Shown: positions 1 through 64,000 of the stretch, in pieces
How the letters are laid out: each line of letters starts with the position of its first letter
Position numbering within the stretch: the first letter of the stretch is position 1
Source: Klebsiella pneumoniae
GTDB taxonomy: Bacteria; Myxococcota_A; UBA796; SXON01
Length of the DNA stretch: 64,000 nucleotides
Assembly (NCBI GenBank): GCA_945862325.1
Contig: CAMAXZ010000018.1
Coordinates: 15,131 to 79,130 of the forward strand
Reading direction: 5' to 3'
Position numbers and translations under genes: made by a program
Notes under the pieces: generated by a model
The model's input: only the letters and a program-made list of their open reading frames with translations
Database searches by the model: none
What the model was told of the DNA's origin: nothing

Positions 1-500
1 CCACCCTGGCTTCGGAGACCACCGCGGCCGCGACCGGCGCTGTCGGCGTGCTGCGCCGCGACCCGATGGCGATGCTCCCCTTCTGCGGGTACGACGTCGC
101 GCGCTACTTCGGGCACTGGCTGGAGGTGGGCGCGCGTCTGGAGCGCCCGCCCAAGGTGTTCGGCGTCAACTGGTTCCGCCTCGGGGAAGACGGCCGGTAT
201 CTCTGGCCGGGCTTCGGCGAGAACCTGCGCGTCCTCGCGTGGGTGCTGGAGCGGTGCTCGGGCGCCGGCGCGGCGGACCGCAGCCCCATCGGAGCGATCC
301 CGACGCGCGACGCGATCGCGCGCGACGGTCTGGACGTCGCGGACGAAGCGATGCGGGCGCTGCTCCGGGTCGATCGCGACGAGTGGGCGAAGGAACTGGA
401 CGATCAGCGTGCGTTCCTCGAGTCGCTCTCCGGCTGTCCATCCGCGCTTCTGGACGAAAATTGGCGATTGACGATGTCTTTTTCTAAATCTCCCGGTTGA
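1..500 (+). CDS. pckG: GTP-dependent phosphoenolpyruvate carboxykinase, C-terminal part (5' end outside window)
   Basis: ORF ending TGA 498-500. Translation ...MLPFCGYDVARYFGHWLEVG...VFGVNWFRLGEDGRYLWPGFGENLRVLAWVLERC matches the conserved C-terminus of GTP-PEPCK. Confidence 0.85.
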   Translation, partial: TLASETTAAATGAVGVLRRDPMAMLPFCGYDVARYFGHWLEVGARLERPPKVFGVNWFRLGEDGRYLWPGFGENLRVLAWVLERCSGAGAADRSPIGAIPTRDAIARDGLDVADEAMRALLRVDRDEWAKELDDQRAFLESLSGCPSALLDENWRLTMSFSKSPG

Positions 501-738
501 CGTACGGCGGCGCGGTCGCCACCTTGGGTGTGCCGGAGACAACCGGCGACAAACCTACCGAAGACCCGAGGAACATCCATGGCGAACCAGAACGACCGCA
601 GCGGCAAGCCGACCGAGACGACCCCCAACCGGCCCGCCGCCCCCCCCGCAGACCGGCGGCAAGGACCCCGCGCCCGAGAAGACGCCGTCCGGCCGCAAGA
701 ACGACCGTCCGCAGCGCTCCGCGCGGGGGTTCGCCGCG

Positions 739-984
739 ATGAGCACCGAGCGCCAGCGGGCGATCGCGAGCATGGGCGGCCGCGCCGCGCACGCGCGCGG
801 CACCGCCCACGCGTTCACCTCCGAGGAGGCGCGGGTCGCCGGCGCGAAGGGCGGCCGCGTGGCGCACGCCCGAGGCACCGCGCACGAGTTCACGCCCGAA
901 GAGGCGCGCGTCGCCGGCCGCAAGGGCGGGCTGTCCAGCGCGCGCTCGCGCGCCGCGTCGCGCAGCTCGGCGGCCGCGAAGTAG
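739..984 (+). CDS. KGG-repeat general stress protein; true start probably ATG 579 in another frame (see findings)
   Basis: Repeated ...GG(R/K)xAHARGTAHxFTxEEAR.AG.KGG motifs, typical of KGG stress-induced repeat proteins. The in-frame upstream sequence RGFAAMS.ERQR is also family-typical but has no start codon. Confidence 0.7.
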   Translation: MSTERQRAIASMGGRAAHARGTAHAFTSEEARVAGAKGGRVAHARGTAHEFTPEEARVAGRKGGLSSARSRAASRSSAAAK

Positions 985-999
985 CGAAACCTGCGTGGC

Positions 1000-1025
1000 G
1001 GAGCGCGGCCCTCGGGCCGCGCTCC
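1000..1025. terminator. Perfect 11-bp GC hairpin between convergent genes (possible bidirectional terminator)
   Basis: ggagcgcggcc-ctcg-ggccgcgctcc lies between the KGG gene stop (984) and the minus-strand gene stop (1159). There is no clear T-tract. Confidence 0.45.
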
Positions 1026-1158
1026 GTGACGCGCAGAGTGGCGGCGGGCCATCAGAATCGAACTGACCGGGCGGCCCCTCTCGAGGCGCCCCGACCGGTT
1101 TTGAAGACCGGGGCCGGCACCAGCACGGCACGGCCCGCCGTAGGGAGGAAGCGCGGCG

Positions 1159-2274
1159 TCAGGGCGCCGTGGGCGGCGGCGGGCTGCTGCACTGCAGCGC
1201 CCCCATGTACGCCCCGCACGTGTACGCGCCGCGGTAGCGCACGTCGACCTCGCCCGAGACCTCACGCCCGTCCTGATCGAACGCGACGCGGCACGGTCCC
1301 GACTCGAAGTCCCACACGTAGCAGGAGGGGTCGCACGCGACGGCGGGCCCGCCAGCGCACTGCACGGTCGGCTCGCTACCGCCGGAGAACACGAACTTCG
1401 CCTTGTCGACCCGCACCGACGTACGGCTCTGCGTCCCGACGGCCGCGGTGCCGCTGGACGCGATCGGTGTCGCCGCGTCGGGGGCGACCGCGGCGACCGT
1501 CGGCCGACGCGCGACCTCGATCGACGGGTCGTAGTTGCCCTGCACGGTCGGGAGCTGCTTGCCGCCGGTGACCTCGGGGACCGCGAGCACGAGCCACCCG
1601 TTGAGCTCCGACGCCGTGATGCCGCGGTCCCCGTTGACGTCGGCGCGACCGTTGATGCCCTCGATCAAGGCGCGCGCGAACACGCCGCGCCCCGCGGTCT
1701 GCCGGGGCGCCGCCGAGCTGAGGACGAAGCTCGGCTTCTTGAACTGCGGCCAATCGTTGCCCGTCGGCCCCAACAGCGCGAGGCCGGCCATCTGTCCTTC
1801 GAACGCGGCGTCCGTGAGGACGACGTAGCGCCCGGCCGGCACCCACTCCTCGATGTGCGCCGCGAGCTCGCGCACGCTGAAGCTCGTGGCCTCGAGGGCG
1901 TCGGGGTCGGTGTCGTAGGCCAGCAGGCGCGGGTCGCCGTAGTCCGCGCCCAGGCCGTGCCCGGCGAAGTACAGGAGGAAGATGTCGTCGTCGTCGACCT
2001 CTTTGGAGATCTGCTCGCGCAGGACGGCGAGGATGTTCTCGTGGGTGGCGGTCGCGTCGGTCAGAAGGCGCACGCGCGAGTAGCCGCCGGCCTGCTCGAG
2101 GGCGGCCGCCACGCGGGCGGCGTCGGCCCGCGGCGCGTCCCGGGCGAGCTCGCCCGGCAGGCGCTCGTAGCTGCTGATGCCGATGACCAGGGCCACTCGG
2201 CGGACGTCCGCCGCGAAGGCCGGGCGCACCAGGCACATCAGCACGCAGGCGACCAACCACAGCCGCAGCAGCAT
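1159..2274 (-). CDS. Secreted caspase-fold (peptidase C14-like) protein, catalytic Cys missing, Cys-rich C-terminal domain
   Basis: ATG at 2274 preceded by GGAAGGAGAG. Signal peptide MLLRLWLVACVLMCLVRPAFA. The caspase His motif YFAGHG is present, but the Cys-motif position reads VVLTDAAFEG. Confidence 0.75.
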   Translation of the reverse strand: MLLRLWLVACVLMCLVRPAFAADVRRVALVIGISSYERLPGELARDAPRADAARVAAALEQAGGYSRVRLLTDATATHENILAVLREQISKEVDDDDIFLLYFAGHGLGADYGDPRLLAYDTDPDALEATSFSVRELAAHIEEWVPAGRYVVLTDAAFEGQMAGLALLGPTGNDWPQFKKPSFVLSSAAPRQTAGRGVFARALIEGINGRADVNGDRGITASELNGWLVLAVPEVTGGKQLPTVQGNYDPSIEVARRPTVAAVAPDAATPIASSGTAAVGTQSRTSVRVDKAKFVFSGGSEPTVQCAGGPAVACDPSCYVWDFESGPCRVAFDQDGREVSGEVDVRYRGAYTCGAYMGALQCSSPPPPTAP

Positions 2275-2334
2275 CGGACTCTCCTTCCGGCGAGCAGGTA
2301 ACACGACGCCTCCAACCGCGATACCGAGCGCGCC

Positions 2335-3480
2335 ATGCGTCGAGTGCGCGATCCCGTCCACGGCTCCGTGCCGTTGCGCCCGCTCGAGGCCGCGCTGCTG
2401 GACACCCGCCCCATGCAGCGGCTCCGGCGCGTCCGGCAGCTCGGCCTCACGCACCTCGTGTTTCCGGGCGCCGAGCACAGCCGCTTCGGCCACTCGGTCG
2501 GCGCGTGCCACGTCGCCGGGCGCCTGGCCGACGCGCTCGTCGCGGCCGGCTGGGACGGCGACGTCGGTCTCGTGCGCGCCGCCGCGCTGCTCCACGACGT
2601 CGGGCATCCGCCGTTCTCGCACGCGGGCGAGCAGGGGGAGCCGCACGAGCGCATGTCGGCGCGCGTGATCCGGGAGACGGAGATCGCCGACGTGCTGCGG
2701 CGCTTCGGCCGCTCCGCGGAGGACGTGCTCGGCGCCTTCGACCCGGCCCGCGCGCCGGTAGAGGCGGCCATCGTGTCCGGGCAGGTGGACGCCGACCGCA
2801 TGGATTATCTCTTGCGAGACGGGCACATGTGCGGCGTTCCTTATGGTCGTTTCGACCTCGGCGGCCTGGTCGACTCCCTCGCGCTCGGCCCCGACGGGCG
2901 CCCCGCCGTCCACCGCGCGGGCCTGCAAGCCGTCGAGGGGCTCCTGCTCGCGCGCTACGGCATGTTCCTCCAGGTTTACTTCCATCGGACGCGACGCGTC
3001 CTCGATCGCCTGCTCGAGCAGGTGATGCCGGTGTGGCCGGACGACGTGGACGCATGGCTCGAGTGGGACGACGGCCGCGTGTACGAGCTGTTGCGCGACG
3101 ATCCGCGCCCGGCGGCGCGGGCGCTGCGGCACCGCGAGGGCATCCCCGCGTGTGTCGCGGAGATCGAGCTGAGCGCGGCGCCAGCCCGACGAGACGCCGC
3201 GGATGCCCTCGCCCGCCACCTCGCAGAGCACCTCGGCGTCCCACCCCTCGTGGACAGCTCGGCGCGCCTCGAAGCCTTCCGTGTGGGCGGCGACGTCCGC
3301 ATCCTCGACGAAGACGGCTCGGTGTACAGCGTGTTCGAGGCGTCGCCGGTGCTCCGGCGGATGGACCCGGGCGTCGAGATCCGCCGGATCTACGTGCCCC
3401 GGGAGGTCGCCGCGGAGGGGCGCGCCATCGCCGCCCGCTTCCGCAGGGAGGGCGTTCAGCTGCGCCTGTTCGAAACCTGA
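2335..3480 (+). CDS. HD-domain phosphohydrolase (dNTPase/SAMHD1-like family)
   Basis: N-terminus DPVHGSVPL...MQRLRRVRQLG...FPGAEHSRFGHSVG and LLHDVGHPPFSH...D(x)MDYLLRD motifs. Confidence 0.8.
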   Translation: MRRVRDPVHGSVPLRPLEAALLDTRPMQRLRRVRQLGLTHLVFPGAEHSRFGHSVGACHVAGRLADALVAAGWDGDVGLVRAAALLHDVGHPPFSHAGEQGEPHERMSARVIRETEIADVLRRFGRSAEDVLGAFDPARAPVEAAIVSGQVDADRMDYLLRDGHMCGVPYGRFDLGGLVDSLALGPDGRPAVHRAGLQAVEGLLLARYGMFLQVYFHRTRRVLDRLLEQVMPVWPDDVDAWLEWDDGRVYELLRDDPRPAARALRHREGIPACVAEIELSAAPARRDAADALARHLAEHLGVPPLVDSSARLEAFRVGGDVRILDEDGSVYSVFEASPVLRRMDPGVEIRRIYVPREVAAEGRAIAARFRREGVQLRLFET

Positions 3481-3492
3481 GCCGCCCGGTTA

Positions 3493-4074
3493 CTACTGGA
3501 TCTTCGGCGGCTTGGGGACGCTCGCCGGGTCGCCGTCCTGCAGGACCTCTTTCGCGGAGAGCTCGAGGTAGTCGAGGATCCCGCTGAGCTCCGCGTCGGC
3601 CTTGCCGGAGTCGCGGATTCGGAGGAGCAGCGAGAGCTGGTCGCGCATGAGGTCTTTGCCGTCGAACGTGTCGGCGGCGGTGCCCTCCTTGAGCTTCGTG
3701 TCGAGCTCCGCGACCTCCTTCGCCAAGGCCGGGTCGGCCTTCGACAGGATCTGCACCGCCCGGCGGCGCCACGACGCGGTGTAGTCGTAGTGCGCGTTGA
3801 CCGGCCGCGCCGCGCGGGTCTGGTACGCGATCTCCGCCTTGTTCATGGGGCGGAGCGTCCCGGGGGGCGGGGGCGGATCGCCGGGCTTGCGCTTCGGCTT
3901 CTCGGCCTCCTGCGCCGCGGGGTCGTCCGCTTCGCCCGGCGCGGCACGCGACGCGCGCGTGCCCGGCCCGGTGCCGCCGGCGCTCGCGCTGGCGTCGGCG
4001 CCGAACCAGTAGAAGCCGCCGACGACCGCCAGGCCGACGACGACCGCGAGGACGTACGGGAGTGCCTTGTTCAT
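3493..4074 (-). CDS. Hypothetical membrane-anchored protein
   Basis: 193-aa ORF with high GC3, an N-terminal TM helix (LPYVLAVVVGLAVVGGFYWF) and a Pro/charged linker. No family recognised. Confidence 0.55.
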   Translation of the reverse strand: MNKALPYVLAVVVGLAVVGGFYWFGADASASAGGTGPGTRASRAAPGEADDPAAQEAEKPKRKPGDPPPPPGTLRPMNKAEIAYQTRAARPVNAHYDYTASWRRRAVQILSKADPALAKEVAELDTKLKEGTAADTFDGKDLMRDQLSLLLRIRDSGKADAELSGILDYLELSAKEVLQDGDPASVPKPPKIQ

Positions 4075-4172
4075 GCGAGGCCCCTACCCGACCGCGGTGC
4101 TCCGCGCATGCCCGTGAACGCCGCGCCTTCGCGACGGCGCGGGCCCGCGCCGCCGCGAGGACGAGCGCCGCT

Positions 4173-5432
4173 TCAGCCCTGGCGCCAGACGCACACCACG
4201 GCGGTGCGGTCGTCGCCGCCCATGTTGGCCGTGACGCCGACCGAAGGCGAGCTCGGAACCTGGTAGTCGCCGCACAGCCCCTTCATCTGACGGAACACCT
4301 CGACCGCCTGCTTGACGCCGGTGGCGCCGACCGGGTGGCCGAAGCCGACCAGACCGCCGCCCGTGTTGACCGGGAGCCGTCCGCCGATGTCCGTCGCGCC
4401 GTCGCGCACGAGCGCCGCGCCCTGGCCCGGAGCCGCGAAGCCGAGCGCCTCGAGCATGAGCAGCTCGGTGACGGTGAAGCAGTCGTGGACCTCGGCGAGC
4501 CCGACGTCGGCGGCCGAGATGCCGGCCTTCGCGTAGGCCACCGACGCGGCCTTCGCCGTGGTGTGGAGCTGCGTGAGGTCGCCGTCGTCGTAGAGCGACG
4601 CGGTGGCGTGCCCGTAGGACACGAGCTCGATGGCGTCGGCCGGGGTGAGCCCCATCGCAGCGAGGCCAGCCTCGCTCACGACGATCGCCGCGCTCGCGCC
4701 GTCGGACACCTGCGAGCAGTCGCTCATCTTGATGTACGGGGCGAACTCGGCGTTCTGAAGGAAGCACGGGTTCTTGTCGCCAGCGGCCGAAGCCGTCGCG
4801 AGGTCCATCTTGCGCGCCTTCATGTGCGCGAGCGGGTTCTTGTTGGCGTTGGCGTACGCCTTGACCGCGACGCGACCGATGTCCTCTTCCGAGACCCCGT
4901 AGGCCTCGCGGTAGATCTTGGTACGACGCCCGAAGAGCGCCGGGAAGGTGAAGTCGTCGATCGACCGCTGGCGGCTGTAGTGCGCTGCGCGCGCGAGGTA
5001 GTCGGCGCCGACGCGGGCGGACTCGGTGGTCTGGACCTCGACGCCGGCGACCAGGACGGTGTCGGCCGCCTCGGCGCGGATGGCGTCGACCGCGCAGACG
5101 AGCGCGAGGCCGCCGGAGGCGCACGCGCCCTCGGTGCGCGTCATCGGCTTGCCGGCGAGGGACGGGTGGCTGCCGGCGAGCGCGGCGCCGAGGTGGCCCT
5201 GCTTTACGAAGAGCTCGCCGACGAAGTTGCCGACGTACCCACGGTCGATGCGGTCCGGGTCGACCTTGGTGGCGCCGATGGCGGCGTGCACCGCGTCGCG
5301 CAGGAGCTCCTCGATCGTGGGGTTCTCGCGCTTGCCGAAATCCGGGTGGTTCTTCCAGATGAAGTCCGGGTGACCCTTGCCGATGAACGGGGTGTGGGCA
5401 CCCCCGACGAGAAAGACGCGACGCGCAGACAT
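4173..5432 (-). CDS. Thiolase-family acetyl-CoA acyltransferase (SCP-x/nonspecific lipid-transfer type)
   Basis: 419 aa. Shows VFLVGGAHTPF, active-site region EGACASGG, and C-terminal GGLVGFGHPVGATG plus NMGG motifs. Confidence 0.85.
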   Translation of the reverse strand: MSARRVFLVGGAHTPFIGKGHPDFIWKNHPDFGKRENPTIEELLRDAVHAAIGATKVDPDRIDRGYVGNFVGELFVKQGHLGAALAGSHPSLAGKPMTRTEGACASGGLALVCAVDAIRAEAADTVLVAGVEVQTTESARVGADYLARAAHYSRQRSIDDFTFPALFGRRTKIYREAYGVSEEDIGRVAVKAYANANKNPLAHMKARKMDLATASAAGDKNPCFLQNAEFAPYIKMSDCSQVSDGASAAIVVSEAGLAAMGLTPADAIELVSYGHATASLYDDGDLTQLHTTAKAASVAYAKAGISAADVGLAEVHDCFTVTELLMLEALGFAAPGQGAALVRDGATDIGGRLPVNTGGGLVGFGHPVGATGVKQAVEVFRQMKGLCGDYQVPSSPSVGVTANMGGDDRTAVVCVWRQG

Positions 5433-5538
5433 CGAACGCTCCGGGATGGAACGCTCTCATAGCATGCTGCGATGCGGCGCGCACGTGGGCGCGCACGCGG
5501 GCGCGATGCAGCAACCCCCGTGCCGCAACGCGGCAGGA

Positions 5539-5814
5539 TCAGCCCGCGGCGGCGACCGGGGCGATCGGCGGCGGACGACGCTCGGCGAGCAGGCGCTCCA
5601 CTTCCGGGTGCACCTGGTACATCGTGATGACGGTGCCGAACGTGTTCTTCCACTGGCGCACGCGCTCGCGGCTCACCCCGAACTCGTCGGCGACGGCCTG
5701 ACCGCTCTCGGCCCGCGCGAGGGCCTCGAGCAAGCGGCGGAAGCGCGCGCGGCCGTACGTCTTGATGAAGTTTCGCGCGACACGTTCGCGGCTCCGGGCG
5801 TTGGCGATGGGCAT
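5539..5814 (-). CDS. Small helix-turn-helix DNA-binding protein
   Basis: ATG at 5814 preceded by GGAGGAA. HTH-like segment GQAVADEFGVSRERVRQW. Confidence 0.6.
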   Translation of the reverse strand: MPIANARSRERVARNFIKTYGRARFRRLLEALARAESGQAVADEFGVSRERVRQWKNTFGTVITMYQVHPEVERLLAERRPPPIAPVAAAG

Positions 5815-5857
5815 CCTGTTCCTCCGGTGTCCTGCGGGGGCCTCGCCCCGACCCGCG

Positions 5858-5886
5858 GATCGTACCACGTGCAGTTGACGTGTCAA
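5858..5886 (-). promoter_or_regulatory. Candidate sigma70-type promoter overlapping an inverted repeat
   Basis: Minus strand reads TTGACA-N16-TACGAT about 45 nt upstream of the HTH gene start. The -35 lies inside the inverted repeat TTGAC-GT-GTCAA (5875-5886). Confidence 0.35.
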
Positions 5887-5924
5887 TCACGCACGAAGCA
5901 GCTTTTTGACCTCGACGGGACCTC

Positions 5925-7523
5925 TCAAGTGATCTCTACTGGTGACTCTGTAAACACCCACAGCTCCACATGAATACCGCATCGGACGAGGTGTTGGTGC
6001 CATGCGGCCTGCTCGTCACGGACGGCGTCGGTAGGGCCCTTCACCTCGGCGAGGAGCGCGTCGGGAGGGAGGTTCGCGGGGAGCGCGCACGGGATGCGAC
6101 CCACCGGCCCCGACGCGATGAAAAGGTCGGGGAGACCTCGGGCTGCGGCCCAGCCCTCGTACGCCAGGCGACGGAGGATCGCCGACGCGATCGGCCCCGG
6201 CACGCGGCTCGCCCAGGCGCGCGCCGCCTCCTGCCACACGAGGCCCGCGAGCGGCTCCCCTTGCCACGTCGACACGTACCGATCGAGCCCGTCCTCGAGC
6301 TCGGCGAGGCGGCGCTCGACCTCCGGGCGACGGCGCGCGGCGAACCCGGGGGTCCCGACGTCGAGCGGGCCCGCGCGGCGCGGACCCGGGAGCATGCCGG
6401 GCACCGGGAGCCAGTACAGGTCGCGGAAGACCAGCGCGTAGAGCGATGTCCAAAGCGCGTTTTCGGCGTGCACCGCCGCGCGCCCCGCCCGCTCCGCGAG
6501 GGCGCCGGCCACGAGCTCGATCGTCCCCTCGCGCCCGGCGGCCCGCCACAACGGCCGCCCGTTCGCCGTGCCGATCCGCGGCGCCCGGAAGTGCCGCGAC
6601 GGGACGACGAGGGTCTCGGTCGGTGGCAGGCTCCTGCGCGCGGCGCGAGCCGCGGCGCGCCCCGCGCGCGCGAGCCCGACCGCCTCCGCTGGATCGGCGC
6701 TCCCGGCGCGCGCGATCTCGTAGGCTTCCCCCACGCGCCCCTCCCGGAGCAGCGCACGGACCCACTCCGCGCGGACGCGTGCCCCGCCCCGCACGAGGGC
6801 GCCCAGCGTGTCGGCGTCCGGCTCGTCGGCGAGCACGGCGTCGACCGCGCGCCTCCACGGGGACAGGCCGGCGTCGCGCGGCCCCGCCATCGCGACCGCC
6901 ACCGCTTCCCCCGGCTCCCAATCGCCCTCCCGAGCGCGCTCCCAGACCCGGCAGTCGCGGCGCGTGGCGAAGATGCCGGTCCCCCCCGTCGGCGCGTACG
7001 CGGCCCAACGCAGCGCGCCGACCCGCTCCGCGGCGAGAGACGACCGATCGAGCCCGCTGCGCTGAAAGGCGAACACCTCCGCGCGGCGGAGCAGGGCGAG
7101 GTGTCGCACGGCGACCACCGGCTCGTCGACCCAACGCGCTCCCCGCAGGCGCTGCTCGAGGTCGGCGCGGGAGCCGCCCACGGGCGCGCCGACACGGCGG
7201 CACGCCGCCTTCAGCGCCGCCACGTCGAAGGCCGGAAGGCACCACGCGTCGGGCACCTGGTCGTGGACCAGACCCGCCGCGGCCAGGACGGCCGCCGCCG
7301 TGGGCACGTCCAGCGCATACCGGAGCGACGCGAGGCGGAACACGCGGCCCTCGCGCAGGCTCAACCGGGCGTAGAGCTCCGCGGGTTCGTCCGCGAGGGC
7401 GAGGATCGTCGAGAGCACGACATGCTCGCCGGCGCTGAACAAGTGACCTTCCAGCTCGATCGCGCGGGCGACGACCTCGCGCAGGTCGGCGGCGGGGAAC
7501 GGGGACGCCGGGACAGTGCGCAC
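5925..7523 (-). CDS. FAN1-like structure-specific nuclease (SAP-like + helical + VRR-NUC domains)
   Basis: GTG at 7523 preceded by GAGGAGG. SAP-like segment LKAACRRVGAPVGGSRADLEQRL. C-terminal VRR-NUC/PD-(D/E)xK motif GLPDLFI...AEVKGPTDAVRDEQAAWHQHL. Confidence 0.7.
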   Translation of the reverse strand: MRTVPASPFPAADLREVVARAIELEGHLFSAGEHVVLSTILALADEPAELYARLSLREGRVFRLASLRYALDVPTAAAVLAAAGLVHDQVPDAWCLPAFDVAALKAACRRVGAPVGGSRADLEQRLRGARWVDEPVVAVRHLALLRRAEVFAFQRSGLDRSSLAAERVGALRWAAYAPTGGTGIFATRRDCRVWERAREGDWEPGEAVAVAMAGPRDAGLSPWRRAVDAVLADEPDADTLGALVRGGARVRAEWVRALLREGRVGEAYEIARAGSADPAEAVGLARAGRAAARAARRSLPPTETLVVPSRHFRAPRIGTANGRPLWRAAGREGTIELVAGALAERAGRAAVHAENALWTSLYALVFRDLYWLPVPGMLPGPRRAGPLDVGTPGFAARRRPEVERRLAELEDGLDRYVSTWQGEPLAGLVWQEAARAWASRVPGPIASAILRRLAYEGWAAARGLPDLFIASGPVGRIPCALPANLPPDALLAEVKGPTDAVRDEQAAWHQHLVRCGIHVELWVFTESPVEIT

Positions 7524-7607
7524 CCCCTCCTCTACCCCGCGGCGAGATGCTCCCCGGCGCGGGCCGTTCGCGGCGTAGCGCGCGACCGGCCTTGTTATGG
7601 ACCGGGC

Positions 7608-9038
7608 ATGAGTACCCGCCGCACCAAGATCGTCGCCACGCTCGGCCCCGCCACACGCGAGCCGGAACGCCTCGTCGCGTTGTTGAGCGCCGGCGTCGAC
7701 GTGGTCCGCATCAACTGCTCGCACGCCACGGCGGACGGCATCCGCGAGTCCGTGGCGCGGGTTCGTCGAGCGGCGACCGGGCTCAACCGCGCCGTCGGCA
7801 TCCTGCTCGATCTGCAAGGCCCGAAGATCCGCACCGGCAAGGTGCCGACGCCGCTCGTGCTGCAGCGGGGCGACGCGCTCACCGTCGTGATGGACGAAGA
7901 CTACGCGGCGCACGGCCACTTCGTCGGCACGACCTACACGGGCATGGCGGCCGACGTGCGCGTGGGCGACCTCGTGCTCTTCGCCGACGGCGCGCTGTCC
8001 GGCCACGTCGAGTCCGTGCACACCGAAAAAGCGCCGTCAGAAGTGGTGATCCGAATCGAGGACGGCGGCGAGCTCGGGTCCCACAAGGGCATCAACCTGC
8101 CCGGGGTCCCGGTCAGCGCCCCGTGCCTGACCGAGAAGGACATCGAGGACCTCGAGGTCGGCGTGAAGGCGGGCGTCGACTTCGTCGCGCTGTCGTTCGT
8201 GCGCGAAGCCCGCGACGTGCTCGAGCTGCGCCGCCACCTCCAGCGCCTGGACGTGCCCGATCTCCCCATCGTCGCGAAGATCGAAAAGCCGCAGGGCGTC
8301 GCGAACATCCAGGAGATCCTCCCCGTCGTCGAGGGGATCATGGTCGCGCGCGGCGATCTCGGCGTCGAGGTCAACCTGGAGCGCATCCCGGTCCTGCAGA
8401 AGGAGCTGATCGCCGCCGCGAACAAGGCCGGCGTCCTCGTGATCACCGCCACGCAGATGCTCGACAGCATGGAGCGAAACCCGCGGCCGACCCGCGCCGA
8501 GACCACCGACGTCGCCAACGCCATCCTCGACGGCACCGACGCGATCATGCTGTCTGGCGAGACGGCGACCGGCCGCTGGCCGATCCGGGCGGTCGAGACG
8601 ATGGATCGCATCGCCCGCGAGGTCGAGTCGAGCCGGTGGATGCGGCCGCCGATGGAGGACGTCTCCGTGCTGGCCGGCCCGCAGCTCACCGTGGTGCGCT
8701 CCGCCTGCTACGCCGTGCGCGAGATCCAACGGCCGCTGGTGGTCTTCACGTGGTCCGGGCACACCGCGCTGCTCGCCTCGAAGTCGCGGCCGCAGGGGCC
8801 GATCTTCGCCTTGACGCCAAACCAGACCACCTTCGACCGCCTCGCGCTCGCGTGGGGCGTCACGCCCGTTCGCGCCCCGAGCGTGGCGAGCACGGACGAG
8901 CTGATCCATCTCGGCGAGCAGATCCTGTTGCAGGAAGGCCACGTCCGGCGCGGCGAGGAGGTGGTCGTGTTGGCAGGAAACACCCCGATGAAGGGCGCGA
9001 CGAACACCATGAAGGTGTACACGGTCGGCCGTCTGTGA
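7608..9038 (+). CDS. pyk: Pyruvate kinase
   Basis: MSTRRTKIVATLGPAT...VRINCSH...DLQGPKIR...MVARGDLGVE...ATQMLDSM...TRAE..DVANA..DG.DA.MLSGETA.G. Confidence 0.95.
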   Translation: MSTRRTKIVATLGPATREPERLVALLSAGVDVVRINCSHATADGIRESVARVRRAATGLNRAVGILLDLQGPKIRTGKVPTPLVLQRGDALTVVMDEDYAAHGHFVGTTYTGMAADVRVGDLVLFADGALSGHVESVHTEKAPSEVVIRIEDGGELGSHKGINLPGVPVSAPCLTEKDIEDLEVGVKAGVDFVALSFVREARDVLELRRHLQRLDVPDLPIVAKIEKPQGVANIQEILPVVEGIMVARGDLGVEVNLERIPVLQKELIAAANKAGVLVITATQMLDSMERNPRPTRAETTDVANAILDGTDAIMLSGETATGRWPIRAVETMDRIAREVESSRWMRPPMEDVSVLAGPQLTVVRSACYAVREIQRPLVVFTWSGHTALLASKSRPQGPIFALTPNQTTFDRLALAWGVTPVRAPSVASTDELIHLGEQILLQEGHVRRGEEVVVLAGNTPMKGATNTMKVYTVGRL

Positions 9039-9087
9039 GTCGCCGACGCACCCTACACGCGCCCCGTCGCGCGGGGTAATCGTCCGC

Positions 9088-9573
9088 ATGCCCGTCGACC
9101 CCTCCGCCCTCGCGCGCGCGCCGCTCTTCGCCGACATGACCGCCGACGAACGCGCGGGGCTCGCGTTGTTCTTCACGCCGCGACGGGCGGACGTGGGCGA
9201 GGTCCTGCTGTGGGAGGGCCGGCCGCACGACAGCCTGTTCGTGGTCGAGTCGGGCAGCGTGGTGGTGTCGAAGCAGATCCGGGGCGAGACCGAGGCGGTC
9301 CTCGCGCACCTCAGCACCGGCGCCCACTTCGGAGAGGTCGACCTCATCGACAGCCAATCGGCGTCGGCGAGCGTCACCTGCGAGACGAGCTGTCGGCTCG
9401 CCGTGCTCGAGCAGGAGCAGCTCCGCGGGCTGCTCGCCAACGACGAGCACCTGTTCTCACGGTTCGCCTGGGCCCTCCTGCGCGACCTCGCCGGCAAGCT
9501 CCGCCGCACCAACCAGAAGCTTCAAGAGAGCATCGTGTGGGGCCTCGACGCGACCGCGTCCGACGTCCGCTGA
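9088..9573 (+). CDS. Stand-alone cyclic-nucleotide-binding-domain protein (atypical phosphate-binding cassette)
   Basis: 161 aa. PLFADMTADE...GEVLLWEGRPHDSLFVVESGSV...HFGEVDLID matches the CAP/CNB beta-roll. The conserved R-[ST]-A position reads S-A-S. Confidence 0.75.
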   Translation: MPVDPSALARAPLFADMTADERAGLALFFTPRRADVGEVLLWEGRPHDSLFVVESGSVVVSKQIRGETEAVLAHLSTGAHFGEVDLIDSQSASASVTCETSCRLAVLEQEQLRGLLANDEHLFSRFAWALLRDLAGKLRRTNQKLQESIVWGLDATASDVR

Positions 9574-9577
9574 CGCA

Positions 9578-10660
9578 TCACGTCGCCCGGGCCCACACGA
9601 GCCCTGCCGCCCCGACGACGAGAGCGAGCGCGGAGCACCCGGCGCCCGCGAGCCAGATGCGGTGCGGCCGCTCCAGCGTTCCGGCGCGGAGGGCCCGGAG
9701 CGAGGCCGCGGGCAGCTCCGGGACGCACAGGAGGTCCGCGAGGGCGTGCCCCCCGTCGCTCTGCGGAAAGAACGGCCACGCCGTGAGCGCGGCCTGGACG
9801 AAGAACACGTCGGCGAGCGTCGCGAGCGACCAGCCGAGCGACCCGCCGACCGCGCGCGACGTGATCGCCACGGCGCCCCCGCAGAGGACGGACGCGAACG
9901 GACCCGCCATCGCGACGACCGCGTGCTGGGCGCGGCTGGCCATGAACATGTCCGAGGTGTCGACGAACACCTTGCCGAGCCCGACGCCGACGCCGTTCAC
10001 CCGCCGCCCGTGCCAGGCGCAGGCGACGCCGTGGGCGAGCTCGTGCGGGATGGTCGCCATCGGCCACGCCCCGAGGAAGCCGAGCGCCCACACCCAGTAC
10101 GGAAACGACGCCGACGGTCGGGGGAGCATCAGGTGCGCGAGCAGTCCGCCGAACGCCACCACCCCCCACACCGGGAGCGAGCCCGCGGGGGCGAGCCGAC
10201 TCAGGAACCGGGCGGCCCGTTGGAACGCCGCGTCCACGTCGGTCCAACGGTGCTCCCAACCGACGACGCGCGCGACCGGGGTCTGAACCACCGAGGCGCT
10301 CGCATCGACGATCAAGCCCGCCTTCCGCGCCGCGTTGATGAACCGGGCCACCTTCGAGAGGTCGAGCGAGCCGGAGCGCACGAAGTAGGCCGTGGCGATC
10401 TCCTGCATGTTCCGGCGCCCGTCCATCATCAACCAGAGGGCGTGCTCGGTGTCGTCGACCTGCAGGTAGGTGTTGCGGCCCCGGACGTTCAGCACGAACC
10501 CGCCCTCTTCACGGGCGGCGATCTCGACGGTCACGTCCGCCGGCGGTGACGGACGAAACCGCAAGAGGGCCGCGCCAGGGTCGATGTGCTTGATCTCGAA
10601 GCCGGCTTCGGTGCCCGGGCGACGGACCATGAGCTCGAGCTTCTGGCGCGGAGGAGACAC
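9578..10660 (-). CDS. Membrane M50-family (site-2-protease-like) zinc metalloprotease with PqqD/RRE-like N-terminal domain
   Basis: HExxH inside a TM segment (IPHELAHGVA) and a second motif WPFFPQSDGGH (compare NxxPxxPLDGG). The N-terminal ALWLMMDGRRNMQEIATAYF...VARFINAARKAGLIVD resembles PqqD-type peptide-binding winged helices. Start is GTG 10660 or ATG 10630. Confidence 0.7.
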   Translation of the reverse strand: MSPPRQKLELMVRRPGTEAGFEIKHIDPGAALLRFRPSPPADVTVEIAAREEGGFVLNVRGRNTYLQVDDTEHALWLMMDGRRNMQEIATAYFVRSGSLDLSKVARFINAARKAGLIVDASASVVQTPVARVVGWEHRWTDVDAAFQRAARFLSRLAPAGSLPVWGVVAFGGLLAHLMLPRPSASFPYWVWALGFLGAWPMATIPHELAHGVACAWHGRRVNGVGVGLGKVFVDTSDMFMASRAQHAVVAMAGPFASVLCGGAVAITSRAVGGSLGWSLATLADVFFVQAALTAWPFFPQSDGGHALADLLCVPELPAASLRALRAGTLERPHRIWLAGAGCSALALVVGAAGLVWARAT

Positions 10661-10669
10661 GCGGGAAGG

Positions 10670-10900
10670 CTACGCCGCGGCGTCGCGCGCGAGGAAGGAC
10701 TCGTCGAACGCCTTGTTGAAATTGGAGACACGCTCGGGATTGGCGACCACGTCCTCGATCATCGACAGGCTGGCGGCGTCGAGCTCGATGCTCTCGGCGG
10801 CGAGGGTGCCGCGTACGTCCGCGACCAGGCGGGCGCGGAAGTCCGCGTCGATGAGGGCACGTCCGACGATGGCCTGGAGCTGGGCATTGGTCTGGGGCAT
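10670..10900 (-). CDS. NHLP-clan (Os1348/Franean1_4349-like) small protein, candidate precursor peptide
   Basis: 76 aa. ATG 10900 preceded by GGAGG. QLQAIVGRALIDADFRARLVADVRGTLAAESIELDAASL matches the helical leader-like pattern of nitrile-hydratase-leader-type peptides. It lies 9 nt upstream of the M50 gene. Confidence 0.6.
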   Translation of the reverse strand: MPQTNAQLQAIVGRALIDADFRARLVADVRGTLAAESIELDAASLSMIEDVVANPERVSNFNKAFDESFLARDAAA

Positions 10901-10939
10901 GAAACCTCCGCGTCCGGCGACGGCCGGAACCTCGGCAAT

Positions 10940-11857
10940 CTACGCCGTCGCGAGCGCGGCGGCGAGGCGCAACGCCACGAGCCGCGCGCGCGCCTCGCGC
11001 AGGTACGTCATGCGCCGCTCGGTCCACGCGTCGAAGCCGGCCAGGCCGACCTCGGCGGCGAGCGGGAGGCACGCGCGATGGTCGACCTCCGCCGCCGCCA
11101 GCGCGTCGTCGAGCCACGGGTCGGCCTGGAGGGCGGCGCGCACGCCCGCGTCGTGCAGCGGCGGATCGACCGAGGCGCGCACGCGCGCGAGGAGGAAGGT
11201 CTCGGCGCCGCTCCGAAGGTCCCGGTCGTGCCCGAACACGTCGTTCGCGCGCCCGTAGGCCACGCCGAGCCGATGCACGAGCGGTCGGACGGCCGCGGCG
11301 CGATCCCACCGCCCGGCGCGCGCGAGGGCCGCGAGCAGCGGGATCTCCGCGAGCGCGACCTTCTCGGCATGCGCGACGAAGTCGGCCTCCGCGTAGGCGC
11401 TCCGGGCGGCGATGTGCGCGCGTTCGGCCTCCGTCCACGCGGCGTACCGGAGCCACGCGTCGCGCGCGGCGGCGCCGAACTCTGGATGCGGAACCTGCGC
11501 GAACCCGGCGAAGGCGTCCCAACGGTAGGCGTCCGCGAGCAGCAGGAGCGACGCGTCCCCTCGCCCGCTCGGCTCGTCCACCAGATTGTCGACGATGCGC
11601 ACGGCGAAGTACGCGAGGGCCGTCGCTTCGAGGTCGCCGAGCAGCAGCTCCGCGTCGAGCCCCGCGTCGTCGGCGGCCATGAGCGGCAGCGCGAGCAGCG
11701 GCGGCGACGCCGGCAACGAGAAGTACGCCCGATCCGCGGCGCCGATGCCCGCGAAGTGGCGCTCCGCCGAGGCGCGCAGCGGCGCCGGATAGGCCGACAC
11801 GCGCGCTTCGAGGCGCGCCCACACCCGCGCGATCGGACCGGCCCACGGCGAGTACAT
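10940..11857 (-). CDS. Isoprenoid-synthase-fold (polyprenyl synthetase-like) protein with degenerate Asp-rich motifs
   Basis: 305 aa, all-helical. AYFAVRIVDNLVDEPSGRG aligns with the FARM region (first Asp-rich motif, xxDDxxD...RRG), and LGVAYGRANDVFGHDRD with the SARM region (second Asp-rich motif). The ATG overlaps the upstream stop (TGATG). Confidence 0.5.
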   Translation of the reverse strand: MYSPWAGPIARVWARLEARVSAYPAPLRASAERHFAGIGAADRAYFSLPASPPLLALPLMAADDAGLDAELLLGDLEATALAYFAVRIVDNLVDEPSGRGDASLLLLADAYRWDAFAGFAQVPHPEFGAAARDAWLRYAAWTEAERAHIAARSAYAEADFVAHAEKVALAEIPLLAALARAGRWDRAAAVRPLVHRLGVAYGRANDVFGHDRDLRSGAETFLLARVRASVDPPLHDAGVRAALQADPWLDDALAAAEVDHRACLPLAAEVGLAGFDAWTERRMTYLREARARLVALRLAAALATA

Positions 11858-13230
11858 CAGGCCGACGGGCGCTCGACGATCTCGGGGGCGGTGAGGGTCT
11901 CGGACACCCGCGTCTCCAGGCTGAGCCCCCACAGCACCGGCTCTCCCCGCTTGCCGCGGACCTTCACCGGTGGCAAGCGTCGGAATCCGGCGACGTGCCG
12001 GACGTGCTCGTGCACCGAGTCGCTCACGATCACGGTGCACGCGAGGTCCTTCGTGAGCTCTTGGAGCCGCGCCGCGAAGTTCACGGTGTCGCCGATGACG
12101 GTGAACTCCATCCGCTGCTCGGATCCGATGTTCCCCGCGACCACTTCGCCGTGCGCGATTCCGACGCCGATCCGGAGCTCGGCGGCGTCCGCGCCCAACA
12201 GGCCCTCGTTGAGCGATCGCACGCGGTCGACGATCTCGATGGCGGTGCGAACGGCGCGCTCCGGCGCGTCCGGCATCTCGCGCGGCACCCCGTAGACGGC
12301 CATCAACCCGTCCCCGAGAAACTTGTCGAGGGTGCCGCCGTTCCGGAACACGACCTCCACGAACTCCGTGAAGCACACATTGAGGAACTCGACGACCCGC
12401 TCCGGCGCAGAACGCTCAGCAAACGCCGTGAAGTTGCGGATGTCGAGGAACAGCACCGTCGCCGTGCGCCGCACGCCGCCGAGGCCCATCGCCGCCGGGT
12501 TCTGCAGCACGTAGTCGAGGACCTCCGCCGACATGTAGCGACGGAACCGGTCGGACTCGGACTGCAGGCGCTGCGCCCGTAGGGTCTCGCGCGCGCTCGC
12601 GACCAGGAGGCGGCGGTTGAGCTCGGCGAACCAGGCCATCACCGCGCCGAAGACCAACAAGAAGAATACGCCGGTGCCCTGCTCGGCGAGGTTCACCGCC
12701 TTCACGCCGTAGACCACCTCGTCGGTCGTCTCGGCGATCCCCGCGGACACGAGCCCGACCAGGAGGGCGAGGCGCGCGAACGCGGCGCAGCCCGCGGCCC
12801 AGAGCGACACGGACGAGCTGTACTGCAGCCCCGTGAGGCCGATCCAGATCAGGTACAGCATCGGGTAAATCGGAGCCAGCAACGCCTCGTATGCCCCGGA
12901 TGGCCCGGCCACGGTCGCGGCGGCGGCGCCCGTGACGACGGCCATGTCCACGGCGACGTTCACGTACCGAAGCGCCGCCGGGTGGCGCCCGGACGAGTAC
13001 ACCGCGAGCGCCGCCCCGGACCACACGGCGTAGCCCGCGCCGATCCCCAGGGTGGTCCACATGATCTCCGGTGGATTGCTCGACCACTGCGGCAGCAGCG
13101 CGAGGATGCCCGCGGCGCTGAGGCCGAGCCGGATCCGGGTGACCGTGACCTCGCCGCGCGCCACCTCGGGGGCGAGGATGCGCTCGACCTCGGGCGGCAG
13201 GGCCTCGGCGCGGAAGTACGAGGCGCTCAT
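11857..13230 (-). CDS. Membrane-bound class III adenylate/guanylate cyclase
   Basis: About 6 TM helices followed by a catalytic domain: TVLFLDIRNFTAFAE...GGTLDKFLGDGLMAVYG...GIAHGEVVAGNIGS..R.EFTVIGDTVNFAARL. Confidence 0.9.
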   Translation of the reverse strand: MSASYFRAEALPPEVERILAPEVARGEVTVTRIRLGLSAAGILALLPQWSSNPPEIMWTTLGIGAGYAVWSGAALAVYSSGRHPAALRYVNVAVDMAVVTGAAAATVAGPSGAYEALLAPIYPMLYLIWIGLTGLQYSSSVSLWAAGCAAFARLALLVGLVSAGIAETTDEVVYGVKAVNLAEQGTGVFFLLVFGAVMAWFAELNRRLLVASARETLRAQRLQSESDRFRRYMSAEVLDYVLQNPAAMGLGGVRRTATVLFLDIRNFTAFAERSAPERVVEFLNVCFTEFVEVVFRNGGTLDKFLGDGLMAVYGVPREMPDAPERAVRTAIEIVDRVRSLNEGLLGADAAELRIGVGIAHGEVVAGNIGSEQRMEFTVIGDTVNFAARLQELTKDLACTVIVSDSVHEHVRHVAGFRRLPPVKVRGKRGEPVLWGLSLETRVSETLTAPEIVERPSA

Positions 13231-14150
13231 GCGGCGCTCACCGCGCGCAGGGCGAGCAGCGCGTTGGCGGTGGCGTAGAGATCGCCGGTGTAGAACACCG
13301 CGTCGGGACAGTCTCCCAGCGGAAACCTTCCATCTTCGACCTGGAACTCCCACAGCCGCGCCGCGGCCGCGGCGACCGCCGGGTCGTCGGCGGGCTGGCC
13401 GGCCCGGAGGCGGGCCAACAAGGCCCACGCGGTCGGGAGCACGCTGCTCGGGCGGTGGGGTCCGAAGCCGTGCCCGCCGTCGGCGTGGGTGGTCGCGTCC
13501 AGCCACGCCCGGAGGGGCGCCGGTTCGACAACGGCGGCGCACACGTGCGCCGCGTAGAGCGGGGTGCCGTAGAAGGCGTCGTGGGCGTGCCACCCGCCGT
13601 CCGGAGCCCGCACCCGCGCGACGAACGCGCGCCCGGCGACGGCGAGGGGCTCGTCCGGCGCGAGCAGCGGCAGGACCCACCCGGTCACGGACGGTCCGGT
13701 CGCGTAGTGCGCGTGGCCACCGGGCGCCTCGAGGAGCGCCGCCGCCCACGTGCCGCCCGGAAGGGCATGGCGACGCGCGAGCGCCGCCAGCGCAGGCGCG
13801 CGCTCCGGATCGACGAGGGCCCAGGCGGCGGTCGTCTCCCAGCAGAGCGCGGGCCGCGCGCGCCAGTGCGGGAGCCCGCCGGCCCCGGCGAGCTCGCGGA
13901 GCGCCGCCGTCGAGGCCGCGGGCACCGGCGCGCCCCAGGCGCGAAGCGCGCGCAGCGTCGTGATCGTGTGCCACACGTCGGAGCCGGCGCCGAGCTTGTA
14001 CAGCTCGCGGCGCGGAGCTCCGGCAGGGTCCGCCAGCACCGCGGCGAGGTCGTCCACCGGGTCCCGCGCGAAACCGTCCGACGCGATCGTGCGGGCCAGC
14101 CACGCCACGGCGCGGCCTGCTGGAGGGTCGAGGTTGGTCGCCTGGGCCAT
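13227..14150 (-). CDS. Prenyltransferase/squalene-cyclase-repeat (alpha-alpha toroid) protein
   Basis: Repeated aromatic/Gly motifs (GGLPHW, PGGTWAA, PDGGWHAHDAFYG, ADGGHGFG, EDGRFP). Start is ATG 14150, 10 nt after the purK stop; ATG 14183 is an alternative. The stop overlaps the cyclase ATG (ATGA). Confidence 0.6.
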   Translation of the reverse strand: MAQATNLDPPAGRAVAWLARTIASDGFARDPVDDLAAVLADPAGAPRRELYKLGAGSDVWHTITTLRALRAWGAPVPAASTAALRELAGAGGLPHWRARPALCWETTAAWALVDPERAPALAALARRHALPGGTWAAALLEAPGGHAHYATGPSVTGWVLPLLAPDEPLAVAGRAFVARVRAPDGGWHAHDAFYGTPLYAAHVCAAVVEPAPLRAWLDATTHADGGHGFGPHRPSSVLPTAWALLARLRAGQPADDPAVAAAAARLWEFQVEDGRFPLGDCPDAVFYTGDLYATANALLALRAVSAA

Positions 14151-14160
14151 CCCGCCGATA

Positions 14161-15303
14161 CTACCACCCGAACCGAAGCGCATCCGCAGCGGCGCCTGCG
14201 GCGGCCTCCGCGAGGTCCGCCGACGTCGCGAGCGCGGTGACGTGACCCATCTTGCGGCGCGGGCGCACCGTGCGCTTCCCGTACAGGTGCACGTGCACGT
14301 CGCCGCCGTCCACCGCCTCCACGCCGGCGAGCGCGCCGGACGCGCGGACCCCGGCCGGACCGAGGAGGTTCACCATCGCCGCGGGGGCGCGGAGCGCGGG
14401 CGCCACCACCGGCAACCCGACGACCGCCCGCACGTGCTGCGCGAACTGCGAGATCGTGCACGCCTCGAGCGTGAGGTGCCCGCTGTTGTGCACGCGCGGC
14501 GCGAGCTCGTTCACGACCACTTCGTCGCCACGCACGAAGCACTCCACCGTCAACGTGCCGACGAGGTTCACCGCCTCGGCCAGCACCCTCGCGATCTGCA
14601 CCGCCCGGGCCTGCGCCGTGGCGGAGGCGCGCGCCGGACATCGGGTCACCCGGAGGATGCCGTCCCCGTGGTGGTTCTCGAACACCGGGAACACCTCGGC
14701 GCGACCGGACACGTCGCGCGCGACCACGACGGAGATCTCGAGGTCGAACGCGACCTCCGCCTCGAGCAACCACCGACCGCCCGGCGCGACCACGGCCTCG
14801 GCCGCGCGACGCCCCTCGGCGTCGGCCACGCGCCACTGCCCGCCGCCGTCGTAGCCCCCGCGCGCCGACTTGAGCCGGCAGACCCCGCCGAGGCGCGCGA
14901 GCCCGGCCGCGAGCGACGGCCCGTCCCGGACCTCCACGCCGGACGCGGTCGCGATCCCGAGGCGGTGGAGGAACGCGTGCTCGACGAGCCGGTCCTGGGT
15001 GATCTCGAGCAGCTCCGCGTCGGGACGACACGGACGACGGGCCTGCAGCGCGCGCACCGCGCCCGCGGGCACATTCTCGAACTCGTAGGTGAGCACGTCG
15101 CACAGACCCGCGAGCGCGTCGAGCGCGTCGGGGTCCTCGTACGGTGCACGAATCGTGCGATCCGCGACCGCCGCGGCAGGCGCGTCCTCCTCCGGCGCGC
15201 ACACGACCACGCCGTACCCGAGCTGGCGCGCCGCGACCGCGATCATCCGCCCGAGCTGGCCACCGCCGAGCACGCCGATCGTGCCGTCGCCCGGCCGGAT
15301 CAT
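14161..15303 (-). CDS. purK: N5-carboxyaminoimidazole ribonucleotide synthase
   Basis: [12 protein letters not shown]...TYEFENV...ATP-grasp...[12 protein letters not shown]...KMGH. The ATG overlaps the purE stop (ATGA). Confidence 0.92.
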
Positions 15304-15767
15304 GCGCCGACGGCGTCGCGGGCCTGCTCCGCCGCGTACTGTTCGAGCGCCGTCGCCAGCCCGGGATCCGCGAGGGCGAGGATGCGGATGGCGAACAAGG
15401 CCGCGTTCTCGGCGTTTCCGATCGCCATCGTCGCGACCGGGACGCCGCGCGGCATCTGGACGATCGACAACAACGAGTCGAGCCCGTTGAGCGCGCTGCT
15501 CTTCACCGGCACGCCGATGACCGGGAGGCGCGTCTTCGCAGCGACCATTCCCGGCAGGTGCGCCGCGCCGCCGGCGCCGGCGATGATCACCTTCAGACCG
15601 CGATCCGCCGCGCCCTCGGCGTACGCGAACATGCGATCCGGAGTGCGGTGCGCGCTCACGACGAGGGACTCCGCCGGAACGTTGAAGCGCGCGAGCAGCT
15701 CGAGCGCGCCGACCATCGTCGGCTCGTCCGAGCGGCTTCCCATGATGACACCGACGAGAGGGCTCAA
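15300..15767 (-). CDS. purE: N5-CAIR mutase
   Basis: [12 protein letters not shown]...SAHRTP...[29 protein letters not shown] start at 15767 preceded by GGAG; it overlaps the upstream stop (TTGA). Confidence 0.9.
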
Positions 15768-17164
15768 AATCGTACTCCGATGCCGCCGGTGAGCCGAAGG
15801 GCGTAGCCGGCGCGCGGGAGGGTGTCGGGGGCGAGGGTGACGTCGCCCGTGGTGGACTCGAGCTCGCCCGGGCTGACGAGCCAGGTGACGGGCACCTCGA
15901 GGAAGATCGAGAACGGGGCCGCGGCGTCGACCGCGAGCCCGAGGCCCCCGGTGGGGCCCCAGCTCGCCCCGCCGGGCGCGTCCGGGTACTCGACCTCGCC
16001 GAGGTCCGGCACCGAAAAACCATCGTTGATTCGGATCGTGAGCGCGGCGAGCACGTAGGGCTTCACGATGCCCGTGGCCACGGGGTAGAACCGCACCCGG
16101 GGCTCGAGGACGAACTGCGCGGCCGAGACGCTCTCTGGCGGGTCGAGCTCCTCGACGCGGAGGGTGTCGCAGGCCCCCGCCACGCACTCCCAGCCGGTGT
16201 CGAGGTGCTTCTTGCCGAGCTGGAACCCGGCGGCCACGGCGGTGTCGATCCACCAGTTGGGGGCGTACCCGACGGACAGGGTCCCCCCGGCCGCCTGGCC
16301 GGACACCTCGCCCTCCCACACCCGGGTGCCGATGGTGACCACCTGCCCGTCCTCGACGTCGTGATTGGTACGAACGCCGTAGCCGCGATCCACGTCGCCG
16401 AGGGTCCAGCCACCCGCGAGCTCGACGAACACCCGACCGCTCCGGACGCGCGACCGGCGCAGCCAGGCGTCACGCGCCTCCCCGCTCTCGACGTACCGCG
16501 CGTACGGACGCGCCGGGACACCCATGATCATGCGCTCCTCGGCGCGATCGACCGCGGGCAGGCGGTCGGAGGGGGTCCGATCGACGGGGATACGCTCCGG
16601 CGGCGGAGCCGGTGGCACGGGCTCGACGGGCGGCGGGGGAGCCGCGGGCGGCCCCTCGACGAGGATCTCCTCGTCCGGGAGGGTCATCGCCGGCGTGATC
16701 GGCGCGCGCGGCGGCAGCACCCGGAGCGCGTCGCGCGCCGCCCGCGCGAGGGTGTTCGCGAGCGCGCGCTCGCCCCCCAGCGCCACGCGCTCGCGGTACA
16801 CCTTGAAGGGCGCCGCGTCGTCGACGCCGTGAAATCTAGCTTCGACGTCGATCCCCTCCGAGGAGCGAACCACGGACGTGACGACCGCGAGGCGCGCGTC
16901 GGAGCGCTCCCAGAGGTTCGCCGGACAGGCCGGCCGCTCGAAGCAGTCGTCCGCCGCGCCGCCGGCCCACGCGCGGATCGTGTCGCCGTCGTCGACCGAC
17001 ACGCCGCCATCGAGGAGGGCCTGGATGAGAAAACTCTGAAAGATCGCCGCGACAGCGAGATCGTCGACGTCCCCGGAGACCGGGTCGGGCACGAGCACGT
17101 CGGCGGCGCGGGCGGAGCCGACCAGACAGGCCGCGGCGACCCCGAGGGCGAGCAGCCGCCGCAT
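15764..17164 (-). CDS. Secreted protein with Pro-rich linker and C-terminal beta-barrel-like domain (putative outer-membrane protein)
   Basis: Signal peptide [20 protein letters not shown]. The C-terminal half has alternating hydrophobic beta-strand patterns and ends ...LTGGIGVRF (terminal Phe). Confidence 0.6.
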
Positions 17165-17652
17165 CACCGGAGGTTTCGACACCACTCGGCGGTGTAGCTG
17201 CCCGACACGGACCCGCCGTCCTCGAAGGTGACGGCCTCGAGCACCCCCTCCGCGAGGTCCTCTTCGTCGAGGGTGTCGACCGTGAACAAACCCGCCGTGG
17301 CGGTGGTGAACGTCGCGGCACCGTTGACGACCGACACGACGGTGGACGTGACGCCCGCGTCCGGCGCGACCGCGTGGCGCCCCTCGAGCATGTCCAGGTC
17401 GGCGTCGGGGTTGTCCGCGAACGCGAACTGCACGAGCGCGGTGTCGAGGTCGGTGGGGGCCACGCCTTCCTCGTAGTTGCGGGCGACCCACGCCAGGTCG
17501 AGGCACTCCACCTCGATCGTGGAGATCACGACGTAGGGGCCGCCGAAGTACACGAAGCGCGTGTCCTCGAAGTCGACGCCGCCGGCGCTGCCGGAGATCT
17601 CGGACGAGGCGCCGCCGCAGCCGACGAGCACGAGGAGCAGGACGAGGCGCAT
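17164..17652 (-). CDS. Lipoprotein, function unknown
   Basis: MRLVLLLVLVGC lipobox. 162 aa. The stop overlaps the downstream ATG. Confidence 0.65.
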   Translation of the reverse strand: MRLVLLLVLVGCGGASSEISGSAGGVDFEDTRFVYFGGPYVVISTIEVECLDLAWVARNYEEGVAPTDLDTALVQFAFADNPDADLDMLEGRHAVAPDAGVTSTVVSVVNGAATFTTATAGLFTVDTLDEEDLAEGVLEAVTFEDGGSVSGSYTAEWCRNLR

Positions 17653-17663
17653 GGTTCCTCCGG

Positions 17664-18716
17664 ATGCCCGCGCTAACGCGTGCGGTGGCCGCCGGCACCC
17701 CGCCGCACCGCCGCGACCGCGGCGGCCGGCGCCCGGCTTCCTCGTTAGACGCGCACGTGCCTCCGCCCCCCTTCCCCGCGCTGCTCGACGCCGCGTTGCA
17801 CGGCGACCGCGGCGCGCTCGCGCGGGCGGTCACCCGCGTGGAAGCCGACGCCCCCGGGGCCGCGGACGAGCTCGCGCGTCGCGGGGTCCGTCGACGCACC
17901 GGGCCGGGCGCGCCGCACGTCGTCGGGCTGACCGGCCCGCCGGGCGCCGGAAAGAGCACCTTCACGGATCAACTCGTCGCGCGGGCGCGGGCCGACGGCG
18001 AGCGTGTCGCGGTCATCGCGGTCGACCCGTCCTCGCCGCGCAGCGGCGGCGCCATCCTCGGCGACCGCATCCGGATGGAGCGCCACACCGAAGACCCGAA
18101 CGTGTACCTCCGCTCGCTCGCGTCGCGCGGGCACCTCGGCGGGCTCGGCAGGGCGACGGGCGCGGTGGTGGACCTGCTCGACGTCGTCGGCTTCGACCGG
18201 ATCCTCGTGGAGACCGTCGGCGTCGGTCAGGGAGAGCTCGCGGTGCTCGAGGTCGCCGACACCGTCGTCGTCGTGCTCACCCCGGAGAGCGGCGACACCG
18301 TGCAGACGATGAAGGCCGGCCTGCTGGAGATCGCCGACGTGTTCGTCGTCAACAAGGCCGACCGGCCCGGCGCGGACCTCCTGCGGCGTGAGCTCGAGCT
18401 GAGCGTCGAGCTCGATCGCCGCGAGGGGCTCGCGCTCGGCGCGTCACGATGGTCGGCCCCGGTGCACCTCGCGGTGGCGACGGCGGGCCAAGGGGTCGAC
18501 GAGGTGTTTCGGACGGTCGCCGGGCACCTCGCGTGGTGCCGGGCCGACGGCGCCACGGACTGGGCGCGGCGACGCGCGGAAGGTCGTGTCGCGGAGTGGC
18601 TCGACCGCGTGGCCGAGCGGGCGCGTGCGGACGCCCTCGCCGCGGGGCGCGCCGATGGAACCCTCGAGCGCCTGCGGGCGGGTCTCGTCCGGCCCGACGA
18701 GCTGGTCTCCCGTTGA
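17664..18716 (+). CDS. meaB: Methylmalonyl-CoA mutase-associated G-protein chaperone (MeaB/ArgK)
   Basis: VVGLTGPPGAGKST...AVIAVDPSSP.SGGAILGDR.RM...ETVGVGQ.E...VVNKAD. The start could be GTG 17757. Confidence 0.88.
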   Translation: MPALTRAVAAGTPPHRRDRGGRRPASSLDAHVPPPPFPALLDAALHGDRGALARAVTRVEADAPGAADELARRGVRRRTGPGAPHVVGLTGPPGAGKSTFTDQLVARARADGERVAVIAVDPSSPRSGGAILGDRIRMERHTEDPNVYLRSLASRGHLGGLGRATGAVVDLLDVVGFDRILVETVGVGQGELAVLEVADTVVVVLTPESGDTVQTMKAGLLEIADVFVVNKADRPGADLLRRELELSVELDRREGLALGASRWSAPVHLAVATAGQGVDEVFRTVAGHLAWCRADGATDWARRRAEGRVAEWLDRVAERARADALAAGRADGTLERLRAGLVRPDELVSR

Positions 18717-19471
18717 CGACGTTTCGCGAGTGGGCGTCGACCCTGCCGCCGGGCGCGGGCCGCGTCCGCGTCACGCCGGGCGACATCGCAGAGATCATCC
18801 TCGATGATCCGCGCACGCGGAACGCCCTGTCGCCCCGGATGATGGTGGAGCTCGCCGACGCGGTGGACGCGGTCGCGGCGGCGCGGGTGGTGCTGCTCCG
18901 CGGCGACCACGGCACGTTCTGCTCCGGCGGCAACCTCGCCGACGTGCGCGCGCACCTCGCGCGACCCGGGGTCGGCCGACAGATGGGCACCTTCATGCAG
19001 GCCACCTTGCACCGCCTCGCGACGTCGGACGCCGTCGTGGTCGGGGTGCTCGACGGCGCGGCGATGGGCGGCGGCGCGGAGCTGCTCGCGGCCTGCGACC
19101 GGGTGTTCGCCGCCCCGAGCGCCCGCGTCGGCTGGGTCCAGGCCCGCCTCGCGGTCTCCCCCGGCTTCGGCGGCGGCGCCCGGCTCGTGGCCCGCGTCGG
19201 CGCCGCGCGGGCGCTCGAGCACCTGCTCGGTGGGCCCGTGCCGGCGTCCGAAGCGGGCGCGTTGGTCGACGCCCTGAGCGTCGATCCCCTCGCCGCGGCG
19301 CGCGCGTGGGCGGAGGAGGTCGCGCGGCTGGATCCGGCAGCCGCCCGCGGAGCCGTCCGGATCGTCCGCGCCGCGCGCGCGATCGACCCGCGGGTCGCCG
19401 AAGTGGAGCTCGAGGTCTTCGACGCGCTGTGGGGGGCCCCCGCGCACCTCGCCGCCCTCGATCGGCGGTGA
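18713..19471 (+). CDS. Enoyl-CoA hydratase/isomerase (crotonase) family protein
   Basis: TTG 18713 overlaps the meaB stop (TTGA). LDDPRTRNAL...FCSGGNL...GAAMGGGAELLAACD motifs. Confidence 0.8.
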   Translation: MTTFREWASTLPPGAGRVRVTPGDIAEIILDDPRTRNALSPRMMVELADAVDAVAAARVVLLRGDHGTFCSGGNLADVRAHLARPGVGRQMGTFMQATLHRLATSDAVVVGVLDGAAMGGGAELLAACDRVFAAPSARVGWVQARLAVSPGFGGGARLVARVGAARALEHLLGGPVPASEAGALVDALSVDPLAAARAWAEEVARLDPAAARGAVRIVRAARAIDPRVAEVELEVFDALWGAPAHLAALDRR

Positions 19472-20013
19472 ACCTGATCCTTCGCGGGTGTGTGCTCGCC
19501 GTGCTCCTCGGCGCGCGCTGCGGCGCCCGGACCCCTCCGCCGCCGCCACCGCCCGAGCCACCGCCCCCGGCCCCGCCGACGCCGGCGTCCGGCACGATCG
19601 ACGCCGGTACCTACCGGGACGCGACCTTCCCCCTCACCGCCGCCGTGCCGGCCGAGTGGACCGCGGCGCCCGGCCGAGCGGGCAGCGCGCTTCGCGTGTC
19701 GCTGACCCACGCGCCCACCGCCGCGCACATCGAGGTGCGAGCCCTGGTCGGGGAGCCCGCCGCGCCGGCGCCGCGCTCGGACTGCGACTGGCGCTTCGTG
19801 GACACGGCCAACTACCGGAGCGGTCCGGAGATCCCCGGGCCGCGCACCGTCGCCTCCTGCGTGCCGCGCGAGGGCGCCTCTCCGCGCGGCCAGGGCTGGT
19901 ACGTCGCGCGTGACGGCGTCGCGTGGCAGGTCGAAGCGTGGGTACCGCCGGGCGTCGCCTCCGAGGCCCTGCCCGCGGTCGACGCCGCCCTCCGCGGGAT
20001 CGTCGTCCGTTGA
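19468..20013 (+). CDS. Putative lipoprotein with Pro-rich linker
   Basis: GTG 19468 overlaps the upstream stop (GTGA). N-terminus VNLILRGCVLAVLLGARCG is followed by a PPPPPPPEPPPPAPP linker. Confidence 0.5.
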   Translation: MNLILRGCVLAVLLGARCGARTPPPPPPPEPPPPAPPTPASGTIDAGTYRDATFPLTAAVPAEWTAAPGRAGSALRVSLTHAPTAAHIEVRALVGEPAAPAPRSDCDWRFVDTANYRSGPEIPGPRTVASCVPREGASPRGQGWYVARDGVAWQVEAWVPPGVASEALPAVDAALRGIVVR

Positions 20014-20018
20014 GCGCC

Positions 20019-21689
20019 TCAGCGACGCCGGCGCATCAGGACCAGGGCGGCGACGCCCCAGAACAGCGGGCCCGGCACGGCCGTCCCGCCGACGGTGCAG
20101 CCCCCCGAGCAGCCGCCGTCCTCGCTCGAACAGCCGGACCCCTCGTAGGCGACCGGGCCGAGCCAGGCGTAGAGGCCCAGCCAGTCGCCCGAAGGCGCAA
20201 CTTGAAGGTCGGTCACGCCGATGCCGGAGAACCCGGGCAGCGGGAAGGTCAGCCCTTCGAGCAGCCCGCCGACGACCGTGTCGATCACGCTCTGGACGCC
20301 ACCCGAGAACGCGGCCTCGATCGTCGCGTTCTCGTCCGGTGCGAACTCGTTGCCCTCGGCGGTCGGCGTGAACGCGGAGGCGTCCAGGTCGATCTCGACG
20401 CCGAGCTCGCCGGTCGTCGCGTCGAACGCCAGGTCGGCCCCGGCGGCGCCGGTCAGGGCGATCGTGACGATGCGGGCCTGGCGGCCGTCGAGCTCCGCGA
20501 AGAACTGGACCCCCAGGTCTTCGAGGGCGAGGTCCACGGAGTGCTCGCCGTCGAAGATGGCGGTCGGCGCGACCTTCGGCACCGTGCGCAGCATGACGGG
20601 CTGACTCTCGGGGAACAGGTCCGCGAACACGTCGCCGGTGAGGGCGTTGAAGATGCCCGTGTCGAGCGGGATGCTGCCGCCCGGCTCGAGCGTGTAGCAC
20701 AGCAGGCCCGCGCGCCAGAGGGCGTACAGGGCCTGGTTGGCGAAGTCGTCGGAGAGCGCGATGCCGGCGTGGAAGGCGTCGTCGACGCCGCTCGGCGCGA
20801 CGCCGATGCCGGGGGCGTCGGACGTGGTCTTCTCCGACCCGCCGGGGTCGTACGCGCTGATGCACACCGCGGCGGCGTCGGCGCTCATGCCGCCGCTCAT
20901 GGTCAGGCGCACCCCGGCCGGCGTGATGCCGACCGCCGACGGGTACAGGTCGAGGTGCGCCGTGGCGCCGCCGAGCGCGATGTCCTGGGAGATCGTGGCC
21001 GACGCGAAGGCCCCTTCGATCGCCGCTTCGAGCTCCGGCGCGATGTCGGACACCGCCGACTCGAGGACGCCGTCGAGCTGGCCGAGGATCAAGTCGTAGA
21101 TGGAGAGCCCGACGTAGCCGAGGATCTCCTCGATGGTGCCGATGGCGCAGTCGTCGAGGTGGATCGCGTCGGACTCGAGGCTGTAGCTGAGCTCCGGGGT
21201 GCCGATGGTGGCGTCCAGGACCCGCGCGCCCGAGCCATCCGTCGTGACCGCGAGCGCCATGGTGGTCGAGAACGTCACGGTGAACGGCTCGACGTAGCCG
21301 TAGCAGGTGTCGCCGATGCACTCGAGCTCGGTGTACAGGTCGAAGGTGTCGGACGCGTCGTTGACGTACACGAGCAGATCCGCGGTGACGTCGAGCACGC
21401 CGTTGCCCGGCACGATGCGCGCGTCGGCCACCTCGAGCCGCACGGTCAGCCCGGCGACGCTGTACTCGTACCCGCCGAGCCAGCACTGGCCCCACACGCC
21501 GTCGTATCCACCGCTCAGCTCGCCGAGCGGCAGGCTCGACGGCAGCAGCGCCGGGATGAGCTGGGCGACGGACTCGAAGCCCTCGGGCGTGATGTCGATG
21601 ACCGCGGCCTGGTCGATCACCGCGCCGGCCGGAAACGTGTCCGCCGAGGCGGTCGGGAGGGACAGGGCGAGCACGGCGAGCATGGTCAA
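20019..21689 (-). CDS. Acidic secreted protein with MYXO-CTERM sorting signal
   Basis: Signal peptide MTMLAVLALSLPTASA. The C-terminus GCSGGCTVGG-TAVPGPLFWGVAALVLM-RRRR has the Cys-containing motif, TM helix and Arg cluster. Confidence 0.75.
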   Translation of the reverse strand: MTMLAVLALSLPTASADTFPAGAVIDQAAVIDITPEGFESVAQLIPALLPSSLPLGELSGGYDGVWGQCWLGGYEYSVAGLTVRLEVADARIVPGNGVLDVTADLLVYVNDASDTFDLYTELECIGDTCYGYVEPFTVTFSTTMALAVTTDGSGARVLDATIGTPELSYSLESDAIHLDDCAIGTIEEILGYVGLSIYDLILGQLDGVLESAVSDIAPELEAAIEGAFASATISQDIALGGATAHLDLYPSAVGITPAGVRLTMSGGMSADAAAVCISAYDPGGSEKTTSDAPGIGVAPSGVDDAFHAGIALSDDFANQALYALWRAGLLCYTLEPGGSIPLDTGIFNALTGDVFADLFPESQPVMLRTVPKVAPTAIFDGEHSVDLALEDLGVQFFAELDGRQARIVTIALTGAAGADLAFDATTGELGVEIDLDASAFTPTAEGNEFAPDENATIEAAFSGGVQSVIDTVVGGLLEGLTFPLPGFSGIGVTDLQVAPSGDWLGLYAWLGPVAYEGSGCSSEDGGCSGGCTVGGTAVPGPLFWGVAALVLMRRRR

Positions 21690-21713
21690 TGGGCCTCCCG
21701 AGGCGGCCCCACG

Positions 21714-22568
21714 TTACACGCCGGAAAGGTCGGCCGCAACCCGTTCGCCCGGCAGAGCCACCAGGCAGGCGCCGTCCCCGCGCGCCCGCCACTCGCCCGG
21801 CGGAAGGCACACCGTCTCGCCGAAGCCGATGTCTTCCCCGCCTACGTGCAGGGTTCCGCGCACGACGGTGACCGCCTCCCAGGTCCGCGCGCGCCACAGT
21901 CCCTCCACGCGGCGCTCGATCGAGAAGTATCGGGTATCGAGCAGCAATGTTCGACTCTCGTCGAGCGCCCGCGCCGGGACACGAGGGGCCGGGGGGCCGG
22001 GCCGAGCGCTCGCGACCCCGCGGGCGAGGTGCAGCTCGCGCGCGCGCCCCCAGTCGTAGAGGCGGTACGTGACGTCGATGGGCTGTTGCACCTCGTAGAG
22101 CACGACGCCGGCGCCGATCACGTGGACCGTGCCGGCCGGCACGTCGAACACGTCGCCCTCGCGCACACTCCGCCAGTCGAGATCGTCTTCGATCCGCCCG
22201 TCGCGCGCGCGCTCCGCGAGCTCCGTGGCGGTGAGGTCGTGACGGAGCCCCACGGCCACGCGCGCGCCTGGCTCGGCGTGCAGGATGACCCACCCTTCGC
22301 TCTTGCCGTGCGGCAGCCCGTAGCCGCGCGCGGTCGCGTCGTCGGGATGCACTTGCACGGACAGGCGCTCGCGGACGTCGAGCAGCTTGACGAGCAGGGG
22401 CAACGCCGCGACCTCGGCGAAGCGCGCGTCGGCGCCGATCACGACGTTTTCGCCCCAGACTTCCCAGGATTCGCCGATGGTCCCGGCGCCCTTGCCCCAG
22501 GCACGCGCGAGCGTGTCTCCGCCCCACAGCGGACGGACGAGGCGCGGGATCTGGCGGAGGGGACGCAC
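21714..22568 (-). CDS. Type I phosphomannose isomerase-family (cupin) protein
   Basis: RPLWGG...GESWEV...LLVKLLD....LSVQVHPDD...GKSEGW.IL...GDVF.VPAGTVH.IG.G....EVQQ.D.TYRLYDW. GTG 22568 is the proposed start. Confidence 0.75.
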   Translation of the reverse strand: MRPLRQIPRLVRPLWGGDTLARAWGKGAGTIGESWEVWGENVVIGADARFAEVAALPLLVKLLDVRERLSVQVHPDDATARGYGLPHGKSEGWVILHAEPGARVAVGLRHDLTATELAERARDGRIEDDLDWRSVREGDVFDVPAGTVHVIGAGVVLYEVQQPIDVTYRLYDWGRARELHLARGVASARPGPPAPRVPARALDESRTLLLDTRYFSIERRVEGLWRARTWEAVTVVRGTLHVGGEDIGFGETVCLPPGEWRARGDGACLVALPGERVAADLSGV

Positions 22569-22614
22569 GCGAACGCCAGCCTCAGCGTAACGCCGCCGGG
22601 CGCGCGACGGTCCG

Positions 22615-23160
22615 CTACGGCTTCGGAGACAGGCGCTCGGCGGCCCGGTGCTCGCGCCAGCGCCACCCGACGTACGAGGCGAGGCCGGCGAGGGGCGCCA
22701 GCACCGCGCCGATGACGATGGAACCGAGGAAACAGGCCCAGATGATCTCCCCGCCGAGCTGCACCAGGGAGTGCTCCGCGTGCCCGCTGAGCAGCGCGAG
22801 CGAGCGCACCTCGCCGAACAGCAGCCACTCGCCCACGGCGACCTCCGCTGCGAGCACGAACGGGCCGCTGATCGGGTTGAACGCAAGGTTCGACGCCAGG
22901 TACACCACGGCGTAATTCAGGCGGAGCACGCGCGCGGTGGCCACACACGCGACGATGTGCAACGAAAAGATGGGCAGAAGGCCGATGAACACCCCGCTGG
23001 CCACCGCGAAGCCCACCGAGCGCGCGCTGAGGTTCGCCGCGAGGACGTCTCGGATCCAGGTCCGAAGGTACCAAATGCGCCGGGTGAGCCAGCCGTCAGC
23101 CATCGCCGCCCAACTAACCCCCGCGACGCGGCCCCGGTCGGATCCACCGCGCTCCGACAC
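22615..23160 (-). CDS. DUF2062-type membrane protein
   Basis: SARSVGFAVASGVFIGLLPIFSLH...NPISGPF pattern with 3-4 TM helices. The start may be ATG 23103. Confidence 0.6.
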   Translation of the reverse strand: MSERGGSDRGRVAGVSWAAMADGWLTRRIWYLRTWIRDVLAANLSARSVGFAVASGVFIGLLPIFSLHIVACVATARVLRLNYAVVYLASNLAFNPISGPFVLAAEVAVGEWLLFGEVRSLALLSGHAEHSLVQLGGEIIWACFLGSIVIGAVLAPLAGLASYVGWRWREHRAAERLSPKP

Positions 23161-23243
23161 GGGATGACGCGCCGCGGCCGGGCGGCCTGCCCGCGCATGG
23201 CGACCGACCGCCGGCGCGATACCCCGACGCGGCCGGGAGCGAC

Positions 23244-23642
23244 GTGATTTACAGCCACTCCGTCCGCATCTACTACGAGGACACCGACCACTCGGGCCTC
23301 GTCTACCACGCGAACTACCTCAAGTATTTCGAACGCGCCCGCGAGCACCTGTTGGGCCCCGAGCGGCTCGTCGCCCTCTTGCGCGACGAGGGTCTGGGGT
23401 TCGTGGTGTACCGATGCGAGCTGCAGTTCCGTGAAGGCGCGGTGTTCGGCGACGACCTCGAGATCCGCTCGACCGTTCAGCTCGAGAGCCCCTACCGCGC
23501 CGTGTTTCGGCAGGACGTCTGGCGAGCGGGGGCGACGGGGCCGCTGGTGCTCGGCGTCGTGCACATGGTGTGTGTCGACCGCGATCGGCGCCTCGTGCCA
23601 ATCCCGCCCGCCATCCTCGCCACGATCCGCCAGGAGGGGTGA
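23244..23642 (+). CDS. YbgC/4HBT-family acyl-CoA thioesterase
   Basis: GTG start. VRIYYEDTDHSGLVYHANYLKYFERAR hot-dog-fold signature. Confidence 0.85.
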   Translation: MIYSHSVRIYYEDTDHSGLVYHANYLKYFERAREHLLGPERLVALLRDEGLGFVVYRCELQFREGAVFGDDLEIRSTVQLESPYRAVFRQDVWRAGATGPLVLGVVHMVCVDRDRRLVPIPPAILATIRQEG

Positions 23643-23745
23643 GCCCCGCGCGGCGGCGTGGCGGGGGCCGACGGCCCGCCAGCGGCGAACCCGGCCGCTA
23701 GGGAGCAGGCGCCAGGCCGGCGCCCCGGCGAGCGAGGGGTGGAGG

Positions 23746-23820
23746 TGGAGCCGAAAGCGGGAATTGAACCCGCGACCTGCTGATTACGAATCAGCTGCTC
23801 TACCACTGAGCTACTTCGGC
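23746..23820 (-). tRNA. tRNA-Thr (anticodon CGT), CCA encoded
   Basis: Minus strand GCCGAAGTAGCTCAGTGGTAGAGCAGCTGATTCGTAATCAGCAGGTCGCGGGTTCAATTCCCGCTTTCGGCTCCA folds as a cloverleaf. The 7-bp acceptor stem has one GU pair, the anticodon loop is TTCGTAA, and the T-loop is GGTTCAATTCC. Confidence 0.9.
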
Positions 23821-23856
23821 GAAGCCGCCGGCTGCTATCAGGTTGCGCCCCGGGCG

Positions 23857-25092
23857 TCAACGCACCGCGAAGCGTCGGAGGTGTGCGTCTTCCGGACGGT
23901 CGGTGAAACCGGGCTCGATCAACGTGCGGTACACCTCGCGCGGCGCTTCGCCGAGCCGCACGCGCTCGAGCCAGGTGAGCTCCTGCGCGACGTCCACCGG
24001 CGCGAACAGGCCCGTTCGACCGACCGGGGTGATCCCACGCTCGGCCAGGGCGAGCAGATAGCGGCGATAGCGCGAGAGGTGCGGGCCCTCCCACACCGGC
24101 AGCCAGCCGGCGAGGCGAACCGCAGGGCCGGACACGGACACGGACACCCCGCCCGCCGTCACCGCCGCGCCGATCCGCTCGGGCTCGGGCGTCGGCGCGT
24201 ACGACGCAAGGCCGACATGACCGACCAAGGTCGCCTCCCCGGGCCCGCCGGGGAGGACGCCGGGCCGGAGGAGCCGGTACACCGGCACCGACGCGTCGAT
24301 CACGAACGTCTCGAACGGGAGGTCCACCCCGCCTTGGAAGCGGTACTGCACGAGGTCGCGGGCGACCAGCCCGCCCACGTCGGAGGCCACCTCGCGGACG
24401 AACGTCTCGTCGAGCCACGCGCACGCCCGCTGCGGCGGCGCCGCCACCCAGACCCGCCCCTCGAGCCGCCCGTCCGACGTGTCGACCTCGCCACCGCGCA
24501 CGGCGCGGACGTCGGCCCGGACCACACGCACGCCATCGAGCGCCCCCGCGAAGCCGGCGGCCGGGACGGACGCCGGTCCGGCGTCCCCCACGTGGGCCCA
24601 ACGGGCGACGCTCGCCGACACGCGCGTCGGATCGCCGAAGCGCTTGCCGCACCACGCCGAGTGCAGGCGCTCGTACACCGGCTCACCGAACCGCCCCACG
24701 ACCCAGTCCCGGTAGGTCCGAGTCTCTCGTCCGCCACCGATCAGGCGGCGAAGCTCGATGCTTGCCCGCGTACGGGCCCACGCCGTCGTGGCGTCCGCGA
24801 CCTGCGCCGCGCCGAGCGCGGACGCGAGCGCCGACACCGACAGCGGCAGATGGTGAACGCGATGCCCGGTGAGGAGCGCGGCGTCGAGCCCGCCCGCGGG
24901 CACGAATGCGGCGGCCACGACAGCAGGCGCGTCGGCCGGAACGCGGGCGACGCCACGCCCCAGTGGAAAGCCCTGTTCCATCGTCGGCTCCGACTCAGCC
25001 ACCAGCGTGACCTCGGCCCCGCTCGCCGCGAGCCAGGACGCGGCGCGCACCGCGTCGGGCCCGTCTCCCACCACCACCGAACGCTCGCCCAA
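23857..25092 (-). CDS. FAD/NAD(P)-binding oxidoreductase (amine-oxidase/desaturase-like)
   Basis: N-terminal Rossmann motif VVVGDGPDAVRAASWLAASGAEVTLV. 411 aa. No finer assignment is possible. Confidence 0.6.
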   Translation of the reverse strand: MGERSVVVGDGPDAVRAASWLAASGAEVTLVAESEPTMEQGFPLGRGVARVPADAPAVVAAAFVPAGGLDAALLTGHRVHHLPLSVSALASALGAAQVADATTAWARTRASIELRRLIGGGRETRTYRDWVVGRFGEPVYERLHSAWCGKRFGDPTRVSASVARWAHVGDAGPASVPAAGFAGALDGVRVVRADVRAVRGGEVDTSDGRLEGRVWVAAPPQRACAWLDETFVREVASDVGGLVARDLVQYRFQGGVDLPFETFVIDASVPVYRLLRPGVLPGGPGEATLVGHVGLASYAPTPEPERIGAAVTAGGVSVSVSGPAVRLAGWLPVWEGPHLSRYRRYLLALAERGITPVGRTGLFAPVDVAQELTWLERVRLGEAPREVYRTLIEPGFTDRPEDAHLRRFAVR

Positions 25093-25127
25093 AGACGCCT
25101 CCGCGACCCGAGCGGATAACCGGGCGC

Positions 25128-25559
25128 ATGCACGAGCGCGTCTACCGCAACCCGGTCCCCACGGTGGACCTCCTCATCCACCGGAACGGCACCATCGTCC
25201 TCGTCGCGCGCGCGAACGCCCCGTTGGGCTGGGCCCTGCCCGGTGGGTTCGTCGACGAGGGAGAGCGCGTGTCCGCGGCCGCAGTGCGCGAGGCAAAGGA
25301 AGAGACGGGCCTCGACGTCCGCCTCACGGCCCTGATGCACGTCTACTCGGACCCCGCGCGCGACCCGCGGAAGCACACGATGACCGTGGCGTTCGTCGCC
25401 GAGGCCGAGGGGGAGCCCGTGGGTGGCGACGACGCCGCCGAGGCCGGGTGGTTCGCGCTCGACGCGCTCCCCTCACCCATCGTCTTCGACCACGCCCGGA
25501 TCATCGAGGACTTCATCCACTTCCTGCGCACCGGTGACCGCCCCGATCCGTACGTATAG
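25128..25559 (+). CDS. NUDIX hydrolase
   Basis: Nudix box GGFVDEGERVSAAAVREAKEETGL. Confidence 0.88.
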   Translation: MHERVYRNPVPTVDLLIHRNGTIVLVARANAPLGWALPGGFVDEGERVSAAAVREAKEETGLDVRLTALMHVYSDPARDPRKHTMTVAFVAEAEGEPVGGDDAAEAGWFALDALPSPIVFDHARIIEDFIHFLRTGDRPDPYV

Positions 25560-26057
25560 GGCCACCTGCGTGTCCCCGTAGACACGCGTGCGCTCCAGGC
25601 GCCATCCGCCCGGCGGCGCGGGCACCGGCGACCCGGCGCGGGCCTCCGCGACGATCACGCGGAGACACAGGGGCGCGACGCGCGCCACCCAAGGCGCGAC
25701 GTCCTCCTTGAACGGTGGGTCGAGGTAGATGAAGTCGAAGGGGCCCGCTGGCGGCGAGGCCGCGTCGCCCACGCGAAGCATGGCCGGGTGGTCGAGCGCT
25801 TCGAGGTTTCGGCGGATGGCGGCCGCGGCCTTCGGATTCCGTTCGACGATGACCACCGGCGCCGCGCCGCGGGACGCGGCCTCGATGCCGATCAATCCGC
25901 TCCCACCGAACAGATCAAGCACCGACCATCCGCGGAGGTCCTGCCCGACCATGCTGAAGACCGCTTCGCGCACCCTCCCCGCGGTCGGGCGCACGCCCTC
26001 GGGGACCCGCGCCGGCAGCGTCCGGCCGCGGAGCGCGCCGCCCGTCACCCGGATCAC
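25473..26057 (-). CDS. rsmD: 16S rRNA (guanine966-N2)-methyltransferase
   Basis: GTG 26057. IRVTGGALRGR.L......RPT..RVREA.F......L.G..VLDLF.GSG..G.EA.SRGA....VE....A...........DPPF. Confidence 0.8.
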   Translation of the reverse strand: MIRVTGGALRGRTLPARVPEGVRPTAGRVREAVFSMVGQDLRGWSVLDLFGGSGLIGIEAASRGAAPVVIVERNPKAAAAIRRNLEALDHPAMLRVGDAASPPAGPFDFIYLDPPFKEDVAPWVARVAPLCLRVIVAEARAGSPVPAPPGGWRLERTRVYGDTQVALYVRIGAVTGAQEVDEVLDDPGVVEDDG

Positions 26058-26548
26058 GGGCGCGGCGGGAGCGCCATCGGCGCCGGGGCGGGCACGATCG
26101 ACCACGCGCAGACGCCCTCGCGACAGCCACACGCGTCGAGAACGGCGAAACACGGCAGGATTTCGCAGGTCTTCGGCGCGGCGTCGCGATCCGCGCGCGC
26201 CAGGCACGCCTCGCTCGAGCACCCCGCCGCCACACAATCGGCGTCCGTCACGCACTCGCCGCCCCGGTTGGCCCCTTCGACGCGCACCGCGCAGGCCGCG
26301 TACAGGTCGGCGGCACGCAGGAGCCCTGGATCGTGCCCGGGAGCGGCGTTCGTCGCATGCTCCGGCGTGGGGGGCGCGGGCGACGCCACGGGCGTCGGGG
26401 AAGGTGGTGACGCCGACGGGGCAGGGTTCGCCGCGGTGCGCGGGGGCGTCGCACAGGCGAGGTGCAAGAGGAGGAGGACGAGCACGCGCGTGGTCCGGGC
26501 TGGGGGTCGTGCGTCGCGGCGGTCCCGGACGCGGTACGCTCCTGCCAC
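26054..26548 (-). CDS. Cys-rich lipoprotein (10 Cys in the mature C-terminal module)
   Basis: Lipobox LHLAC, a Pro/Ala/Ser linker, then ...AACAV..GECVTDADCVAAGCSSEACL...KTCEILPCFAVLDACGCREGVCAW. The stop overlaps the rsmD GTG (GTGA). Start is ATG 26548 or GTG 26485. Confidence 0.55.
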   Translation of the reverse strand: MAGAYRVRDRRDARPPARTTRVLVLLLLHLACATPPRTAANPAPSASPPSPTPVASPAPPTPEHATNAAPGHDPGLLRAADLYAACAVRVEGANRGGECVTDADCVAAGCSSEACLARADRDAAPKTCEILPCFAVLDACGCREGVCAWSIVPAPAPMALPPRP

Positions 26549-26559
26549 ACGGAGGGCCG

Positions 26560-26751
26560 ATGTTCAAGCTGACGCCGGAGATCGCAGCACAGATCATCGC
26601 CGACGAGGACGCCCTCGCCACGCTGCGCGCGCACACGATCGAGGACGTGCTTCGCAACGTCGACGACCTGGACGCCGTCGAAGACGAAGAAGACGCGTTC
26701 AACGCCTTGATGAGCGCGATGTACGCCCTGCGGCCCCAGGGCTGGACCTGA
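26560..26751 (+). CDS. Small acidic hypothetical protein (63 aa)
   Basis: ATG preceded by GGAGGG. GC3-rich codon usage is consistent with coding. No family recognised. Confidence 0.4.
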   Translation: MFKLTPEIAAQIIADEDALATLRAHTIEDVLRNVDDLDAVEDEEDAFNALMSAMYALRPQGWT

Positions 26752-26806
26752 GGCTTGCAGCAGACGTGAGGCGGGATACGTTGGACAGCCTCTCGAGGCC
26801 CACGCC

Positions 26807-27334
26807 ATGCTGTTCACCGTACTCCTGTCCACGCTCGTCGCCTGTGGCGGCGAGTCCCACTCCGATGCAGAGCCGGCCGCGGCGCACACCCCCGCGGAGG
26901 CCCCGAAGCCCGCCACGCCGCCTCCGGCGCCCCCGGCCGCTCCTCCGGCCCCTCCCGCATCCGGCCCGTACACCCCTGACGACCTCTCCAAGGCGGCGTA
27001 CGACAAGGCCGCCGCCGCCGGCGCGGACGCCACCAAGGCGAACCCCAAGGCCGGCAACGCCGAAGCGATCGCCAAGGGCAAGGCCCACTACTCCGCGAAG
27101 TGCGTCGCCTGCCACGGCGCCGAGGGCCGCGGCGACGGCGTCGCCGGCGCCGCGCTCCCCCAGAAGCCGTCGAACTTCCACTGGAAGGAGCGCTGGGAGG
27201 CAACCTCCGTCGGCGTGAAGCACTGGGTCCTCAAGAACGGCATCCAGGGCTCCGCCATGGCCCCCCTCGGGCTCTCCGACGACGAAGCTTGGGAACTCCT
27301 GGCCTTCATCGAGGCCGAGTTCGTCGGCAAGTGA
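26807..27334 (+). CDS. Lipoprotein monoheme cytochrome c
   Basis: Lipobox LVAC, a Pro/Ala linker, heme motif CVACH, and a distal Met region (GIQGSAMAPLG). Confidence 0.8.
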   Translation: MLFTVLLSTLVACGGESHSDAEPAAAHTPAEAPKPATPPPAPPAAPPAPPASGPYTPDDLSKAAYDKAAAAGADATKANPKAGNAEAIAKGKAHYSAKCVACHGAEGRGDGVAGAALPQKPSNFHWKERWEATSVGVKHWVLKNGIQGSAMAPLGLSDDEAWELLAFIEAEFVGK

Positions 27335-27365
27335 GTCCTCTCCACGTGTGACCCGCGCGCGCGGG

Positions 27366-27401
27366 GCGATGGGCGCGGCGCTCCGCGCCCATCGCGCTTT
27401 T
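27366..27401 (+). terminator. Rho-independent terminator
   Basis: 13-bp perfect stem gcgatgggcgcgg-cgct-ccgcgcccatcgc followed by gcTTTT, 30 nt after the cytochrome c stop. Confidence 0.7.
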
Positions 27402-27546
27402 CCTCCGAAGGCCGCGAGACACCTCGACCTGTCGAGGTCCGTCCACGCGGACCGTGACGAACCGCGACGATTCGCTTGTGGCGCCTCGGGCCGAGCGTTA
27501 ACAGGTCGCCCTTCCCTGCCCACCGCCCCAGTTGGCCGGAGCCTCG

Positions 27547-28209
27547 ATGCGAACTCTTCCGGGCGCGATCCTCCTCCCCGCGCTGTTTGCGACCCTCGCG
27601 GTCGCGGGCATGAGCGCCTGCGCCACGCAGGCCGCGGGTGAACCGAGCGAGGACACGTTCTCGATCGGCAGCAAGAACCTGCTCCCACCGGAGCTCTTCG
27701 ACCGAAACCTCGTGGTGACGGTCGGTGAGCCCGAAGAAGAGCCGTACGAGCAGCCCATCGCGTTCCCGCACGACACCCACGTGCAGAAGCTCGGGATGGA
27801 CTGCCAATACTGCCACTCCAGCGCGCGCAAGGGCGTTCACGCCGGGGTGCCGCCGACGCAGCTGTGCATGGGCTGCCATTCGCTGGTGTCGTCCGAGGGG
27901 CGGCCGGAGCTCGACAAGCTGAAGGCCTTCTGGGCCGACGGTCAGGGGGAGCCGATCCCGTGGGTCAAGGTCCACGACCTCCCCGACTACGTACACTTCA
28001 ACCACAAGCCGCACGTGCGCGCCGGGGTGGAGTGCTCGGAGTGCCACGGCCAGGTCCAGGAGATGGGCGTCGCGCAGCGCGTCTCCTCCCTGAAGATGGG
28101 GTGGTGCCTCGACTGCCACGCGCAGCACGACACCATCGACACCAACTACGGCGACAAGGCAGAACTTCGGCGCGCGGAGCTGAAGGACTGCTACACGTGC
28201 CACAAGTAG
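27547..28209 (+). CDS. actA: Alternative Complex III subunit ActA (pentaheme cytochrome c)
   Basis: Five CxxCH motifs (CQYCH, CMGCH, CSECH, CLDCH, CYTCH). Signal/lipobox AGMSAC. ATG 27547 preceded by GGAG; the ORF extends to TTG 27532. Confidence 0.88.
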   Translation: MRTLPGAILLPALFATLAVAGMSACATQAAGEPSEDTFSIGSKNLLPPELFDRNLVVTVGEPEEEPYEQPIAFPHDTHVQKLGMDCQYCHSSARKGVHAGVPPTQLCMGCHSLVSSEGRPELDKLKAFWADGQGEPIPWVKVHDLPDYVHFNHKPHVRAGVECSECHGQVQEMGVAQRVSSLKMGWCLDCHAQHDTIDTNYGDKAELRRAELKDCYTCHK

Positions 28210-28225
28210 AGCGGAGCGCCCACAC

Positions 28226-31200
28226 ATGAGCAGCATGAACCGCCGGGATTTCATCCGGACCGCTGCGGTCGCGAGCGCCGCCGGTGCCACCGCGTGCGTC
28301 TACGACTGGAAAGCGCCGCAGGAGAACATCCTCCCCTACGTCACGCAGCCGGACAACGCGCTCGTCGGCGCGGCGGCGTACGTGTCCTCCGTGTGCGTCG
28401 GCTGCGCGTCCGCGTGCGGCCTCGTGGCGCGCGTGAAGGAAGGCCGCGTCGTCATGGTCGAAGGCAACGACCACCACCCCGACGGCGGTGGGCTCTGCAC
28501 GCGCGGCCACTTCGACATCCTCGCCACCTACAGCCCGGATCGCCTGTCGGCGCCCCACGCGGCCGGCACGCCGACCACGTGGGACGAGGCAATCAAGACC
28601 TTCACGGCCGCCGCCGCCGCCGCCCAACAGGCCGGAAAGCAGGTCGCGTGGCTCGGCAAGTACCGTACGGGCTCCCTCGCCGCGATCCTCGACGAGCTGA
28701 CCGCCACGGTCGGCCTCCGACGCGTCCACTGGGAGCCGCTGGGCGTCGAGACGCTCCTCGCCGCCTCGCGGGCCGTCTTCGGGCGTGACGCGCTGCCGCG
28801 GTTCGAGCTTGCCGGCGCCCGGACCATCGTGTCGTTCGGGTACGATTTCCTCGGCACCGCGCACGACGCGATGCACCTCACCAAGGGCTACGCCGCGGCG
28901 AAGGACCCCGCGTTGGGCGGCTTCGTCGCCCGCTTCGTGGCGATCGAGCCCCGCATCGGCCTCACCTCGAGCGAGGCGGACAACTTCCTTCCCCCGCGCC
29001 CCGGCACCGAGGCCCAGGTGGCGCTCGCGCTCGCCAAGCTCGTAGCGGACGCGAAGGGCTATGCCGGTCCGGCCGCCTCCCTGCTCGCTTCGGTCGATCC
29101 CGCGGCGCTCCTCCGCGACACCGACGTGTCGCTCGAGAAGCTCCGCGAGGTCGCGGGTTGGGTCGCGTCGGCGCCGTCCGTGGTCCTCCCGGGCGGCTTC
29201 CAGAACGCCGGCGTCGACGCCACCGCGCTCGCCATCGCCACCCTGCTCGTCAACGAAGCGGCCGGCAACGTCGGCGCTTCGGTCATCTTCGGGCAGGAGT
29301 CGCGCCTCGGCCAGGTGAACGCGTACGCCGACGTCAAGCAGCTCGTCGAAGACGCGCGCGCCGGCAAGATCGGCGTGCTGTTCATCGACGGCCTCAACCC
29401 GGTGTACAACCTCCCGCCGATCGACGACGTCGGGCCCGCGCTCGACGCGGTCGGCCTCGTCGTGCAGCTCGACAACGAGCCGAACGACAGCAGCCGCGCG
29501 AAGGTCATGCTCCTTCCGGTCGGCACCGGCCTCGAGAGCTGGGGTGACGCCGAAGTGGTCGCGGGCGTGCACGTGCTCCAGCAGCCCGCCATGAACCCGA
29601 TGGCCGACGTGCGCGGCGTGGGCGACCTCCTGCTCGCGCTGGGCACCGCGCTCGCTCCGAACACGCCGGCGTCCGCGCCCGTCGCGGTCGACGCCGCAGC
29701 GCCGCCCGAAGGCGGTGACCCGGCAGCGGCGGTCGCGGCCCCCGCGCCGACCCGCATCGGCTTCGCGGGGACCTTCCGCGACTACGTGCGTGCGCGGTGG
29801 GAGCGGGAGCTGTTCCCGCGCTCCGGCGCCGTCGACTCCCGCACCTTCTGGGAGCAGAGCCTCAGCCGCGGCGGGTTCTTCGCGCCCGCCACGCCCTCGG
29901 GCGCCGCGGTGTCCCTCTCGGCCCTTCCGGCCGCGAGCCCCGGCATCGCCGGGTCCGACCTCGCCCTCGTGGTCTACCCGCACCCGCACCTCGCCGACGG
30001 CCGCCACGCGAACCGCCCCTGGGCGCAAGAGCTCCCCGACTCGATCGCCACCTACGCGTGGACGACCTGGGCGGAGCTCAACCCCAAGACGGTCGAGCGT
30101 CTCGGCCTCGGCCCGAAGGACCTCGTCACGGTCCACACCACCAGCGGCGAGATCACCGTCGGGTACTTCGCTTCTCCGGGCGTTCGCGAAGACACGGTCG
30201 CGGTGTCGCTCGGAAATGGCCACGACCAGATGGGGCGGTTCGGCACCAAGCGCGGCGCCAACGCCATGAAGCTGCTCGCCGCGGGGACCGATACGGCCAG
30301 CGGGGCGTTCGCGCCGTACACGATGCGCGCGAGCGTCAAGCGTGTCGCCGGCACCTCTGACGCGCACGCCCTGGTCGGCCACATCGACCAGGACAACCGC
30401 GAGCTGGGCAACGTCGTCTCCGTCGACGAGGCGCTGAAGCACCTCGAGGGAGAGGCGGGCAGCATCGTCCACGTGCACACCATCCCGGTGGACGAGCGGC
30501 TCACGTCGAGCGGCATCGTGGACATGTACCCGGAGCCGCAGCACCCGACCTACCGCTTCGCGATGGCCATCGACACGAACACCTGCAACGGCTGCATGGC
30601 GTGTGTCATCGCGTGCAACCTCGAGAACAACATCCCGTTCGTGGGTCCGGACCAGGTGCGCAAGGGCCGCACGATGAGCTGGATCCGCATGAACCGGTAC
30701 TGGGAAGGCGAGGGCGAGCACCAGGATGTGCGCCACATGCCGTCCCTCTGCCAGCACTGCGCGCACGCGCCGTGCGAGGGCGTGTGCCCGGTCCTCGCGA
30801 CCTACCACAACCTCGACGGCCTGAACGCGATGATCTACAACCGTTGCGTCGGTACGCGCTACTGCGCGAACAACTGCCCGTACACGGCCCGCCGGTTCAA
30901 CTACCACACGTGGACGTGGCCGGAGTCGATGTACCTGATGCTCAACCCGGACGTCTCCGTCCGTGAGATGGGCGTCATGGAGAAGTGCACGTTCTGCGTG
31001 CAGCGCACGCGCGCCGTCAAGGACGCCTGGAAGGACGTCGATTTCGCGCAGCGCAACGGCGACGAGCCGGTGTCGGTGACCCCGGTGCCCGACGCGGCGC
31101 TCCGCAAGCTGACGGCCTGCGCGTCGGCCTGCCCGACCGACAGCATCACTTTCGGCAACGCGAAGGATGCGACGTCCGAGGTGGCGAAGCGAAACGCGAG

Positions 31201-31450
31201 CCCGCGCACGTACGCGATGCTGGCCGAGCTCAACACGAAGCCGGGCGTCCGCTACATGGCGCGCGTGCGCCACGATTGGGCCCCCGAAGGCCCCCACGGC
31301 GGCGGCCACGCCGCGAGCGCGGGAGGACACGGCTCGGCCACCGCCGACGCGCACGGCGAGGCTCACCCGAAGGATCACGCGCCGGCGGCCCACCCCGCCG
31401 ACGCGCACGGAACGAACGACGGTCACGGCGCCCCCGCGGCCGGCCACTAG
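28226..31450 (+). CDS. actB: Alternative Complex III subunit ActB (molybdopterin-oxidoreductase-like + 4Fe-4S fusion)
   Basis: Tat signal NRRDFIRTAAVASAAGA. Complex-iron-sulfur-molybdoenzyme-like N-half. Ferredoxin Cys clusters CNGCMACVIAC, CQHCAHAPCEGVCP, CVGTRYCANNCP and CTFC. Confidence 0.92.
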   Translation: MSSMNRRDFIRTAAVASAAGATACVYDWKAPQENILPYVTQPDNALVGAAAYVSSVCVGCASACGLVARVKEGRVVMVEGNDHHPDGGGLCTRGHFDILATYSPDRLSAPHAAGTPTTWDEAIKTFTAAAAAAQQAGKQVAWLGKYRTGSLAAILDELTATVGLRRVHWEPLGVETLLAASRAVFGRDALPRFELAGARTIVSFGYDFLGTAHDAMHLTKGYAAAKDPALGGFVARFVAIEPRIGLTSSEADNFLPPRPGTEAQVALALAKLVADAKGYAGPAASLLASVDPAALLRDTDVSLEKLREVAGWVASAPSVVLPGGFQNAGVDATALAIATLLVNEAAGNVGASVIFGQESRLGQVNAYADVKQLVEDARAGKIGVLFIDGLNPVYNLPPIDDVGPALDAVGLVVQLDNEPNDSSRAKVMLLPVGTGLESWGDAEVVAGVHVLQQPAMNPMADVRGVGDLLLALGTALAPNTPASAPVAVDAAAPPEGGDPAAAVAAPAPTRIGFAGTFRDYVRARWERELFPRSGAVDSRTFWEQSLSRGGFFAPATPSGAAVSLSALPAASPGIAGSDLALVVYPHPHLADGRHANRPWAQELPDSIATYAWTTWAELNPKTVERLGLGPKDLVTVHTTSGEITVGYFASPGVREDTVAVSLGNGHDQMGRFGTKRGANAMKLLAAGTDTASGAFAPYTMRASVKRVAGTSDAHALVGHIDQDNRELGNVVSVDEALKHLEGEAGSIVHVHTIPVDERLTSSGIVDMYPEPQHPTYRFAMAIDTNTCNGCMACVIACNLENNIPFVGPDQVRKGRTMSWIRMNRYWEGEGEHQDVRHMPSLCQHCAHAPCEGVCPVLATYHNLDGLNAMIYNRCVGTRYCANNCPYTARRFNYHTWTWPESMYLMLNPDVSVREMGVMEKCTFCVQRTRAVKDAWKDVDFAQRNGDEPVSVTPVPDAALRKLTACASACPTDSITFGNAKDATSEVAKRNASPRTYAMLAELNTKPGVRYMARVRHDWAPEGPHGGGHAASAGGHGSATADAHGEAHPKDHAPAAHPADAHGTNDGHGAPAAGH

Positions 31451-31460
31451 GGAGGCGTAG

Positions 31461-32789
31461 ATGAACCAGCCCACCTACCACGCGGTCAATCGGGACGTCC
31501 TGTCTCCGCTGTTCACCCCGAACGCGGCGTACCTCGGCGCGATCGTCCTCTCGCTCTCGGCGCTCGCCTGGGGCGGGTACTGCTGGGCCCTCCAGCTGAT
31601 CTACGGTCTCGGCGTCGCCGGCTACCACCCGCCGGTGTTCTGGGGCGTGTACATCACGACCTTCGTGTTCTGGGTCGGCATCGGCCACGCCGGGACGCTC
31701 ATCTCCGCCGTCCTGTTCCTGACGCGCAGCCGCTGGCGCACCGGCGTATACCGGGCCGCCGAGGCGATGACCATCTTCGCCGTCATGACCGCCGCGCTGT
31801 TCCCCGCGATCCACGTCGGTCGCGCCTGGTACGCCTACTGGCTGTTCCCGTACCCGAACCAGCGCCAGCTCTGGGTCAACTTCAAGTCCCCGCTCATGTG
31901 GGACGTGTTCGCGGTGTCGACGTACTTCACCGTGTCCACGGTCTTCTTCATCATCGGGTTGATCCCCGACATGGCGTCGGTCCGCGACTCCACGAAGGGC
32001 TACACCCGCCAGCTGTACGCGGTGCTCTGCCTCGGCTGGCGCGGGACGGACCGCCAGTGGCGCCACTACATGGCCGCGTACGGCTTCTTCGCCGCGCTCG
32101 CCACGCCCCTCGTGCTCTCCGTGCACTCGGTCGTCTCCTGGGACTTCGCGATGGCGCAGACCCCCGGGTGGCACAGCACGCTGTTCCCGCCGTACTTCGT
32201 CGCGGGCGCGATCTTCTCCGGCTGCGCGATGGTGATCACGCTCATGCTGCCGCTGTCGAAGATCTTCAAGCTCGAAGACTACATCCACGTGTGGCACTTC
32301 GAGCACCTCGCGAAGCTCTGCCTCTTCACGGGCGGCATCCTCACCTACGCCTACGGCACCGAGTACTTCATCGCCTGGTACTCGGACAACCGCTTCGAGT
32401 GGGGCGTGTTCGTGGACCGCGTGGTCGGCAACTACTGGTGGGTCTTCGCCACCATGGTGGTCTGCAACTGCCTCGCGCCGCTACCCTGGTACTGGAAGTC
32501 CGTCCGTACGAACTACCTCTGGCTCTTCGTGATCAGCATCCTGATCAACATCGGGATGTGGTTCGAGCGGTTCAACATCATCGCGAGCTCGCTGTCCCAC
32601 AGCTTCGACCCGGCGGGCTGGGTGTACTACACGCCCAACTACATCGAGTGGGGCATCATGCTCGGCTCGTTCGGCTGGTTCTTCCTCTGGTTCCTCCTCT
32701 TCGTGAAGATCATGCCCTCCGTGGCGATCGCCGAAGTCAAGGAGCAGATCCGCCCGCCCCTCAAGACCGACGAGCTGGCGGCCAAGTGA
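31461..32789 (+). CDS. actC: Alternative Complex III subunit ActC (NrfD/PsrC-like quinol-interacting membrane subunit)
   Basis: 442-aa polytopic membrane protein with NrfD-family patterns (WG.YI..F.FW.GI.H.G..ISA). Position follows actB. Confidence 0.88.
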   Translation: MNQPTYHAVNRDVLSPLFTPNAAYLGAIVLSLSALAWGGYCWALQLIYGLGVAGYHPPVFWGVYITTFVFWVGIGHAGTLISAVLFLTRSRWRTGVYRAAEAMTIFAVMTAALFPAIHVGRAWYAYWLFPYPNQRQLWVNFKSPLMWDVFAVSTYFTVSTVFFIIGLIPDMASVRDSTKGYTRQLYAVLCLGWRGTDRQWRHYMAAYGFFAALATPLVLSVHSVVSWDFAMAQTPGWHSTLFPPYFVAGAIFSGCAMVITLMLPLSKIFKLEDYIHVWHFEHLAKLCLFTGGILTYAYGTEYFIAWYSDNRFEWGVFVDRVVGNYWWVFATMVVCNCLAPLPWYWKSVRTNYLWLFVISILINIGMWFERFNIIASSLSHSFDPAGWVYYTPNYIEWGIMLGSFGWFFLWFLLFVKIMPSVAIAEVKEQIRPPLKTDELAAK

Positions 32790-32826
32790 CCTTCCTCCCC
32801 TCTCCCACTCCTGCGCGAGGTGACGC

Positions 32827-33408
32827 ATGAGCGTCGCAGTCCCCATGGAAGCCGCCGAGAAGGCCGAGCCGATCAAGGCGGTCTACCGTCATCTCGACTG
32901 CCTCGTCACCGGAATCGACGACCTGAAGAAGGCCGGGTTCCGGGACATGACCGTCATCACGCCGTTCCCGCGGCACGAGGTCGAGGACATGCTGTACGAG
33001 GGCGAGCCGAGCCCGGTGCGGTGGTTCACGCTCCTCGGCGGGCTGTTCGGCGGCACGATGGCCTTCACGATGACCGCGTTGATGAGCGCGAACTGGCCGA
33101 TGATCCTCCCGGGCGGCAAGCCCGTCGTGTCGATCCCGCCGTTCATCGTCATCACGTTCGAGGGGACCATCCTCTGGGCGTCGCTCTTCACCTTCGTCGG
33201 CATGTGCCTGCTCGCGCGGCTGCCGGCGCAGGGCCTGCCCAAGGAGGTCGAGGACGACCGGTTCTCCGACGACCACTTCGGCATCATCCTCAAGCGCGTC
33301 GGCGCCCACGACGCGGCACGAATCAAGTCCATCCTCGTGAAGTCCGGCGCCGTCGAGGTCACCGGAGGCGGGGACGCCCACCACGCGGAGGACCGTCACC
33401 ATGCGTGA
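32827..33408 (+). CDS. actD: Alternative Complex III subunit ActD (DUF3341-type)
   Basis: 193 aa with two TM helices. Position and size fit the canonical act operon. Overlaps actE by 8 nt. Confidence 0.8.
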   Translation: MSVAVPMEAAEKAEPIKAVYRHLDCLVTGIDDLKKAGFRDMTVITPFPRHEVEDMLYEGEPSPVRWFTLLGGLFGGTMAFTMTALMSANWPMILPGGKPVVSIPPFIVITFEGTILWASLFTFVGMCLLARLPAQGLPKEVEDDRFSDDHFGIILKRVGAHDAARIKSILVKSGAVEVTGGGDAHHAEDRHHA

Positions 33409-34057
33409 AGCGCTGTACCGCAACCGTCATCGTCTCGCCGTCGGCGCGGCCCTGCTCGTGAGCGGGCTCGCTTGGGCGTCGCCGTGGGACATCGACATGG
33501 TGAACGGCGGATCGTTCAAGGGCTACGAGTGGAAGATGAAGCCGTTCCTGCCGGCCGGGACGGTGTCACGGAACGACGTGGCCTCCGCGCCCCGCTCCGT
33601 CGGCGTGGGCGGGCTCCAGACCGATTGGGTCACGGAGTTCGATCGCAACACCGAAGGCGACCGCCTCCAGAACCCGTACGGCGCGGCCGACGCGCACACC
33701 CTGGCCAAGGGCAAGCGCCTGTTTCAGGTGAGCTGCGCCCCCTGCCACGGCGTCGACGGCACCGGCGGCGGCCCCGTCACCCAGAACGACCCGGCGAAGG
33801 GCCTGAACCGGTTCCCGATCCCCGCTCCGATGCTCTCGGGCGAGGGCGCGGTGACCGGGATGCGCTCCGACGGCTACATCTACCTGACCATCCGCGACGG
33901 CGGCGCCGGGCTCGGCGCCGGCATGCCTCCGTACGCCACCTCCCTCACCGATCGTGAGCGATGGGCCATCGTGTCCTACATGCGCACGCTGGAGGGCGGC
34001 GCTCCGCCCCCGCCTCCCGCCCCGGTGGAAACGACCGTCCCTGGCCAGGAGGGCTGA
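33401..34057 (+). CDS. actE: Alternative Complex III subunit ActE (monoheme cytochrome c)
   Basis: Single CAPCH heme motif and a GMPPY Met-ligand region. Operon position fits. Confidence 0.85.
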   Translation: MREALYRNRHRLAVGAALLVSGLAWASPWDIDMVNGGSFKGYEWKMKPFLPAGTVSRNDVASAPRSVGVGGLQTDWVTEFDRNTEGDRLQNPYGAADAHTLAKGKRLFQVSCAPCHGVDGTGGGPVTQNDPAKGLNRFPIPAPMLSGEGAVTGMRSDGYIYLTIRDGGAGLGAGMPPYATSLTDRERWAIVSYMRTLEGGAPPPPPAPVETTVPGQEG

Positions 34058-34060
34058 CCC

Positions 34061-35440
34061 ATGACCGACCTCATCGCCCTCGCCCGCACCGTGGTCGGCG
34101 CCGGCCCCGACGTCGCCACCCCGATGAACCGTACGCCGCGCTCGGTGCCGGCGGCGTGGAACACGGCGGGCCTCGTGGGCATCGGCGTGGGCGTGCTGTC
34201 GCTCGCGGGCGGCCTCGCCACGCAGACCGACCGCACGCTCGGCGTGTTGCTCACGTGCATCGTCTACTTCTTCGGTGTCGCGCTCGGTGGCGTGCTGTTC
34301 TCGGTCGTCCAGACCGTGGTGTTGGCGCGCTGGGGCCGGCCGTTCAAGCGCATCGCCGAGTCCTTCTCGGCGTTCCTCCCCGTCCTCTACGTGCTCTGGG
34401 CGCTCTTCCTCCTCGGGGGCGGCACGCGGATCTACGAGTGGACGCACGAGCCGATGCACGGGCACAAGGCGATCTGGCTCGCCCCGGGCTTCTTCATCGC
34501 CCGACAGCTCGTCCTCATGGGCTTCCTGTCGCTCCTCGGCGTGTTGTTCGTCCGCAACAGCCTCCGCCCGGACATGGGCGTGACGGCTGAGGCCATCGGC
34601 GCGCACAAGGCGCCGGCGTGGTGGGGGCAGATCACGCAGGGGTGGAAGGGTCGCGCTGCCGAGGTCGAGGCCGCCTACCGGCGCAACATCGCGCTGGGGC
34701 CGATCTACATCCTCGCTTACGCGGTCATCTTCACCCTGTTCGCCGTCGATGCGGTCATGTCGCTCGCGCCGCACTGGTACGCGAACATGTTCCCGGCGTG
34801 GATCTTCGTGTCGAGCTTCTGGCTCGCCATCAACTGGATCTGCATCGTGTCCGTGATGTCGAAGAAGTGGCTCGACATCGAACACCTGCTGCAGCCGAAG
34901 AACTACCACGACCTGGGCAAGATGATGTTCGCCCTGAGCATCTTCTGGACGTACACCTTCTATGCCCAGCTGCTCGCGATCTGGTACGGCAACATGCCCG
35001 AGGAGACCGGCTACCTCCTCCTCCGCCTGTACACCGACACCTGGAGCCCGCTCGCCAAGGTCGTGTTCGCGATGAACTTCGTCATCCCGTTCACGGTCCT
35101 GCTGTCCCGCGGCATCAAGAAGCTGCCGGAGAGCCTCGTGTGGGTCGCCATGATCATCGCGACGGGCGTGTTCCTCGAGCGCTTCCTGCTCGTCATGCCG
35201 CAGGTCTGGCGTGAAGACAGCCTGCCGATCGGCCCCGTCGAGATCGGCGTATTCATCGGCTTCATCTCGGCCTTCCTGACCATCGTGCTCAACTTCCTCG
35301 CGCGGGTCCCCCCCGTGCCGGTGTCCGACCCGTTCATGCACGAGAACCCCTCCGACGTACACGTGCACTCCCTGCACGCGCACGACGACCACGGGGCGGC
35401 GCACGCGCACGGCGGCCACGGGCACGGCGGGCACCACTGA
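34061..35440 (+). CDS. actF: Alternative Complex III subunit ActF (second NrfD-like membrane subunit)
   Basis: 459-aa polytopic membrane protein, paralogous in pattern to ActC, with a His-rich C-terminal tail. Confidence 0.85.
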   Translation: MTDLIALARTVVGAGPDVATPMNRTPRSVPAAWNTAGLVGIGVGVLSLAGGLATQTDRTLGVLLTCIVYFFGVALGGVLFSVVQTVVLARWGRPFKRIAESFSAFLPVLYVLWALFLLGGGTRIYEWTHEPMHGHKAIWLAPGFFIARQLVLMGFLSLLGVLFVRNSLRPDMGVTAEAIGAHKAPAWWGQITQGWKGRAAEVEAAYRRNIALGPIYILAYAVIFTLFAVDAVMSLAPHWYANMFPAWIFVSSFWLAINWICIVSVMSKKWLDIEHLLQPKNYHDLGKMMFALSIFWTYTFYAQLLAIWYGNMPEETGYLLLRLYTDTWSPLAKVVFAMNFVIPFTVLLSRGIKKLPESLVWVAMIIATGVFLERFLLVMPQVWREDSLPIGPVEIGVFIGFISAFLTIVLNFLARVPPVPVSDPFMHENPSDVHVHSLHAHDDHGAAHAHGGHGHGGHH

Positions 35441-35441
35441 G

Positions 35442-35891
35442 ATGACGCGCGACACGGTCCTGGCGCTGTGCGGACCGGTGCTCGATCGACTGCGCACCCT
35501 GGACGCCGCGGCCCCGCACGCCGCGGCGTTCGCGTTGCAGGAGCTCGATCTGGGCCCGCTCGAGTCGGCCCTGCGCGCGTGGCACGCGACCGGCGAGGCC
35601 ACACCGAAGGAACAAGACGGGGTGCGCTTCGGGCGCCTCGCGAAGACCACCGACCAGGGCTTCTCGATCGACGTCGTGGACATGGCGGGCCCCGCGACGG
35701 GCGCCCACACCCACACGCGCGGCGAGTTCGACCTGTGCTTCACGCTCGAAGGCGCGCCGCGGTTCGACGGGCGCGCGCCAGGGTGGGTCGTGTACCCGCC
35801 GGGCAGCCGTCACATGCCGACGGTGACCGGCGGGCGCATGTTGATCCTCTACTTCCTCCCCGGCGGCGCGATCGTCTTCGATCCTGCATAA
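35442..35891 (+). CDS. Cupin-fold protein co-transcribed with ACIII
   Basis: Starts 1 nt after the actF stop. Cupin motif 1 is GPATGAHTHTRGEFDLCF; motif 2 is like GWVVYPPGSRHMP. Confidence 0.6.
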   Translation: MTRDTVLALCGPVLDRLRTLDAAAPHAAAFALQELDLGPLESALRAWHATGEATPKEQDGVRFGRLAKTTDQGFSIDVVDMAGPATGAHTHTRGEFDLCFTLEGAPRFDGRAPGWVVYPPGSRHMPTVTGGRMLILYFLPGGAIVFDPA

Positions 35892-35900
35892 GGATCCGCC

Positions 35901-37409
35901 ATGAGCGACAGCCTCGTCGTAGTGAGCCCGGCCAACGGCAACTGGGTCGGACAGGTGGCGATGACCCCCGCGGGGGACGTGCCGGAGGTGGTGCGACGCG
36001 CCCGCGCCGCGCAGCCCGCGTGGGCGGCTCGGCCGTTGGCCGAGAGGGTCGCGGTGCTTCGGCGCGTGCGCCAGAAGGTGCTCGACGCGTCCGAGCGCAT
36101 CGTCGAGCTTGTCGCCAAAGAAAACGGCAAACCCAAGCACGAGGGGCTCCTGCACGAGGTGATGGCGCCGCTCGAGCTCCTCACCTACTTCACCGACGCG
36201 GCCCCTCGAATCCTCGAACCGCAGAACATCCCGATGCGCCTCATGGTCAACCGCGCGTCGTACATCCACTACGTGCCGCGCGGGGTGATCGGCGTCATCG
36301 GCCCGTGGAACTTCCCTCACCACACGCCCTTCGGCGGGGTGGTCATGGCCCTGCTCGGGGGAAACGCCGTCGTGCTCAAGCCGTCGGAGTTCACGCCGCT
36401 GATCGCGCAGCTCGTGCACGGGCTCTACCTCGAGGCCGGCGTGCCCGCCGACGTGTTCCAGGTCGTGTACGGCCTCGGAGACGTCGGCGCCGCGCTGATC
36501 GCCGGGGGCGTCGACATGATCGAGTTCACGGGTTCGGTGGCGACGGGGCGCAAGGTCGGCGTCGCGTGCGCCGAGCGCATGATCCCGTGCGTGCTGGAGC
36601 TGGGCGGAAAGGCGCCGGCGCTCGTCCTTCCCGACGCGGACCTGACCCGCACCGCAAACGCGATCACCTGGGGAGGCTGGGCGAACGCGGGCCAGGTGTG
36701 CGCGTCGATCGAGCGCCTGCTCGTGCACGAGGCCGTGTACGAGCGCCTCGTGCCCATGGTGGTCGAGCGCGCGCGCGCGCTGCGCGTGGGCGACGCCGCG
36801 GAGAGCGCGGACATCGACATCGGCCCGCTGGTGAACGAACGCCAGCTCCGCATCGTCGAGGCGCGCGTGGCCGACGCCGTGGCGAAGGGCGCGACGGTCG
36901 CGTGTGGGGGCCACCGCTTGCAGCGACCGGGCAACTTCTATGCGCCGACGGTGCTGCTCGACGTGACCCCCGACATGGACGTGCTGAACGAAGAGACGTT
37001 CGGGCCGGTCGTTCCCGTGCAGAAGATCAAGGACGAAGCCGCGATGATCGCGGAGGCGAATCGGTCGCACCTCGGGCTGCTGGCCTACGTCTTCTCGCGC
37101 GACGGCGCGCGCGCCCGGTCGGTGGCGGAGCGGCTCGAGGTCGGCACCGTGATGATCAACGACGTGATCGTGACGAACGCGATGGCCGAGACGCCCTGGG
37201 GCGGGCTGAAACAATCGGGGATCGGCGTGACCCACAGCGACGACGGGATGCGCGCGATGTGCCAGGCGCGCCACGTGAATTACGACCTGCTCCCCTGGCT
37301 CTCGAAGGAGCCGTGGTGGTACCCGTACCGCGCGTCGGACCTCCCGCTCCTCCAGCGCGGCCTGCGCCTGTTGTACGGGCGCGGCCTCGCGAAGGTGTTC
37401 AGCCGGTGA
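35901..37409 (+). CDS. NAD(P)-dependent aldehyde dehydrogenase family protein
   Basis: GVIGPWNFP...FTGS...G..V......LELGGK.P....DAD...GQVCASIERL.V (catalytic Cys)...EETFGPV. Confidence 0.9.
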   Translation: MSDSLVVVSPANGNWVGQVAMTPAGDVPEVVRRARAAQPAWAARPLAERVAVLRRVRQKVLDASERIVELVAKENGKPKHEGLLHEVMAPLELLTYFTDAAPRILEPQNIPMRLMVNRASYIHYVPRGVIGVIGPWNFPHHTPFGGVVMALLGGNAVVLKPSEFTPLIAQLVHGLYLEAGVPADVFQVVYGLGDVGAALIAGGVDMIEFTGSVATGRKVGVACAERMIPCVLELGGKAPALVLPDADLTRTANAITWGGWANAGQVCASIERLLVHEAVYERLVPMVVERARALRVGDAAESADIDIGPLVNERQLRIVEARVADAVAKGATVACGGHRLQRPGNFYAPTVLLDVTPDMDVLNEETFGPVVPVQKIKDEAAMIAEANRSHLGLLAYVFSRDGARARSVAERLEVGTVMINDVIVTNAMAETPWGGLKQSGIGVTHSDDGMRAMCQARHVNYDLLPWLSKEPWWYPYRASDLPLLQRGLRLLYGRGLAKVFSR

Positions 37410-39105
37410 GCGTGCGCGCGCGGTCGTAGCCCGCGCGGTACTCGGCCTCGTTCGGCACGAGCTCGAGGGCCTTGCCGAAGCAGTCCAAGGCCTCGCGCCT
37501 GGCCTCCTTCATGATCGCCATCTCGCCCTTCTTCGACAACATCTCGGCGCTCTGGATGATCTTGCCCTTCTCCACCTTGGTGAGGCGGTACTCGCGACGT
37601 TTCGCGTCGCTGCGGAGGGTGTCGTAGGCCTCGCGCATGGCGTCGTGGATGAACTTCACCACGGAGACGCTGTCGGCGCCGAAGCGAGCCGCCGCGCCCG
37701 CGGGGTTGTACTCGGCGTCGAGCCGACGCCAGGCCGCCTCGACGTCCGCGGTCGTGCAGATCCAGTGGAGCTCGAGTCGGTCGAAATACGTGCCGGACAT
37801 CGCAGACTTCTTGCGAGACGCGAGCTCGCGGCCGAGGCGCGCGGCCTCGCGATCGCCGGTGCCCTGGTCGCGGAGCTCGATGAGGTTGAGCTCGTAGAGG
37901 CACCACAACATCGCCGCGGTCTGGCTTCGGGACAGGCTCGACACCGAGAACACCTCGCGGAGCCGCCAGGCCGTGCCCTGGACGATCTTGACGAAGGCTT
38001 GCTCGTCGGTGGTGAGCTTCATCTCGTCGATCGCCTTGTCGACGCCGGGCGCGAAGAACAGGTAGCGATCGAGGAAGGGGCGGAGGTTCGCGGCGAGCTG
38101 CTCGGCCGGGAGCTCGCGGATGACGCCGAGCATCGACCGGAACATCAGGGCGGCGACGCGAACGGGCGGGGTGACGAAGCGCTCCGGAAGGTCGGCGTTG
38201 GCGTAGAACTCCCACGTGCCGTCGCGGTCCTTCATGACGCGTTGGAGCACGAACTCCGCCTGTTTCTGCAAGAGCATGACGAGCTGCGCGAAGCTCAGCA
38301 GGCCGAGCTCGATGAAGGCCTCGCCCTGGCGGACGCCGCGACGGTCCATGATCTCGAGGGACTGCTCGAGCTGCTCCTTCTTGACCGAGCCCGCGCGAAA
38401 CAGGAGAACGCCGAGCGTCTCTTCCGGGTCGACGGGATCGTTGTGCCAGCCGACCGGGCCGCCTTTGGACCAGAACCCGTAGCGGACGCGCTCTCGCGTG
38501 CGGATGACGAGCAGGCCGGTGGCGCGCTCGAGCGCGAGCGCCATGAACGCGTCGCGGAGGGAACGGTCGGCGAGGGTCCCGCTCAGGGCGGGCGGCACGC
38601 CGTCGAGATCCGGCAGGGGGAGGCCTCGGGCGCCGGCGCCGGGCACCGAAGCCGCGACCGGGCTCCCCGCGGAGCGCGGCACGGCTGCGTCCGTCGGACG
38701 GGGCTCGCTCGCGAGCGCGGCCTCGAGCGCCTGCACGCGCGCGCGCAGGCGCGCGAGCTCCTCGTTCGAAGCAGTGGGATCGACGAGGCGCCCCTGCGCG
38801 ACCAGCCAGGCCCCGGCCGCCTCGACCTCCGCGAAGAGCTGCCCGATCGCCTGCTCGACCGCCGGCGGGATCTCGGGCACCCTCGTAGCCCAGCCGACCC
38901 CCGGCACGGGCCCGAGGACCTGCGCGACCACCGGTCCGACCCGACCCACGAGGGGCAGCACGAGGTCGACCTTCAGCTCTGGCGCGGGCGGTCCGTCCAT
39001 CGCGTCGGCGGGCAAGACGAGCGCTCCGCGTTGGAGCGTGGTCGGGTACTCCGACAAGAAGCTCGCGAGGTCGGTCCAACGTCGGGTGGCGGTGCGCACG
39101 GCCAT
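37399..39105 (-). CDS. Multidomain protein: PilZ-like N-terminus, DUF4388-like region, J-like domain lacking HPD, TPR-like tail
   Basis: J-domain-like YFDRLELHWICTTADVEAAWRRLDAEYNPAG...AMREAYDTLRSDAKRREY, where HPD is replaced by NPA. The central LADRSLRDAFMALALERATGLLVI... is DUF4388-like. Confidence 0.55.
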   Translation of the reverse strand: MAVRTATRRWTDLASFLSEYPTTLQRGALVLPADAMDGPPAPELKVDLVLPLVGRVGPVVAQVLGPVPGVGWATRVPEIPPAVEQAIGQLFAEVEAAGAWLVAQGRLVDPTASNEELARLRARVQALEAALASEPRPTDAAVPRSAGSPVAASVPGAGARGLPLPDLDGVPPALSGTLADRSLRDAFMALALERATGLLVIRTRERVRYGFWSKGGPVGWHNDPVDPEETLGVLLFRAGSVKKEQLEQSLEIMDRRGVRQGEAFIELGLLSFAQLVMLLQKQAEFVLQRVMKDRDGTWEFYANADLPERFVTPPVRVAALMFRSMLGVIRELPAEQLAANLRPFLDRYLFFAPGVDKAIDEMKLTTDEQAFVKIVQGTAWRLREVFSVSSLSRSQTAAMLWCLYELNLIELRDQGTGDREAARLGRELASRKKSAMSGTYFDRLELHWICTTADVEAAWRRLDAEYNPAGAAARFGADSVSVVKFIHDAMREAYDTLRSDAKRREYRLTKVEKGKIIQSAEMLSKKGEMAIMKEARREALDCFGKALELVPNEAEYRAGYDRARTLTG

Positions 39106-39114
39106 GGGGCCCTC

Positions 39115-40194
39115 CTATCGCCCCGCGGCGCGCAGCCACTCCTCAACCGTCACCTTGCCGCTACCGTCCGGACGATCGAGAACGTACGCCGGCAACCCGA
39201 GACCGCTCACGCGCTCGCGCAAGCCCCGCCAGATCGCGAGCCCGCGCTCGGCGGACACCCGAAAGTGGGCGTTCCCCGAAGCATGGTCGGGGTGGTGGAG
39301 GTAGTACGGGAACACGCGGAGCGACAGGAGTCGCGCGCTGAGCGCCTCGAGCACGTCGACGGAGTCATTGACCCCGGCGAGCAGCACGGACTGGTTCACG
39401 ACCGGAAGCCCCGCGTCGACGAGGCGTCCCAGGGCAGCGCCGACCTCGTCGTCGAGCTCGCGCGGGTGGTTGGCGTGCACGACCATCCACACCGGCGCGC
39501 GTCGCCGGAGCCCCGCGACGAGCGCGTCGGTGACGCGGCGCGGGAAGCTGATCGGCGCGCGGGTGTGGACGCGCACCAGCGGGATCGCGCGCGTGGCGTC
39601 GATCGCCTCGAACAGCCGGGCGTCGGACACCGCGAGCGGATCCCCCCCGGAGAGGATGCACTCCCGCGCGCCGGAGTTGGCCGCGTAGGCCAGCATGTCC
39701 GCCCACTCCGAATCCGTGGGGTCCTCGCGGTCGCCGGGGCGGTGGTTTCGCCGGAAGCAGTAGCGACAGTAGAGGTGACAGCGCTTGGTGAGCAACAGGA
39801 GCACCCGATCCGGGTGTTTGCGCACGACCCACGGGACGGGGCTCCGCGCGGCGTCCCCCACCGGGTCGTCGCGATCGTCCGCGTCGGCCGCGAGCTCGCG
39901 CGGGTCCGGCAAGGCCTGGAGGAGCAGAGGATCGTCCGCTCGCGGCTCCGCCCGGTCGACCCAGGCGCGCGGCAACGAGACTGGAAAGCGCGCGTCGATC
40001 CCCGGCCAGTCGAGCTCTCTCAGCCACGGCCACCGCTCCTCCGCTTCCCTCCGTCCGACGATCGGACCCCCTGGCCCACCGCCCTCTTTGTGATAAATGC
40101 CGCGACCCAACCGCCCCCCTGGAGCTGAAATGTACGAGACCTCCGATTTCCGTAACGGCCTCAAGATCGAGGTGGAGGGCTCGCCCTTTGCCAT
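39115..40194 (-). CDS. epmB: Lysine 2,3-aminomutase-like radical SAM enzyme (EF-P beta-lysylation protein EpmB); start uncertain
   Basis: CHLYCRYCFRR (CxxxCxxC) and KamA-family motifs (DDPLLLQ, ILSGGDPL, HANHP.E). The longest ORF start (40194) would overlap efp on the other strand; the in-frame TTG 39975 is an alternative. Confidence 0.8.
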   Translation of the reverse strand: MAKGEPSTSILRPLRKSEVSYISAPGGRLGRGIYHKEGGGPGGPIVGRREAEERWPWLRELDWPGIDARFPVSLPRAWVDRAEPRADDPLLLQALPDPRELAADADDRDDPVGDAARSPVPWVVRKHPDRVLLLLTKRCHLYCRYCFRRNHRPGDREDPTDSEWADMLAYAANSGARECILSGGDPLAVSDARLFEAIDATRAIPLVRVHTRAPISFPRRVTDALVAGLRRRAPVWMVVHANHPRELDDEVGAALGRLVDAGLPVVNQSVLLAGVNDSVDVLEALSARLLSLRVFPYYLHHPDHASGNAHFRVSAERGLAIWRGLRERVSGLGLPAYVLDRPDGSGKVTVEEWLRAAGR

Positions 40195-40699
40195 CGTCTA
40201 CTTCCAGTTCGTCAAGCCGGGTAAGGGGACGGCGTTCACGCGCACCAAGCTGAAGAACCTCCTCACCGGCGCGGTCATCGAGCGGACCTTCCGCACCGGT
40301 GAAGTCGTCCCGCCCGCCCCCGTCGAGGAGCAGCCCATGCAGTTCCTCTACAACAACGGCGGCACGTTCACGTTCATGAACACCGAGACCTTCGAGCAGG
40401 TCGAGATCGATCAGGTGCTGCTCGGCGACGACGCCGGGTTCCTGATGGAGAGCCTGCCGGTGCACGTGCTCTTCTACAAGGGCCGCGCCGTCAACATCAC
40501 GCTCCCGAACTTCATCGAGGCGCGGGTCGTCGAGACCGAGCCGGCCGTGAAGGGCAACACCTCCGGCAACGTCATGAAGGCCGCCAAGCTCGAGACCGGC
40601 GCCACGATCAACGTGCCGATCTTCGTCCAGGAAGGCGAGCTTCTCAAGGTCGACACGCGCGAGGGCGGCTCGTACGTCTCGCGCATCAACACCAAGTAG
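40130..40699 (+). CDS. efp: Translation elongation factor P
   Basis: MYETSDFRNGLKIEVEGSPFAIVYFQFVKPGKGTAFTRTKLKNL... ATG 40130 preceded by GGAG. The modifiable Lys in the KPGKG loop is present. Confidence 0.93.
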   Translation: MYETSDFRNGLKIEVEGSPFAIVYFQFVKPGKGTAFTRTKLKNLLTGAVIERTFRTGEVVPPAPVEEQPMQFLYNNGGTFTFMNTETFEQVEIDQVLLGDDAGFLMESLPVHVLFYKGRAVNITLPNFIEARVVETEPAVKGNTSGNVMKAAKLETGATINVPIFVQEGELLKVDTREGGSYVSRINTK

Positions 40700-40706
40700 G
40701 GGCCGC

Positions 40707-41531
40707 GTGGCGATCGACGTCGATCGCCTGCGCGCCCGCGCCGCGATCCTCCACGCCGCGCGCACCTGGCTCCACCACGCCGGGTTCCTGGAGCTTCAAC
40801 CACCGGTCCTCGTCCCCTCCCCTGCCCTCGAGGCAAACCTCGAGGCCGTGGCGGTGGGCGACGCCTGGCTGCACACCAGTCCGGAATTCGCCCTGAAGCG
40901 CGCGCTCGCCGCGGGGCTCGGGCGGATCTACGCGATCACCCCGTGCTTTCGGGAAGAGGAGCAGGGTCGGCACCACAGCCGCGAGTTCACCCTGCTCGAG
41001 CTCTACGCCCCGGGGTGGCGCCACCTCGACCTGATGCCCGCGGTCGAGTCCCTCGTGGGCGCGTGCGCGCGCGCGGTCGGCCAGCCGGAGCCCCGATTCG
41101 CCGTGCGCACGGTGTCCGAGCTGTTCGGCGGCACGATCCCGGCCTCGGACGACGCCTTCTACCTGGAGTGGGTCGATCGCGTCGAGCCGCGCCTCACCGA
41201 GCCGACCTTCGTCATCGACTGGCCGGCGCGACATGCGGCGCTCGCCGAGGTGCGGGGCGAGGTGGCGGAGCGGGTGGAGGCGTACTTTGGTGGGTTGGAG
41301 CTCGCGAACGGCTTCAGCGAGCTGCGGGACCCGGTCGAGCTCCGACGCCGCTTCGTGGAGAGCGCGATGGCCCGAGCCGCCCGGGGGCGCGCCCCACACC
41401 CGGTCGACGAAGCGCTGCTCGCGGCGACCGCGCGGATGCCGCGCTGCGCGGGCATCGCGATCGGGGTCGACCGCCTCGTGATGGCGCTGACCGGCGCATC
41501 GGACATCGCGTCCGTGTTGATCACGCGGTAG
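40707..41531 (+). CDS. epmA: EF-P lysine-lysyltransferase (PoxA/GenX, truncated class II LysRS paralogue)
   Basis: FLELQPPVL...LHTSPEFALKR.LAAG..RIY.I..CFR.EE.G..H..EFT.LE.Y...ELANGF.EL and class II aaRS motifs. Confidence 0.85.
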   Translation: MAIDVDRLRARAAILHAARTWLHHAGFLELQPPVLVPSPALEANLEAVAVGDAWLHTSPEFALKRALAAGLGRIYAITPCFREEEQGRHHSREFTLLELYAPGWRHLDLMPAVESLVGACARAVGQPEPRFAVRTVSELFGGTIPASDDAFYLEWVDRVEPRLTEPTFVIDWPARHAALAEVRGEVAERVEAYFGGLELANGFSELRDPVELRRRFVESAMARAARGRAPHPVDEALLAATARMPRCAGIAIGVDRLVMALTGASDIASVLITR

Positions 41532-41540
41532 ACGGCCCGA

Positions 41541-42266
41541 ATGGAACTCGAAGGAAAGGTCGCCGTCGTCACTGGCGGATCGCGCGGCATCGGGCGTGCC
41601 ATCGCCCTGGAGCTCGGCCGCGCCGGGGCCACGGTCATCGTGAACTACCGCTCCAACGGGGCGGCCGCGGAGGCGGTGGTCGCGGAGATCGGGCGGGGCC
41701 GCGCGGTCGAAGCCGACGTGCGCACCCAGGAGGGGGTCGACGCGCTGGTCGACGCGGCGGAGGCGTTGGGCGGCCTCGAGCTCCTCGTGAACAACGCCGG
41801 GGTCACCCGAGACGGGCTCATGGTGCGGATGACCGACGAGCAGTGGGAGGAGGTGCTCGACACCAACCTGACCGCGGTGTTCCGGACCTGCCGCGCCGCG
41901 GCGACGGTCATGCTGCCGCGACGCCGCGGCGCGATCGTGAACCTCGGCAGCGTCAGCGCCGCCATGGGCAACGCCGGTCAGGCGAACTACGCCGCGGCCA
42001 AGGCCGGCGTCGAGGCCTTCAGCCGGTCGATGGCGCGCGAGCTGGCACGGAGGAACATCCGGATCAACCTGGTGACCCCCGGCTTCATCGACACGGACAT
42101 GACCCACGCGCTGCCGACGGCGCTGATCGACGGCGTGAAGGAGATGATCCCGATGCGCCGGCTCGGTCGGCCGGAAGAGGTGGCGCCGCTCGTGCGGTTC
42201 CTGCTCGGGCCCGGGGCGAGCTACATCACCGGCCAGAGCTTCGTGGTGGATGGCGGGCTGAGCTGA
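41541..42266 (+). CDS. fabG: 3-oxoacyl-ACP reductase (SDR)
   Basis: [16 protein letters not shown]...[11 protein letters not shown]....W..V...NL...G.IVN..SV....GN.GQANYAA.KAG motifs. Confidence 0.9.
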
Positions 42267-42281
42267 GCGCGCCGCGGACTG

Positions 42282-43262
42282 CTACGGCAGCGCGCGCACC
42301 GCATCGCCGACGCGCGCCTCGACGATGCCCACCGCGGCCTCCAGGCCACACTCGAGTACGACACCGGCGGCCTTCGCGTGGCCGCCGCCGTTCGGGTGCA
42401 GACCACGGGCGAGCGCCGCCACGTCGACACGCCCCGCCGACCGCAACGACAGCTTCACCCGGTCGTTACCGCGCTCGACGAGCACGACGGCGACCTCCAC
42501 CCCCACGACCTGCTGAAGGGCGTCGACGACGCCCTCGAGGTCGGCGTCCGTGGCGTCGAGGCTGCGCAGCAGGTCGCGCGACACCCCGGCGAACGCCAGC
42601 CGCCCCTCTTCCCCGAACGCCGCGTCGGTCAGCAGGCGCCCCATGAGCCGCGCCGCTTGCGGGCGTCGCTCCATGAGGACGCGCAACGCGATGCGGGCGT
42701 GGTCGATGCCGGTCTCGACGAGATCGGCCGCGAGGCGCAGCGAGCTCGGCCGGGTGTTCGAGTACCGGAAACCGCCGGTGTCGAACAGGAGACCGGCGTA
42801 GAGCAGGGCCGCCGTGTCGGCGTCGATCGCCACGCCCCATGCGCGCGCCACCGACGCGACCATGCCGCAGGTGCTCTCCGCCTCCGGATCGAACAAGGCG
42901 ATGTCGTACAACGCCGGGTCCGTCGAGCGGTGGTGATCGACGATGCCGGTCCACGTCGCGGCCCCGAACGCCCGCGCGATGGAAGGTACGAGGCGGCGGC
43001 GGTCGCCGTCGAGCACCACGACGCCGTCGTAGTGGCCCACGGCGTCGTCCGGCACGATCGCGTCGGCGTCGGGCATCCACGTGTACCGGGCGTGTACCCG
43101 CCCGGCGACGTCCACGCGGACACCGGGCGCGGCGACCGCGAGCAGCCGCCGGAGCGCGAGGCACGCGCCGAGGCTGTCGCCGTCCGGGCCTTCCGGGCCG
43201 GTGAGGAGCACGGACCCGCTGGACTGGACCCGTGAGAGCAGGGTGTCGACGGAGCTCGTCAT
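42282..43262 (-). CDS. nrnA: DHH/DHHA1 phosphoesterase (NrnA-type oligoribonuclease/pAp phosphatase)
   Basis: PDGDSLGA, VLDGDR, the DHH motif IVDHHRS, and the DHHA1 motif GGGHAKAAG. Confidence 0.8.
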   Translation of the reverse strand: MTSSVDTLLSRVQSSGSVLLTGPEGPDGDSLGACLALRRLLAVAAPGVRVDVAGRVHARYTWMPDADAIVPDDAVGHYDGVVVLDGDRRRLVPSIARAFGAATWTGIVDHHRSTDPALYDIALFDPEAESTCGMVASVARAWGVAIDADTAALLYAGLLFDTGGFRYSNTRPSSLRLAADLVETGIDHARIALRVLMERRPQAARLMGRLLTDAAFGEEGRLAFAGVSRDLLRSLDATDADLEGVVDALQQVVGVEVAVVLVERGNDRVKLSLRSAGRVDVAALARGLHPNGGGHAKAAGVVLECGLEAAVGIVEARVGDAVRALP

Positions 43263-43403
43263 CGGTGCGCCCGTGTTCGAATCGCCTCCGTATGCGGGAG
43301 ACCGCCTGGTCCGCAAGCTTGGCTCATGGTCCGCGCCTTCGTCATCCGTTAGGGACGCGCTCCACATCATGGGCCCAGCCCCAAAACGCTCCTCGGAGGA
43401 GAT

Positions 43404-45785
43404 TTGCCAGACCCCGCCGTGACGGACGCCGAAAGCGCCCCTGTGACCTCGACCGAACCCGAGGTGGCCCCGGCCGAGGCGGCGCCTTCGGCGCTGCCCG
43501 ACGCGCCGGCCGCCACCGAGGCGCCGGCCGCGGCCGAGGCGCCCGACGCCTCGACCGCCGCCGCGGAGCTCAAGCTCAAGCGCGTGTCCGAGTGGACGAG
43601 CGACCGCTCCTTCGCCGACTTTCCCATCAGCCCCGAAGTGCTCAAGGGCGTCCGGGAGCTCGGCTACGACATGGCGACGCCGGTACAGGCCGCCACGATC
43701 GACCCCGCCCTGGCCGGGCGCGACCTCCTCGTGCGCGCCAAGACGGGCACCGGAAAGACCGCGGCGTTCTGCGTGCCGGTCGTCGAGCGTGTCGAAGCGG
43801 GCGCCCGGAGCCCGCGCGCGATCGTCCTCGCCCCGACGCGCGAGCTCGCCATCCAGGTCGCGCAAGAGTGCGCCGGCATCGCGAAGTACAAGGACCTCCG
43901 CATCGCCGCGATCTACGGCGGCGTCGGGTTCGGCCCGCAGGAGCAGGCGCTCCGCGACGGCGCGGAGATCGTCGTCGGGACCCCGGGCCGCGTGCTCGAC
44001 CACGCGCGCCGCGGCACGCTCGACCTGTCCAAGGTCCAGTTCGCCGTGCTCGACGAGGCCGACGAGATGCTCTCCATGGGCTTCCTCGAGGACGTGAGGA
44101 AGATCCTCGATCGTACCCCGAAGGATCGCCAGAGCCTGTTCGTCAGCGCGACGATCAACGAGTCGATCAAGAACCTGATCCGGAGCTACCTGCGCGACCC
44201 CGAGGAGATCTACCTCTCGGTCGACGGCGACAACGTGAGCTCCATCGCCCACGTGCTCTACGAGACCTCGCCTGACTACCACAAGGCGCGCGCCCTGCTC
44301 GATCTCATCGAGAAGGAGCGTCCGCACAGCGCGATCATCTTCTGCAACACGCGCGAGGACGTCAACACCGTCTACACCTTCCTCGACCGCCAGGGCCTCG
44401 GCGTCGAGATGATCTCCGGCGAGCTGCCGCAGAGCCGCCGCGAGAAGGTGATGGCCCGCGTCAAGGCCGGCGCGGTGCAGTACCTCGTGTCCACCGACGT
44501 CGCGGCGCGCGGCATCGACATCTCGGACCTGTCGCACGTCGTCAACTACGCGCTCCCGGAAGATCCGAGCGTGTACCTGCATCGCTGCGGGCGGACCGGG
44601 CGCATCGGCAAGACCGGCACGGCGCTCACCCTCGCCGGCGGGGCGGACTTCAGCACGCGCCTGACGCTCGAGCGGCAGCACAAGATCCTGTTCGAAGTAC
44701 GCGAGCTGCCCACCCCGCAAGAGAGCCGCCAGCTCCAGGCGGAGCGCATCGCGCGGCAGATGCGCGAAGCGGCCGGCAACATGGCGTACGAGGCCTACGT
44801 CGAGGTGGCGAAGCTCCTGCGGGACCGCCCCGACTCCGACGTGGTCCTCGCGGTCGCGGTGCGCGCGTTCCAGATGTGGGACCGCCAACGCCGTATGCAG
44901 AACGCCGAGGAGTCGGAGGAGTCGCACGAGGGCGAGCGTCCGCGCGAGGAGCGGGACGAGCGCCCGCCGCGCGGCGATCGCGGCGATCGTCCCCCGCGTC
45001 GCGAGGACCGTGACGGTCGACGCGACGACCGCGGCCCGCGCCGCGACGACCGCCCCCGCGGCGAAGACCGCCCCCGCGAAGACCGCCCCCGCGGCGACGA
45101 CCGCCCGCGCGAAGACCGCCCCCGCGGCGACGACCGCCCCCGCGAAGACCGCCCCCGCGGTGAAGGTCGCCTCCGCGACGATCGCCCGCGCGACGACCGC
45201 CCCCGCGACGACCGCCCCCGCGACGATCGCCCGCGCGACGACCGCCCCCGCGAAGACCGCCCCCGCGAAGACCGCCCACGCGAAGACCGCCCCCGCGGCG
45301 ACGACCGCCCGCGCGAGGATCGCAAGCGCGAGGACCGTCCGCGCCGCGAGCCGCGTCCCGCGGACATCGCGCCGCCGAAGCCGCGCGACGAGGACGCGCC
45401 CGACGACGTCGAGCTCGAGTCCGACGAGGAGTCCGCCGATCCGACCGACGTGGCCGCGAGCGGCGGCGAAGACGGCGAGGCGAAGAAGAAGCGGCGCCGC
45501 CGGCGTCGCCGGAAGCCGGGCGCCCGTGAGGGTGGCGAGGGCGCCACGAGCGACACCGCCGCGAGCGACGGCGGCGCCGAGAGCGGCGACACGCCCGCCG
45601 ACGCCGCGGGCGCGCCGGAGGCCTCCGAACCCGGAGCCGAGGCGGAGTCGAGCGAAGGCGACGGGACCAAGCGCCGCCGCCGGCGCCGTCGTACGCCGCG
45701 CGAAGGTGGCGAGGCCCTCGCGGCGGGCGAAGGATCGGACGCGCCCAGCGGCGACGCGCCGACCAGCGGGTCATCCGAAGACTGA
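43404..45785 (+). CDS. DEAD-box ATP-dependent RNA helicase with long Arg/Asp/Pro-repeat C-terminal tail
   Basis: Q-motif F.DF...ATPVQ, AKTGTGKT, PTRELA, DEAD (VLDEADEM), SAT, ARGID and HRCGRTGR. TTG 43404 preceded by GGAGGAG. Confidence 0.9.
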   Translation: MPDPAVTDAESAPVTSTEPEVAPAEAAPSALPDAPAATEAPAAAEAPDASTAAAELKLKRVSEWTSDRSFADFPISPEVLKGVRELGYDMATPVQAATIDPALAGRDLLVRAKTGTGKTAAFCVPVVERVEAGARSPRAIVLAPTRELAIQVAQECAGIAKYKDLRIAAIYGGVGFGPQEQALRDGAEIVVGTPGRVLDHARRGTLDLSKVQFAVLDEADEMLSMGFLEDVRKILDRTPKDRQSLFVSATINESIKNLIRSYLRDPEEIYLSVDGDNVSSIAHVLYETSPDYHKARALLDLIEKERPHSAIIFCNTREDVNTVYTFLDRQGLGVEMISGELPQSRREKVMARVKAGAVQYLVSTDVAARGIDISDLSHVVNYALPEDPSVYLHRCGRTGRIGKTGTALTLAGGADFSTRLTLERQHKILFEVRELPTPQESRQLQAERIARQMREAAGNMAYEAYVEVAKLLRDRPDSDVVLAVAVRAFQMWDRQRRMQNAEESEESHEGERPREERDERPPRGDRGDRPPRREDRDGRRDDRGPRRDDRPRGEDRPREDRPRGDDRPREDRPRGDDRPREDRPRGEGRLRDDRPRDDRPRDDRPRDDRPRDDRPREDRPREDRPREDRPRGDDRPREDRKREDRPRREPRPADIAPPKPRDEDAPDDVELESDEESADPTDVAASGGEDGEAKKKRRRRRRRKPGAREGGEGATSDTAASDGGAESGDTPADAAGAPEASEPGAEAESSEGDGTKRRRRRRRTPREGGEALAAGEGSDAPSGDAPTSGSSED
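45043..45345 (+). repeat. In-frame tandem 15-nt repeats encoding about 20 copies of DRPR(E/D/G)
   Basis: Reiterated gaccgcccccgcga(a/c)/ggcgac units, translated as ...DRPREDRPRGDDRPREDRPRGDDRPRE...DRPRDDRPRDDRPRDD... Confidence 0.85.
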
Positions 45786-45804
45786 ACGCGGACGGCCCGC
45801 GGGG

Positions 45805-46224
45805 TCACTCCCCGCGGGTCTGCTCCATGCGCCACACGTCGAACACGCGCACACGCGCGCCGGACGCGCTGACCTTCGCGTGGCACGCCAGACGGTAGTC
45901 CGCGTTGTTCGGCCACTTCTCTTGCAGGAGGCGCGCCTCCGCCGCCGTCGGCGCAGCGAGCGCGGCCGCCCCGTCGAGCACCTGCACCCGACACCCGCCG
46001 CAGTGCCCATCCGGGCACCCCGTCGCGATCGGGGTCTCGAGGGTCTGCGACGCCATCACGAGCGTGTACTTCGCCTCGCAGGTGGCGCCGCGTGTCGCGC
46101 CGTCGGGCAACACGAACTCCACCGCGAGGGTGTCGTCGGCCGTGCGCCCGCCCGCTTGGCGCGCGTCTCCGGCCGGAAGGCCGAGCGCGCTCTTGATCCG
46201 ACTCCGAATCCCCCAGGGTGTCAT
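45805..46224 (-). CDS. 2Fe-2S ferredoxin-like protein
   Basis: Cys pattern CPDGHCGGC...(36 aa)...LAC (Cx4Cx2C...C). The ATG overlaps the upstream stop (ATGA). Confidence 0.6.
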   Translation of the reverse strand: MTPWGIRSRIKSALGLPAGDARQAGGRTADDTLAVEFVLPDGATRGATCEAKYTLVMASQTLETPIATGCPDGHCGGCRVQVLDGAAALAAPTAAEARLLQEKWPNNADYRLACHAKVSASGARVRVFDVWRMEQTRGE

Positions 46225-47078
46225 CGAGGCCCCTCGCGTTCGGCGTCCTCGAGCGCCGTCACCAGGTAGTCGAACGCATCCGAGACCGAATCGGTACGGA
46301 AGACGAGATCGAGGTCCCGCGGGGCGATCGTACCCCATTCGACCATCGCCTCGAGGTTGACGACCGACGACCAGTAGTCGCTGCCGAAGAGCACCATCGG
46401 GAGGGCCTTCTTGATCTTCCCGGTCTGACGCAGGGTGAGGACCTCGAAGAGCTCGTCGAACGTCCCGAACCCACCGGGCAAGATGACCATCGCCTTGGCG
46501 AGGTACGCGAACCAGTACTTGCGCATGAAGAAGTAGTGGAACTGGAACGCGAGCTCCGGCGTGACGTACGCGTTGACCTGCTCCTCGAAGGGCAACGAGA
46601 TGCCGAGGCCGACGCTGCGGCCCCCCGGAACGTCGGAGGCCCCGCGGTTCGACGCCTCCATGATGCCGGGACCACCGCCGGAGCACACGAGGTAGCGGCG
46701 CCCGCCGGTGCGCTCGAGGCTCCACGCGGTCAGGCGCGCGGCGAGCTCGCGCGTATCGGCGTAGTACCGGGCGAGCCGCACGCCACGCTCGGCCTGGCGG
46801 AGCTCGGCGACCACCCGCTCGCGGACCGTCGGGTCCACCGCGTGATCGAGATCGTGACGCGCCCGCGCCAGGGCGGCGTCGGCGTCCTCCGGCGAGCGGA
46901 TGCGCGCGCTGCCGAACATGACGATGGTGTCGCGGACCTCCTGCTCGAGGAAGCGGGCGCGGGGCTCCTCGTACTCACAGAGCAGGCGGATGTGCCGCGC
47001 CGCGGGAGAGTTGAGGAAGTTTAGATTCTTGTAGGCTTTTTCGGTGTGCGGCAATGGGTCCTCGAAGGGCGCGGGCAA
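46221..47078 (-). CDS. LOG/TIGR00730-family Rossmann protein (PpnN-like nucleotide 5'-monophosphate nucleosidase)
   Basis: KAYKNLNFLNSPAAR.IR...E...TIVMFGSAR...SGGGPGIMEA.N.GA...PGGFGTFDE..E..TL.Q. The TTG 47078 start is tentative. Confidence 0.8.
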   Translation of the reverse strand: MPAPFEDPLPHTEKAYKNLNFLNSPAARHIRLLCEYEEPRARFLEQEVRDTIVMFGSARIRSPEDADAALARARHDLDHAVDPTVRERVVAELRQAERGVRLARYYADTRELAARLTAWSLERTGGRRYLVCSGGGPGIMEASNRGASDVPGGRSVGLGISLPFEEQVNAYVTPELAFQFHYFFMRKYWFAYLAKAMVILPGGFGTFDELFEVLTLRQTGKIKKALPMVLFGSDYWSSVVNLEAMVEWGTIAPRDLDLVFRTDSVSDAFDYLVTALEDAEREGPR

Positions 47079-47252
47079 GCCGACGACGATAACCCGCGCC
47101 CCTCGCCGGTGAGGGGATTTCCGCGTGACGCCGCCTACTTGGACGACCGATCGACTTTTTTCGCGCGGCCGTGACGATCCGGGGCGCCGACGGTGTCCAA
47201 GCGTGCGAGGACGCCGACGCTCGCGCGGCGCCACGTTCCCCAAGAGGAGACC

Positions 47253-47798
47253 ATGAAGCCCAGCCTGTTCGCTCTGACCGTCCTGCCGCTGCTCGGCGGC
47301 TGCATCATCTTCGATCACAAGGGTCACCCCGGCCGCGAGCCCGACACCGCCGGGGTGTGGGACACGGCCGCCGACACCGACGACACCGACGACGACGCGG
47401 CGACGTTCCGTTTGAACCCCAACCTCGCGGAGCCCGGCACCACGTTCATCGCGTCCCTCACCGTGCGCGAGGGGGCGTTCGCCCTCGGGTCGGTCGCCGC
47501 GATCGACGTCTACGGGCCGGCCACGGTCGTCGCGACCTCCACGCGCCGCGGGGAGATCCTCGTCACGCTCACCACGGACGCGGACGCGCCGGTCGGGGCC
47601 ACGGTCGACTTCCTGCTGCACACCGACACCGACGTCGTGCTCGCCGCCGACCTCCTGACGATCGTCGCCACGGGCTCGACGGACGACGGGACGGGCGATG
47701 ACGGGTCCGACGGGTCCGACGGGTCCGACGGGTCCGACGGCTCCGACGGGTCCGACGGCTCCGACGACACCGACGGCTCCGGCGGGAATGGCTGCTGA
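47253..47798 (+). CDS. Acidic lipoprotein with C-terminal (GSD)n repeat
   Basis: ATG preceded by AAGAGGAG. Lipobox LLGGC. The C-terminus is DGSDGSDGSDGSDGSDGSDGSDD. Confidence 0.7.
   Translation: MKPSLFALTVLPLLGGCIIFDHKGHPGREPDTAGVWDTAADTDDTDDDAATFRLNPNLAEPGTTFIASLTVREGAFALGSVAAIDVYGPATVVATSTRRGEILVTLTTDADAPVGATVDFLLHTDTDVVLAADLLTIVATGSTDDGTGDDGSDGSDGSDGSDGSDGSDGSDDTDGSGGNGC
47699..47766 (+). repeat. Tandem 9-nt repeat (gacgg[gc]tcc) x7 encoding (DGS)n
   Basis: Direct reading of 47699-47766. Confidence 0.85.
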
Positions 47799-48351
47799 GA
47801 GCGCGCGCTTCGTGGCCGCCCCCGCGCTCGGCGCGCGGGCGGCTGCGCCGTCGCTGGACATTCCGGCGTTGTACCGGAACTACGGCGACCTCGTCCTCGG
47901 CCGTTGCCGGACGTTGCTCCGCAACGAGGCCGACGCGCAGGACGCTGCGCAAGAGGTGTTCTTGAAGGTGCACCGCTACCGCGAGAGCTTCCGCGGCGAG
48001 TCCTCTCCCTCCACCTTCCTCTACCGCGTCACCACGACCACCTGCCTCAACCGAATCCGCTCGCGCCGCCGCCGACCGGAGGACCCGGTGGAGGAGCTGC
48101 CGGAGCCCGTCGGTCCGACCGACTCGATGCTCGACGCCCTCGCCGTGCGCGACCTGCTGGAGCGCCTGCTCGCCGGCGCCGACGAGCGCACCCAGGCCTG
48201 CGTGGTGTACCACTACGTGGACGGCATGACCCACGACGAGATCGGCGAGCTGGTCGGCATCACCGGCGGCGCCGTCCGCAAGCGCATCTCCACCTTTCGC
48301 GCCGAGCTCCGGGACTCTCCCCCCCCGTGGCTCGCGGAGATCGAGCGATGA
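47788..48351 (+). CDS. ECF (sigma-70 family group IV) sigma factor
   Basis: Region 2 YGDLVLGRCRTLLRNEADAQDAAQEVFLKV... and region 4 HTH MTHDEIGELVGITGGAVRKRI. Overlaps the upstream gene by 11 nt. Confidence 0.85.
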   Translation: MAAESARFVAAPALGARAAAPSLDIPALYRNYGDLVLGRCRTLLRNEADAQDAAQEVFLKVHRYRESFRGESSPSTFLYRVTTTTCLNRIRSRRRRPEDPVEELPEPVGPTDSMLDALAVRDLLERLLAGADERTQACVVYHYVDGMTHDEIGELVGITGGAVRKRISTFRAELRDSPPPWLAEIER

Positions 48352-49070
48352 ACCATCTCTCTACCTTGAAGCTCCATCGTCTCCGCCTCGGCGAGATCGG
48401 GGCCGACGACGACGCGCGGGCCCGCGCGCACCTCGCCTCCTGCGAGGCCTGCGCCCGCCGCTTCGACGCTCAGCTCGAGACGCGGCTCGCGTTCGCCCGC
48501 GCCCCCGTGCCTCCGGCGCTCGCGCCGATCGTGGCCCCGGAGCCGACGCCGTGGGCGAGCCTGACCGCGAGCCTGCGGAGCTTCGTCGCCCCGATCGGGC
48601 TCGTCGCCGCCGCGGCCGCCGTCATGCTCGCCGTCCTTCCGACGAGCTCGCCGGACGCGCCGCCCGCGGAGGTGCCCCTCGACACGGTCCGGACGAAGGG
48701 CTTCGTGCCGACGCTCGAAGCGTGGGTGCAGGCCGGCGACGCGCCGCGGCCGGTGTACACCGGCGAGCGGCTGCGCGCGGGCACGCGGGTGCAGTTGAAG
48801 GTCGACGCCGGTCATCGACGGTTCGTGACCCTCGCGGGTCGCGACGGGACCGGCGCGGTCGAGGTGTACGGCACGATTGCGGCGGAGGGCCCCGGGCCCA
48901 AGCCGGCCCCGTTCGCGCTCACCCTCGACGACAGCGACGGGGTCCAGACGTTCTACGCCGTGCTCACCGACGGCCGCCCGTCGCCCGACGCGCTCCGCGA
49001 CGCCCTCGCGCGGGAGCCGGTGCGCATCGAGCGCGCCGAGGTCGCCTCCGTCGCCGTGCTCAAGGAGTAG
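48348..49070 (+). CDS. Anti-sigma factor (zf-HC2-type N-terminus, one TM, extracytoplasmic domain)
   Basis: ATGA overlap with the sigma gene. H..(x)..C..C motif (HLASCEACARRF). TM helix VAPIGLVAAAAAVMLAVL. Confidence 0.75.
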   Translation: MNHLSTLKLHRLRLGEIGADDDARARAHLASCEACARRFDAQLETRLAFARAPVPPALAPIVAPEPTPWASLTASLRSFVAPIGLVAAAAAVMLAVLPTSSPDAPPAEVPLDTVRTKGFVPTLEAWVQAGDAPRPVYTGERLRAGTRVQLKVDAGHRRFVTLAGRDGTGAVEVYGTIAAEGPGPKPAPFALTLDDSDGVQTFYAVLTDGRPSPDALRDALAREPVRIERAEVASVAVLKE

Positions 49071-49071
49071 C

Positions 49072-50853
49072 GTGCTCACGCTTTTGTCGGGCTACGCCGC
49101 CGCCGCCGTCCTGCGCCACGCGCTCGTCGTGGGGGCGAACGACGGCGGAGGCGCGCTCGATCCGCTCCGCTACGCCGAGCTGGACGCCGAGCGGGTGTCC
49201 GACGTGCTCGTCGATCTCGGGGGCTTCGAGGCGCCGCACGTGACCGTGCTCTACGCCCCGAGCGTCGCCGAGCTGCGAGCGTCGCTGAAGGCGCACGCCG
49301 CGGTATCGGCCAGCTTCGACGAAGATCTCTTCATGTTGTACTACTCCGGGCACGCGGACGCCCGCGGCCTGCGGCTGGGCACCGAGATCTACCCGTTCGA
49401 AGAGCTCAAGTCCGAGCTGCGAAGCGTACCGGCGAACGTGCGCATCGGGGTGCTGGACGCGTGTCGGAGCGGGACGATCACCCGCCTCAAGGGCGCGGCG
49501 CTCTCCGAGCCGTTCCTCATGGAAGAGCGGCTGATGGCCGAGGGCGAAGCGTGGATGACCGCCACCAGCGCGGACGAGAGCGCCCAGGAGTCGGACCGCC
49601 TGCGCGGGAGCTTCTTCACGCACTATCTGCTGTCCGGGCTGCGCGGCGCCGCGGACACGGGGGACGGCGACGTCAGCCTCGACGAAGCCTACGCCTACGC
49701 GAGCGCGCGGGTGGTCGAGCAGACCGGTGGCACCGCGGCGGGCGCGCAGCACCCCATGTACAAGTACGGGTTGACGGGCCACGGCACCCTCGCGCTCACC
49801 CGCGTCACCGAAGGGCGCGCGACGGTGACCCTGCCGCCGGAGCTCGCGGGCGACATCGCCGTGATCCGCATGCCGGACCGCACCCCGGTGGCGGAGGTCG
49901 CGAAGAAGCCCGGCGTCTCCACGACCCTCGCGCTGCCCCCAGGCACCTACAAGCTGCGCCTGACGACCCCGACGCGCGAGCTGAGGGAGTCGATGATCGG
50001 GCTGAGCGACGGCAGCCGGGTCGTCGCGTCGCGCTGGGGCAGCGTCAGCGCCGAGAGCGGCACCGCGAAGGGCACGGGCGACCCCACCTTCGACGCGCTG
50101 GAGCTCGCCCGCATCGGCGGAGCGGAGAGCCTCGGGTGGGCGCAGACCGCGTTGAACGCTCAGGACCTCCGACAGAGCCCCCTGCTGGCCGGGAGCGCCT
50201 CTCTGTTGGTTCCGGGTGCCGGGCAGTTCTACAACGCGCAGTGGGTGAAGGGCGGCCTGTTGTTCGCCGGCACCTTCGCCCTCCTCGGCGGCTCGCTCCT
50301 CACCGGCGACGACGGTTTCTTTCGGGGCAGCGTCACCGGCCCGGACCCGCTGCGCCTCGGCGCGGCGATGCTCTACGGCTACGCGGTCGCCGACGCCGCG
50401 TGGATGACGCACAAGCGCGAGTCCGCGCCCCCCTCCGGGGGTTGGACCCTCGCCTCGAGCGCGGGGTGGGGCCCGCACGGCCCCGGCTCTCCGTGGGCCG
50501 CCGGCCTCAACGTCGAGTGGCTCGCGTCCCGGCACGTCACGTTCGCGCTCGACCGCGTCGGGTGGACCCGCGCCCCCGACGAGTCCAGCGCGTGGAGCCT
50601 CGGCGGGCGCGTGGGCGTGCCGATCCTCGCGGGTCCCCGCCTGCGCCCCCTCGCCTTCGCCGCGGTCGGCGCCCGGCTCCGCGACGCCCCCGGCGAGGCG
50701 CCCACGGTGGTGCCGGTCGTCGGCGCGGGGGCGCAGCTGCGTTGGTACCTGACCCCGCGGTACTTCATCGAGGCGGAGGGGCGCGCGGAGACCGAAGGCG
50801 ACGAGGTGGTCGGGCTGTACGGCGGCGGCCTGGGGGTGCACTTCGGGCGTTGA
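49072..50853 (+). CDS. Caspase (peptidase C14) domain protein with intact His/Cys dyad and C-terminal membrane/beta-rich module
   Basis: GTG preceded by AAGGAG, 1 nt after the anti-sigma stop. Motifs YYSGHAD (His) and GVLDACRSG (Cys). C-terminal LLVPGAGQFYNAQWVKGGLLFAG hydrophobic motif and a Gly/aromatic-rich end. Confidence 0.8.
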   Translation: MLTLLSGYAAAAVLRHALVVGANDGGGALDPLRYAELDAERVSDVLVDLGGFEAPHVTVLYAPSVAELRASLKAHAAVSASFDEDLFMLYYSGHADARGLRLGTEIYPFEELKSELRSVPANVRIGVLDACRSGTITRLKGAALSEPFLMEERLMAEGEAWMTATSADESAQESDRLRGSFFTHYLLSGLRGAADTGDGDVSLDEAYAYASARVVEQTGGTAAGAQHPMYKYGLTGHGTLALTRVTEGRATVTLPPELAGDIAVIRMPDRTPVAEVAKKPGVSTTLALPPGTYKLRLTTPTRELRESMIGLSDGSRVVASRWGSVSAESGTAKGTGDPTFDALELARIGGAESLGWAQTALNAQDLRQSPLLAGSASLLVPGAGQFYNAQWVKGGLLFAGTFALLGGSLLTGDDGFFRGSVTGPDPLRLGAAMLYGYAVADAAWMTHKRESAPPSGGWTLASSAGWGPHGPGSPWAAGLNVEWLASRHVTFALDRVGWTRAPDESSAWSLGGRVGVPILAGPRLRPLAFAAVGARLRDAPGEAPTVVPVVGAGAQLRWYLTPRYFIEAEGRAETEGDEVVGLYGGGLGVHFGR

Positions 50854-50902
50854 AGGTGCCTACGTTCTCCGAGACGCCGCAGCAGCGCGGCGGGAGGAGA
50901 TC

Positions 50903-51607
50903 ATGACGTTGTTCCTTATTCTCGTGGCGTGCGCGGCGCGCAACGGCGGCCTCGACGACCCCGGCTATGTCCCGCCGCCCATGAACGACACGCCGACCAC
51001 CCCGGTTCCGACCGGCCCCGAGGCCGACGACCCGACGGCGCAGGACGAAGCGCCCGCCACGATGGGTGAGCGGAGCGCGTTCGCCGCGCTGGAGCCCGCG
51101 CAGGGCGGCACCGTCAGCGGCTCGGTGACCTTCACCGAGACCTACCTGGACGCCGGGCTTACCATGCCGGACGACCCGATCGGCTTCACCGACGCGCCGC
51201 CCTCCGAGACGCGCATCCGCATCGAGCTCGAGGGCGCCCAACCGGGCGACGTCCACGTCCGCCTGCACGAGACCGGGAGCTGCGGGGGGGACCCCGGCGC
51301 CCCGCTGGATCTTTCGGGCGGCGCGATGAACGGTGGGATGAACGACGCGGGCGGCGCCTTCGGCGACGGCGCCGCGGGCGGAGGCTCGTCCACGGGCGGG
51401 GTCGGGCTCGCCGAGGGAGACCTGGGCACGGTCGTCATCGGCCCCGACGGCACCGGACGCAAGGACCTGACGCTGCGAAACCTCACGATCGGCGAAGGAC
51501 CGCGATCCTTGCTCGGGCGAACCGTGTTCGTGCGCGCCGGGGTCGGGGAATCGGGCGGCCGCGTGCTGTCGTGCGGCGTCATCGGCGGGAGCGTCGCGGC
51601 CCGCTGA
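50903..51607 (+). CDS. Cu/Zn-superoxide-dismutase-like lipoprotein with degenerate metal ligands
   Basis: Lipobox ILVAC. SodC-like blocks VHVRLHETGSC, EGDLGTV, GRTVFVRAG and RVLSCGVI, with most ligand His residues absent. Confidence 0.6.
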   Translation: MTLFLILVACAARNGGLDDPGYVPPPMNDTPTTPVPTGPEADDPTAQDEAPATMGERSAFAALEPAQGGTVSGSVTFTETYLDAGLTMPDDPIGFTDAPPSETRIRIELEGAQPGDVHVRLHETGSCGGDPGAPLDLSGGAMNGGMNDAGGAFGDGAAGGGSSTGGVGLAEGDLGTVVIGPDGTGRKDLTLRNLTIGEGPRSLLGRTVFVRAGVGESGGRVLSCGVIGGSVAAR

Positions 51608-51620
51608 GGCGGGCCCGGGC

Positions 51621-53126
51621 TCAGATGACGACCGTCTCGTGGTAGACGCCGAAGACGTCGCGCAGGGCGTCGGCGATCTCGCCGACGGTGGCGTGGGACT
51701 CGACGGCGTGGAGGACGTGCGGCATCGTGTTCTCGGTGCCGGCCGCGGCCTGGCGGAGGGCGTCGAGGGCGTCGGCCACGCGGCCGGCGTCGCGACGCCC
51801 ACGGAACGCGCGCAGCCGCGCCACCTGCTCCGTCTCCACCGCCGGATCGACCCGGAGCAGGTCCTGCACGGTGGGCTCCTGCTCCTCGAAGCGGTTGACC
51901 CCCACGACGACCTGGCGTTCGTCCTCGATCGCGCGCTGCGTCGCGTACGCGGCGTTCTGGATCTCCCGCTGCGGGAACCCCGCCTCGATCGCGGCGACCA
52001 TGCCGCCCATCGCGTCCACCTCGGCGATGAGGCGGCTCGCCTCGGCCTCCAGCTGGTCCGTGAGGCCCTCGACGAGCGTCGAACCGCCGAGCGGGTCGAC
52101 GTGCGCGGCCACGCCGCTCTCGTAGGCGATGACCTGCTGGGTTCGCAGCGCGAGCCGCGCCGCGGCGGTCGTCGGGAGCGCGAGCGCCTCGTCCCGGCTG
52201 TTGGTGTGCAGGGACTGTGTGCCGCCGAGCACCGCCGCGAGCGCCTGGAGCGCGACGCGCACCACGTTGTTGTCGATCTGTTGCGCGGTGAGCGTGCTGC
52301 CGGCGGTCTGCGTGTGGAAGCGCAACATCTGCGACTTCGGGTCCTTCGAGCCGAAGCGGTCGCGCACGATGTGCGCCCACATGCGGCGGGCCGCCCGGTA
52401 CTTCGCGATCTCTTCGAAGAAGTTGTTGTGCGCGTTGAAGAAGAAGCTGAGGCGGGGCGCGAAGTCGTCCACCGCCAGGCCCGCGTCGACCGCGGCCTGC
52501 ACGTACGCCACGCCGTCCGCCAGGGTGAACGCCACTTCCTGCGCGGCGGTGCTGCCGGCTTCGCGGATGTGGTACCCGCTGATGGAGATCGTGTTCCACT
52601 TCGGGGCGTGCGTGGCGCACCAGGCGAACGTGTCCGTGGTCAGGCGCATGCTCGCCCGAGGCGGGTAGATGTACGTGCCGCGGGCGATGTACTCCTTGAG
52701 GACGTCGTTCTGGATCGTGCCTCGGAGCGCCGTGGTGGGGACGCCGCGACCGCGCGCGACCGCGGCGTACAACGCCAGGAGCGTGCCGGCCGTCGCGTTG
52801 ATGGTCATGCTCGTGCTGACCTCGCCGAGCGGGAGCTCGGCGAGGAGGACGTTCATGTCCTCGAGCGACGCGATCGCCACGCCGACCTTGCCCACCTCAC
52901 CCACCGCCATCGGATGGTCGGAGTCGAAGCCCATCTGCGTCGGGAGGTCGAAGGCCACGGACAGCCCGGTCTGGCCCTGCGCGAGCAGGTAGCGGTAGCG
53001 CTCGTTGCTGGAGCGCGCATCGCCGAAGCCGGCGTACTGGCGCATCGTCCAGAGGCGCCCCTGGTACATCGTCGGATGGATGCCCCGCGTGAACGGGAAC
53101 GAGCCGGCCGGAGGGTGGTCGCTCAT
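51621..53126 (-). CDS. Methylmalonyl-CoA mutase-family catalytic (substrate-binding barrel) subunit, no B12-binding domain
   Basis: [54 protein letters not shown] and RFHTQT.G..LTAQQ. Ends at 501 aa with no C-terminal DxHxxG cobalamin domain. Confidence 0.88.
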
Positions 53127-53617
53127 GCCTCCACCCGCAAGAGGCGCGTGCCCGCCTCGACCGTCTGGCCTTCGCTCACCAGAAGCTCCACCACGGTCCC
53201 GTCGGCGGGGCTCTTCAGCTCGTTCTCCATCTTCATGGCTTCGAGCACGATCAAGGGCTGGCCCTTGCGCACCGTGTCGCCCACCGCGGCGAGGATGCGC
53301 ACCACGCGACCGGGCATCTGCGTGCCGAGCACTCCGCCGGCCGCGCCGGCGGCACCCCCGCGCGCCCGTTGACGCGGGTCGACGATCTCGAGGTCGTGCG
53401 GCACGCCGCCGACGTCCACGCGCACGGTGTCCCCCACCGTCACCACGCCGGCTTCCCAGCTTTCGCCCTCGATCAACATGTGGAGCGCCTCGGGGGACGG
53501 CCGCAGCACGTCCACCACCCGCGCGCGACCGTCGAGCGTGACCCGGTACCGGCCATCCGCGTCGCGGACGACCTCGACCGCGCGTTTGGTGCCCTCGATC
53601 GTGATGTCGTACTTCAA
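53123..53617 (-). CDS. Biotin carboxyl carrier (biotinyl/lipoyl domain) protein
   Basis: C-terminal [37 protein letters not shown] 53617 preceded by GGGGAGG. Overlaps on both sides. Confidence 0.85.
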
Positions 53618-55101
53618 CGTGGCCTCCCCGCGAGCTTCCACGGCGAGGCGGCGGGCGCGGCGGCGCCCTGTCGCGGCGTGGAGTCCGCCTCGAAACGGTC
53701 GATCGCCGCGGCGATCGTGGCGATGTCGTCGTGCCGCACGGCTTCGCACAAGCGCGCCGTGCGCTCCTTCGTCAGGAAGCCCGTCGAGTACGCGCCGGCG
53801 CGGAAGTCCGGGTCTTGCAGCAGCGCCGTGAAGAACGGGATCGACGTGCGGATTCCGCGCACCCGGTACTCGCCGAGCGCGCGTAGGGTGCGGTCGATCG
53901 CCTCCGCGCGGTCGGCCCCCCACACGACGAGCTTCGCGATCATCGGATCGTAGAAGATCGGGACTTCGTAGCCGGGGTACACGCCGGAGTCGACGCGCAC
54001 CCACGGCCCGCCCGGCTCCCGCAGCCCGGCGATGCGGCCGGGCGCCGGCGCGAAGTTGTTCGCCGGGTCTTCCGCGTACACCCGGCACTCGATGGCGTGA
54101 CCGTGCTGGCGGACATCCTCCTGGCAGAACCAGAGCGGCTCGCCCGCGGCGATGCGGAGCTGCGCGCGCACGAGGTCGATGCCCGTCACCATCTCGGTGA
54201 TCGGGTGCTCGACCTGGAGGCGCGTGTTCATCTCGAGGAAGTAGAAGTCGCCCGTGGCCTGGCTGAACAGGAACTCGCACGTACCGGCGCCGACGTAGCC
54301 CACCGCCCGCGCGGCCTGGACCGCCACCGCCGCCATCGCGTGGCGCGTGGCGTCCGGCAGCACCGGGCACGGCGTCTCCTCGACCACCTTCTGGTTGCGC
54401 CGCTGCACCGAGCAGTCGCGCTCGAAGAGGTGCACGCAGGTCCCGTGCGCGTCCGCGAGCACCTGGATCTCCACGTGCTTCGGGTTCAGCACGAACTTCT
54501 CGAGGTACATCGCGTCGTCCTTGAAGGACGACGCCGCCTCCGACCGCGCCGACCGCCACGCGCTCGGCAGCTCGTCGGGACCGTCGACCCGGCGCATGCC
54601 CTTGCCGCCGCCGCCGCCCGCGGCCTTGAGCATGATCGGGTAGCCGAATTGTTCGGCGAGGACCGCCGCTTGCTCGAGCGTCTCGATCGGCTCGACCGTG
54701 CCCGGCACCACGGGGACGCCCGCGGCCACCATCCGTTGGCGAGCCCCGGTCTTGCTGCCCATCGCGTAGATCGCCGACGGCGGCGGCCCGATCCAGACCA
54801 GGCCCGCGTCCATCACCATCTGCGCGAACGCGGCGTTTTCGCTCAGAAAGCCGTAGCCCGGGTGAATGGCGGTCGCCCCCGAGCGGCGCGCCACCTCGAG
54901 GATGACGTCGCCGCGCAGGTAGCTCTGCGCGCTCGGCGCGGGCCCGATCGCCCAGGCCTCATCCGCGTTGCGGACGTGGAGGGCGTTCCGATCCGCGTCG
55001 CTGTACACGGCGACGGTCGGAATCCCCAGCTCGTGACACCCGCGGATGACTCGCACCGCGATCTCGCCGCGATTCGCGACGAGGACCTTGGACAGCTTCA
55101 T
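53614..55101 (-). CDS. accC: Biotin carboxylase (acetyl/propionyl-CoA carboxylase subunit)
   Basis: [20 protein letters not shown]...[12 protein letters not shown]...GGGGKGMR...[13 protein letters not shown]. Confidence 0.93.
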
Positions 55102-55148
55102 GGCGTCGGGGCTTAACGCACCCGACGCCGTTCGGGCCGACCCGCGGC

Positions 55149-57593
<2,445 letters not shown>

Positions 57594-57688
57594 GGAGGAC
57601 TCCTGGGGCGCGGGGCTGCGCCGACAGACGGAAGGTATTCACGGGAAAAGGCAGGGCAAGCGCGGCGTCCAAGCCTGTGCGAGGTGAG

Positions 57689-59572
57689 TCAATGGCCGGT
57701 TTGCGGCCGATTGTTCACCTTGGGTGCCTGATCGCGCCCGAGCGCGCGGGCGCGGAGCTCGTAGCCAGCGCCAATTTGTGACGTGACGCGCACCGTCGCG
57801 ATCGCCTCGTCGGTCGGGGTCCACGCCGGGTTCGACGGGGTCCATGCGCCGCGGAGGTCCCACAGCAGCGCGGTCTGGTCGAGTCCGACCGGAGGGGAGC
57901 CCACGACCCGGCTGATGTTCTCGGCGGCGGCCAGGGTGGTCGGCCCGGTGGGCGCGTCGAGGTCGTGGAGCTCCGCCTGGCGGAGGATCTCCTGCTGGAC
58001 GAGGTCGATCCGCAGCACGATCCATCGGAAGCCCAGGCGCTCGATCTCCTCGCGGTGGCGGGGGTCGAACGTGACGCGCGCCGCCGGGAGCATCGCGGCG
58101 CCGCGTACGGCCCGGATGAACGGGTTGTTGAGCCGCGCGCGAAACGGCTTCTCCCAGAAGAGCGACGCGGACTCCCCCATCCCGCCGAACGTCGGAAGCC
58201 CGATGCGGGTCTGCCACATGAGGCCGTCGTGCTGCACGCGGAAGGGCACGTAGATGAGGCCCCCGCCCTCGCTCCGGAGGGTCTCGAGCATGGCGGGAGG
58301 CCGCGGATCGTGCGTGTTGAACGGCCACACGTACACGTAGGCCTGCCCGGCGAGCCCGAGCGCGACGAGGGCCGCGAGCGCGAACGGCGCGCGGCGCGCC
58401 GAGAGCGCCGCGCCCAGCCACCCGCCGATCAGCAGCGAGGCGGCCGCGAAGGTGACCACCATCATGCGGTAGGGGAACCACAAGCGGTCGAAGAAGGGCA
58501 CGAACGTCTGCGCGGCGACGTACCAGGGGAAGGTCAGCGGGGTGCCGTTGTCCAACACCACCGCCGGACCGAACGCGAACGCGACGAACACCGCGACCAG
58601 CGCGATCCACGCGGCGCGCCCGGCGATCGTCACACGCGGCCACAGCGCGGCGACCACGAGGGGGATGCCCCACGCGGGGTTGCCCAGGAGCGGCGCCCCG
58701 TGGACCTCCATGAGGTACAGGCCGTGGAGGGTGTTCGCGACGTTGGCCGTGGCGGGGCGCGGCGCGTTGCCGCCGCCGGTCGCGGCGAGGCCCGGGACGT
58801 TGCCGGCGCCCGCCTCGGCGGCCATCCAAACGACCCCGGGGGCGACGATGGCGGCGCACACCAGGGCGCCGACGGCCCAGCGCGCGAGCGCGGCGCGGCG
58901 ATCGGGCGAGGCGCGCAGCTCGAACGGCAGGAGCACCGCGAAGGCGAGCGCGAGGAAATACCCGTTGAACCAGTAGCTCCAGCCCGTCAGGCCGGTGGCG
59001 ACACCGAGCACCGCGGCGTCCTTCCAGCCCCCGCCCCGCGCACAACGGAGGAACGCCCAGAGCGCCACCGGGAGGTACCAGACGAACGCCTGGGTCGGTC
59101 GGCCCGCCGTGACCTCGAACAGGAGGAACGGGTTGATCGACCAGAGCAACGTCGCCGCGAACGCCCCGAACCCCTCCCCCAGCACCTCGCGCGCGAGGGG
59201 TCGGAAGGCCACCGCGTTGCCCACGAGCACGACGACGATGAACACCGGCTGGTAGAGCTCCGGCCCGAAGACGTACTGGAACGGGACCGACAGGACGGCG
59301 TCGACGAGGTTGTTGCCCGTGTGCGCGAAGATCTGCTTTCCATCCGGGTAGAAGAACAGGTCCGTCCACGACGGGTCGGAGAAGGTCTCCATGCAGCGGC
59401 GCATGAACCAGTAGAACCAGTGGGTGCCGAAGGCGTCGACGCCGTCGCCGACCACATGGCCGGGCCGCAGCAGCGCCGGCGCGACGCCCAGGATCGCGAA
59501 GAGGAGCCACAACCCCGCCTCGAGGCGGCGGTCCGGCGCGGGCGAGAGGGACGGACGCGCGGGCTCGGTCAT
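57689..59572 (-). CDS. Large polytopic membrane protein (GT-C/ArnT- or YfhO-like topology suspected)
   Basis: About 12 predicted TM helices in the N-terminal 430 aa plus a soluble C-terminal domain. ATG 59572 overlaps the upstream stop (ATGA). Family not confidently recognised. Confidence 0.6.
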   Translation of the reverse strand: MTEPARPSLSPAPDRRLEAGLWLLFAILGVAPALLRPGHVVGDGVDAFGTHWFYWFMRRCMETFSDPSWTDLFFYPDGKQIFAHTGNNLVDAVLSVPFQYVFGPELYQPVFIVVVLVGNAVAFRPLAREVLGEGFGAFAATLLWSINPFLLFEVTAGRPTQAFVWYLPVALWAFLRCARGGGWKDAAVLGVATGLTGWSYWFNGYFLALAFAVLLPFELRASPDRRAALARWAVGALVCAAIVAPGVVWMAAEAGAGNVPGLAATGGGNAPRPATANVANTLHGLYLMEVHGAPLLGNPAWGIPLVVAALWPRVTIAGRAAWIALVAVFVAFAFGPAVVLDNGTPLTFPWYVAAQTFVPFFDRLWFPYRMMVVTFAAASLLIGGWLGAALSARRAPFALAALVALGLAGQAYVYVWPFNTHDPRPPAMLETLRSEGGGLIYVPFRVQHDGLMWQTRIGLPTFGGMGESASLFWEKPFRARLNNPFIRAVRGAAMLPAARVTFDPRHREEIERLGFRWIVLRIDLVQQEILRQAELHDLDAPTGPTTLAAAENISRVVGSPPVGLDQTALLWDLRGAWTPSNPAWTPTDEAIATVRVTSQIGAGYELRARALGRDQAPKVNNRPQTGH

Positions 59573-61341
59573 CGATCCCGACGCGGCTGGATGGACCAAG
59601 CCGCGGCAGGGATGGGCACCCCTGCCGCCTCGGCGGCGCGCACCCGCACCGCCACGCAGGCCCCGTGAAGCAGCGTGTCGGCGACCGTCACGACGTCACG
59701 GGCGGCGATCGGCTCGAGCCAGGAGCCCTTCACCCAGTCGTTGAACAATCCCATCGCAGGCCCGCACCACACCTGGAAATCCCGCTTCCGCGACACGTCG
59801 CCCGTGCGCGCCCACCGGCTCGTCATTCCGAGGTACCAGCGGAAGCAGAGCGCCATCTGGTGCCGCGGGTCGTTCTCGGCGCGCTCGACCTCGCGCGGGT
59901 CGCGGCGCTCCCAATACGCGCGGGTCTCGGCCCACACGTCGTCGATCGGCCGCTGGAAGATCTGCTTCTCGACGCGCTCGCGCTCGACCGGCGGCAGCTC
60001 GGCGAGCCCGGCGTAGCCCCGGTAGAGGTCGTAGAGCCGCCCGGCGCGCTGCGCGTACATGGTCCCGCGCGCGAGGACCTGAACGTGCGCGCCGATCTCG
60101 AACATGTCCGGGGCGGGCCCCATGGTGACGTCGGCGAAGCCCGCCTCGACGAGCATGGACTTCACGAGGTCGGAGGTGCCGGCCTCGCGCGTGGCCTGGT
60201 TGACCGAGCCCGTCATGACGTAGTCCGCGCCGAGCTGCAGCGCGGCCGCGAGGGACCACGGGTCGCCCACGCCGCCCCCGGCGCCGACGCGCGGGCGCTC
60301 GGCGTACCCCAGCTCGCCGGCGACGCGGTCGCGGAGGCGCCGGAGGAGCGGCACGAGCACCGGCAACGGGCGGCGGTCGGTGTGGCCGCCGGAGTCCGCC
60401 TCCGCCGTGACGTCGTCCGCCATGGGCACGCCGCGGGCCAGCTCCGCCTGGCGCGCGCTCAGCTTGCCGGCCGCGACGAGCTCCGCGACGAGCTTGGGCG
60501 GCGCAGGGCGCAGGAAGTGCTCCGCGACCTCCGGTCGCGACACCTTCGCCGCGACGCGGTTGCGCGCGACGACACGGCCGTCCACCTCTTCGAGCCCGGC
60601 GAGGCGATAGCGGACGATCGCCGGGGACAAGCCCATGTACGCGCTCGCGTCCACGGCGCGGGCGCCGTGCGCCAGGTAGATGTCGACGGTGCGCTCCTCC
60701 ACCGCGGGCTCCGCGGGGTTGTGGAGCAGGTTGAACCCGGCCGGCCCGTCGCCGACCGCCGCGCGGATCGCGCGGACCCCGTCTTCCACGGCGTCGAGCG
60801 GCAGCCCGCCGGCGCCGAAGTAGGCGAGCAGGCCCGCGCGGCTCATCGCGATGACGAGCTCCGGCGACGCGATGCCGCCGGCCATCGCCCCAGCGACGTA
60901 CGACGCGCGGACGCCGTGCGCGGCGCGGAAGGCGGCGGAGCCGAGCGAACCGGGGGACACGGCCGGGACGACGGCGTCCGCGCCGCCGCGCGGCAGGCCC
61001 TCCCACCACCGACCGTCGCGCAGGTGCAACGGGCGCGAGGGGTCGTGGAGGGCGCCCAGGAGATCCCGGATCGGCCGCGGGCCGAGCGGGAGCGCGTCAC
61101 GGAAGGTCTCGCCGGAGGCCCACGAGGTGGTGAGGCGGGCGACTGCCCCGTCGCGGGCGACGTGCACGCGCACGTCGACGTCTTCGAGCTCGACGGCGTC
61201 GGCGCCGTCCAGGAGAGCCAGGAGGCCGGCGGCGCCCACGGCGTCGAGCGCCCGCGCGAGGCCGGCACCCCCGAGCGCGCGCTCTTCGACCGAGGCGCCG
61301 CGGTGGAATCGGGCAGTGGAAGCGGAGGCGAGGAGATCCAT
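59569..61341 (-). CDS. PfaD-family enoyl reductase (nitronate-monooxygenase/FMN TIM-barrel type used by PUFA and trans-AT PKS synthases)
   Basis: GSAAFRAAHGVRASYVAGAMAGGIAS.ELV.AMSRAGLL..FGAGG, NLLHNP, VTAEADSGGHTD and GADYV.TGSVNQ signatures. Confidence 0.8.
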   Translation of the reverse strand: MDLLASASTARFHRGASVEERALGGAGLARALDAVGAAGLLALLDGADAVELEDVDVRVHVARDGAVARLTTSWASGETFRDALPLGPRPIRDLLGALHDPSRPLHLRDGRWWEGLPRGGADAVVPAVSPGSLGSAAFRAAHGVRASYVAGAMAGGIASPELVIAMSRAGLLAYFGAGGLPLDAVEDGVRAIRAAVGDGPAGFNLLHNPAEPAVEERTVDIYLAHGARAVDASAYMGLSPAIVRYRLAGLEEVDGRVVARNRVAAKVSRPEVAEHFLRPAPPKLVAELVAAGKLSARQAELARGVPMADDVTAEADSGGHTDRRPLPVLVPLLRRLRDRVAGELGYAERPRVGAGGGVGDPWSLAAALQLGADYVMTGSVNQATREAGTSDLVKSMLVEAGFADVTMGPAPDMFEIGAHVQVLARGTMYAQRAGRLYDLYRGYAGLAELPPVERERVEKQIFQRPIDDVWAETRAYWERRDPREVERAENDPRHQMALCFRWYLGMTSRWARTGDVSRKRDFQVWCGPAMGLFNDWVKGSWLEPIAARDVVTVADTLLHGACVAVRVRAAEAAGVPIPAAAWSIQPRRDR

Positions 61342-61373
61342 CCCTGCCGCCTAGCCGTGCCGCCGCCGCGCGG

Positions 61374-62030
61374 CTACACCCGACGCGTCGCGTACGGCCA
61401 ACACTGGAAGCCAGACATGCCCGCGACGATGCCGACAAACGGGAAGCCCGACGAAAACGCCGCCAAAGCGACGAGCACCGCCACGGCGATGCCGAGGCGG
61501 GCGGTCCACACCAGGGCCACGCCGGACGGCAGGCGGAAGGAAAGCGCGTGCAAGGTGATGACGCCGCCGTCCATGGGGTACATCGGGAGCAGGTTGAACG
61601 CGCTCCAGAAGAAGTTCACCCAGACGAGCTGATCGAACACGGTCGTGACCAGGCCCGGCCCGAGCACGCCCAGCGCGACGAGCCCCAGGACGAGGCTCAC
61701 CGTACCGAGGGCGAAGCCGGCGAGCGGCCCCGCCGCCGTGACGAGGATGCCCTGCAGCCCCGACGCCCCGCGGCGGTACTGCGTGAGCCCCCCGAAGCCG
61801 TGCAGGGTGATCGAGACCGGACCGAGCCCGAACGCGCGCGCGGTGATCGCGTGCCCGAGCTCGTGGACGAGGATGGACCCGAACACCACGGCGGCCAGGA
61901 GCACGCCGGTCAGCACGCCGCCCGCGCCCGCGCGCGCGCCCATGAGGGCATAGAGCCCGAGCACCACCAGCGCGTTCGGGTCGACCCGGAACTCGAAGCC
62001 GAGCGGTCGACCGAGGGTGATGCTGCTCAT
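61374..62030 (-). CDS. Site-2 protease (M50) family membrane metalloprotease
   Basis: HELGH in a TM helix and the NLLPMYPMDGG motif. The ATG overlaps the upstream stop (ATGA). Confidence 0.85.
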   Translation of the reverse strand: MSSITLGRPLGFEFRVDPNALVVLGLYALMGARAGAGGVLTGVLLAAVVFGSILVHELGHAITARAFGLGPVSITLHGFGGLTQYRRGASGLQGILVTAAGPLAGFALGTVSLVLGLVALGVLGPGLVTTVFDQLVWVNFFWSAFNLLPMYPMDGGVITLHALSFRLPSGVALVWTARLGIAVAVLVALAAFSSGFPFVGIVAGMSGFQCWPYATRRV

Positions 62031-62508
62031 CGGGGCTCCGGCCGCGTCGGCGGCGCTTCGGGGGCGGGCCGCGCCAGCGGCTCCGGTTCGAAAGGAACAC
62101 GACCGAACGCCGCTGCCCACCCCGCGACGGCGATCACCGCGAGCAGCACACAGATCAGCGCATACGCGCTGGCGGTTCGACCCGCGCCGAGCGCGGCCGC
62201 GCGCGCCTCGTCGACGGCGCGCCGAAGGGTGGCGACCTCCGCGCGGTGCCGGGCCACCCACGCCGCGGGGTCCTCGACGCCGAGCGCCTGGAGCTGGGCG
62301 GCGGTGTCGGGCACGGGCGGGGCGGCGCCGCGCGCCTCGAGCCACGCCCGCACGTCCGACGCGAGCGGGTGGCGCGGGTGGGCGCAGAGGGCGGCCGCCA
62401 CGCCGGCGAGGTCTTCACCGCTCACGACCTCGTAGATCGCGAACGAACCCCGCACGTCGCGCTCGCGCTCCAAGGCCGCGAGCAGGCGCGCGGTGTCCGG
62501 AGCCGTGC

Positions 62509-62512
<4 letters not shown>
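62027..62512 (-). CDS. Single-pass membrane protein (cytoplasmic helical domain + TM + Pro-rich tail)
   Basis: GTG 62512 overlaps the upstream stop (GTGA). TM helix SAYALICVLLAVIAVAGWAAAF. Confidence 0.5.
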
Positions 62513-63288
<776 letters not shown>

Positions 63289-63311
63289 GGAACCTCCAGG
63301 CGTCACGTATA

Positions 63312-63746
63312 TCAGCCGCGCACCGCGATGACGCGCGGCGCGCCGATCCACGGCTCGGCGGCGCGCGCGGCGGCGGGGGGGAGATCCGGCGCCTCGACGT
63401 CGTCGAGCGCGATCCACCCGCGGGCGAAGCCGGCGGGTGGATCGAACCGCAAGGTGTCGAGGTCGTGACGCGCGCCACAGCTCGGGCACTCGAGCGCGCG
63501 GGCGTGGCGGGCGTGTGCTTCGGCACGCCAACGCTCGACCGCCTCGACGAACGCGCCGACGACGTTCGCCGCGCAGGTCGGGCAGGCGACCGCGAAGCCC
63601 CCCTGGCCGGAGGAGACGAACCGCTCGCTCCCGACGTCGACCCGCATGTTCGCCGCGCCGATCGGCGGTGCGCCCCACGCCGCGGCGACCGCGCGGAGCC
63701 GCACCTCGAGATCCGCGACGTCCGCGCGCTCCGGCGCCGGCAGCAC
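63312..63746 (-). CDS. Hypothetical protein with two CxxC pairs (zinc-ribbon-like); start uncertain
   Basis: CPTCAANV...(27 aa)...CPSCGA. Candidate starts are GTG 63746, GTG 63704 and ATG 63647. Confidence 0.4.
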   Translation of the reverse strand: MLPAPERADVADLEVRLRAVAAAWGAPPIGAANMRVDVGSERFVSSGQGGFAVACPTCAANVVGAFVEAVERWRAEAHARHARALECPSCGARHDLDTLRFDPPAGFARGWIALDDVEAPDLPPAAARAAEPWIGAPRVIAVRG

Positions 63747-63784
63747 GCGCAGGGAGAGACGCCGGCTCGCCCGCGGCGGCACCC

Positions 63785-64000
63785 TCAGAACCACTCGGGG
63801 ACGCACACCGAGACGGGCCCGAGGATCTCGGCCTGGCAGGCGAGGCGGTCCCCGCGCGCGGCCGCTTCGCCGAGGACGACCTTCTCCATGCTCTCCGCGC
63901 GCCGCAGGTTGCGGGCGCCCTCGACGATCTCCACGCGGCACGTGCCGCACGAGCAGTTCCCGCCGCAGTAGTGACGAATCGCCACGCCTGCCGACTCCGC
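63785..64000 (-). CDS. 2Fe-2S ferredoxin, C-terminal part (5' end probably beyond the window)
   Basis: HYCGGNCSCGTCRVEIVEG...RLACQAEI (Cx5Cx2C...C). The ORF is open to the window edge. Confidence 0.6.
   Translation of the reverse strand, partial: AESAGVAIRHYCGGNCSCGTCRVEIVEGARNLRRAESMEKVVLGEAAARGDRLACQAEILGPVSVCVPEWF

Follow-up and report, generated by a model that had tools for sequence, protein, structure and literature searches.

Within a 64,000-nucleotide stretch of DNA (the window), genes for two proteins with isoprenoid-enzyme folds lie beside those for a membrane cyclase, a small peptide and an intramembrane protease, raising the question of what such a set of genes could do together. 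Five minus-strand genes are closely spaced over positions 9578-14150, and a gene for a cyclic-nucleotide-binding (cNMP) fold opposes them (Table 1). This packing and every junction reported by a first-pass annotation of the DNA were found as described. The toroid stop overlaps the cyclase start in ATGA at 13227-13230, the cyclase stop overlaps the start of the synthase-like gene in TGATG at 11855-11859, the 76-aa ORF follows a 39-nt gap (10901-10939) and has GGAGG 5 nt ahead of its ATG, and the protease gene begins with GTG after a 9-nt gap (10661-10669). On the opposite strand the stop codon of the 161-aa gene (9571-9573) lies 4 nt away from that of the protease (9578-9580), again as annotated. 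The toroid start is ambiguous (ATG 14150, ATG 14183, or ~14108 in the database call P0010).

Table 1. The six genes of the cassette, with their positions in the window and the basis of each assignment
Feature	Positions	Strand	Basis
Toroid protein, 307 aa from ATG 14150	13227..14150	-	AlphaFold + Foldseek, QW-repeat profile
Membrane class III adenylate cyclase, 457 aa	11857..13230	-	PF00211, E 6e-24
Class I isoprenoid-synthase-fold protein, 305 aa, candidate peptide prenyltransferase	10940..11857	-	AlphaFold + Foldseek
Os1348-family NHLP-clan peptide, 76 aa	10670..10900	-	NF038399, PF14407
Intramembrane HExxH metalloprotease (M50-like), 360 aa	9578..10660	-	HELAH, NF041824, PqqD
Stand-alone cyclic-nucleotide-binding-fold protein, 161 aa	9088..9573	+	PF00027, E 4e-17

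Far from being confined to one genome, the association recurs in many: 49 non-redundant related loci, mostly from Myxococcota MAGs, each contain a synthase-family gene. An Os1348/Frankia-type peptide is encoded directly downstream of it in 28 of the 39 loci with enough sequence, and three further cases (L020, L024 and a frameshifted remnant in L005) bring the count to about 30/39. Among the 23 well-flanked loci, the 6-TM cyclase is present in 16, the toroid or a protein that we call X in 13, the protease in 11 and the cNMP-fold gene in 7; the full set occurs in L021, L026, L027 and L035, a subfamily 25-30% identical to the window. Because the gene set is repeated in dozens of independent contigs at protein identities of 25-57%, this is no chance juxtaposition but a real, widely conserved and uncharacterised cluster. 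Whole clades lack the toroid, whole clades lack the protease, and several loci hold the synthase and peptide pair without any protease or cyclase; the invariant core is the synthase-like protein and the peptide, usually with the 6-TM cyclase. The facing cNMP-fold gene was rightly placed within the module: it also converges on the protease 3' end in L008, L021, L027 and L035 and lies near the cassette in L026 and L011, and the genes farther out vary among these loci. We give an even chance to the reading that the six genes form a conserved cassette in which an isoprenoid-modified peptide pathway is coupled to cAMP signalling.

The synthase-like protein had been described as degenerate. It matched no Pfam or NCBIfam model, and no sequence match to curated ComQ or polyprenyl models was detected. 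Its AlphaFold model (pLDDT 88) resembled octa-, hexa- and geranylgeranyl-PP synthases and 'prenyltransferase Ord1' in Foldseek (TM ~0.7), with a heterodimeric hexaprenyl-PP synthase (3aqb) among the top fold and sequence matches. The first motif reads D90-N-L-V-D94-E95 and the second N205-D-V-F-G-H-D-R-D213, which is of the NSE/DTE type rather than DDxxD. A profile search recovered 467 representatives (E<1e-3). Across 64 diverse members, the positions equivalent to R87, D90, D94, D206 and D213 do not vary, and N205-D206 is likewise listed as invariant. Since its metal-binding motifs are invariant, the protein is not degenerate, and catalysis is favoured over a scaffold role.

The toroid protein had no significant Pfam match, and its fold was seen through AlphaFold (pLDDT 83) and Foldseek: a single-domain alpha/alpha toroid of the class II terpene-cyclase/prenyltransferase-repeat type. 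Its best matches were drimenyl-PP synthase, the small myxobacterial 'squalene-hopene cyclases' 8pak/8paj, MstE and SHC (E 2e-8 to 1e-4, TM 0.62-0.70), ahead of farnesyltransferase beta, and its profile matched SHC/OSC QW repeats (E 1e-9). The toroid has no DxDD, the acid motif of class II cyclases; its invariant residues include H61, H95, C103, E105, H190, D191 and D290. In the subfamily comprising L021, L026, L027 and L035, the small toroid is replaced by X, a protein of 530-600 aa whose C-terminus aligns to it (hhalign E 4e-5). Rather than falling into unrelated families, both isoprenoid-like proteins have isoprenoid-enzyme folds.

The 76-aa peptide scored 41.1 bits against NF038399 (Os1348 family NHLP clan; cut-off 40) and matched PF14407 (Frankia_peptide, E 3e-9), with its orthologues reaching 47-68 bits for NF038399. 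ECOD groups Frankia_peptide with ComX, Nif11 and NHase_alpha (PMC12353581). The window peptide ends in ...FLARDAAA and contains no Trp, Tyr or Cys, and therefore has no obvious acceptor residue; no single nucleophilic residue is conserved throughout the family alignment, and the sole recurrent feature near the C-terminus is a basic residue 4-6 positions from the end. Whereas typical RiPP precursors have variable cores, these peptides are conserved end to end, and Os1348 itself was crystallised as a folded homodimer (PMC7726476). The end-to-end conservation, the lack of an obvious acceptor and the folded Os1348 dimer would suit an alternative that we consider unlikely: the class I enzyme, together with the toroid or X, would produce a small terpenoid lipid for the cyclase to sense or regulate, and the NHLP-like protein would serve the synthase as a chaperone or as a subunit without catalytic activity. 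Small subunits occur in heteromeric hexa- and heptaprenyl-PP synthases, and the match to 3aqb agrees with this idea, as does the resemblance of the NDxxGxxxD second motif to the NSE/DTE motif of terpene cyclases. Moreover, a class I and class II pair with geranylgeranyl-reductase-like partners is a classic terpenoid enzyme set.

Comparison with more distant variant loci nevertheless points to isoprenoid chemistry centred on the peptide, through a fusion of synthase and toroid, partners resembling geranylgeranyl reductase, and tailoring enzymes and proteases of RiPP type beside the same peptide family. P0104 fuses the synthase to X, P0058 and P0072 are geranylgeranyl-reductase-like+synthase fusions, and L023 encodes synthase, peptide and a geranylgeranyl-reductase-family protein (TIGR02032, E 9e-37). 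An S8 protease and a WelO5-like oxygenase accompany the peptide family in L048, L058 combines a peptide that has a C-terminal Cys with a WelO5-like protein and a flavoprotein of the HFCD Cys-decarboxylase-like type, and the L024 peptide ends in Trp. Such proteases, flavoproteins and Cys- or Trp-ending peptides beside the same pair speak against a free terpenoid product. So does PalQ, an example of prenylation of an NHLP-type peptide by this enzyme superfamily (PMC10853753).

The protease, encoded directly after the peptide, argues in the same direction. It has an N-terminal PqqD/RRE-like domain (encoded at ~10211-10660), the motifs HELAH at residue 206 and PFFPQSDGG at ~301, and ~4-5 TM segments by hydropathy. 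The best models for it and its orthologues were NF041824 (daptide_HExxH intramembrane metalloprotease; E 5e-17, below the model cut-off) and YydH/LiaK (NF058609, a weak match), which share the HExxH and DG motifs and a polytopic membrane topology; the L026 orthologue gave E 1e-24 and 9e-12, respectively. Scores were 62-88 bits against equivalog cut-offs of 300. PqqD (PF05402) matched weakly, yet in 11/11 orthologous N-terminal domains (best E 1.7e-5). The protease thus resembles RiPP maturation protease models rather than those of the RseP/SpoIVFB type.

The cyclase consists of a ~6-TM N-terminal domain (encoded at 12526-13230; 5-6 TM segments by hydropathy) and a catalytic domain (11860-12525). 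The former has no Pfam match and contains invariant R34, D95, G112 and E115; the nearest solved structures to the cyclase are Cya2 (2w01) and its adenylate-cyclase variant 6fht. The catalytic residues are complete, comprising the metal-binding Asp (FLDIRNFT, GDG), a Lys/Thr specificity pair, Asn and Arg. The Lys/Thr pair aligns with Glu/Gly of guanylate-specific Cya2, and we take it to be of the class IIIb adenylate cyclase type. As annotated at first pass, this is a 6-TM class III cyclase, just as the protease is M50-like with a PqqD-like domain. Its active-site integrity co-varies with the protease: the site is whole in every protease-bearing locus (the window and 11 others), is destroyed with loss of the metal-binding Asp in protease-less L001, L005, L016 and L018, and is altered (D to N) in L028. 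The 161-aa cNMP-fold protein has Ala at the canonical Arg position of its phosphate-binding cassette, a replacement found in 9/9 cassette-linked homologues aligned with E. coli CRP; a simple cAMP relay is therefore not assured.

Conservation of the cNMP-fold protein and retention of a pseudo-cyclase in some clades might instead reflect a cassette devoted to signalling alone, with cyclase, intramembrane protease and small protein forming a regulated-intramembrane-proteolysis or cAMP switch and the isoprenoid-fold proteins serving as ligand-binding or scaffold subunits. Signalling is the classical role of M50 proteases, and the receptor-type protein is exchanged among variants: a 7TM-SpoIIE (phosphatase) receptor takes the cyclase's place in L024, and a kinase-cyclase-AAA-TPR protein adjoins the cassette in L009-L015 and L058. 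We regard this as doubtful, and less probable than a free terpenoid pathway, given the invariant metal-binding motifs, the RRE-like domain and RiPP-type character of the protease, and the loci with the synthase and peptide pair alone. A Pycsar-like anti-phage system, in which the cyclase product activates a cNMP-binding effector, is very improbable: PADLOC links the cyclase domain to PycC models (E 5e-28) and, weakly, the cNMP-fold protein to PycTIR models, but this is homology at the level of generic domains, the 161-aa protein carries neither a TIR or TM effector domain nor the phosphate-binding Arg, the Lys/Thr pair presumably denotes an adenylate cyclase, and instead of defence genes the conserved partners encode an isoprenoid-fold enzyme and an NHLP-clan peptide.

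Returning to a modified peptide coupled to cAMP signalling, the cassette most likely produces and matures a lipidated peptide signal, in the manner of Bacillus ComQXP with a cyclase in place of the kinase. The peptide would be substrate or scaffold. With its metal sites D(N/D)xxDE and NDxxGxxxD, the class I-fold enzyme would bind a prenyl diphosphate and move the prenyl group onto the peptide, probably near the C-terminus as for ComQ/PalQ. The toroid may act further on the chain, for example by cyclisation, and the protease may recognise the leader through its PqqD/RRE-like domain and cleave the lipidated peptide at the membrane. The cyclase would be the signalling arm, in the position of the ComP/PalP receptor kinase, with the cNMP-fold protein as a possible downstream partner. 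The folds, catalytic residues, synteny, synthase-toroid fusion and co-variation of cyclase and protease are observed, whereas we infer the steps of prenyl transfer to a putative acceptor atom, cleavage and export; the cyclase may respond to the product or may control the pathway, and the cNMP-fold protein may bind cAMP. The earlier hypothesis of a cyclic-nucleotide-linked peptide-modifying module is thus partly supported: the folds, operon-like packing and cNMP gene stand, and the comparisons favour peptide-centred isoprenoid chemistry, but a simple cAMP relay is not assured. We count several observations against our reading: the lack of an obvious acceptor residue, full-length peptide conservation and the Os1348 homodimer; the toroid without DxDD; the absence of protease and of toroid from entire clades; the dead cyclases; the cNMP-fold protein without Arg; and the lack of a ComQ/polyprenyl model match.

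Parts of the cassette have counterparts elsewhere. Single-domain class II terpene cyclases (MstE; 8pak/8paj 'SHC') and protein prenyltransferase beta subunits share the toroid's alpha/alpha fold, QW-type repeats and size (~300-350 aa), but the toroid differs from the former in having no DxDD and from farnesyltransferase beta in having no demonstrated Zn site. The prenyl chain that MstE cyclises is already attached to a non-terpenoid scaffold, and a similar role is proposed here for the toroid. Despite the protease likeness, the cassette has no daptide tailoring genes. The Os1348-Os1351 cluster of Pseudomonas sp. Os17, linked to antibiotic activity, encodes a peptide of the same family (NF038399) adjoining a ~386-aa 'peptidase' (PMC7726476); it has GNAT and SagB-type dehydrogenase genes but no isoprenoid-fold enzymes, cyclase or cNMP-fold protein. 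TOMM kinase/cyclase fusions (TIGR03903; Haft et al. 2010) are encoded beside NHLP-type precursors (PMC2887384) and provide a precedent for a cyclase-homology signalling protein in that position, as in L009-L015 and L058, whereas the window has the 6-TM cyclase only.

Although the combination was first thought to resemble no described system, its logic has a precedent in ComQXP and PalQXP (PMC10853753), the closest known systems by analogy. PalP is a histidine kinase, PalX is a peptide of NHLP type, and PalQ is a prenyltransferase of the isoprene-synthase superfamily that acts on the C-terminal Trp of PalX (PMC10853753), a residue that the window peptide lacks. The cassette differs in its adenylate cyclase in place of a histidine kinase, in having no response regulator, in the additional toroid or X, RRE-HExxH intramembrane protease and cNMP-fold protein, and in its Myxococcota-like rather than Bacillota host; for its synthase-like protein, matches to curated ComQ models were not detected. 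ComQ has the first Asp-rich motif but not the second (PMC10853753), and the enzymes of all three systems share the first motif and lack a canonical second DDxxD. Like PalPXQ of Paenibacillus alvei and ComQXPA of Bacillus, the cassette joins a class I-fold enzyme, an NHLP/ComX-type peptide and a polytopic membrane signalling protein (PMC10853753; PMC12353581).

The cassette lies in a window of ~73% G+C and consists of five packed genes on the minus strand, encoding a toroid protein, a six-transmembrane (6-TM) cyclase, a protein resembling polyprenyl synthases, a small peptide and a protease, together with a facing plus-strand gene for a protein with a cNMP-binding fold. All of the junctions and gaps described in the first-pass annotation are present. 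The purK stop (14161) precedes the toroid ATG (14150) by 10 nt, and starting the toroid gene at an alternative ATG (14183) would make it overlap purK. Readthrough from purEK into the cassette may occur in this genome; the upstream neighbours are other than purEK in other genomes. A scan of 8900-16500, of a kind ill-suited to this organism, detected no sigma-70-like promoter and terminator-like matches only at background level, and so gives no sign of internal transcription units.

Genes of the cassette and its flanks in the window
Gene	Coordinates	Strand	Remarks
Toroid	13227-14150	-	ORF
Cyclase	11857-13230	-	ORF; ATGA overlap with toroid at 13227-13230
Synthase-like	10940-11857	-	ORF; TGATG overlap with cyclase at 11855-11859
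76-aa peptide	10670-10900	-	ORF; 39-nt gap after synthase-like stop; GGAGG 5 nt before ATG
Protease	9578-10660	-	ORF; GTG start; 9-nt gap after peptide gene
161-aa cNMP-fold gene	9088-9573	+	Stop 4 nt from protease stop
purK (PF02222, PurK_C) and purE (PF00731)	14161-16319	-	Directly upstream of toroid
FAN1-like protein (FAN1_HTH, SAP, VRR-NUC domains)	5928-7514	-	Divergent from pyruvate kinase gene
Pyruvate kinase	7593-9035	+	Ends 50 nt before cNMP-fold gene

The synthase-like protein has no Pfam or NCBIfam match at E<0.1. Its structural model (pLDDT 88) gives Foldseek TM scores of ~0.7 to octaprenyl-, hexaprenyl- and GGPP synthases, and a class I isoprenoid-synthase fold is predicted. The first Asp-rich motif (D90-N-L-V-D94-E95) is invariant in the family as D(N/D)xxDE, while the position of the second is occupied by N205-D-V-F-G-H-D-R-D213, with NDVFG aligned to DDILD of 3aqb_B. 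The protein had initially been described as degenerate; because these metal-motif residues are invariant across 64 diverse family members, we conclude that it is not. Chain elongation, as performed by prenyl-PP synthases with two DDxxD motifs, was ruled out because the second motif is absent, the first being present. Its features suggest a class I enzyme that carries out ionisation or transfer, not chain elongation. Close homologues are rare (9 clusters among 5.8 billion in a word-indexed search), and a profile search recovered 467 representatives of the family at E<1e-3.

The window peptide matches NF038399 (Os1348 family NHLP clan) with 41.1 bits against a cut-off of 40; orthologous peptides score 49.6 (locus L011), 67.9 (L026) and 46.7 (L058), with that of L001 (28.1) under the cut-off. 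Scored with the peptide HMM, PalX-like N-termini reach no more than 13-16 bits. In ECOD, Frankia_peptide belongs to one homologous group with ComX, Nif11 and NHase_alpha (PMC12353581). The peptides are conserved over their whole length. The window peptide contains no Trp, Tyr or Cys, none of these residues is conserved across the peptides, and a terminal Trp was found in the distant L024 peptide alone. Comparison of the C-termini (RDAAA, RGEYVC, RKAAS, GDRAAY, KVQSV, HVEMG) identified a basic residue 4-6 positions from the end as the sole recurrent feature. At L005 (10974-11183), and likewise at L006 and L007, the peptide gene appears disrupted and only a frame-shifted remnant ('VKLQEIIGRA...') is found; the remaining cassette genes are intact, including a catalytically dead cyclase. 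The remnant may reflect either pseudogenisation or a fault in the assembly.

The best matches of the toroid model (pLDDT 83) are class II terpene cyclases, including single-domain enzymes of similar size (8pak, 8paj, MstE), with farnesyltransferase beta weaker. Together with the SHC/OSC QW repeats detected by profile, the model predicts the alpha/alpha toroid fold with QW repeats of class II terpene cyclases. The DxDD general-acid motif is absent from all six aligned orthologues; its nearest equivalent is an invariant L-C103-x-E105-T, and the invariant residues include C103, E105, H190, D191 and D290. In a divergent subfamily the small toroid is replaced by a protein of 530-600 aa, here termed X, the C-terminus of which has hhalign similarity to the toroid family (E 4e-5) and weakly matches SQHop_cyclase_C.

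The protease is polytopic and carries HELAH and PFFPQSDGG (HExxH and a downstream DG). It resembles the intramembrane maturation proteases of RiPP systems (daptide type, YydH/LiaK) at scores below the model cut-offs (NF041824, 62 against 300). The score against the peptidase M50 model PF02163 is also below cut-off (18.8 against 27.2), and the protease sequence has no match in the PDB. The N-terminal domain matches PqqD in all 11 of 11 orthologues. The facing 161-aa protein is a single PF00027 domain (62.5 bits, cut-off 27.5). In alignment with CRP, the equivalent of R82, the phosphate-binding-cassette Arg, is Ala in this protein and in all eight other cassette-linked homologues.

The first-pass annotation had raised the question of whether these genes co-occur in other genomes. 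Locus contexts gathered by several routes, among them a metagenome scan with a 19-sequence subfamily alignment of the synthase-like family, were annotated with HMMs built from the window proteins; among the resulting 49 non-redundant synthase-family loci the genes do co-occur, in varying subsets. Of the 39 loci with enough downstream sequence, 28 have an Os1348/Frankia-type peptide gene after the synthase-like gene; beyond these, L020 and L024 carry NHLP-like peptides and L005 the disrupted remnant. Among 23 well-flanked loci the partners are the 6-TM cyclase (16), the toroid or X (13), the protease (11) and the cNMP-fold gene (7). The outer neighbours vary from locus to locus (purEK and pyk in the window, uvrC in L021, Lon and TPR genes elsewhere), and therefore the six cassette genes are the unit.

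Three arrangements were found. The first is without protease and reads toroid-cyclase-synthase-peptide or cyclase-synthase-peptide-toroid (L001, L005, L016, L018). The second is cyclase-synthase-peptide-protease, often after a translationally coupled kinase-cyclase-AAA-TPR protein (L008-L015), and the window is a combination of these two. In the third (L021, L026, L027, L035), from a subfamily with no more than 25-30% identity to the window, the cNMP-fold gene is convergent with the protease gene, which in turn is divergent from synthase-peptide-X-cyclase; L028, of the same subfamily, has neither protease nor cNMP-fold gene.

Several further features of these loci were recorded. In L009-L015 the gene for a ~1330-aa Pkinase/Guanylate_cyc/AAA_16/TPR protein (e.g. 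L013 3971-7972) shares 4 nt with the start of the 6-TM cyclase gene; the best NCBIfam model for this protein is TIGR03903 (TOMM kinase/cyclase fusion), below cut-off, and a Lon-like gene is divergent from it. Directly 3' of the protease in L012 (7303-8886), L013 (12207-13832) and L015 (12200-13828) lies a gene for a conserved 527-542-aa protein ('...PRGGLTGHPDVDVWNHAWG...') that has no Pfam match and is absent from the window. L008 is labelled as a Klebsiella pneumoniae MAG (64% G+C) and L021 as an Enterobacterales MAG (72% G+C); both carry the same cassette as Myxococcota/'Deltaproteobacteria' MAGs, and the two labels are probably wrong.

The cyclase matches PF00211 (E 6e-24) and has 5-6 hydrophobic segments within its first 205 residues. 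The structures nearest to its catalytic domain are 2w01 (Synechocystis Cya2) and 6fht (its engineered adenylate-cyclase form), and alignment to both places a Lys at the position of the Glu in guanylate-specific Cya2. The motifs FLDIRNFT, KFLGDG, FTVIGDTVN and AAR supply two metal-binding Asp, Lys and Thr at the specificity positions, and the transition-state Asn and Arg, the residue set that characterises a competent adenylate cyclase of the homodimeric, class IIIb type. This active site is preserved in the window cyclase and in each of the 11 other loci with a protease, while in loci without protease the metal-binding Asp residues are lost (Q/E and S/G in L001, L005, L016 and L018) or one of them is changed (D to N in L028), a co-variation that represents perhaps two or three independent events rather than twelve. 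Because active-site integrity co-varies with the presence of the protease, cyclase catalysis is functionally linked to the protease/cNMP-fold module. Moreover, since an Asp-less cyclase is kept in some loci, the membrane protein is retained for something beyond cAMP synthesis.

The transmembrane domain of the cyclase has no Pfam match. R34, D95, G112 and E115 are invariant in it, among orthologues that are only 21-35% identical. A word-indexed search with its profile returned only four proteins and missed known orthologues, making it uninformative on the exclusivity of the domain; two contigs from this search carried a further cyclase-synthase-X locus (L057) and a TM-only homologue without the cassette (L056). 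To our knowledge, what the membrane anchors of 6-TM class III adenylate cyclases sense is a long-standing open question.

The variant loci are informative about the composition of the cassette. In L024 (6001-9963), and identically in L025, a 671-aa fusion of synthase-like and X-like domains (P0104) precedes a 95-aa NHLP-like peptide that ends in ...ERPPW, with a C-terminal Trp as in PalX, and a HisKA_7TM-SpoIIE receptor phosphatase takes the position held by the cyclase in the window. Since hhalign detects no similarity between the TM domain of the cyclase and this receptor's 7TM domain, a shared origin of the two was rejected. Geranylgeranyl-reductase-like domains are fused to synthase-like domains in P0058 and P0072, and L023 combines the synthase and a Frankia_peptide with a GG-reductase-family protein. 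L048 additionally contains a WelO5-like oxygenase, an S8 protease and a cyclase-AAA-TPR protein. In L058 (3952-10426), X and a 702-aa synthase-like fusion are divergently encoded; next to the fusion is an Os1348-family peptide ending in GGPGGGKGSGTC (Cys-terminal), followed by an HFCD (CoaC/CypD-like) flavoprotein and a WelO5-like oxygenase, with a 1364-aa kinase-cyclase-AAA-TPR protein upstream. The constant element of these variants is the synthase-peptide pair, and the recurrent enzymatic partners are all isoprenoid-acting folds or RiPP-type tailoring enzymes and proteases.

More distant synthase-family loci, L039 (5334-6914) and L041, have no detectable peptide or cyclase; there the synthase gene adjoins a DUF6851/vanadium-chloroperoxidase-like PAP2 protein and a conserved ~480-aa protein. 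The enzyme family may be put to another use in these loci.

Folds, motifs, synteny, fusions and co-variation form the observed basis for our best reading, to which we give an even chance. The class I-fold enzyme would move a prenyl group onto the NHLP-clan peptide, the toroid or X would then alter the prenyl chain, the RRE-bearing intramembrane protease would cut the product, and the 6-TM cyclase would be the signalling element. The first-pass interpretation, a cyclic-nucleotide-linked peptide-modifying module, was largely on target; it erred in regarding the synthase-like protein as degenerate, and ComQXP/PalQXP-type logic was already known. Several observations point against the best reading: the peptides have no conserved Trp, Tyr or Cys and are conserved from end to end, Os1348 is a folded dimer (PMC7726476), the toroid is without DxDD, and the cNMP-fold protein is without the phosphate-binding Arg. 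A free terpenoid pathway, in which the small protein would be a subunit, is unlikely. A signalling or regulated-proteolysis cassette without peptide modification is more doubtful still. Pycsar-like defence is highly improbable, as the PADLOC matches reflect generic cyclase and cNMP-binding-domain homology and the 161-aa protein has neither a fused TIR or TM killing domain nor the phosphate-binding Arg.

The prenyl-peptide reading can be extended, speculatively and with the chances against it, to cAMP-based, ComQXP-like cell-cell signalling, in which a ribosomal peptide bearing a terpenoid group, possibly cyclised and made by a class I/class II enzyme pair, would be released by the RRE-protease and sensed in the conserved polar pocket of the 6-TM anchor. 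If so, the cassette would hold the first natural ligand with its cognate receptor for a bacterial 6-TM adenylate cyclase, and would define a new class of terpenoid RiPPs. If the prenyl-peptide reading itself is right, the cassette would place a candidate ligand in genetic linkage with the membrane anchor of a 6-TM class III adenylate cyclase, an idea that is directly testable because charged residues of the TM domain are invariant and a sister variant swaps in a 7TM-phosphatase receptor. Peptide prenylation of the ComQ/PalQ type would extend beyond the Bacillota to Myxococcota and other phyla, and the added class II cyclase-like enzyme would imply peptide-terpenoid hybrids not yet seen among RiPPs. 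The synthase-like proteins would constitute an uncharacterised class I isoprenoid-fold family of ~470 representatives; with its invariant catalytic residues and predictable peptide partner, this family would be a practical handle for genome mining.

We found no published description of the cassette in the literature on Os1348/PF14407 and on NHLP with adenylate cyclase or prenyl. The closest known systems, whose logic the cassette resembles, are PalP/PalX/PalQ and ComQXPA, in which a prenyltransferase of the isoprene-synthase superfamily adjoins an NHLP/ComX-type peptide and a sensor kinase in the membrane (PMC10853753). Common to these systems and the cassette are a synthase-fold enzyme with the first Asp-rich motif, the canonical second being absent from PalQ/ComQ-type prenyltransferases (PMC10853753), and an adjacent NHLP-clan peptide. 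However, PalQ prenylates the C-terminal Trp of its peptide (PMC10853753), whereas the window peptide has no Trp; Pfam/NCBIfam models detect no sequence membership in ComQ/PalQ; and the cassette has a class III cyclase as its membrane partner and no HK/RR pair. The class II-like toroid, the RRE-protease, the cyclase and the cNMP-fold protein are additions relative to PalPXQ and ComQXPA. Finally, large kinases next to NHLP-Burk precursors were reported by Haft et al. (PMC2887384); in NCBIfam this family is named as a kinase/cyclase fusion, which provides a precedent for signalling proteins with cyclase homology adjoining NHLP-clan peptides.

Follow-up and report, generated by a model that had tools for sequence, protein, structure and literature searches.

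The question raised by this locus is what a small peptide gene and the membrane protease gene directly behind it do, and which other genes they belong with. In the window, that is, the whole stretch of 64,000 nucleotides that was analysed, the first-pass annotation had picked out these two genes as a pair, consisting of an NHLP/Os1348-like peptide and an M50 protease with a PqqD/RRE-like domain. Both open reading frames are real and lie on the minus strand, but the two-gene view missed the wider operon (A, B, C and F), including C, the likely modifying enzyme. The peptide gene (D) and the protease gene (E) are part of an operon of five to six genes that is conserved in uncultured freshwater Myxococcota; in the window, the ORFs A, B, C, D and E form one run on the minus strand and F converges on E (Table 1). 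The stop codon of A and the start codon of B overlap as ATGA, and those of B and C as TGATG; the gaps between C and D and between D and E are 39 nt and 9 nt, respectively, and the stop codons of E and F are 4 nt apart. The further neighbours annotated near the cluster are purE/purK, a pyruvate kinase gene and a FAN1-like nuclease gene; there is no transporter gene in the A–E/F operon and no ABC transporter among the annotated adjacent ORFs, and tblastn found no extra copies of D in the window. A promoter and terminator scan of the locus returned 0 promoters and terminator-like sites at background level. None of the RNA runs contained the locus, and its DNA matches came exclusively from lake and freshwater metagenomes.

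Table 1. Genes and motifs of the locus, with positions in the window.
Feature	Position	Strand	Basis or remark
A, 318-aa protein with weak squalene-cyclase QW-repeat similarity	13227..14183	-	accompanies B and C in other lineages
B, 457-aa polytopic membrane class III adenylate cyclase	11857..13230	-	ATG overlaps A stop
C, 305-aa all-alpha trans-isoprenyl-diphosphate-synthase-fold protein	10940..11857	-	ATG overlaps B stop by 1 nt; candidate ComQ/PalQ-like peptide prenyltransferase
C, FARM-like motif D90-N-L-V-D94-E95	11573..11590	-	D90, D94 and E95 invariant
C, pseudo-SARM N205-D206-V-F-G209-H-D-R-D213	11219..11245	-	N205, D206, G209, R212 and D213 invariant
D, 76-aa Os1348-family NHLP-clan small protein	10670..10900	-	NF038399 profile match
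E, 360-aa RRE-M50 (site-2-type) intramembrane metalloprotease	9578..10660	-	motifs, profiles and fold matches
E, winged-helix PqqD/RRE-like domain (beta3-alpha3), residues about 44–118	10307..10531	-	AlphaFold model, Foldseek, PqqD profile
E, active site HELAH, residues 206–210 (H206, E207, H210)	10031..10045	-	H206 and H210 invariant, E207 nearly invariant, 30 homologues
E, PFFPQSDG, residues 296–303	9752..9775	-	P296 and D302 invariant; F297 and G303 nearly invariant
F, 161-aa cNMP-binding-domain protein	9088..9573	+	recurrent neighbour of E-family proteases

The order B-C-D(-E) is seen again in over 20 loci from MAGs and metagenomes, at 33–59% identity. C-D-E is found on the P0011 contig and in L001, L002/L003 and L031, and B-C-D-E in L016–L021, L023, L032, L034, L035 and L037, while A-B-C-D′ without E is found in L009–L012, L022, L024 and L026; A is missing from most C-D-E loci. 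D lies directly upstream of E in the large majority of nearer-relative loci with enough flank (roughly 31–48% protease identity), and the adjacency of C and D is kept in the large majority of sampled C-family loci, even where E is absent; the C-D linkage is at least as strong as the D-E linkage. The expectation that the peptide is conserved beside orthologous proteases was thus borne out for most of the nearer relatives. Because the more distant L005 and L007/L008 have a cNMP-binding-domain partner and no adjacent peptide, the peptide-protease pair is not universal in the E family.

First of all, it is necessary to settle what D is. Its ATG is preceded by GGAGG at a distance of 4 nt, and its GC content by codon position is 0.70/0.43/0.91, against third-position values of 0.90–0.94 in the neighbouring genes and 0.67–0.77 in the alternative-frame ORFs that overlap it, so that the strong Shine-Dalgarno sequence and the typical GC3 described at first were both found again. 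The reading of D as a spurious ORF is rejected because of this codon-position GC and the conservation across lineages. D matches the NCBIfam model NF038399 (Os1348 family NHLP clan protein) with 41.1 bits (E 1.4e-10, residues 7–68), a marginal pass of the cutoff of 40 bits for the whole-protein score, and in this one model of the NHLP clan the proposed NHLP/Os1348-like nature of the peptide finds its support. The scores of its relatives with the same model are 61.5 (L029), 49.6 (L019), 40.4 (L024) and 28.1 bits (L009). With Pfam Frankia_peptide (PF14407), D reaches 37.6 bits, under the cutoff of 48, and there are D relatives with precomputed PF14407 matches; in the PDB it matches the NHLP leader 8tb1 (E 2e-5) and Os1348 (6lk7, E 0.01), to which its helical N-domain aligns. 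It has been reported that one LigA-like group in ECOD holds Frankia_peptide, Nif11, NHase-alpha and ComX (PMC12353581). The word-indexed homologue search gave 3 matches for D and 7 for protease E.

Beyond the NF038399 match, D has a tail of 8 residues, FLARDAAA. Cys, Trp and Tyr are all missing from the whole peptide, as is a GG/GA motif, and the earlier caveat that this is not a classical RiPP tail still stands. In most loci the tails of the D relatives read F-L-(A/S/G)-R-(G/A)-(D/E)-Y-x-x, that is, most relatives have Tyr at position -3, where the window copy, which ends in RDAAA, has Ala; the L029/L039 tails (FADRKAAS) likewise lack Tyr, and the D′ tails of the loci without E differ again (DFGLKVQSV and similar). 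Trp is absent from the tails of window D and of every relative sampled. In the alignment, the conservation of D spans its full length in the manner of a folded protein, unlike that of a leader followed by a variable core. Several known peptide systems were considered and set aside. The classical NHLP/GG-exporter system does not agree with 12.5 bits for the leader model TIGR03793 (50.9 required), the missing GG/GA and the annotated neighbours, among which there is no ABC transporter. A graspetide reading by way of Frankia_peptide, whose model stays below cutoff, is rejected because the sole nearby ATP-grasp gene is purK, beside purE. The Os1348 cluster of Pseudomonas sp. Os17 contains a GNAT acetyltransferase, a soluble HEXXH/MA-clan peptidase and a SagB-type dehydrogenase (PMC7726476); the present locus resembles the Os1348 family in that a small, precursor-like protein (dimer-forming in Os1348) is encoded beside a metalloprotease, but none of these three kinds of gene is found among its annotated neighbours.

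Protease E starts with GTG, and this start is backed by the N-termini of 29 homologues. In its AlphaFold model (pLDDT 88.3), E carries an RRE-like domain and an M50/site-2 core, the former being built of strands 44–49, 55–60 and 64–68 and helices 70–78, 85–96 and 101–113. By Foldseek, the N-domain resembles the lasso-peptide RRE proteins, with target-normalised TM scores of 0.64–0.67 to TbiB1 (5v1v/5v1u) and 0.69 to 6jx3, and RRE superpositions give an rmsd of 2.9–3.5 over 84–87 columns; CteB, TglI, TigE and McbB are its other RRE-type matches. For the core, the matches are the M. jannaschii S2P (3b4r) and SpoIVFB (8vjl), with probabilities of 0.98–1.0. The two parts proposed at first, a PqqD/RRE-like N-domain and an M50 core with HExxH/xDGG, are therefore recovered in the model and the motifs, the HELAH and PFFPQSDG sequences being intact; D302 is presumed to be the third zinc ligand, by likeness to the NxxPxxxxDG motif of site-2 proteases. 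At the level of profiles the window copy is more distant: it scores 15.8 bits with Pfam PqqD (residues 56–117; cutoff 23.4) and 18.8 bits with M50 PF02163 (cutoff 27.2), and in the family PqqD is matched at E<=0.01 by 8 of 30 members (best 2.8e-6) and PF02163 by 24 of 30. An exhaustive HMMER search with E returned 818 matches, 19 of them below 1e-30; a genome-contig scan with the single E sequence and a PDB sequence search with E returned no match.

The fusion of an RRE with an intramembrane protease had been regarded as unconventional, and this claim must be given up, as the same architecture, with an RRE joined N-terminally to an intramembrane site-2 protease, defines MpaP, the leader peptidase of the daptides described in 2023 (PMC10028931). 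Other M50 enzymes of RiPP pathways are EpeP and TglG/TmoG (PMC10885120). MpaP is like E in that its cytoplasmic RRE precedes an HExxH/DG M50 core and its gene stands beside that of the presumed substrate. On a second reading, D is matured as a RiPP without prenylation, either by E alone, which would take off the leader or the tail, or by enzymes whose genes lie elsewhere, much as in the daptide, epipeptide and pearlin M50 systems, while A, B and C form an unrelated isoprenoid/signalling unit that shares the operon. In its favour, the best NCBIfam match of E is the daptide protease (daptide_HExxH/NF041824, 62 bits, residues 45–327), followed by YydH/LiaK; TglG and TmoG are M50 enzymes that trim C-terminal residues off scaffold peptides; and D and E are adjacent in most close relatives. 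However, 62 bits is far under the NF041824 cutoff of 300, and D, a folded NHLP-clan substrate candidate, ends in RDAAA and lacks both the invariant C-terminal Thr and the ELExMEAP motif of daptide precursors. Among the annotated neighbours there is no aminotransferase, methyltransferase, alcohol dehydrogenase or MpaB/C/D/M-like enzyme, and no radical SAM or PEARL enzyme either. Daptide membership is rejected on the score, the precursor features and the enzymes together. The gene of D is linked to that of C no less closely than to that of E. Maturation without prenylation is considered quite unlikely.

The third component is enzyme C, whose model (pLDDT 88.1, pTM 0.88) has its best PDB folds among the trans-IPPS enzymes, with TM scores of 0.70–0.73 to octaprenyl- and hexaprenyl-diphosphate synthases; with the indole prenyltransferase Ord1 the TM score is 0.64, and the identity of 18–20% is the highest among the fold matches. 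The FARM-like motif of the window copy is DNxxD, not DDxxD, while the variant DDVVDE is found in P0161/P0162 of the same family. In an alignment with hexaprenyl-diphosphate synthase (3aqb_B), the ND of the pseudo-SARM falls on the DD of the SARM. None of the Pfam and NCBIfam models matched C, and its profile similarity to IPPS consists of one weak match (E 0.04), the remaining similarity being structural. Some distant homologues of C are fused to a geranylgeranyl-reductase-like domain, and others are fused to a radical SAM domain, next to a radical SAM/SPASM gene; because of these fusions and neighbours, the C family is tied to isoprenoid and peptide-maturase chemistry. A divergent 270-aa gene in L005 shows C-like motifs by eye (QDDLLDE and DLLDAEKDLRTG), with no tblastn match.

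The fold of C would also suit an operon for a small-molecule terpenoid, with C as prenyl-diphosphate or terpene synthase, A as its class-II-cyclase-like partner in making an isoprenoid, and D and E as passengers. The weak squalene-cyclase repeat matches of A and the geranylgeranyl reductase domain of the distant C homologues point in the same direction. Against this, ND..G stands in place of the second Asp-rich motif that is needed for chain elongation and is a hallmark of the peptide and indole prenyltransferases of this fold, A is absent from most of the loci that keep C, D and E, and C has D behind it in almost all lineages; a terpenoid product appears very improbable.

The combination of C and D has its closest precedent, by analogy, in two systems, PalP-PalX-PalQ (Paenibacillus alvei) and ComQXPA (Bacillus). 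What defines the ComQ family is a FARM together with a pseudo-SARM NDxxx, and a gene for a small peptide right beside that of the enzyme (bioRxiv 10.64898/2026.08.29.745113). In the Pal system, which comprises the sensor kinase PalP, the NHLP-type precursor PalX with an 8-residue core and PalQ, a prenyltransferase of the isoprene-synthase superfamily, the precursor receives its prenyl group close to the C-terminus (PMC10853753). As in these two systems and in StheQ-StheX of Sphaerobacter, an all-alpha enzyme of isoprenoid-synthase fold stands beside a peptide of 55–80 aa, and, as in ComQ and PalQ, C has a FARM and a pseudo-SARM ND. The proportions of PalX, a 72-aa domain and an 8-aa core, are similar to the NF038399 span 7–68 and 8-aa tail of D, and a polytopic membrane protein of sensor type belongs to the cluster in both cases. 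There are also differences. The likeness of C to ComQ, PalQ and StheQ lies in fold and motifs, without a family match in Pfam or NCBIfam; every characterised substrate of these enzymes uses Trp, whereas the D family has none; the place of the histidine kinase is taken by the class III adenylate cyclase B; the present operon further has a dedicated RRE-M50 protease and a cNMP-binding-domain protein; and the present hosts are Gram-negative Myxococcota MAGs.

It is tentatively proposed, as a reading with a little less than an even chance of being right, that the operon is a ComQ/PalQ-like cassette for peptide modification and processing that is coupled to cyclic-nucleotide signalling. D would be precursor-like, with a folded NHLP/LigA-like three-helix domain and a C-terminal tail of about 8 residues. 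C, which keeps the Mg-binding first Asp-rich motif and has the ComQ-type pseudo-SARM ND, would bind the folded domain of D and modify its tail, most likely by prenyl transfer, for which the Tyr at -3 that is conserved in most D relatives would be the best acceptor candidate. E might then capture D through its cytoplasmic RRE and cleave it at the membrane with the M50 core, thereby releasing and possibly exporting the tail peptide. B, translationally coupled to C, may replace the sensor kinase ComP/PalP, and F may link the module to cyclic-nucleotide signalling or regulate E. The genes, their folds, the catalytic motifs and the synteny behind this proposal are observed, whereas D as a substrate of C and E, the chemistry, and the parts of B and F in signalling are inferred. 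Against the proposal stand the lack of Trp throughout the D family and of Tyr in the window tail, the full-length conservation of D, the missing family match of C, the E-F pairs without D and the C-D′ pairs without E, and an operon that has no transporter gene. F, too, when read by eye, does not have the phosphate-binding Arg that is usual in cNMP-binding domains (FGEVDLIDSQSASAS in the window copy, compared with FGEMGLFDAAPRSAT in L007).

The roles of B and F can also be understood in another way. If the system serves regulated intramembrane proteolysis, E together with F would make up a regulatory S2P module, and D would be a small regulatory protein instead of the precursor of a natural product, acting as a substrate, adaptor or inhibitor whose cleavage tunes B and/or C, with no modified peptide being exported. 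F is the most widespread neighbour of the E-family proteases; it adjoins E in the window and in L001, L005, L007/L008, L016, L029 and L039, including loci without D and C (L007/L008 and L005). Moreover, many homologues (P0002 and P0004–P0007) carry FHA signalling domains fused to the wHTH+M50 module, the matches covering about residues 33–330 of E. The end-to-end conservation of D, the window tail without an obvious modifiable residue and an operon centred on a cyclase are also in keeping with such a module. SpoIVFB-type S2Ps cleave soluble regulatory proteins, and the SpoIVFB:pro-sigmaK structure is among the fold matches of E; SpoIVFB, the M. jannaschii S2P and RseP share with E the M50 core fold, the catalytic motifs and an extra cytoplasmic regulatory or substrate-binding domain. 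In SpoIVFB a CBS domain is present, whereas here a separate cNMP-binding-domain protein may be the nucleotide-linked partner. However, this explanation leaves the tight and recurrent C-D adjacency, also where E is missing, and the ComQ-type motifs of C unaccounted for, and likewise the best likeness of the E N-domain to leader-binding RREs; the accessory domain of E, unlike that of the site-2 proteases of regulated proteolysis, is an RRE-type winged helix, and no sigma or anti-sigma factor gene lies nearby. In addition, the characterised members of D's clan are RiPP precursors. Regulated proteolysis is given about one chance in four.

To return to the peptide-modifying cassette, its boldest form would be a ComQXPA-like pheromone circuit rebuilt in freshwater Myxococcota, with non-Trp lipidation (Tyr -3 in most lineages) by the IPPS-fold enzyme, RRE-guided release by the protease, sensing by the adenylate cyclase and output to the protease through the cNMP-binding-domain protein. 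This complete circuit is unlikely; if true, peptide prenylation would take place here by a new chemistry, and a Gram-negative phylum would have a new way of wiring quorum sensing. ComQ-type prenylation has so far been shown on tryptophan only, in Bacillota and one Chloroflexota species, and up to now the leader peptidases of RRE-S2P type have been linked to daptides; the present operon joins a ComQ-type enzyme and an RRE-S2P around a Trp-less NHLP-clan peptide, together with an adenylate cyclase, in uncultured Myxococcota. If C modifies D, the acceptor range of the enzyme fold would be widened, which would be useful for peptide lipidation, part of the uncharacterised Os1348/Frankia_peptide family would gain a function, and a social bacterial phylum would gain a candidate system for signalling between cells. 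Should C leave D unmodified, the pairing of E and F would still point to nucleotide-domain-associated site-2 proteases as an uncharacterised class.

The peptide gene D and the protease gene E come last in a minus-strand operon of five genes, A-B-C-D-E, in which A (a squalene-cyclase-repeat protein) is translationally coupled to the adenylate cyclase B (the A stop overlaps the B start, ATGA), the B stop overlaps the start of the IPPS-fold protein C (TGATG), and gaps of 39 nt and 9 nt separate C from D and D from E; the cNMP-binding-domain protein gene F faces E, their stop codons lying 4 nt apart. The folds, motifs, operon structure and synteny are directly established, and the substrate relationships, chemistry and signalling roles that we infer make up a four-step model, whose probability is placed somewhat short of even. 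That is to say, C would bind D by its folded domain and modify the tail of D, prenyl transfer being the probable chemistry; E would capture D through its RiPP recognition element (RRE) and cut it at the membrane; B would fill the sensor position of ComQXPA and PalP-PalX-PalQ; and F would connect E to nucleotide signalling.

Coordinates of the window genes and of features at homologous loci
Feature	Locus	Coordinates	Strand	Description
A	Window	13227-14183	-	318 aa; DGGW-type repeats; weak squalene-cyclase QW-repeat similarity
B	Window	11857-13230	-	Polytopic membrane protein; class III cyclase domain PF00211, 85 bits
C	Window	10940-11857	-	IPPS-fold protein
D	Window	10670-10900	-	76 aa; ATG start; GGAGG box 4 nt upstream
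E	Window	9578-10660	-	360 aa; HELAH 206-210; PFFPQSDG 296-303
F	Window	9088-9573	+	161-aa cNMP-binding-domain protein, 62.5 bits
E-adjacent cNMP-binding-domain protein	L001	1883-2377
E-adjacent cNMP-binding-domain protein	L005	2142-2639
E-adjacent cNMP-binding-domain protein	L007	3579-4109
Distant C-family fusion	L028	457-3986
Distant C-family fusion	L027	4759-6930
Distant C-family fusion	L030	5242-7686
NHLP-like gene remnant	L013	~10000-10110		3' of the C homologue
Gene between C and D	L017	6912-8429	-	Opposite strand to the operon
Gene between C and D	L020	4724-5935	-	Opposite strand to the operon
FAN1-like nuclease	Window	5925-7499	-	FAN1_HTH, SAP, VRR-NUC domains
Pyruvate kinase	Window	7548-9038	+	Divergent from the nuclease gene, which lies upstream of it

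The first-pass annotation proposed that D encodes an NHLP/Os1348-like peptide directly upstream of an M50 protease gene, and both parts are real. In a window of 72% GC, the start codon and ribosome-binding box of D are accompanied by codon-position GC of 0.70/0.43/0.91, which follows the pattern of neighbouring genes (GC3 0.90-0.94), unlike that of alternative-frame ORFs overlapping D (GC3 0.67-0.77). Among the NHLP-type profiles, NCBIfam NF038399 ("Os1348 family NHLP clan protein") narrowly accepts residues 7-68 (41.1 bits, cutoff 40, E 1.4e-10); Pfam Frankia_peptide (37.6 against 48 bits) and the classical NHLP model (12.5 against 50.9) remain below cutoff. An NHLP leader of known structure (8tb1, E 2e-5) and Os1348 itself (6lk7, E 0.01) also align with D.

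The D family is conserved end to end, and an 8-residue tail extends beyond the NF038399 match. In most relatives the tail reads F-L-(A/S/G)-R-(G/A)-(D/E)-Y-(L/V/A)-x, which puts an aromatic residue third from the C-terminus. The prenylated Trp of several ComX variants and of StheX occupies this same place. Trp is absent from all D-family tails compared, and Tyr is missing too from the window D (FLARDAAA), L006 (HRAAHAA) and L029/L039 (FADRKAAS); these absences are what tells most against a prenylation model.

C matches no Pfam or NCBIfam model. Its AlphaFold model is all-alpha (pLDDT 88.1, pTM 0.88) and, among PDB structures, comes closest to trans-isoprenyl-diphosphate synthases (TM up to 0.73); Ord1, an indole prenyltransferase, also matches (TM 0.64) and shows the highest identity among the matches, 18-20%. 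In nine homologues (39-56% identity), D90, D94 and E95 (DNLVDE, in two relatives DDVVDE) and N205, D206, G209, R212 and D213 (NDVFGHDRD) are invariant. A profile search aligned "YG..NDV.G" of C with "YQIIDDILD", the second Asp-rich motif (SARM) of hexaprenyl-PP synthase (E 0.04), so the first Asp of that motif is Asn in C. The ComQ family keeps the first Asp-rich motif, has a pseudo-SARM "NDxxx" and lies immediately beside a small peptide gene (bioRxiv 10.64898/2026.08.29.745113); the motifs of C and its adjacent peptide gene are exactly as that StheQ/StheX preprint describes. The closest precedent is PalP-PalX-PalQ, in which PalP is a sensor kinase, PalX an NHLP-type precursor (72-aa domain plus 8-residue core) and PalQ a Trp prenyltransferase of the isoprene-synthase superfamily, made more active by the NHLP domain (PMC10853753). 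The ECOD classification independently unites Frankia_peptide, Nif11, NHase-alpha and ComX in a single LigA-like three-helix domain (PMC12353581).

In Thermodesulfobacteriota MAGs, distant C-family domains are C-terminal fusions to geranylgeranyl-reductase-like FAD proteins. Downstream of the L028 fusion lie a radical SAM/SPASM gene and a 95-aa ORF with the C-terminus ...GAVFSGVC, and at L030 a radical SAM domain is fused with a C-like domain. The fusions at these two loci lend indirect support to isoprenoid-plus-peptide chemistry in the C family.

E was described as an M50 protease with a PqqD/RRE-like domain, and this is borne out by its motifs and fold. Sequence matches to M50 and, over residues 56-117, to PqqD are weak, and the daptide intramembrane metalloprotease model gives 62 bits (cutoff 300). 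An exhaustive HMMER search returned 818 relatives; the core family has about 35 full-length representatives (31-48% identity), with H206, H210, D234, P296 and D302 invariant, and of 30 members Peptidase_M50 matches 24 and PqqD 8. The AlphaFold model built on the family alignment (pLDDT 88.3) has strands 44-49, 55-60 and 64-68, helices 70-78, 85-96 and 101-113, and then a helical membrane core. In Foldseek searches of the PDB, E matched the M. jannaschii site-2 protease and SpoIVFB, and its N-domain the lasso-peptide RRE proteins TbiB1 (complexed with leader) and 6jx3 (target-normalised TM 0.64-0.69, rmsd 2.9-3.5 A), as well as the RRE-containing maturases CteB, TglI, TigE and McbB. The architecture is not new: MpaP, the daptide leader peptidase described in 2023, already joins an RRE to an intramembrane site-2 protease (PMC10028931); epipeptides and pearlins are also processed by M50 enzymes (PMC10885120). 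Many other organisms have this winged-helix+M50 module with FHA domains fused at its N-terminal side, or as part of proteins of 600-1280 aa (P0002, P0004-P0007 and the long matches P0048-P0145), suggesting a much wider spread of RRE-like domains among site-2 proteases than the RiPP literature implies.

F and its E-adjacent counterparts share a C-terminal motif, KLRxTNxxxxExxxWGL(D/E)A. Read by eye, the canonical phosphate-binding Arg is absent from the window, L001 and L005 copies and retained at L007 (PRSAT), so canonical cAMP/cGMP binding by the window F is doubtful. This missing Arg, together with the FHA fusions, keeps alive a purely regulatory, RIP-type reading of the locus, rather unlikely as we judge it. 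B has, also by eye, the Lys/Asp pair usual in adenylate cyclases. The squalene/oxidosqualene-cyclase matches of A are weak (TIGR01787, E 2.8e-4).

For relatives of the protease, of the C protein and of the peptide, gene neighbourhoods were drawn from assemblies, from GTDB genomes and from JGI metagenomes, and all six window proteins served as tblastn queries to score gene presence. C-D-E occurs on the P0011 contig and at L001, L002/L003 and L031; B-C-D-E at L016-L021, L023, L032, L034, L035 and L037; and D-E at L006 and L036, both of them short contigs. A-B-C-D', with a D-like peptide and no protease, occurs at L009-L012, L022, L024 and L026, and L013-L015 have A-B-C and an apparent frameshifted D' remnant. 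In protease-less lineages A is kept with B and C (38-42% identity). L029 and L039 have F, E, D and B in a different order. F lies beside E in the window and at L001, L005, L007/L008, L016, L029 and L039; at L005 and L007/L008 the adjacent peptide is absent. Measured against the window proteins, identity is 33-48% (E), 35-56% (C), 37-50% (B), 42-59% (D) and 30-64% (F). D is thus tied to C and B at least as tightly as to E. Maturation of a RiPP without C would leave the C-D linkage unaccounted for, no other candidate modification enzyme being found among the annotated neighbours, and is improbable; a small-molecule terpenoid operon, which must explain both this linkage and the pseudo-SARM, is more improbable still. 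Both are weaker than the RIP-type reading.

Known counterparts exist for each component of the locus (NHLP-clan precursors, an RRE-site-2 protease peptidase, and a ComQ/PalQ enzyme with adjacent peptide). The literature search found no description of an NHLP peptide, RRE-site-2 protease and ComQ/PalQ-like enzyme combined, nor, for such cassettes, of cyclase and cNMP-domain partners, Trp-less tails or a Myxococcota host.

The relatives are labelled as Deltaproteobacteria or Myxococcota MAGs, and the metagenomes holding the window's own sequence are lake and freshwater. The L016 MAG contig (64% GC, Myxococcota-type operon) is labelled "Klebsiella pneumoniae" and L029 "Enterobacterales", probably mislabels. 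In protease-less lineages A sometimes follows D' rather than preceding B. The remnant at L013, also seen at L014 and L015 (KLQEIIGRA...), is apparently frameshifted and truncated; the sister lineage L009-L012 retains an intact 82-aa ORF. The gene between C and D at L017 and L020 encodes about 400-500 aa, with a C-terminus that by eye is GDSL/SGNH-hydrolase-like.

Follow-up and report, generated by a model that had tools for sequence, protein, structure and literature searches.

Why should an ECF sigma factor and its anti-sigma factor be encoded immediately ahead of an intact caspase homologue? This is the arrangement found on the plus strand at positions 47253-50853 of the window (the whole 64-kb stretch of DNA that was analysed), where four genes follow one another, encoding an acidic lipoprotein, the ECF sigma factor, its single-pass anti-sigma factor of the zinc-finger type and the C14 caspase homologue. 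An earlier sequence-only reading left two roles for the protease, either as an output of the sigma factor or as part of a proteolytic cascade acting on the anti-sigma factor. The features relevant to this question are as follows.

46221-47057, minus strand: LOG-family (Lysine_decarbox/SLOG) gene, context only, start uncertain (Pfam 7e-26)
47170-47197, plus strand: probable ECF-type promoter, with -35-like CGTGACGA (47170-47177), 14-nt spacer and -10-like GGTGTC (47192-47197)
47253-47798, plus strand: open reading frame of the acidic lipoprotein, 181 aa, with lipobox LLGG-C then IIFD, beta-rich middle and C-terminal (GSD)n tail
47700-47786, plus strand: 9-nt tandem repeat GACGGGTCC, 9.7 copies, encoding the (GSD)n tail (Tandem Repeats Finder)
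47788-48351, plus strand: ECF (group IV) sigma factor, 187 aa, sigma2 and sigma4 regions only (Pfam and TIGR02937)
48348-49070, plus strand: anti-sigma factor, 240 aa, with zinc-type domain, membrane helix, linker and beta-sandwich
48429-48452, plus strand: H28-x3-C32-x2-C35 of the anti-sigma three-helix zinc-type domain (residues 6-51)
48549-48632, plus strand: anti-sigma membrane helix (residues 68-95), followed by disordered linker (residues 96-120) and beta-sandwich (residues 122-239)
48690-48701, plus strand: R115-T-K117-G118, basic-Gly candidate site-1 cleavage site at the boundary of anti-sigma linker and beta-domain
49062-49067, plus strand: AAGGAG Shine-Dalgarno of the caspase gene, within the end of the anti-sigma gene (read from the sequence)
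49072-50853, plus strand: exported C14 caspase/metacaspase homologue, 593 aa (Peptidase_C14 1e-15, 58.5 bits against a cut-off of 21.4), with short hydrophobic leader (residues 1 to ~13)
49351-49353 and 49462-49464, plus strand: His94 and Cys131 of the caspase domain (residues 14-235)
49483-49494, plus strand: R138-L-K140-G141 in the loop after the catalytic Cys (K140 and G141 in 73/73 sequences, R138 in 65/73)
50440-50844, plus strand: eight-stranded beta-barrel of the caspase protein (residues 457-591), preceded by beta-sandwich (241-318), helix (342-361) and Gly-rich hydrophobic helices with PGxGQxYN (370-447)
50903-51607, plus strand: Cu/Zn-superoxide-dismutase-like lipoprotein gene, context only (Sod_Cu 5.5e-10), 49 nt past the caspase stop

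From 5' to 3', the junctions of the four genes are an 11-nt overlap (conditional on ATG 47788 as the sigma start), an ATGA overlap at 48348-48351, and a 1-nt gap between the anti-sigma stop (TAG 49068-49070) and the caspase GTG at 49072. All three, together with AAGGAG, are as first described. The lipoprotein/sigma junction appears to be the least certain of the operon, given that a gap of 40-100 nt is usual in orthologous loci. The possibility of another caspase start had been raised, and none lies in frame between TTG 48877 and GTG 49072. The 4-nt overlap of sigma stop and anti-sigma start is present in 55/64 loci, and in 60 of the 70 loci compared the caspase start falls -4 to +6 nt from the anti-sigma stop. 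Because these spacings recur across loci, the tight coupling of the genes is not due to chance. Translation of the caspase gene is coupled to termination at the anti-sigma stop.

Conservation of this context, on which the functional link had been staked, extends well beyond the window. Sigma and anti-sigma genes lie directly upstream of the caspase gene, mostly with 4-nt overlaps, in 62 of the 66 loci from species-level genomes that have enough DNA upstream of the caspase, and the trio spans Myxococcota-like MAGs and Acidobacteriota-type genomes. The anti-sigma family comprises 2717 clusters at 50% identity (E<=1e-10). Five of its distant members were sampled: sigma, anti-sigma and Peptidase_C14 genes are consecutive in three, a cut 539-aa ORF follows the sigma and anti-sigma genes in the fourth, and the contig of the fifth is too short to show the next gene. 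Thus, every sampled case with enough sequence, including four distant relatives, has beside the anti-sigma gene either a C14 gene or, where that gene would lie, a cut ORF. The LOG-family gene is divergent from the operon, shares a 195-bp promoter region with it, and holds the same position in ~30 loci (59-79% identity). The position of the Sod_Cu gene after the caspase is restricted to the closest clade (L001-L008), and no conserved ECF promoter copy precedes this gene in the window.

The probable promoter lies 55 nt upstream of the lipoprotein ATG, and its consensus, GGTA(G/A)CGC-N14-GGTGTC, recurs at the same place in orthologous loci. By exact bipartite count it is present in 26/37 upstream regions, versus at most 8 in shuffles, and of the 64 matrix matches across 913 kb of locus sequence, 63 lie on the operon strand. 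The motif is found upstream of the operon in ~49 loci, and it moves with the lipoprotein gene where that gene lies downstream of the caspase. In the window copy the -10 element and the spacing are preserved, but the -35 element has G where A is otherwise invariant, and the score is <8 bits; this -35 deviation counts against the model discussed below. No separate promoter for the caspase gene was seen, the only conserved ECF-type promoter being that upstream of the operon. The four genes therefore make up a single conserved unit with coupled translation, preceded by a conserved ECF-type promoter, and the suspected functional link between the sigma/anti-sigma pair and the C14 protease is supported by the conserved trio, the coupled starts and the shared promoter. 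This architecture also shows the protease to be a predicted output of the sigma factor.

The sigma factor matches Sigma70_r2 (4e-18), Sigma70_r4_2 (2e-8), Sigma70_ECF and TIGR02937 (86.7 bits against a cut-off of 42.9). Its orthologues in the loci are 55-82% identical, and its nearest solved structures are SigE and SigH of Mtb, SigW and RpoE. We found no ECF group with a different, well-defined partner logic into which it fits. The nearest lead is ECF25 (classification 2.0), set beside it by group description: the ECF25 anti-sigmas are described as ZAS and/or DUF4384, and the window anti-sigma has a zinc-type domain and a DUF4384-like sandwich. ECF25 occurs in Deltaproteobacteria, Fibrobacteres, Acidobacteria and other taxa, and its sole studied member is SigG/SapG of Nostoc punctiforme. 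However, the conserved context in that description is without a caspase, and the predicted promoter is GGAAC-Xn-GTC rather than GGTA(G/A)C...GTGTC.

Among 62 homologues of the anti-sigma factor, H28, C32 and C35 are invariant and 54 match zf-HC2. Its AlphaFold2 model has a pLDDT of 89.7, and its profile gives weak matches to ChrR, DdvA and RsiW, with the DdvA match at the N-terminus. The protein is an N-in, single-pass anti-sigma factor with a cytoplasmic zinc-type sigma-binding domain and a periplasmic linker and sandwich. Foldseek returns only generic Ig/CARDB-like matches for this protein. Distant members of the family score 29.5 and 28.3 bits against DUF4384, over its gathering score of 27 bits, and the periplasmic sandwich is probably a diverged DUF4384-like domain. 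At one locus, L073, the DUF4384 domain occurs as a free lipoprotein adjoining the caspase, without the sigma-binding part. This arrangement counts against a model in which the anti-sigma is cleaved, and the conserved core may be an interaction between domain and protease.

The caspase ORF is uninterrupted and can be aligned over its full length with >100 homologues. Both catalytic motifs, YYSGHAD (His94) and LDACRSG (Cys131), are kept, as had been noticed from the window, and are invariant among homologues; D38, H94, D129, C131, K140 and G141 are identical in 73/73 sequences. The HMMER alignment places the YAExDA segment against GCxND of metacaspase-4, and D38 and D129 occupy what we take to be the S1-pocket positions giving Arg/Lys specificity in metacaspase/paracaspase structures. 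The AlphaFold2 model (pLDDT 90.5) resembles caspase-7, -3 and -6 and metacaspases in Foldseek searches, which also return the OprF barrel (TM 0.73), OmpA, NspA, Ail and OmpX; DUF5683 is matched in 29/32 homologues. The earlier remark that the protein has no obvious signal peptide calls for some qualification. The window protein has a short hydrophobic leader (12-15 aa ending AAA), and orthologues carry leaders of 14-44 aa, many with the charged n-region of a classical signal peptide (exceptions are L050, with an 82-aa mis-called start, and L053, whose N-terminus is unreadable). The window barrel ends in HFGR instead of an aromatic residue, which counts against the model discussed below. The modeled protein is probably anchored in the outer membrane, facing the periplasm. 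Because the caspase has a leader and an outer-membrane-type barrel, and the anti-sigma is N-in with a ZAS domain, both partners are predicted to reach the periplasm.

The remaining gene product is a lipoprotein with lipobox MKPSLFALTVLPLLGGC, whose ATG follows GAGGAG by 3 nt. Its mature form is acidic (33 D+E versus 6 K+R, pI ~4.05) and has no Pfam match. A lipoprotein with the motif G-C-(I/V)-(I/Y)-(Y/F)-(D/E) occurs in 44/80 loci, either upstream of the sigma gene or downstream of the caspase behind its own promoter copy.

Evidence bearing on the choice between output and cascade comes from a motif found in both periplasmic partners. In 70 anti-sigmas, an otherwise variable linker contains R (53/70), any residue, K (58) or R (11), and then G (69/70), and the motif is likewise present in Acidobacteriota-type loci and distant family members. 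In the window protein this stretch lies ~20 residues past the membrane helix, with residues 110-115 modeled at pLDDT <50. The same R-x-K-G motif is seen across phyla in the protease loop that follows the catalytic Cys (residues 140-152, also pLDDT <50), where distant loci read ITRLKGG, MTRSKGG and ITHLKGA. By position, R138-L-K140-G141 is a candidate equivalent of the intersubunit linker, and might serve as an autoprocessing or pseudo-substrate site. Against a cleavage role, no covariation between the anti-sigma and protease-loop motifs was seen. Because K117-G118 sit only 4 residues ahead of the first strand, the anti-sigma motif may not be cut at all but serve to cap the beta-domain structurally.

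We propose, with a probability of roughly 0.45, that the caspase is the site-1 protease that cuts the anti-sigma factor, whereby the sigma factor is freed and the operon induced. The protease would hang from the outer membrane into the periplasm and, upon an envelope signal, would cut the anti-sigma linker after the invariant basic residue of R-x-K/R-G. The shortened anti-sigma would then become a substrate of the intramembrane protease RseP and of cytoplasmic proteases. The freed sigma factor would read GGTA(G/A)CGC-N14-GGTGTC and induce its own operon, yielding more lipoprotein and protease, and the R-x-K-G in the protease loop would be an autoprocessing or autoinhibitory site. As judged from sequence, the shared motif favors such a cascade role, and the invariant dyad and putative S1-pocket residues argue for real proteolysis. 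Against this proposal, known site-1 proteases are usually encoded outside the sigma operon, and where a periplasmic protease is encoded within such an operon, as MucD is, it acts as an output or a negative regulator. A search for RNA runs that contain the locus found none.

Somewhat doubtful, but next in standing, is the view that the protease is an output only. The anti-sigma would sense through its DUF4384 domain and be cut by general proteases, while the caspase, as an envelope remodeling or quality-control protease comparable to MucD of algU-mucABCD, and the lipoprotein, as its partner, would make up the regulon. Main effector genes commonly sit in ECF operons, and conserved copies of the promoter precede nothing besides the operon and either the relocated lipoprotein gene or that of another secreted protein; the 64-kb window has no further site. 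However, this view leaves unexplained both the R-x-K-G motif common to anti-sigma linker and protease loop across phyla and the constant C14 flank (or cut ORF) of the anti-sigma family. Thus, of the two roles originally suggested, each has evidence in its favor, the cascade from the shared motif and the output from the promoter architecture.

It is unlikely that the protease is instead a partner or negative regulator. In that role it would either bind DUF4384, co-sensing or shielding in the manner of RseB (with RseA) or of an outer-membrane transducer (with FecR), or degrade the inducing signal, and its proteolytic targets would be other envelope proteins such as the acidic lipoprotein. DUF4384 occurs fused to caspase domains in other proteins, the free DUF4384 lipoprotein of L073 is still paired with a caspase, and an outer-membrane protein facing an inner-membrane anti-sigma resembles cell-surface signaling. 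Yet the invariant dyad and pocket residues point to proteolysis, neither homology nor a direct sign of contact between the domains was found, and the lipoprotein has no conserved basic-Gly site. Caspase-fold proteases work in several bacterial defense systems and the DdvS/DdvA pair controls a defense island, but a suicide caspase for programmed cell death or anti-phage defense, akin to gasdermin or CHAT-based systems, is very improbable here, since PADLOC matches 0/5 gene products, the locus shows stable chromosomal synteny with the LOG gene and metabolic genes rather than a defense island, CRISPR and CBASS genes are absent from the targets of the promoter, and the protease, which is exported and anchored in a membrane and hence unlikely to be a cytoplasmic suicide effector, is not accompanied by any gasdermin, NACHT, SAVED or toxin partner.

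Several known systems resemble the proposed cascade. RseA-DegS-RseP, RsiW-PrsW-RasP and FecR/FoxR-Prc-RseP share the single-pass anti-sigma, juxtamembrane removal of its periplasmic domain and an autoregulated sigma operon, but these canonical site-1 enzymes are serine or metallo proteases encoded elsewhere, whereas here we propose an operon-encoded, outer-membrane-anchored clan CD cysteine protease. In Craspase (Cas7-11/Csx29 with Csx30 and RpoE) and CalpL/CalpT/CalpS, a dedicated protease likewise cuts an anti-sigma-like protein to free an ECF-type sigma; those systems are cytoplasmic, CRISPR-associated and activated by nucleotide or RNA, and the window operon has none of these traits. A precedent that supports the cleavage model is DdvS/DdvA of M. 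xanthus. There the sigma factor, again of the ECF type, is restrained by a single-pass zinc-type anti-sigma, and the caspase-fold (CHAT) domain that this anti-sigma carries in the periplasm is proposed to be its own site-1 protease, cutting in the juxtamembrane linker before RseP as we propose here (PMC11506125). DdvA differs in that its protease is a TPR-CHAT domain fused to the anti-sigma, the active site is incomplete, and the genes under control are those of CBASS and CRISPR (PMC11506125). In the window the protease is encoded apart from the anti-sigma, as a C14 protein ending in an outer-membrane barrel; the anti-sigma bears a small DUF4384 sandwich, and defense genes are not involved.

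Sigma-metacaspase operons were catalogued in 2012 in Myxococcus xanthus DK1622 (Asplund-Samuelsson et al., PMC3501461), with MXAN_4949-4950-metacaspase-lipoprotein, MXAN_6681-6682-6683-lipoprotein and two more, and were also listed for Haliangium, Anaeromyxobacter, Sorangium, Ralstonia and Fibrobacter (PMC3501461). Their order is that of the window, namely ECF sigma, one-helix hypothetical protein, metacaspase of ~515-577 aa and often a lipoprotein (PMC3501461); the likeness is one of gene order, and the MXAN lipoproteins lie downstream rather than upstream. The catalogue lists operons only, without anti-sigma assignment, localization, motif, promoter or mechanism (PMC3501461), and we found no study in the literature of how the pairing works. 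The sequence-only reading knew of no characterized ECF group with a caspase partner; the operon had already been catalogued (PMC3501461) and the fused caspase-like DdvA was known (PMC11506125). The sigma-caspase pairing is thus widespread, listed since 2012 and not characterized, and the best explanation of the four genes described here is that lipoprotein, ECF sigma, anti-sigma and caspase constitute a self-contained envelope signaling module.

The four linked plus-strand genes that the sequence-only reading described at 47253-50853 are present exactly as claimed, both in ORF calls and in the sequence of the window, whose G+C content is ~72%. The module is composed of the following genes.

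47253 (start), plus strand: acidic lipoprotein, 181 aa, lipobox LLGG-C
47788-48351, plus strand: ECF sigma factor, 187 aa, matches to Sigma70_r2, r4_2, and TIGR02937
48348-49070, plus strand: anti-sigma factor, 240 aa, beginning at an ATGA overlap with the sigma gene
49072 (GTG start), plus strand: C14 caspase homolog, 593 aa, Peptidase_C14 match at 1e-15, motifs YYSGHAD and LDACRSG, AAGGAG at 49062-49067

The ATGA overlap between the sigma and anti-sigma genes was also confirmed in the window sequence. The 11-nt overlap proposed for the lipoprotein and sigma genes stands as read from the ATG, but the sigma start codon is the sole soft point of the layout, and at most orthologous loci a short gap separates these two genes. 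Sequence scans revealed no meaningful sigma-70 promoter or terminator inside the operon, and no paralogs of the module genes were found in the window. The search for transcripts returned no RNA run that includes the locus, which is contained only in lake and freshwater DNA metagenomes.

The mature lipoprotein is strongly acidic (33 Asp plus Glu versus 6 Lys plus Arg; pI 4.05). Its (GSD)n tail is encoded by 9.7 copies of a 9-nt tandem repeat, GACGGGTCC, at window positions 47700-47786, and arrays of this type can differ in length among strains. Another repeat, a 15/33-nt tandem array present in 10-19 copies at 45021-45349, gives a DEAD-box helicase-like ORF of 793 aa (43404-45785, plus strand) a long C-terminal tail of Arg, Asp, Pro, and Glu repeats (DRPRE-like). 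The sigma factor consists of the sigma2 and sigma4 regions only (Sigma70_r2 at residues 28-96, r4_2 at residues 123-168) and scores 86.7 bits against TIGR02937, for which the cut-off is 42.9.

This arrangement extends well beyond the window. More than 2800 relatives of the caspase are present in the protein collection, and the best 120 of these are nearly all full-length, with 42-67% identity; the named sources among these 120 are mostly Myxococcota or 'Deltaproteobacteria' MAGs. A scan using one genome per species yielded 80 loci. Among those with at least 1.5 kb of upstream DNA, tblastn located the sigma and anti-sigma genes directly upstream of the caspase gene on the same strand in 62 of 66, with identities that are mostly 51-82% for the sigma factor and 27-60% for the anti-sigma. 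Of the four exceptions, three are of the Acidobacteriota type, with an anti-sigma too divergent for tblastn, and the two of these that were inspected (L078 and L079) carry the same three genes. The prediction that the genomic context is conserved in other genomes is therefore borne out. The junctions are similarly constant: a 4-nt overlap of the sigma stop with the anti-sigma start recurs at 55 of 64 loci, and the caspase start lies within -4 to +6 nt of the anti-sigma stop in 60 of 70. A lipoprotein carrying the motif G-C-(I/V)-(I/Y)-(Y/F)-(D/E) is present at 44 loci, located either upstream of the sigma gene or downstream of the caspase gene.

When a profile of the anti-sigma was searched against a library clustered at 50% identity, it matched 8636 representative proteins at a threshold of E<=1e-3, of which 2717 remain at E<=1e-10. 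Five distant members were inspected, and three have genes for a sigma factor, an anti-sigma, and a Peptidase_C14 protein in consecutive order; a fourth has sigma and anti-sigma genes followed by a cut 539-aa ORF, and the fifth resides on a contig that is too short to judge. A divergently transcribed LOG-family gene often adjoins the module, and this neighborhood points to a stable chromosomal resident rather than the cargo of a mobile island. In the window, this gene (46221-47057, minus strand; cytokinin riboside 5'-monophosphate phosphoribohydrolase-like) shares a 195-bp intergenic region with the operon, and its position is kept in ~30 loci.

Several variations on this organization were also observed. 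In three distant modules, a ~340-aa gene without a Pfam match overlaps the caspase gene or begins a few bases downstream (L085:3208-4227, L086:6462-7487, and L082:5401-6441), and at another homologous locus two tandem caspase paralogs follow the anti-sigma (L052:5520-8902). A gene for a site-2 protease of the RseP type, with Peptidase_M50 and PDZ domains, is located two genes from a distant sigma/anti-sigma module (L083:1-1322, minus strand), which is probably a coincidence that reflects the usual cdsA-rseP neighborhood. Many MAG records that carry the module (loci L006, L009, L010, L026, L027, L053, and others) bear the title Klebsiella pneumoniae, Enterobacteriaceae, or Enterobacterales despite a high-G+C, Myxococcota-like module, and the organism metadata in these public records look wrong.

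The anti-sigma is a ZAS-TM-DUF4384 protein, an assignment based on its zinc-binding anti-sigma (ZAS) domain, its membrane helix, and the presence of DUF4384 in distant members. The residues H28, C32, and C35 (H-x3-C-x2-C) are invariant in 62 anti-sigma sequences. An AlphaFold2 model (pLDDT 89.7) has three helices at residues 6-51, a membrane helix at 68-95, a disordered linker at 96-120, and a beta-sandwich at 122-239. The zf-HC2 family matches 54 of 62 members, with the window protein falling below threshold (19.1 bits versus a cut-off of 22.2), and the anti-sigma profile gives weak matches to ChrR, the N-terminus of DdvA, and RsiW. The DUF4384 gathering score is passed by distant family members, and the match is weak in close ones. 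From gene order and domain type, we infer that the protein binds and inhibits the adjacent sigma factor.

Foldseek identified no specific fold for the C-terminal domain of the anti-sigma, returning generic Ig/CARDB/nanobody-like matches only, all with E>3e-3. Homology among this domain, the caspase beta-sandwich, and the lipoprotein was considered and is unsupported, with profile-profile probabilities of 0.2-2.6%. Likewise, an anti-sigma/caspase fusion was considered for the long match P0301, which proved to be a multi-DUF4384 protein instead. At another homologous locus (L073:6486-8855), a DUF4384-like domain occurs as a stand-alone lipoprotein (MLILTVGC...) that lacks the sigma-binding part and an adjacent sigma gene; the promoter motif that precedes the modules (GGTA(G/A)CGC-N14-GGTGTC) also precedes this gene, and a caspase gene is directly downstream.

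The caspase homolog scores 58.5 bits against Peptidase_C14 (cut-off 21.4), and H94 and C131 are present in all 73 caspase sequences. Its AlphaFold2 model (pLDDT 90.5) begins with a caspase domain (residues 14-235), for which Foldseek matches in the PDB include caspase-7, -3, and -6 and plant metacaspases-4 and -9. This is followed by a beta-sandwich (241-318), a flexible stretch, a helix (342-361), and three Gly-rich hydrophobic helices bearing a PGxGQxYN motif (370-447), a DUF5683-type region that was matched in 29 of 32 homologs. The C-terminal part is formed by eight beta-strands (457-591, pLDDT 95-98) whose structural matches include the N-terminal barrel of OprF (TM 0.73), the OmpA transmembrane domain (0.62), NspA, Ail, OmpX, and designed membrane barrels. 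The L079 protein matches OMP_b-brl at 3.8e-4, two homologs match the OprF domain, and hydrophobic and charged residues alternate along the strands when read by eye.

This architecture suggests that the caspase is probably exported and that a barrel anchors it in the outer membrane, leaving its protease part to face the periplasm. The observation that the protein has no obvious signal peptide agrees with the very short leaders of the window clade but does not extend to the orthologs that were read individually, in which hydrophobic leaders of 14-44 aa end in an AxA-like site, many with a classical charged n-region. No convincing stop-transfer helix was identified in the caspase, as no 19-residue window fell below +2.6 kcal/mol in a rough hydrophobicity sum. 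The protein terminates in ...GLGVHFGR, and most orthologs in HFG(R/K/G) with Phe at -3, which differs from the C-terminal aromatic residue of a beta-signal; L078 alone has an aromatic C-terminus (...SLTLF). Because of this HFGR ending, outer-membrane insertion is probable but short of certain. As an alternative placement, the Gly-rich helices may form an inner-membrane hairpin. Several homologous loci (L059, L060, L064, L066, and L069) have MORN-like repeats (GxYxDGxxxGxW) in place of the barrel, and thus the membrane anchor seems to be exchangeable.

A short motif is shared by the anti-sigma and the caspase. Across 70 aligned anti-sigmas, the linker varies except in the columns just ahead of the sandwich, which read R (53 of 70), x, K (58) or R (11), and G (69 of 70), corresponding to R115-T-K117-G118 in the window protein. 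Acidobacteriota-type loci carry ERIKG and VRIKG at this location, and distant relatives carry HRTKG, DRIKG, ERIKG, TRVKG, TRLRG, and VRSKG. The caspase has I-T-R138-L-K140-G141 in the loop that follows the catalytic Cys, with K-G in 73 of 73 sequences and R in 65 of 73. Residues 140-152 form a low-confidence loop in the model. In caspases, this is the location of the intersubunit cleavage site, and R138-L-K140-G141 is a candidate autoprocessing site. Two acidic residues, D38 and D129, are invariant in the caspase sequences; D129 lies two residues ahead of the Cys, and D38 aligns to the GCxND segment of metacaspase-4. Both presumably correspond to the acidic S1-pocket positions that confer Arg/Lys specificity in the published metacaspase and paracaspase structures (TbMCA2, MALT1). 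A conserved basic-Gly site was also sought in the lipoprotein and was seen in only a few close relatives.

The regions upstream of the lipoprotein gene share the motif GGTA(G/A)CGC-N14-GGTGTC, which is exact in 26 of 37 compared with at most 8 for shuffled sequences. The putative -35 element GGTA(A/G)C and putative -10 element GTGTC are separated by 17 nt, as in the geometry of an ECF promoter. Scanning 913 kb of loci with a matrix produced 64 matches of at least 16 bits, 63 of them on the operon strand; ~49 are upstream of the first gene of a module and 10 are just downstream of the caspase gene. Seven of these downstream copies precede a relocated lipoprotein gene (L028, L048, L054, L055, L056, L070, and L071), and the other three precede a gene for another secreted protein. 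This protein (L030:8790-9509, L035:8724-9386, and L053:8755-9384) is acidic and beta-rich in its C-terminal half, and it may be a further member of the regulon.

The window copy of the motif (47170-47197) matches the -10 element and the spacing exactly but departs from the -35 element at one invariant base and scores poorly. No further site in the 64-kb window exceeds 12.7 bits by matrix, versus 22-38 bits for the training sites, and the recognizable regulon is therefore the module itself. The sigma factor may autoregulate its own operon. A Cu/Zn-superoxide-dismutase-like lipoprotein gene (50903-51607, plus strand) is located 49 nt past the caspase stop, a position that is kept only in the closest clade (L001-L008).

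The module is demonstrably a conserved, coupled four-gene unit. Its anti-sigma is single-pass and ZAS-type, its protease has an export leader and retains the catalytic residues, and the functional tie between sigma factor and caspase proposed by the sequence-only reading holds. We rate the module as a form of ECF signaling by regulated proteolysis with a caspase-fold partner. Specifically, we propose that the caspase acts as a site-1 protease for the anti-sigma. Cleavage after K117 of the anti-sigma would leave a ~20-residue stub for the intramembrane protease RseP, and release of the sigma factor would induce the operon and create positive feedback. The identical motif in the caspase loop might serve in autoprocessing or autoinhibition. 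As a whole, with the caspase cleaving the anti-sigma and the sigma factor inducing the operon, this proposal is given a probability of roughly 45%.

Perhaps the caspase is instead only an output, made as a product of the sigma regulon as is MucD, which we regard as somewhat unlikely. It is more doubtful still that the caspase serves as a binding partner or negative regulator. A role in cell death or phage defense is highly improbable given the export signal on the caspase, the stable synteny of the module, and the absence of PADLOC matches.

Returning to the proposed cleavage of the anti-sigma, an extended version can be considered in which a metacaspase anchored in the outer membrane is dedicated to site-1 cleavage of an inner-membrane anti-sigma. 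Because enzyme and substrate would reside in opposite membranes, the pair could sense envelope geometry or a failure of barrel assembly, and cleavage could report either condition. It is tempting to speculate that, upon such a failure, unassembled protease would remain free in the periplasm. We consider this extended version to be tentative, with the odds against it.

The association between sigma factor and metacaspase genes is already known, having been cataloged in 2012 by Asplund-Samuelsson et al. (PMC3501461), who reported that four of the five metacaspases of Myxococcus xanthus DK1622 are encoded alongside ECF sigma factors in operons. The order given there is sigma factor, one-helix protein, metacaspase, and lipoprotein, with further cases in Haliangium, Anaeromyxobacter, Sorangium, Ralstonia, and Fibrobacter (PMC3501461). 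The window likewise has a sigma factor, a one-helix protein, a metacaspase, and an adjacent lipoprotein, a gene order that resembles those of MXAN_4949-4952 and MXAN_6681-6684. We found no functional follow-up of these operons in the searchable literature, and queries with the M. xanthus locus tags returned one unrelated antiSMASH cluster border only.

The closest mechanistic precedent for cleavage of the anti-sigma by the caspase is DdvA of M. xanthus, in which a fused periplasmic TPR-CHAT region has been proposed, without proof, to self-cleave ahead of RseP (PMC11506125). Unlike DdvA, the 240-aa anti-sigma of the module lacks TPR and CHAT domains and has a beta-sandwich of 120 aa, and the protease is a separate C14 protein.

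Among ECF groups, ECF25 is a plausible home for the window sigma factor. Its members come from Deltaproteobacteria, Fibrobacteres, and Acidobacteria and have ZAS and/or DUF4384 anti-sigmas (ECF classification 2.0); the module has such an anti-sigma. The promoter predicted for ECF25, GGAAC-Xn-GTC, is of a similar class to GGTA(G/A)C...GTGTC of the module and is not identical to it. NCBIfam assigns the sigma factor to a superfamily model only. The terms caspase, Peptidase_C14, and PF00656 are never mentioned in the ECF reclassification paper or its nine supplementary files. The novelty lies in the outer-membrane-barrel architecture of the caspase, the assignment of its partner as a ZAS-TM-DUF4384 protein, the R-x-K-G motif that both proteins carry, the promoter with its minimal regulon, and the size of the family.

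Bacterial caspase homologs are abundant, and to our knowledge a cellular role has been established for few of them. ECF sigma factors rank as one of the main signaling systems of bacteria, and many of their groups lack a known input mechanism. The module ties these two together in a fixed and widespread arrangement, with an anti-sigma family of ~2700 clusters at 50% identity (E<=1e-10). It also offers testable elements in the candidate cleavage site, the catalytic cysteine, the promoter motif, and the predicted outer-membrane location, and if the listed operons are orthologous, the model could be tested in the genetically tractable M. xanthus. If the caspase is an output only, the module would still constitute a small regulon for a periplasmic caspase and an acidic lipoprotein. 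If its site-1 role is true, the module would represent a cysteine-protease, outer-membrane-anchored branch of anti-sigma regulated proteolysis and would lend support to the unproven DdvA model. Finally, if the pair indeed functions as an outer-membrane-anchored sensor, it would establish a new class of trans-envelope stress sensor and would provide the first defined physiological signaling role for this large group of caspase homologs, which comprises thousands of protein clusters.
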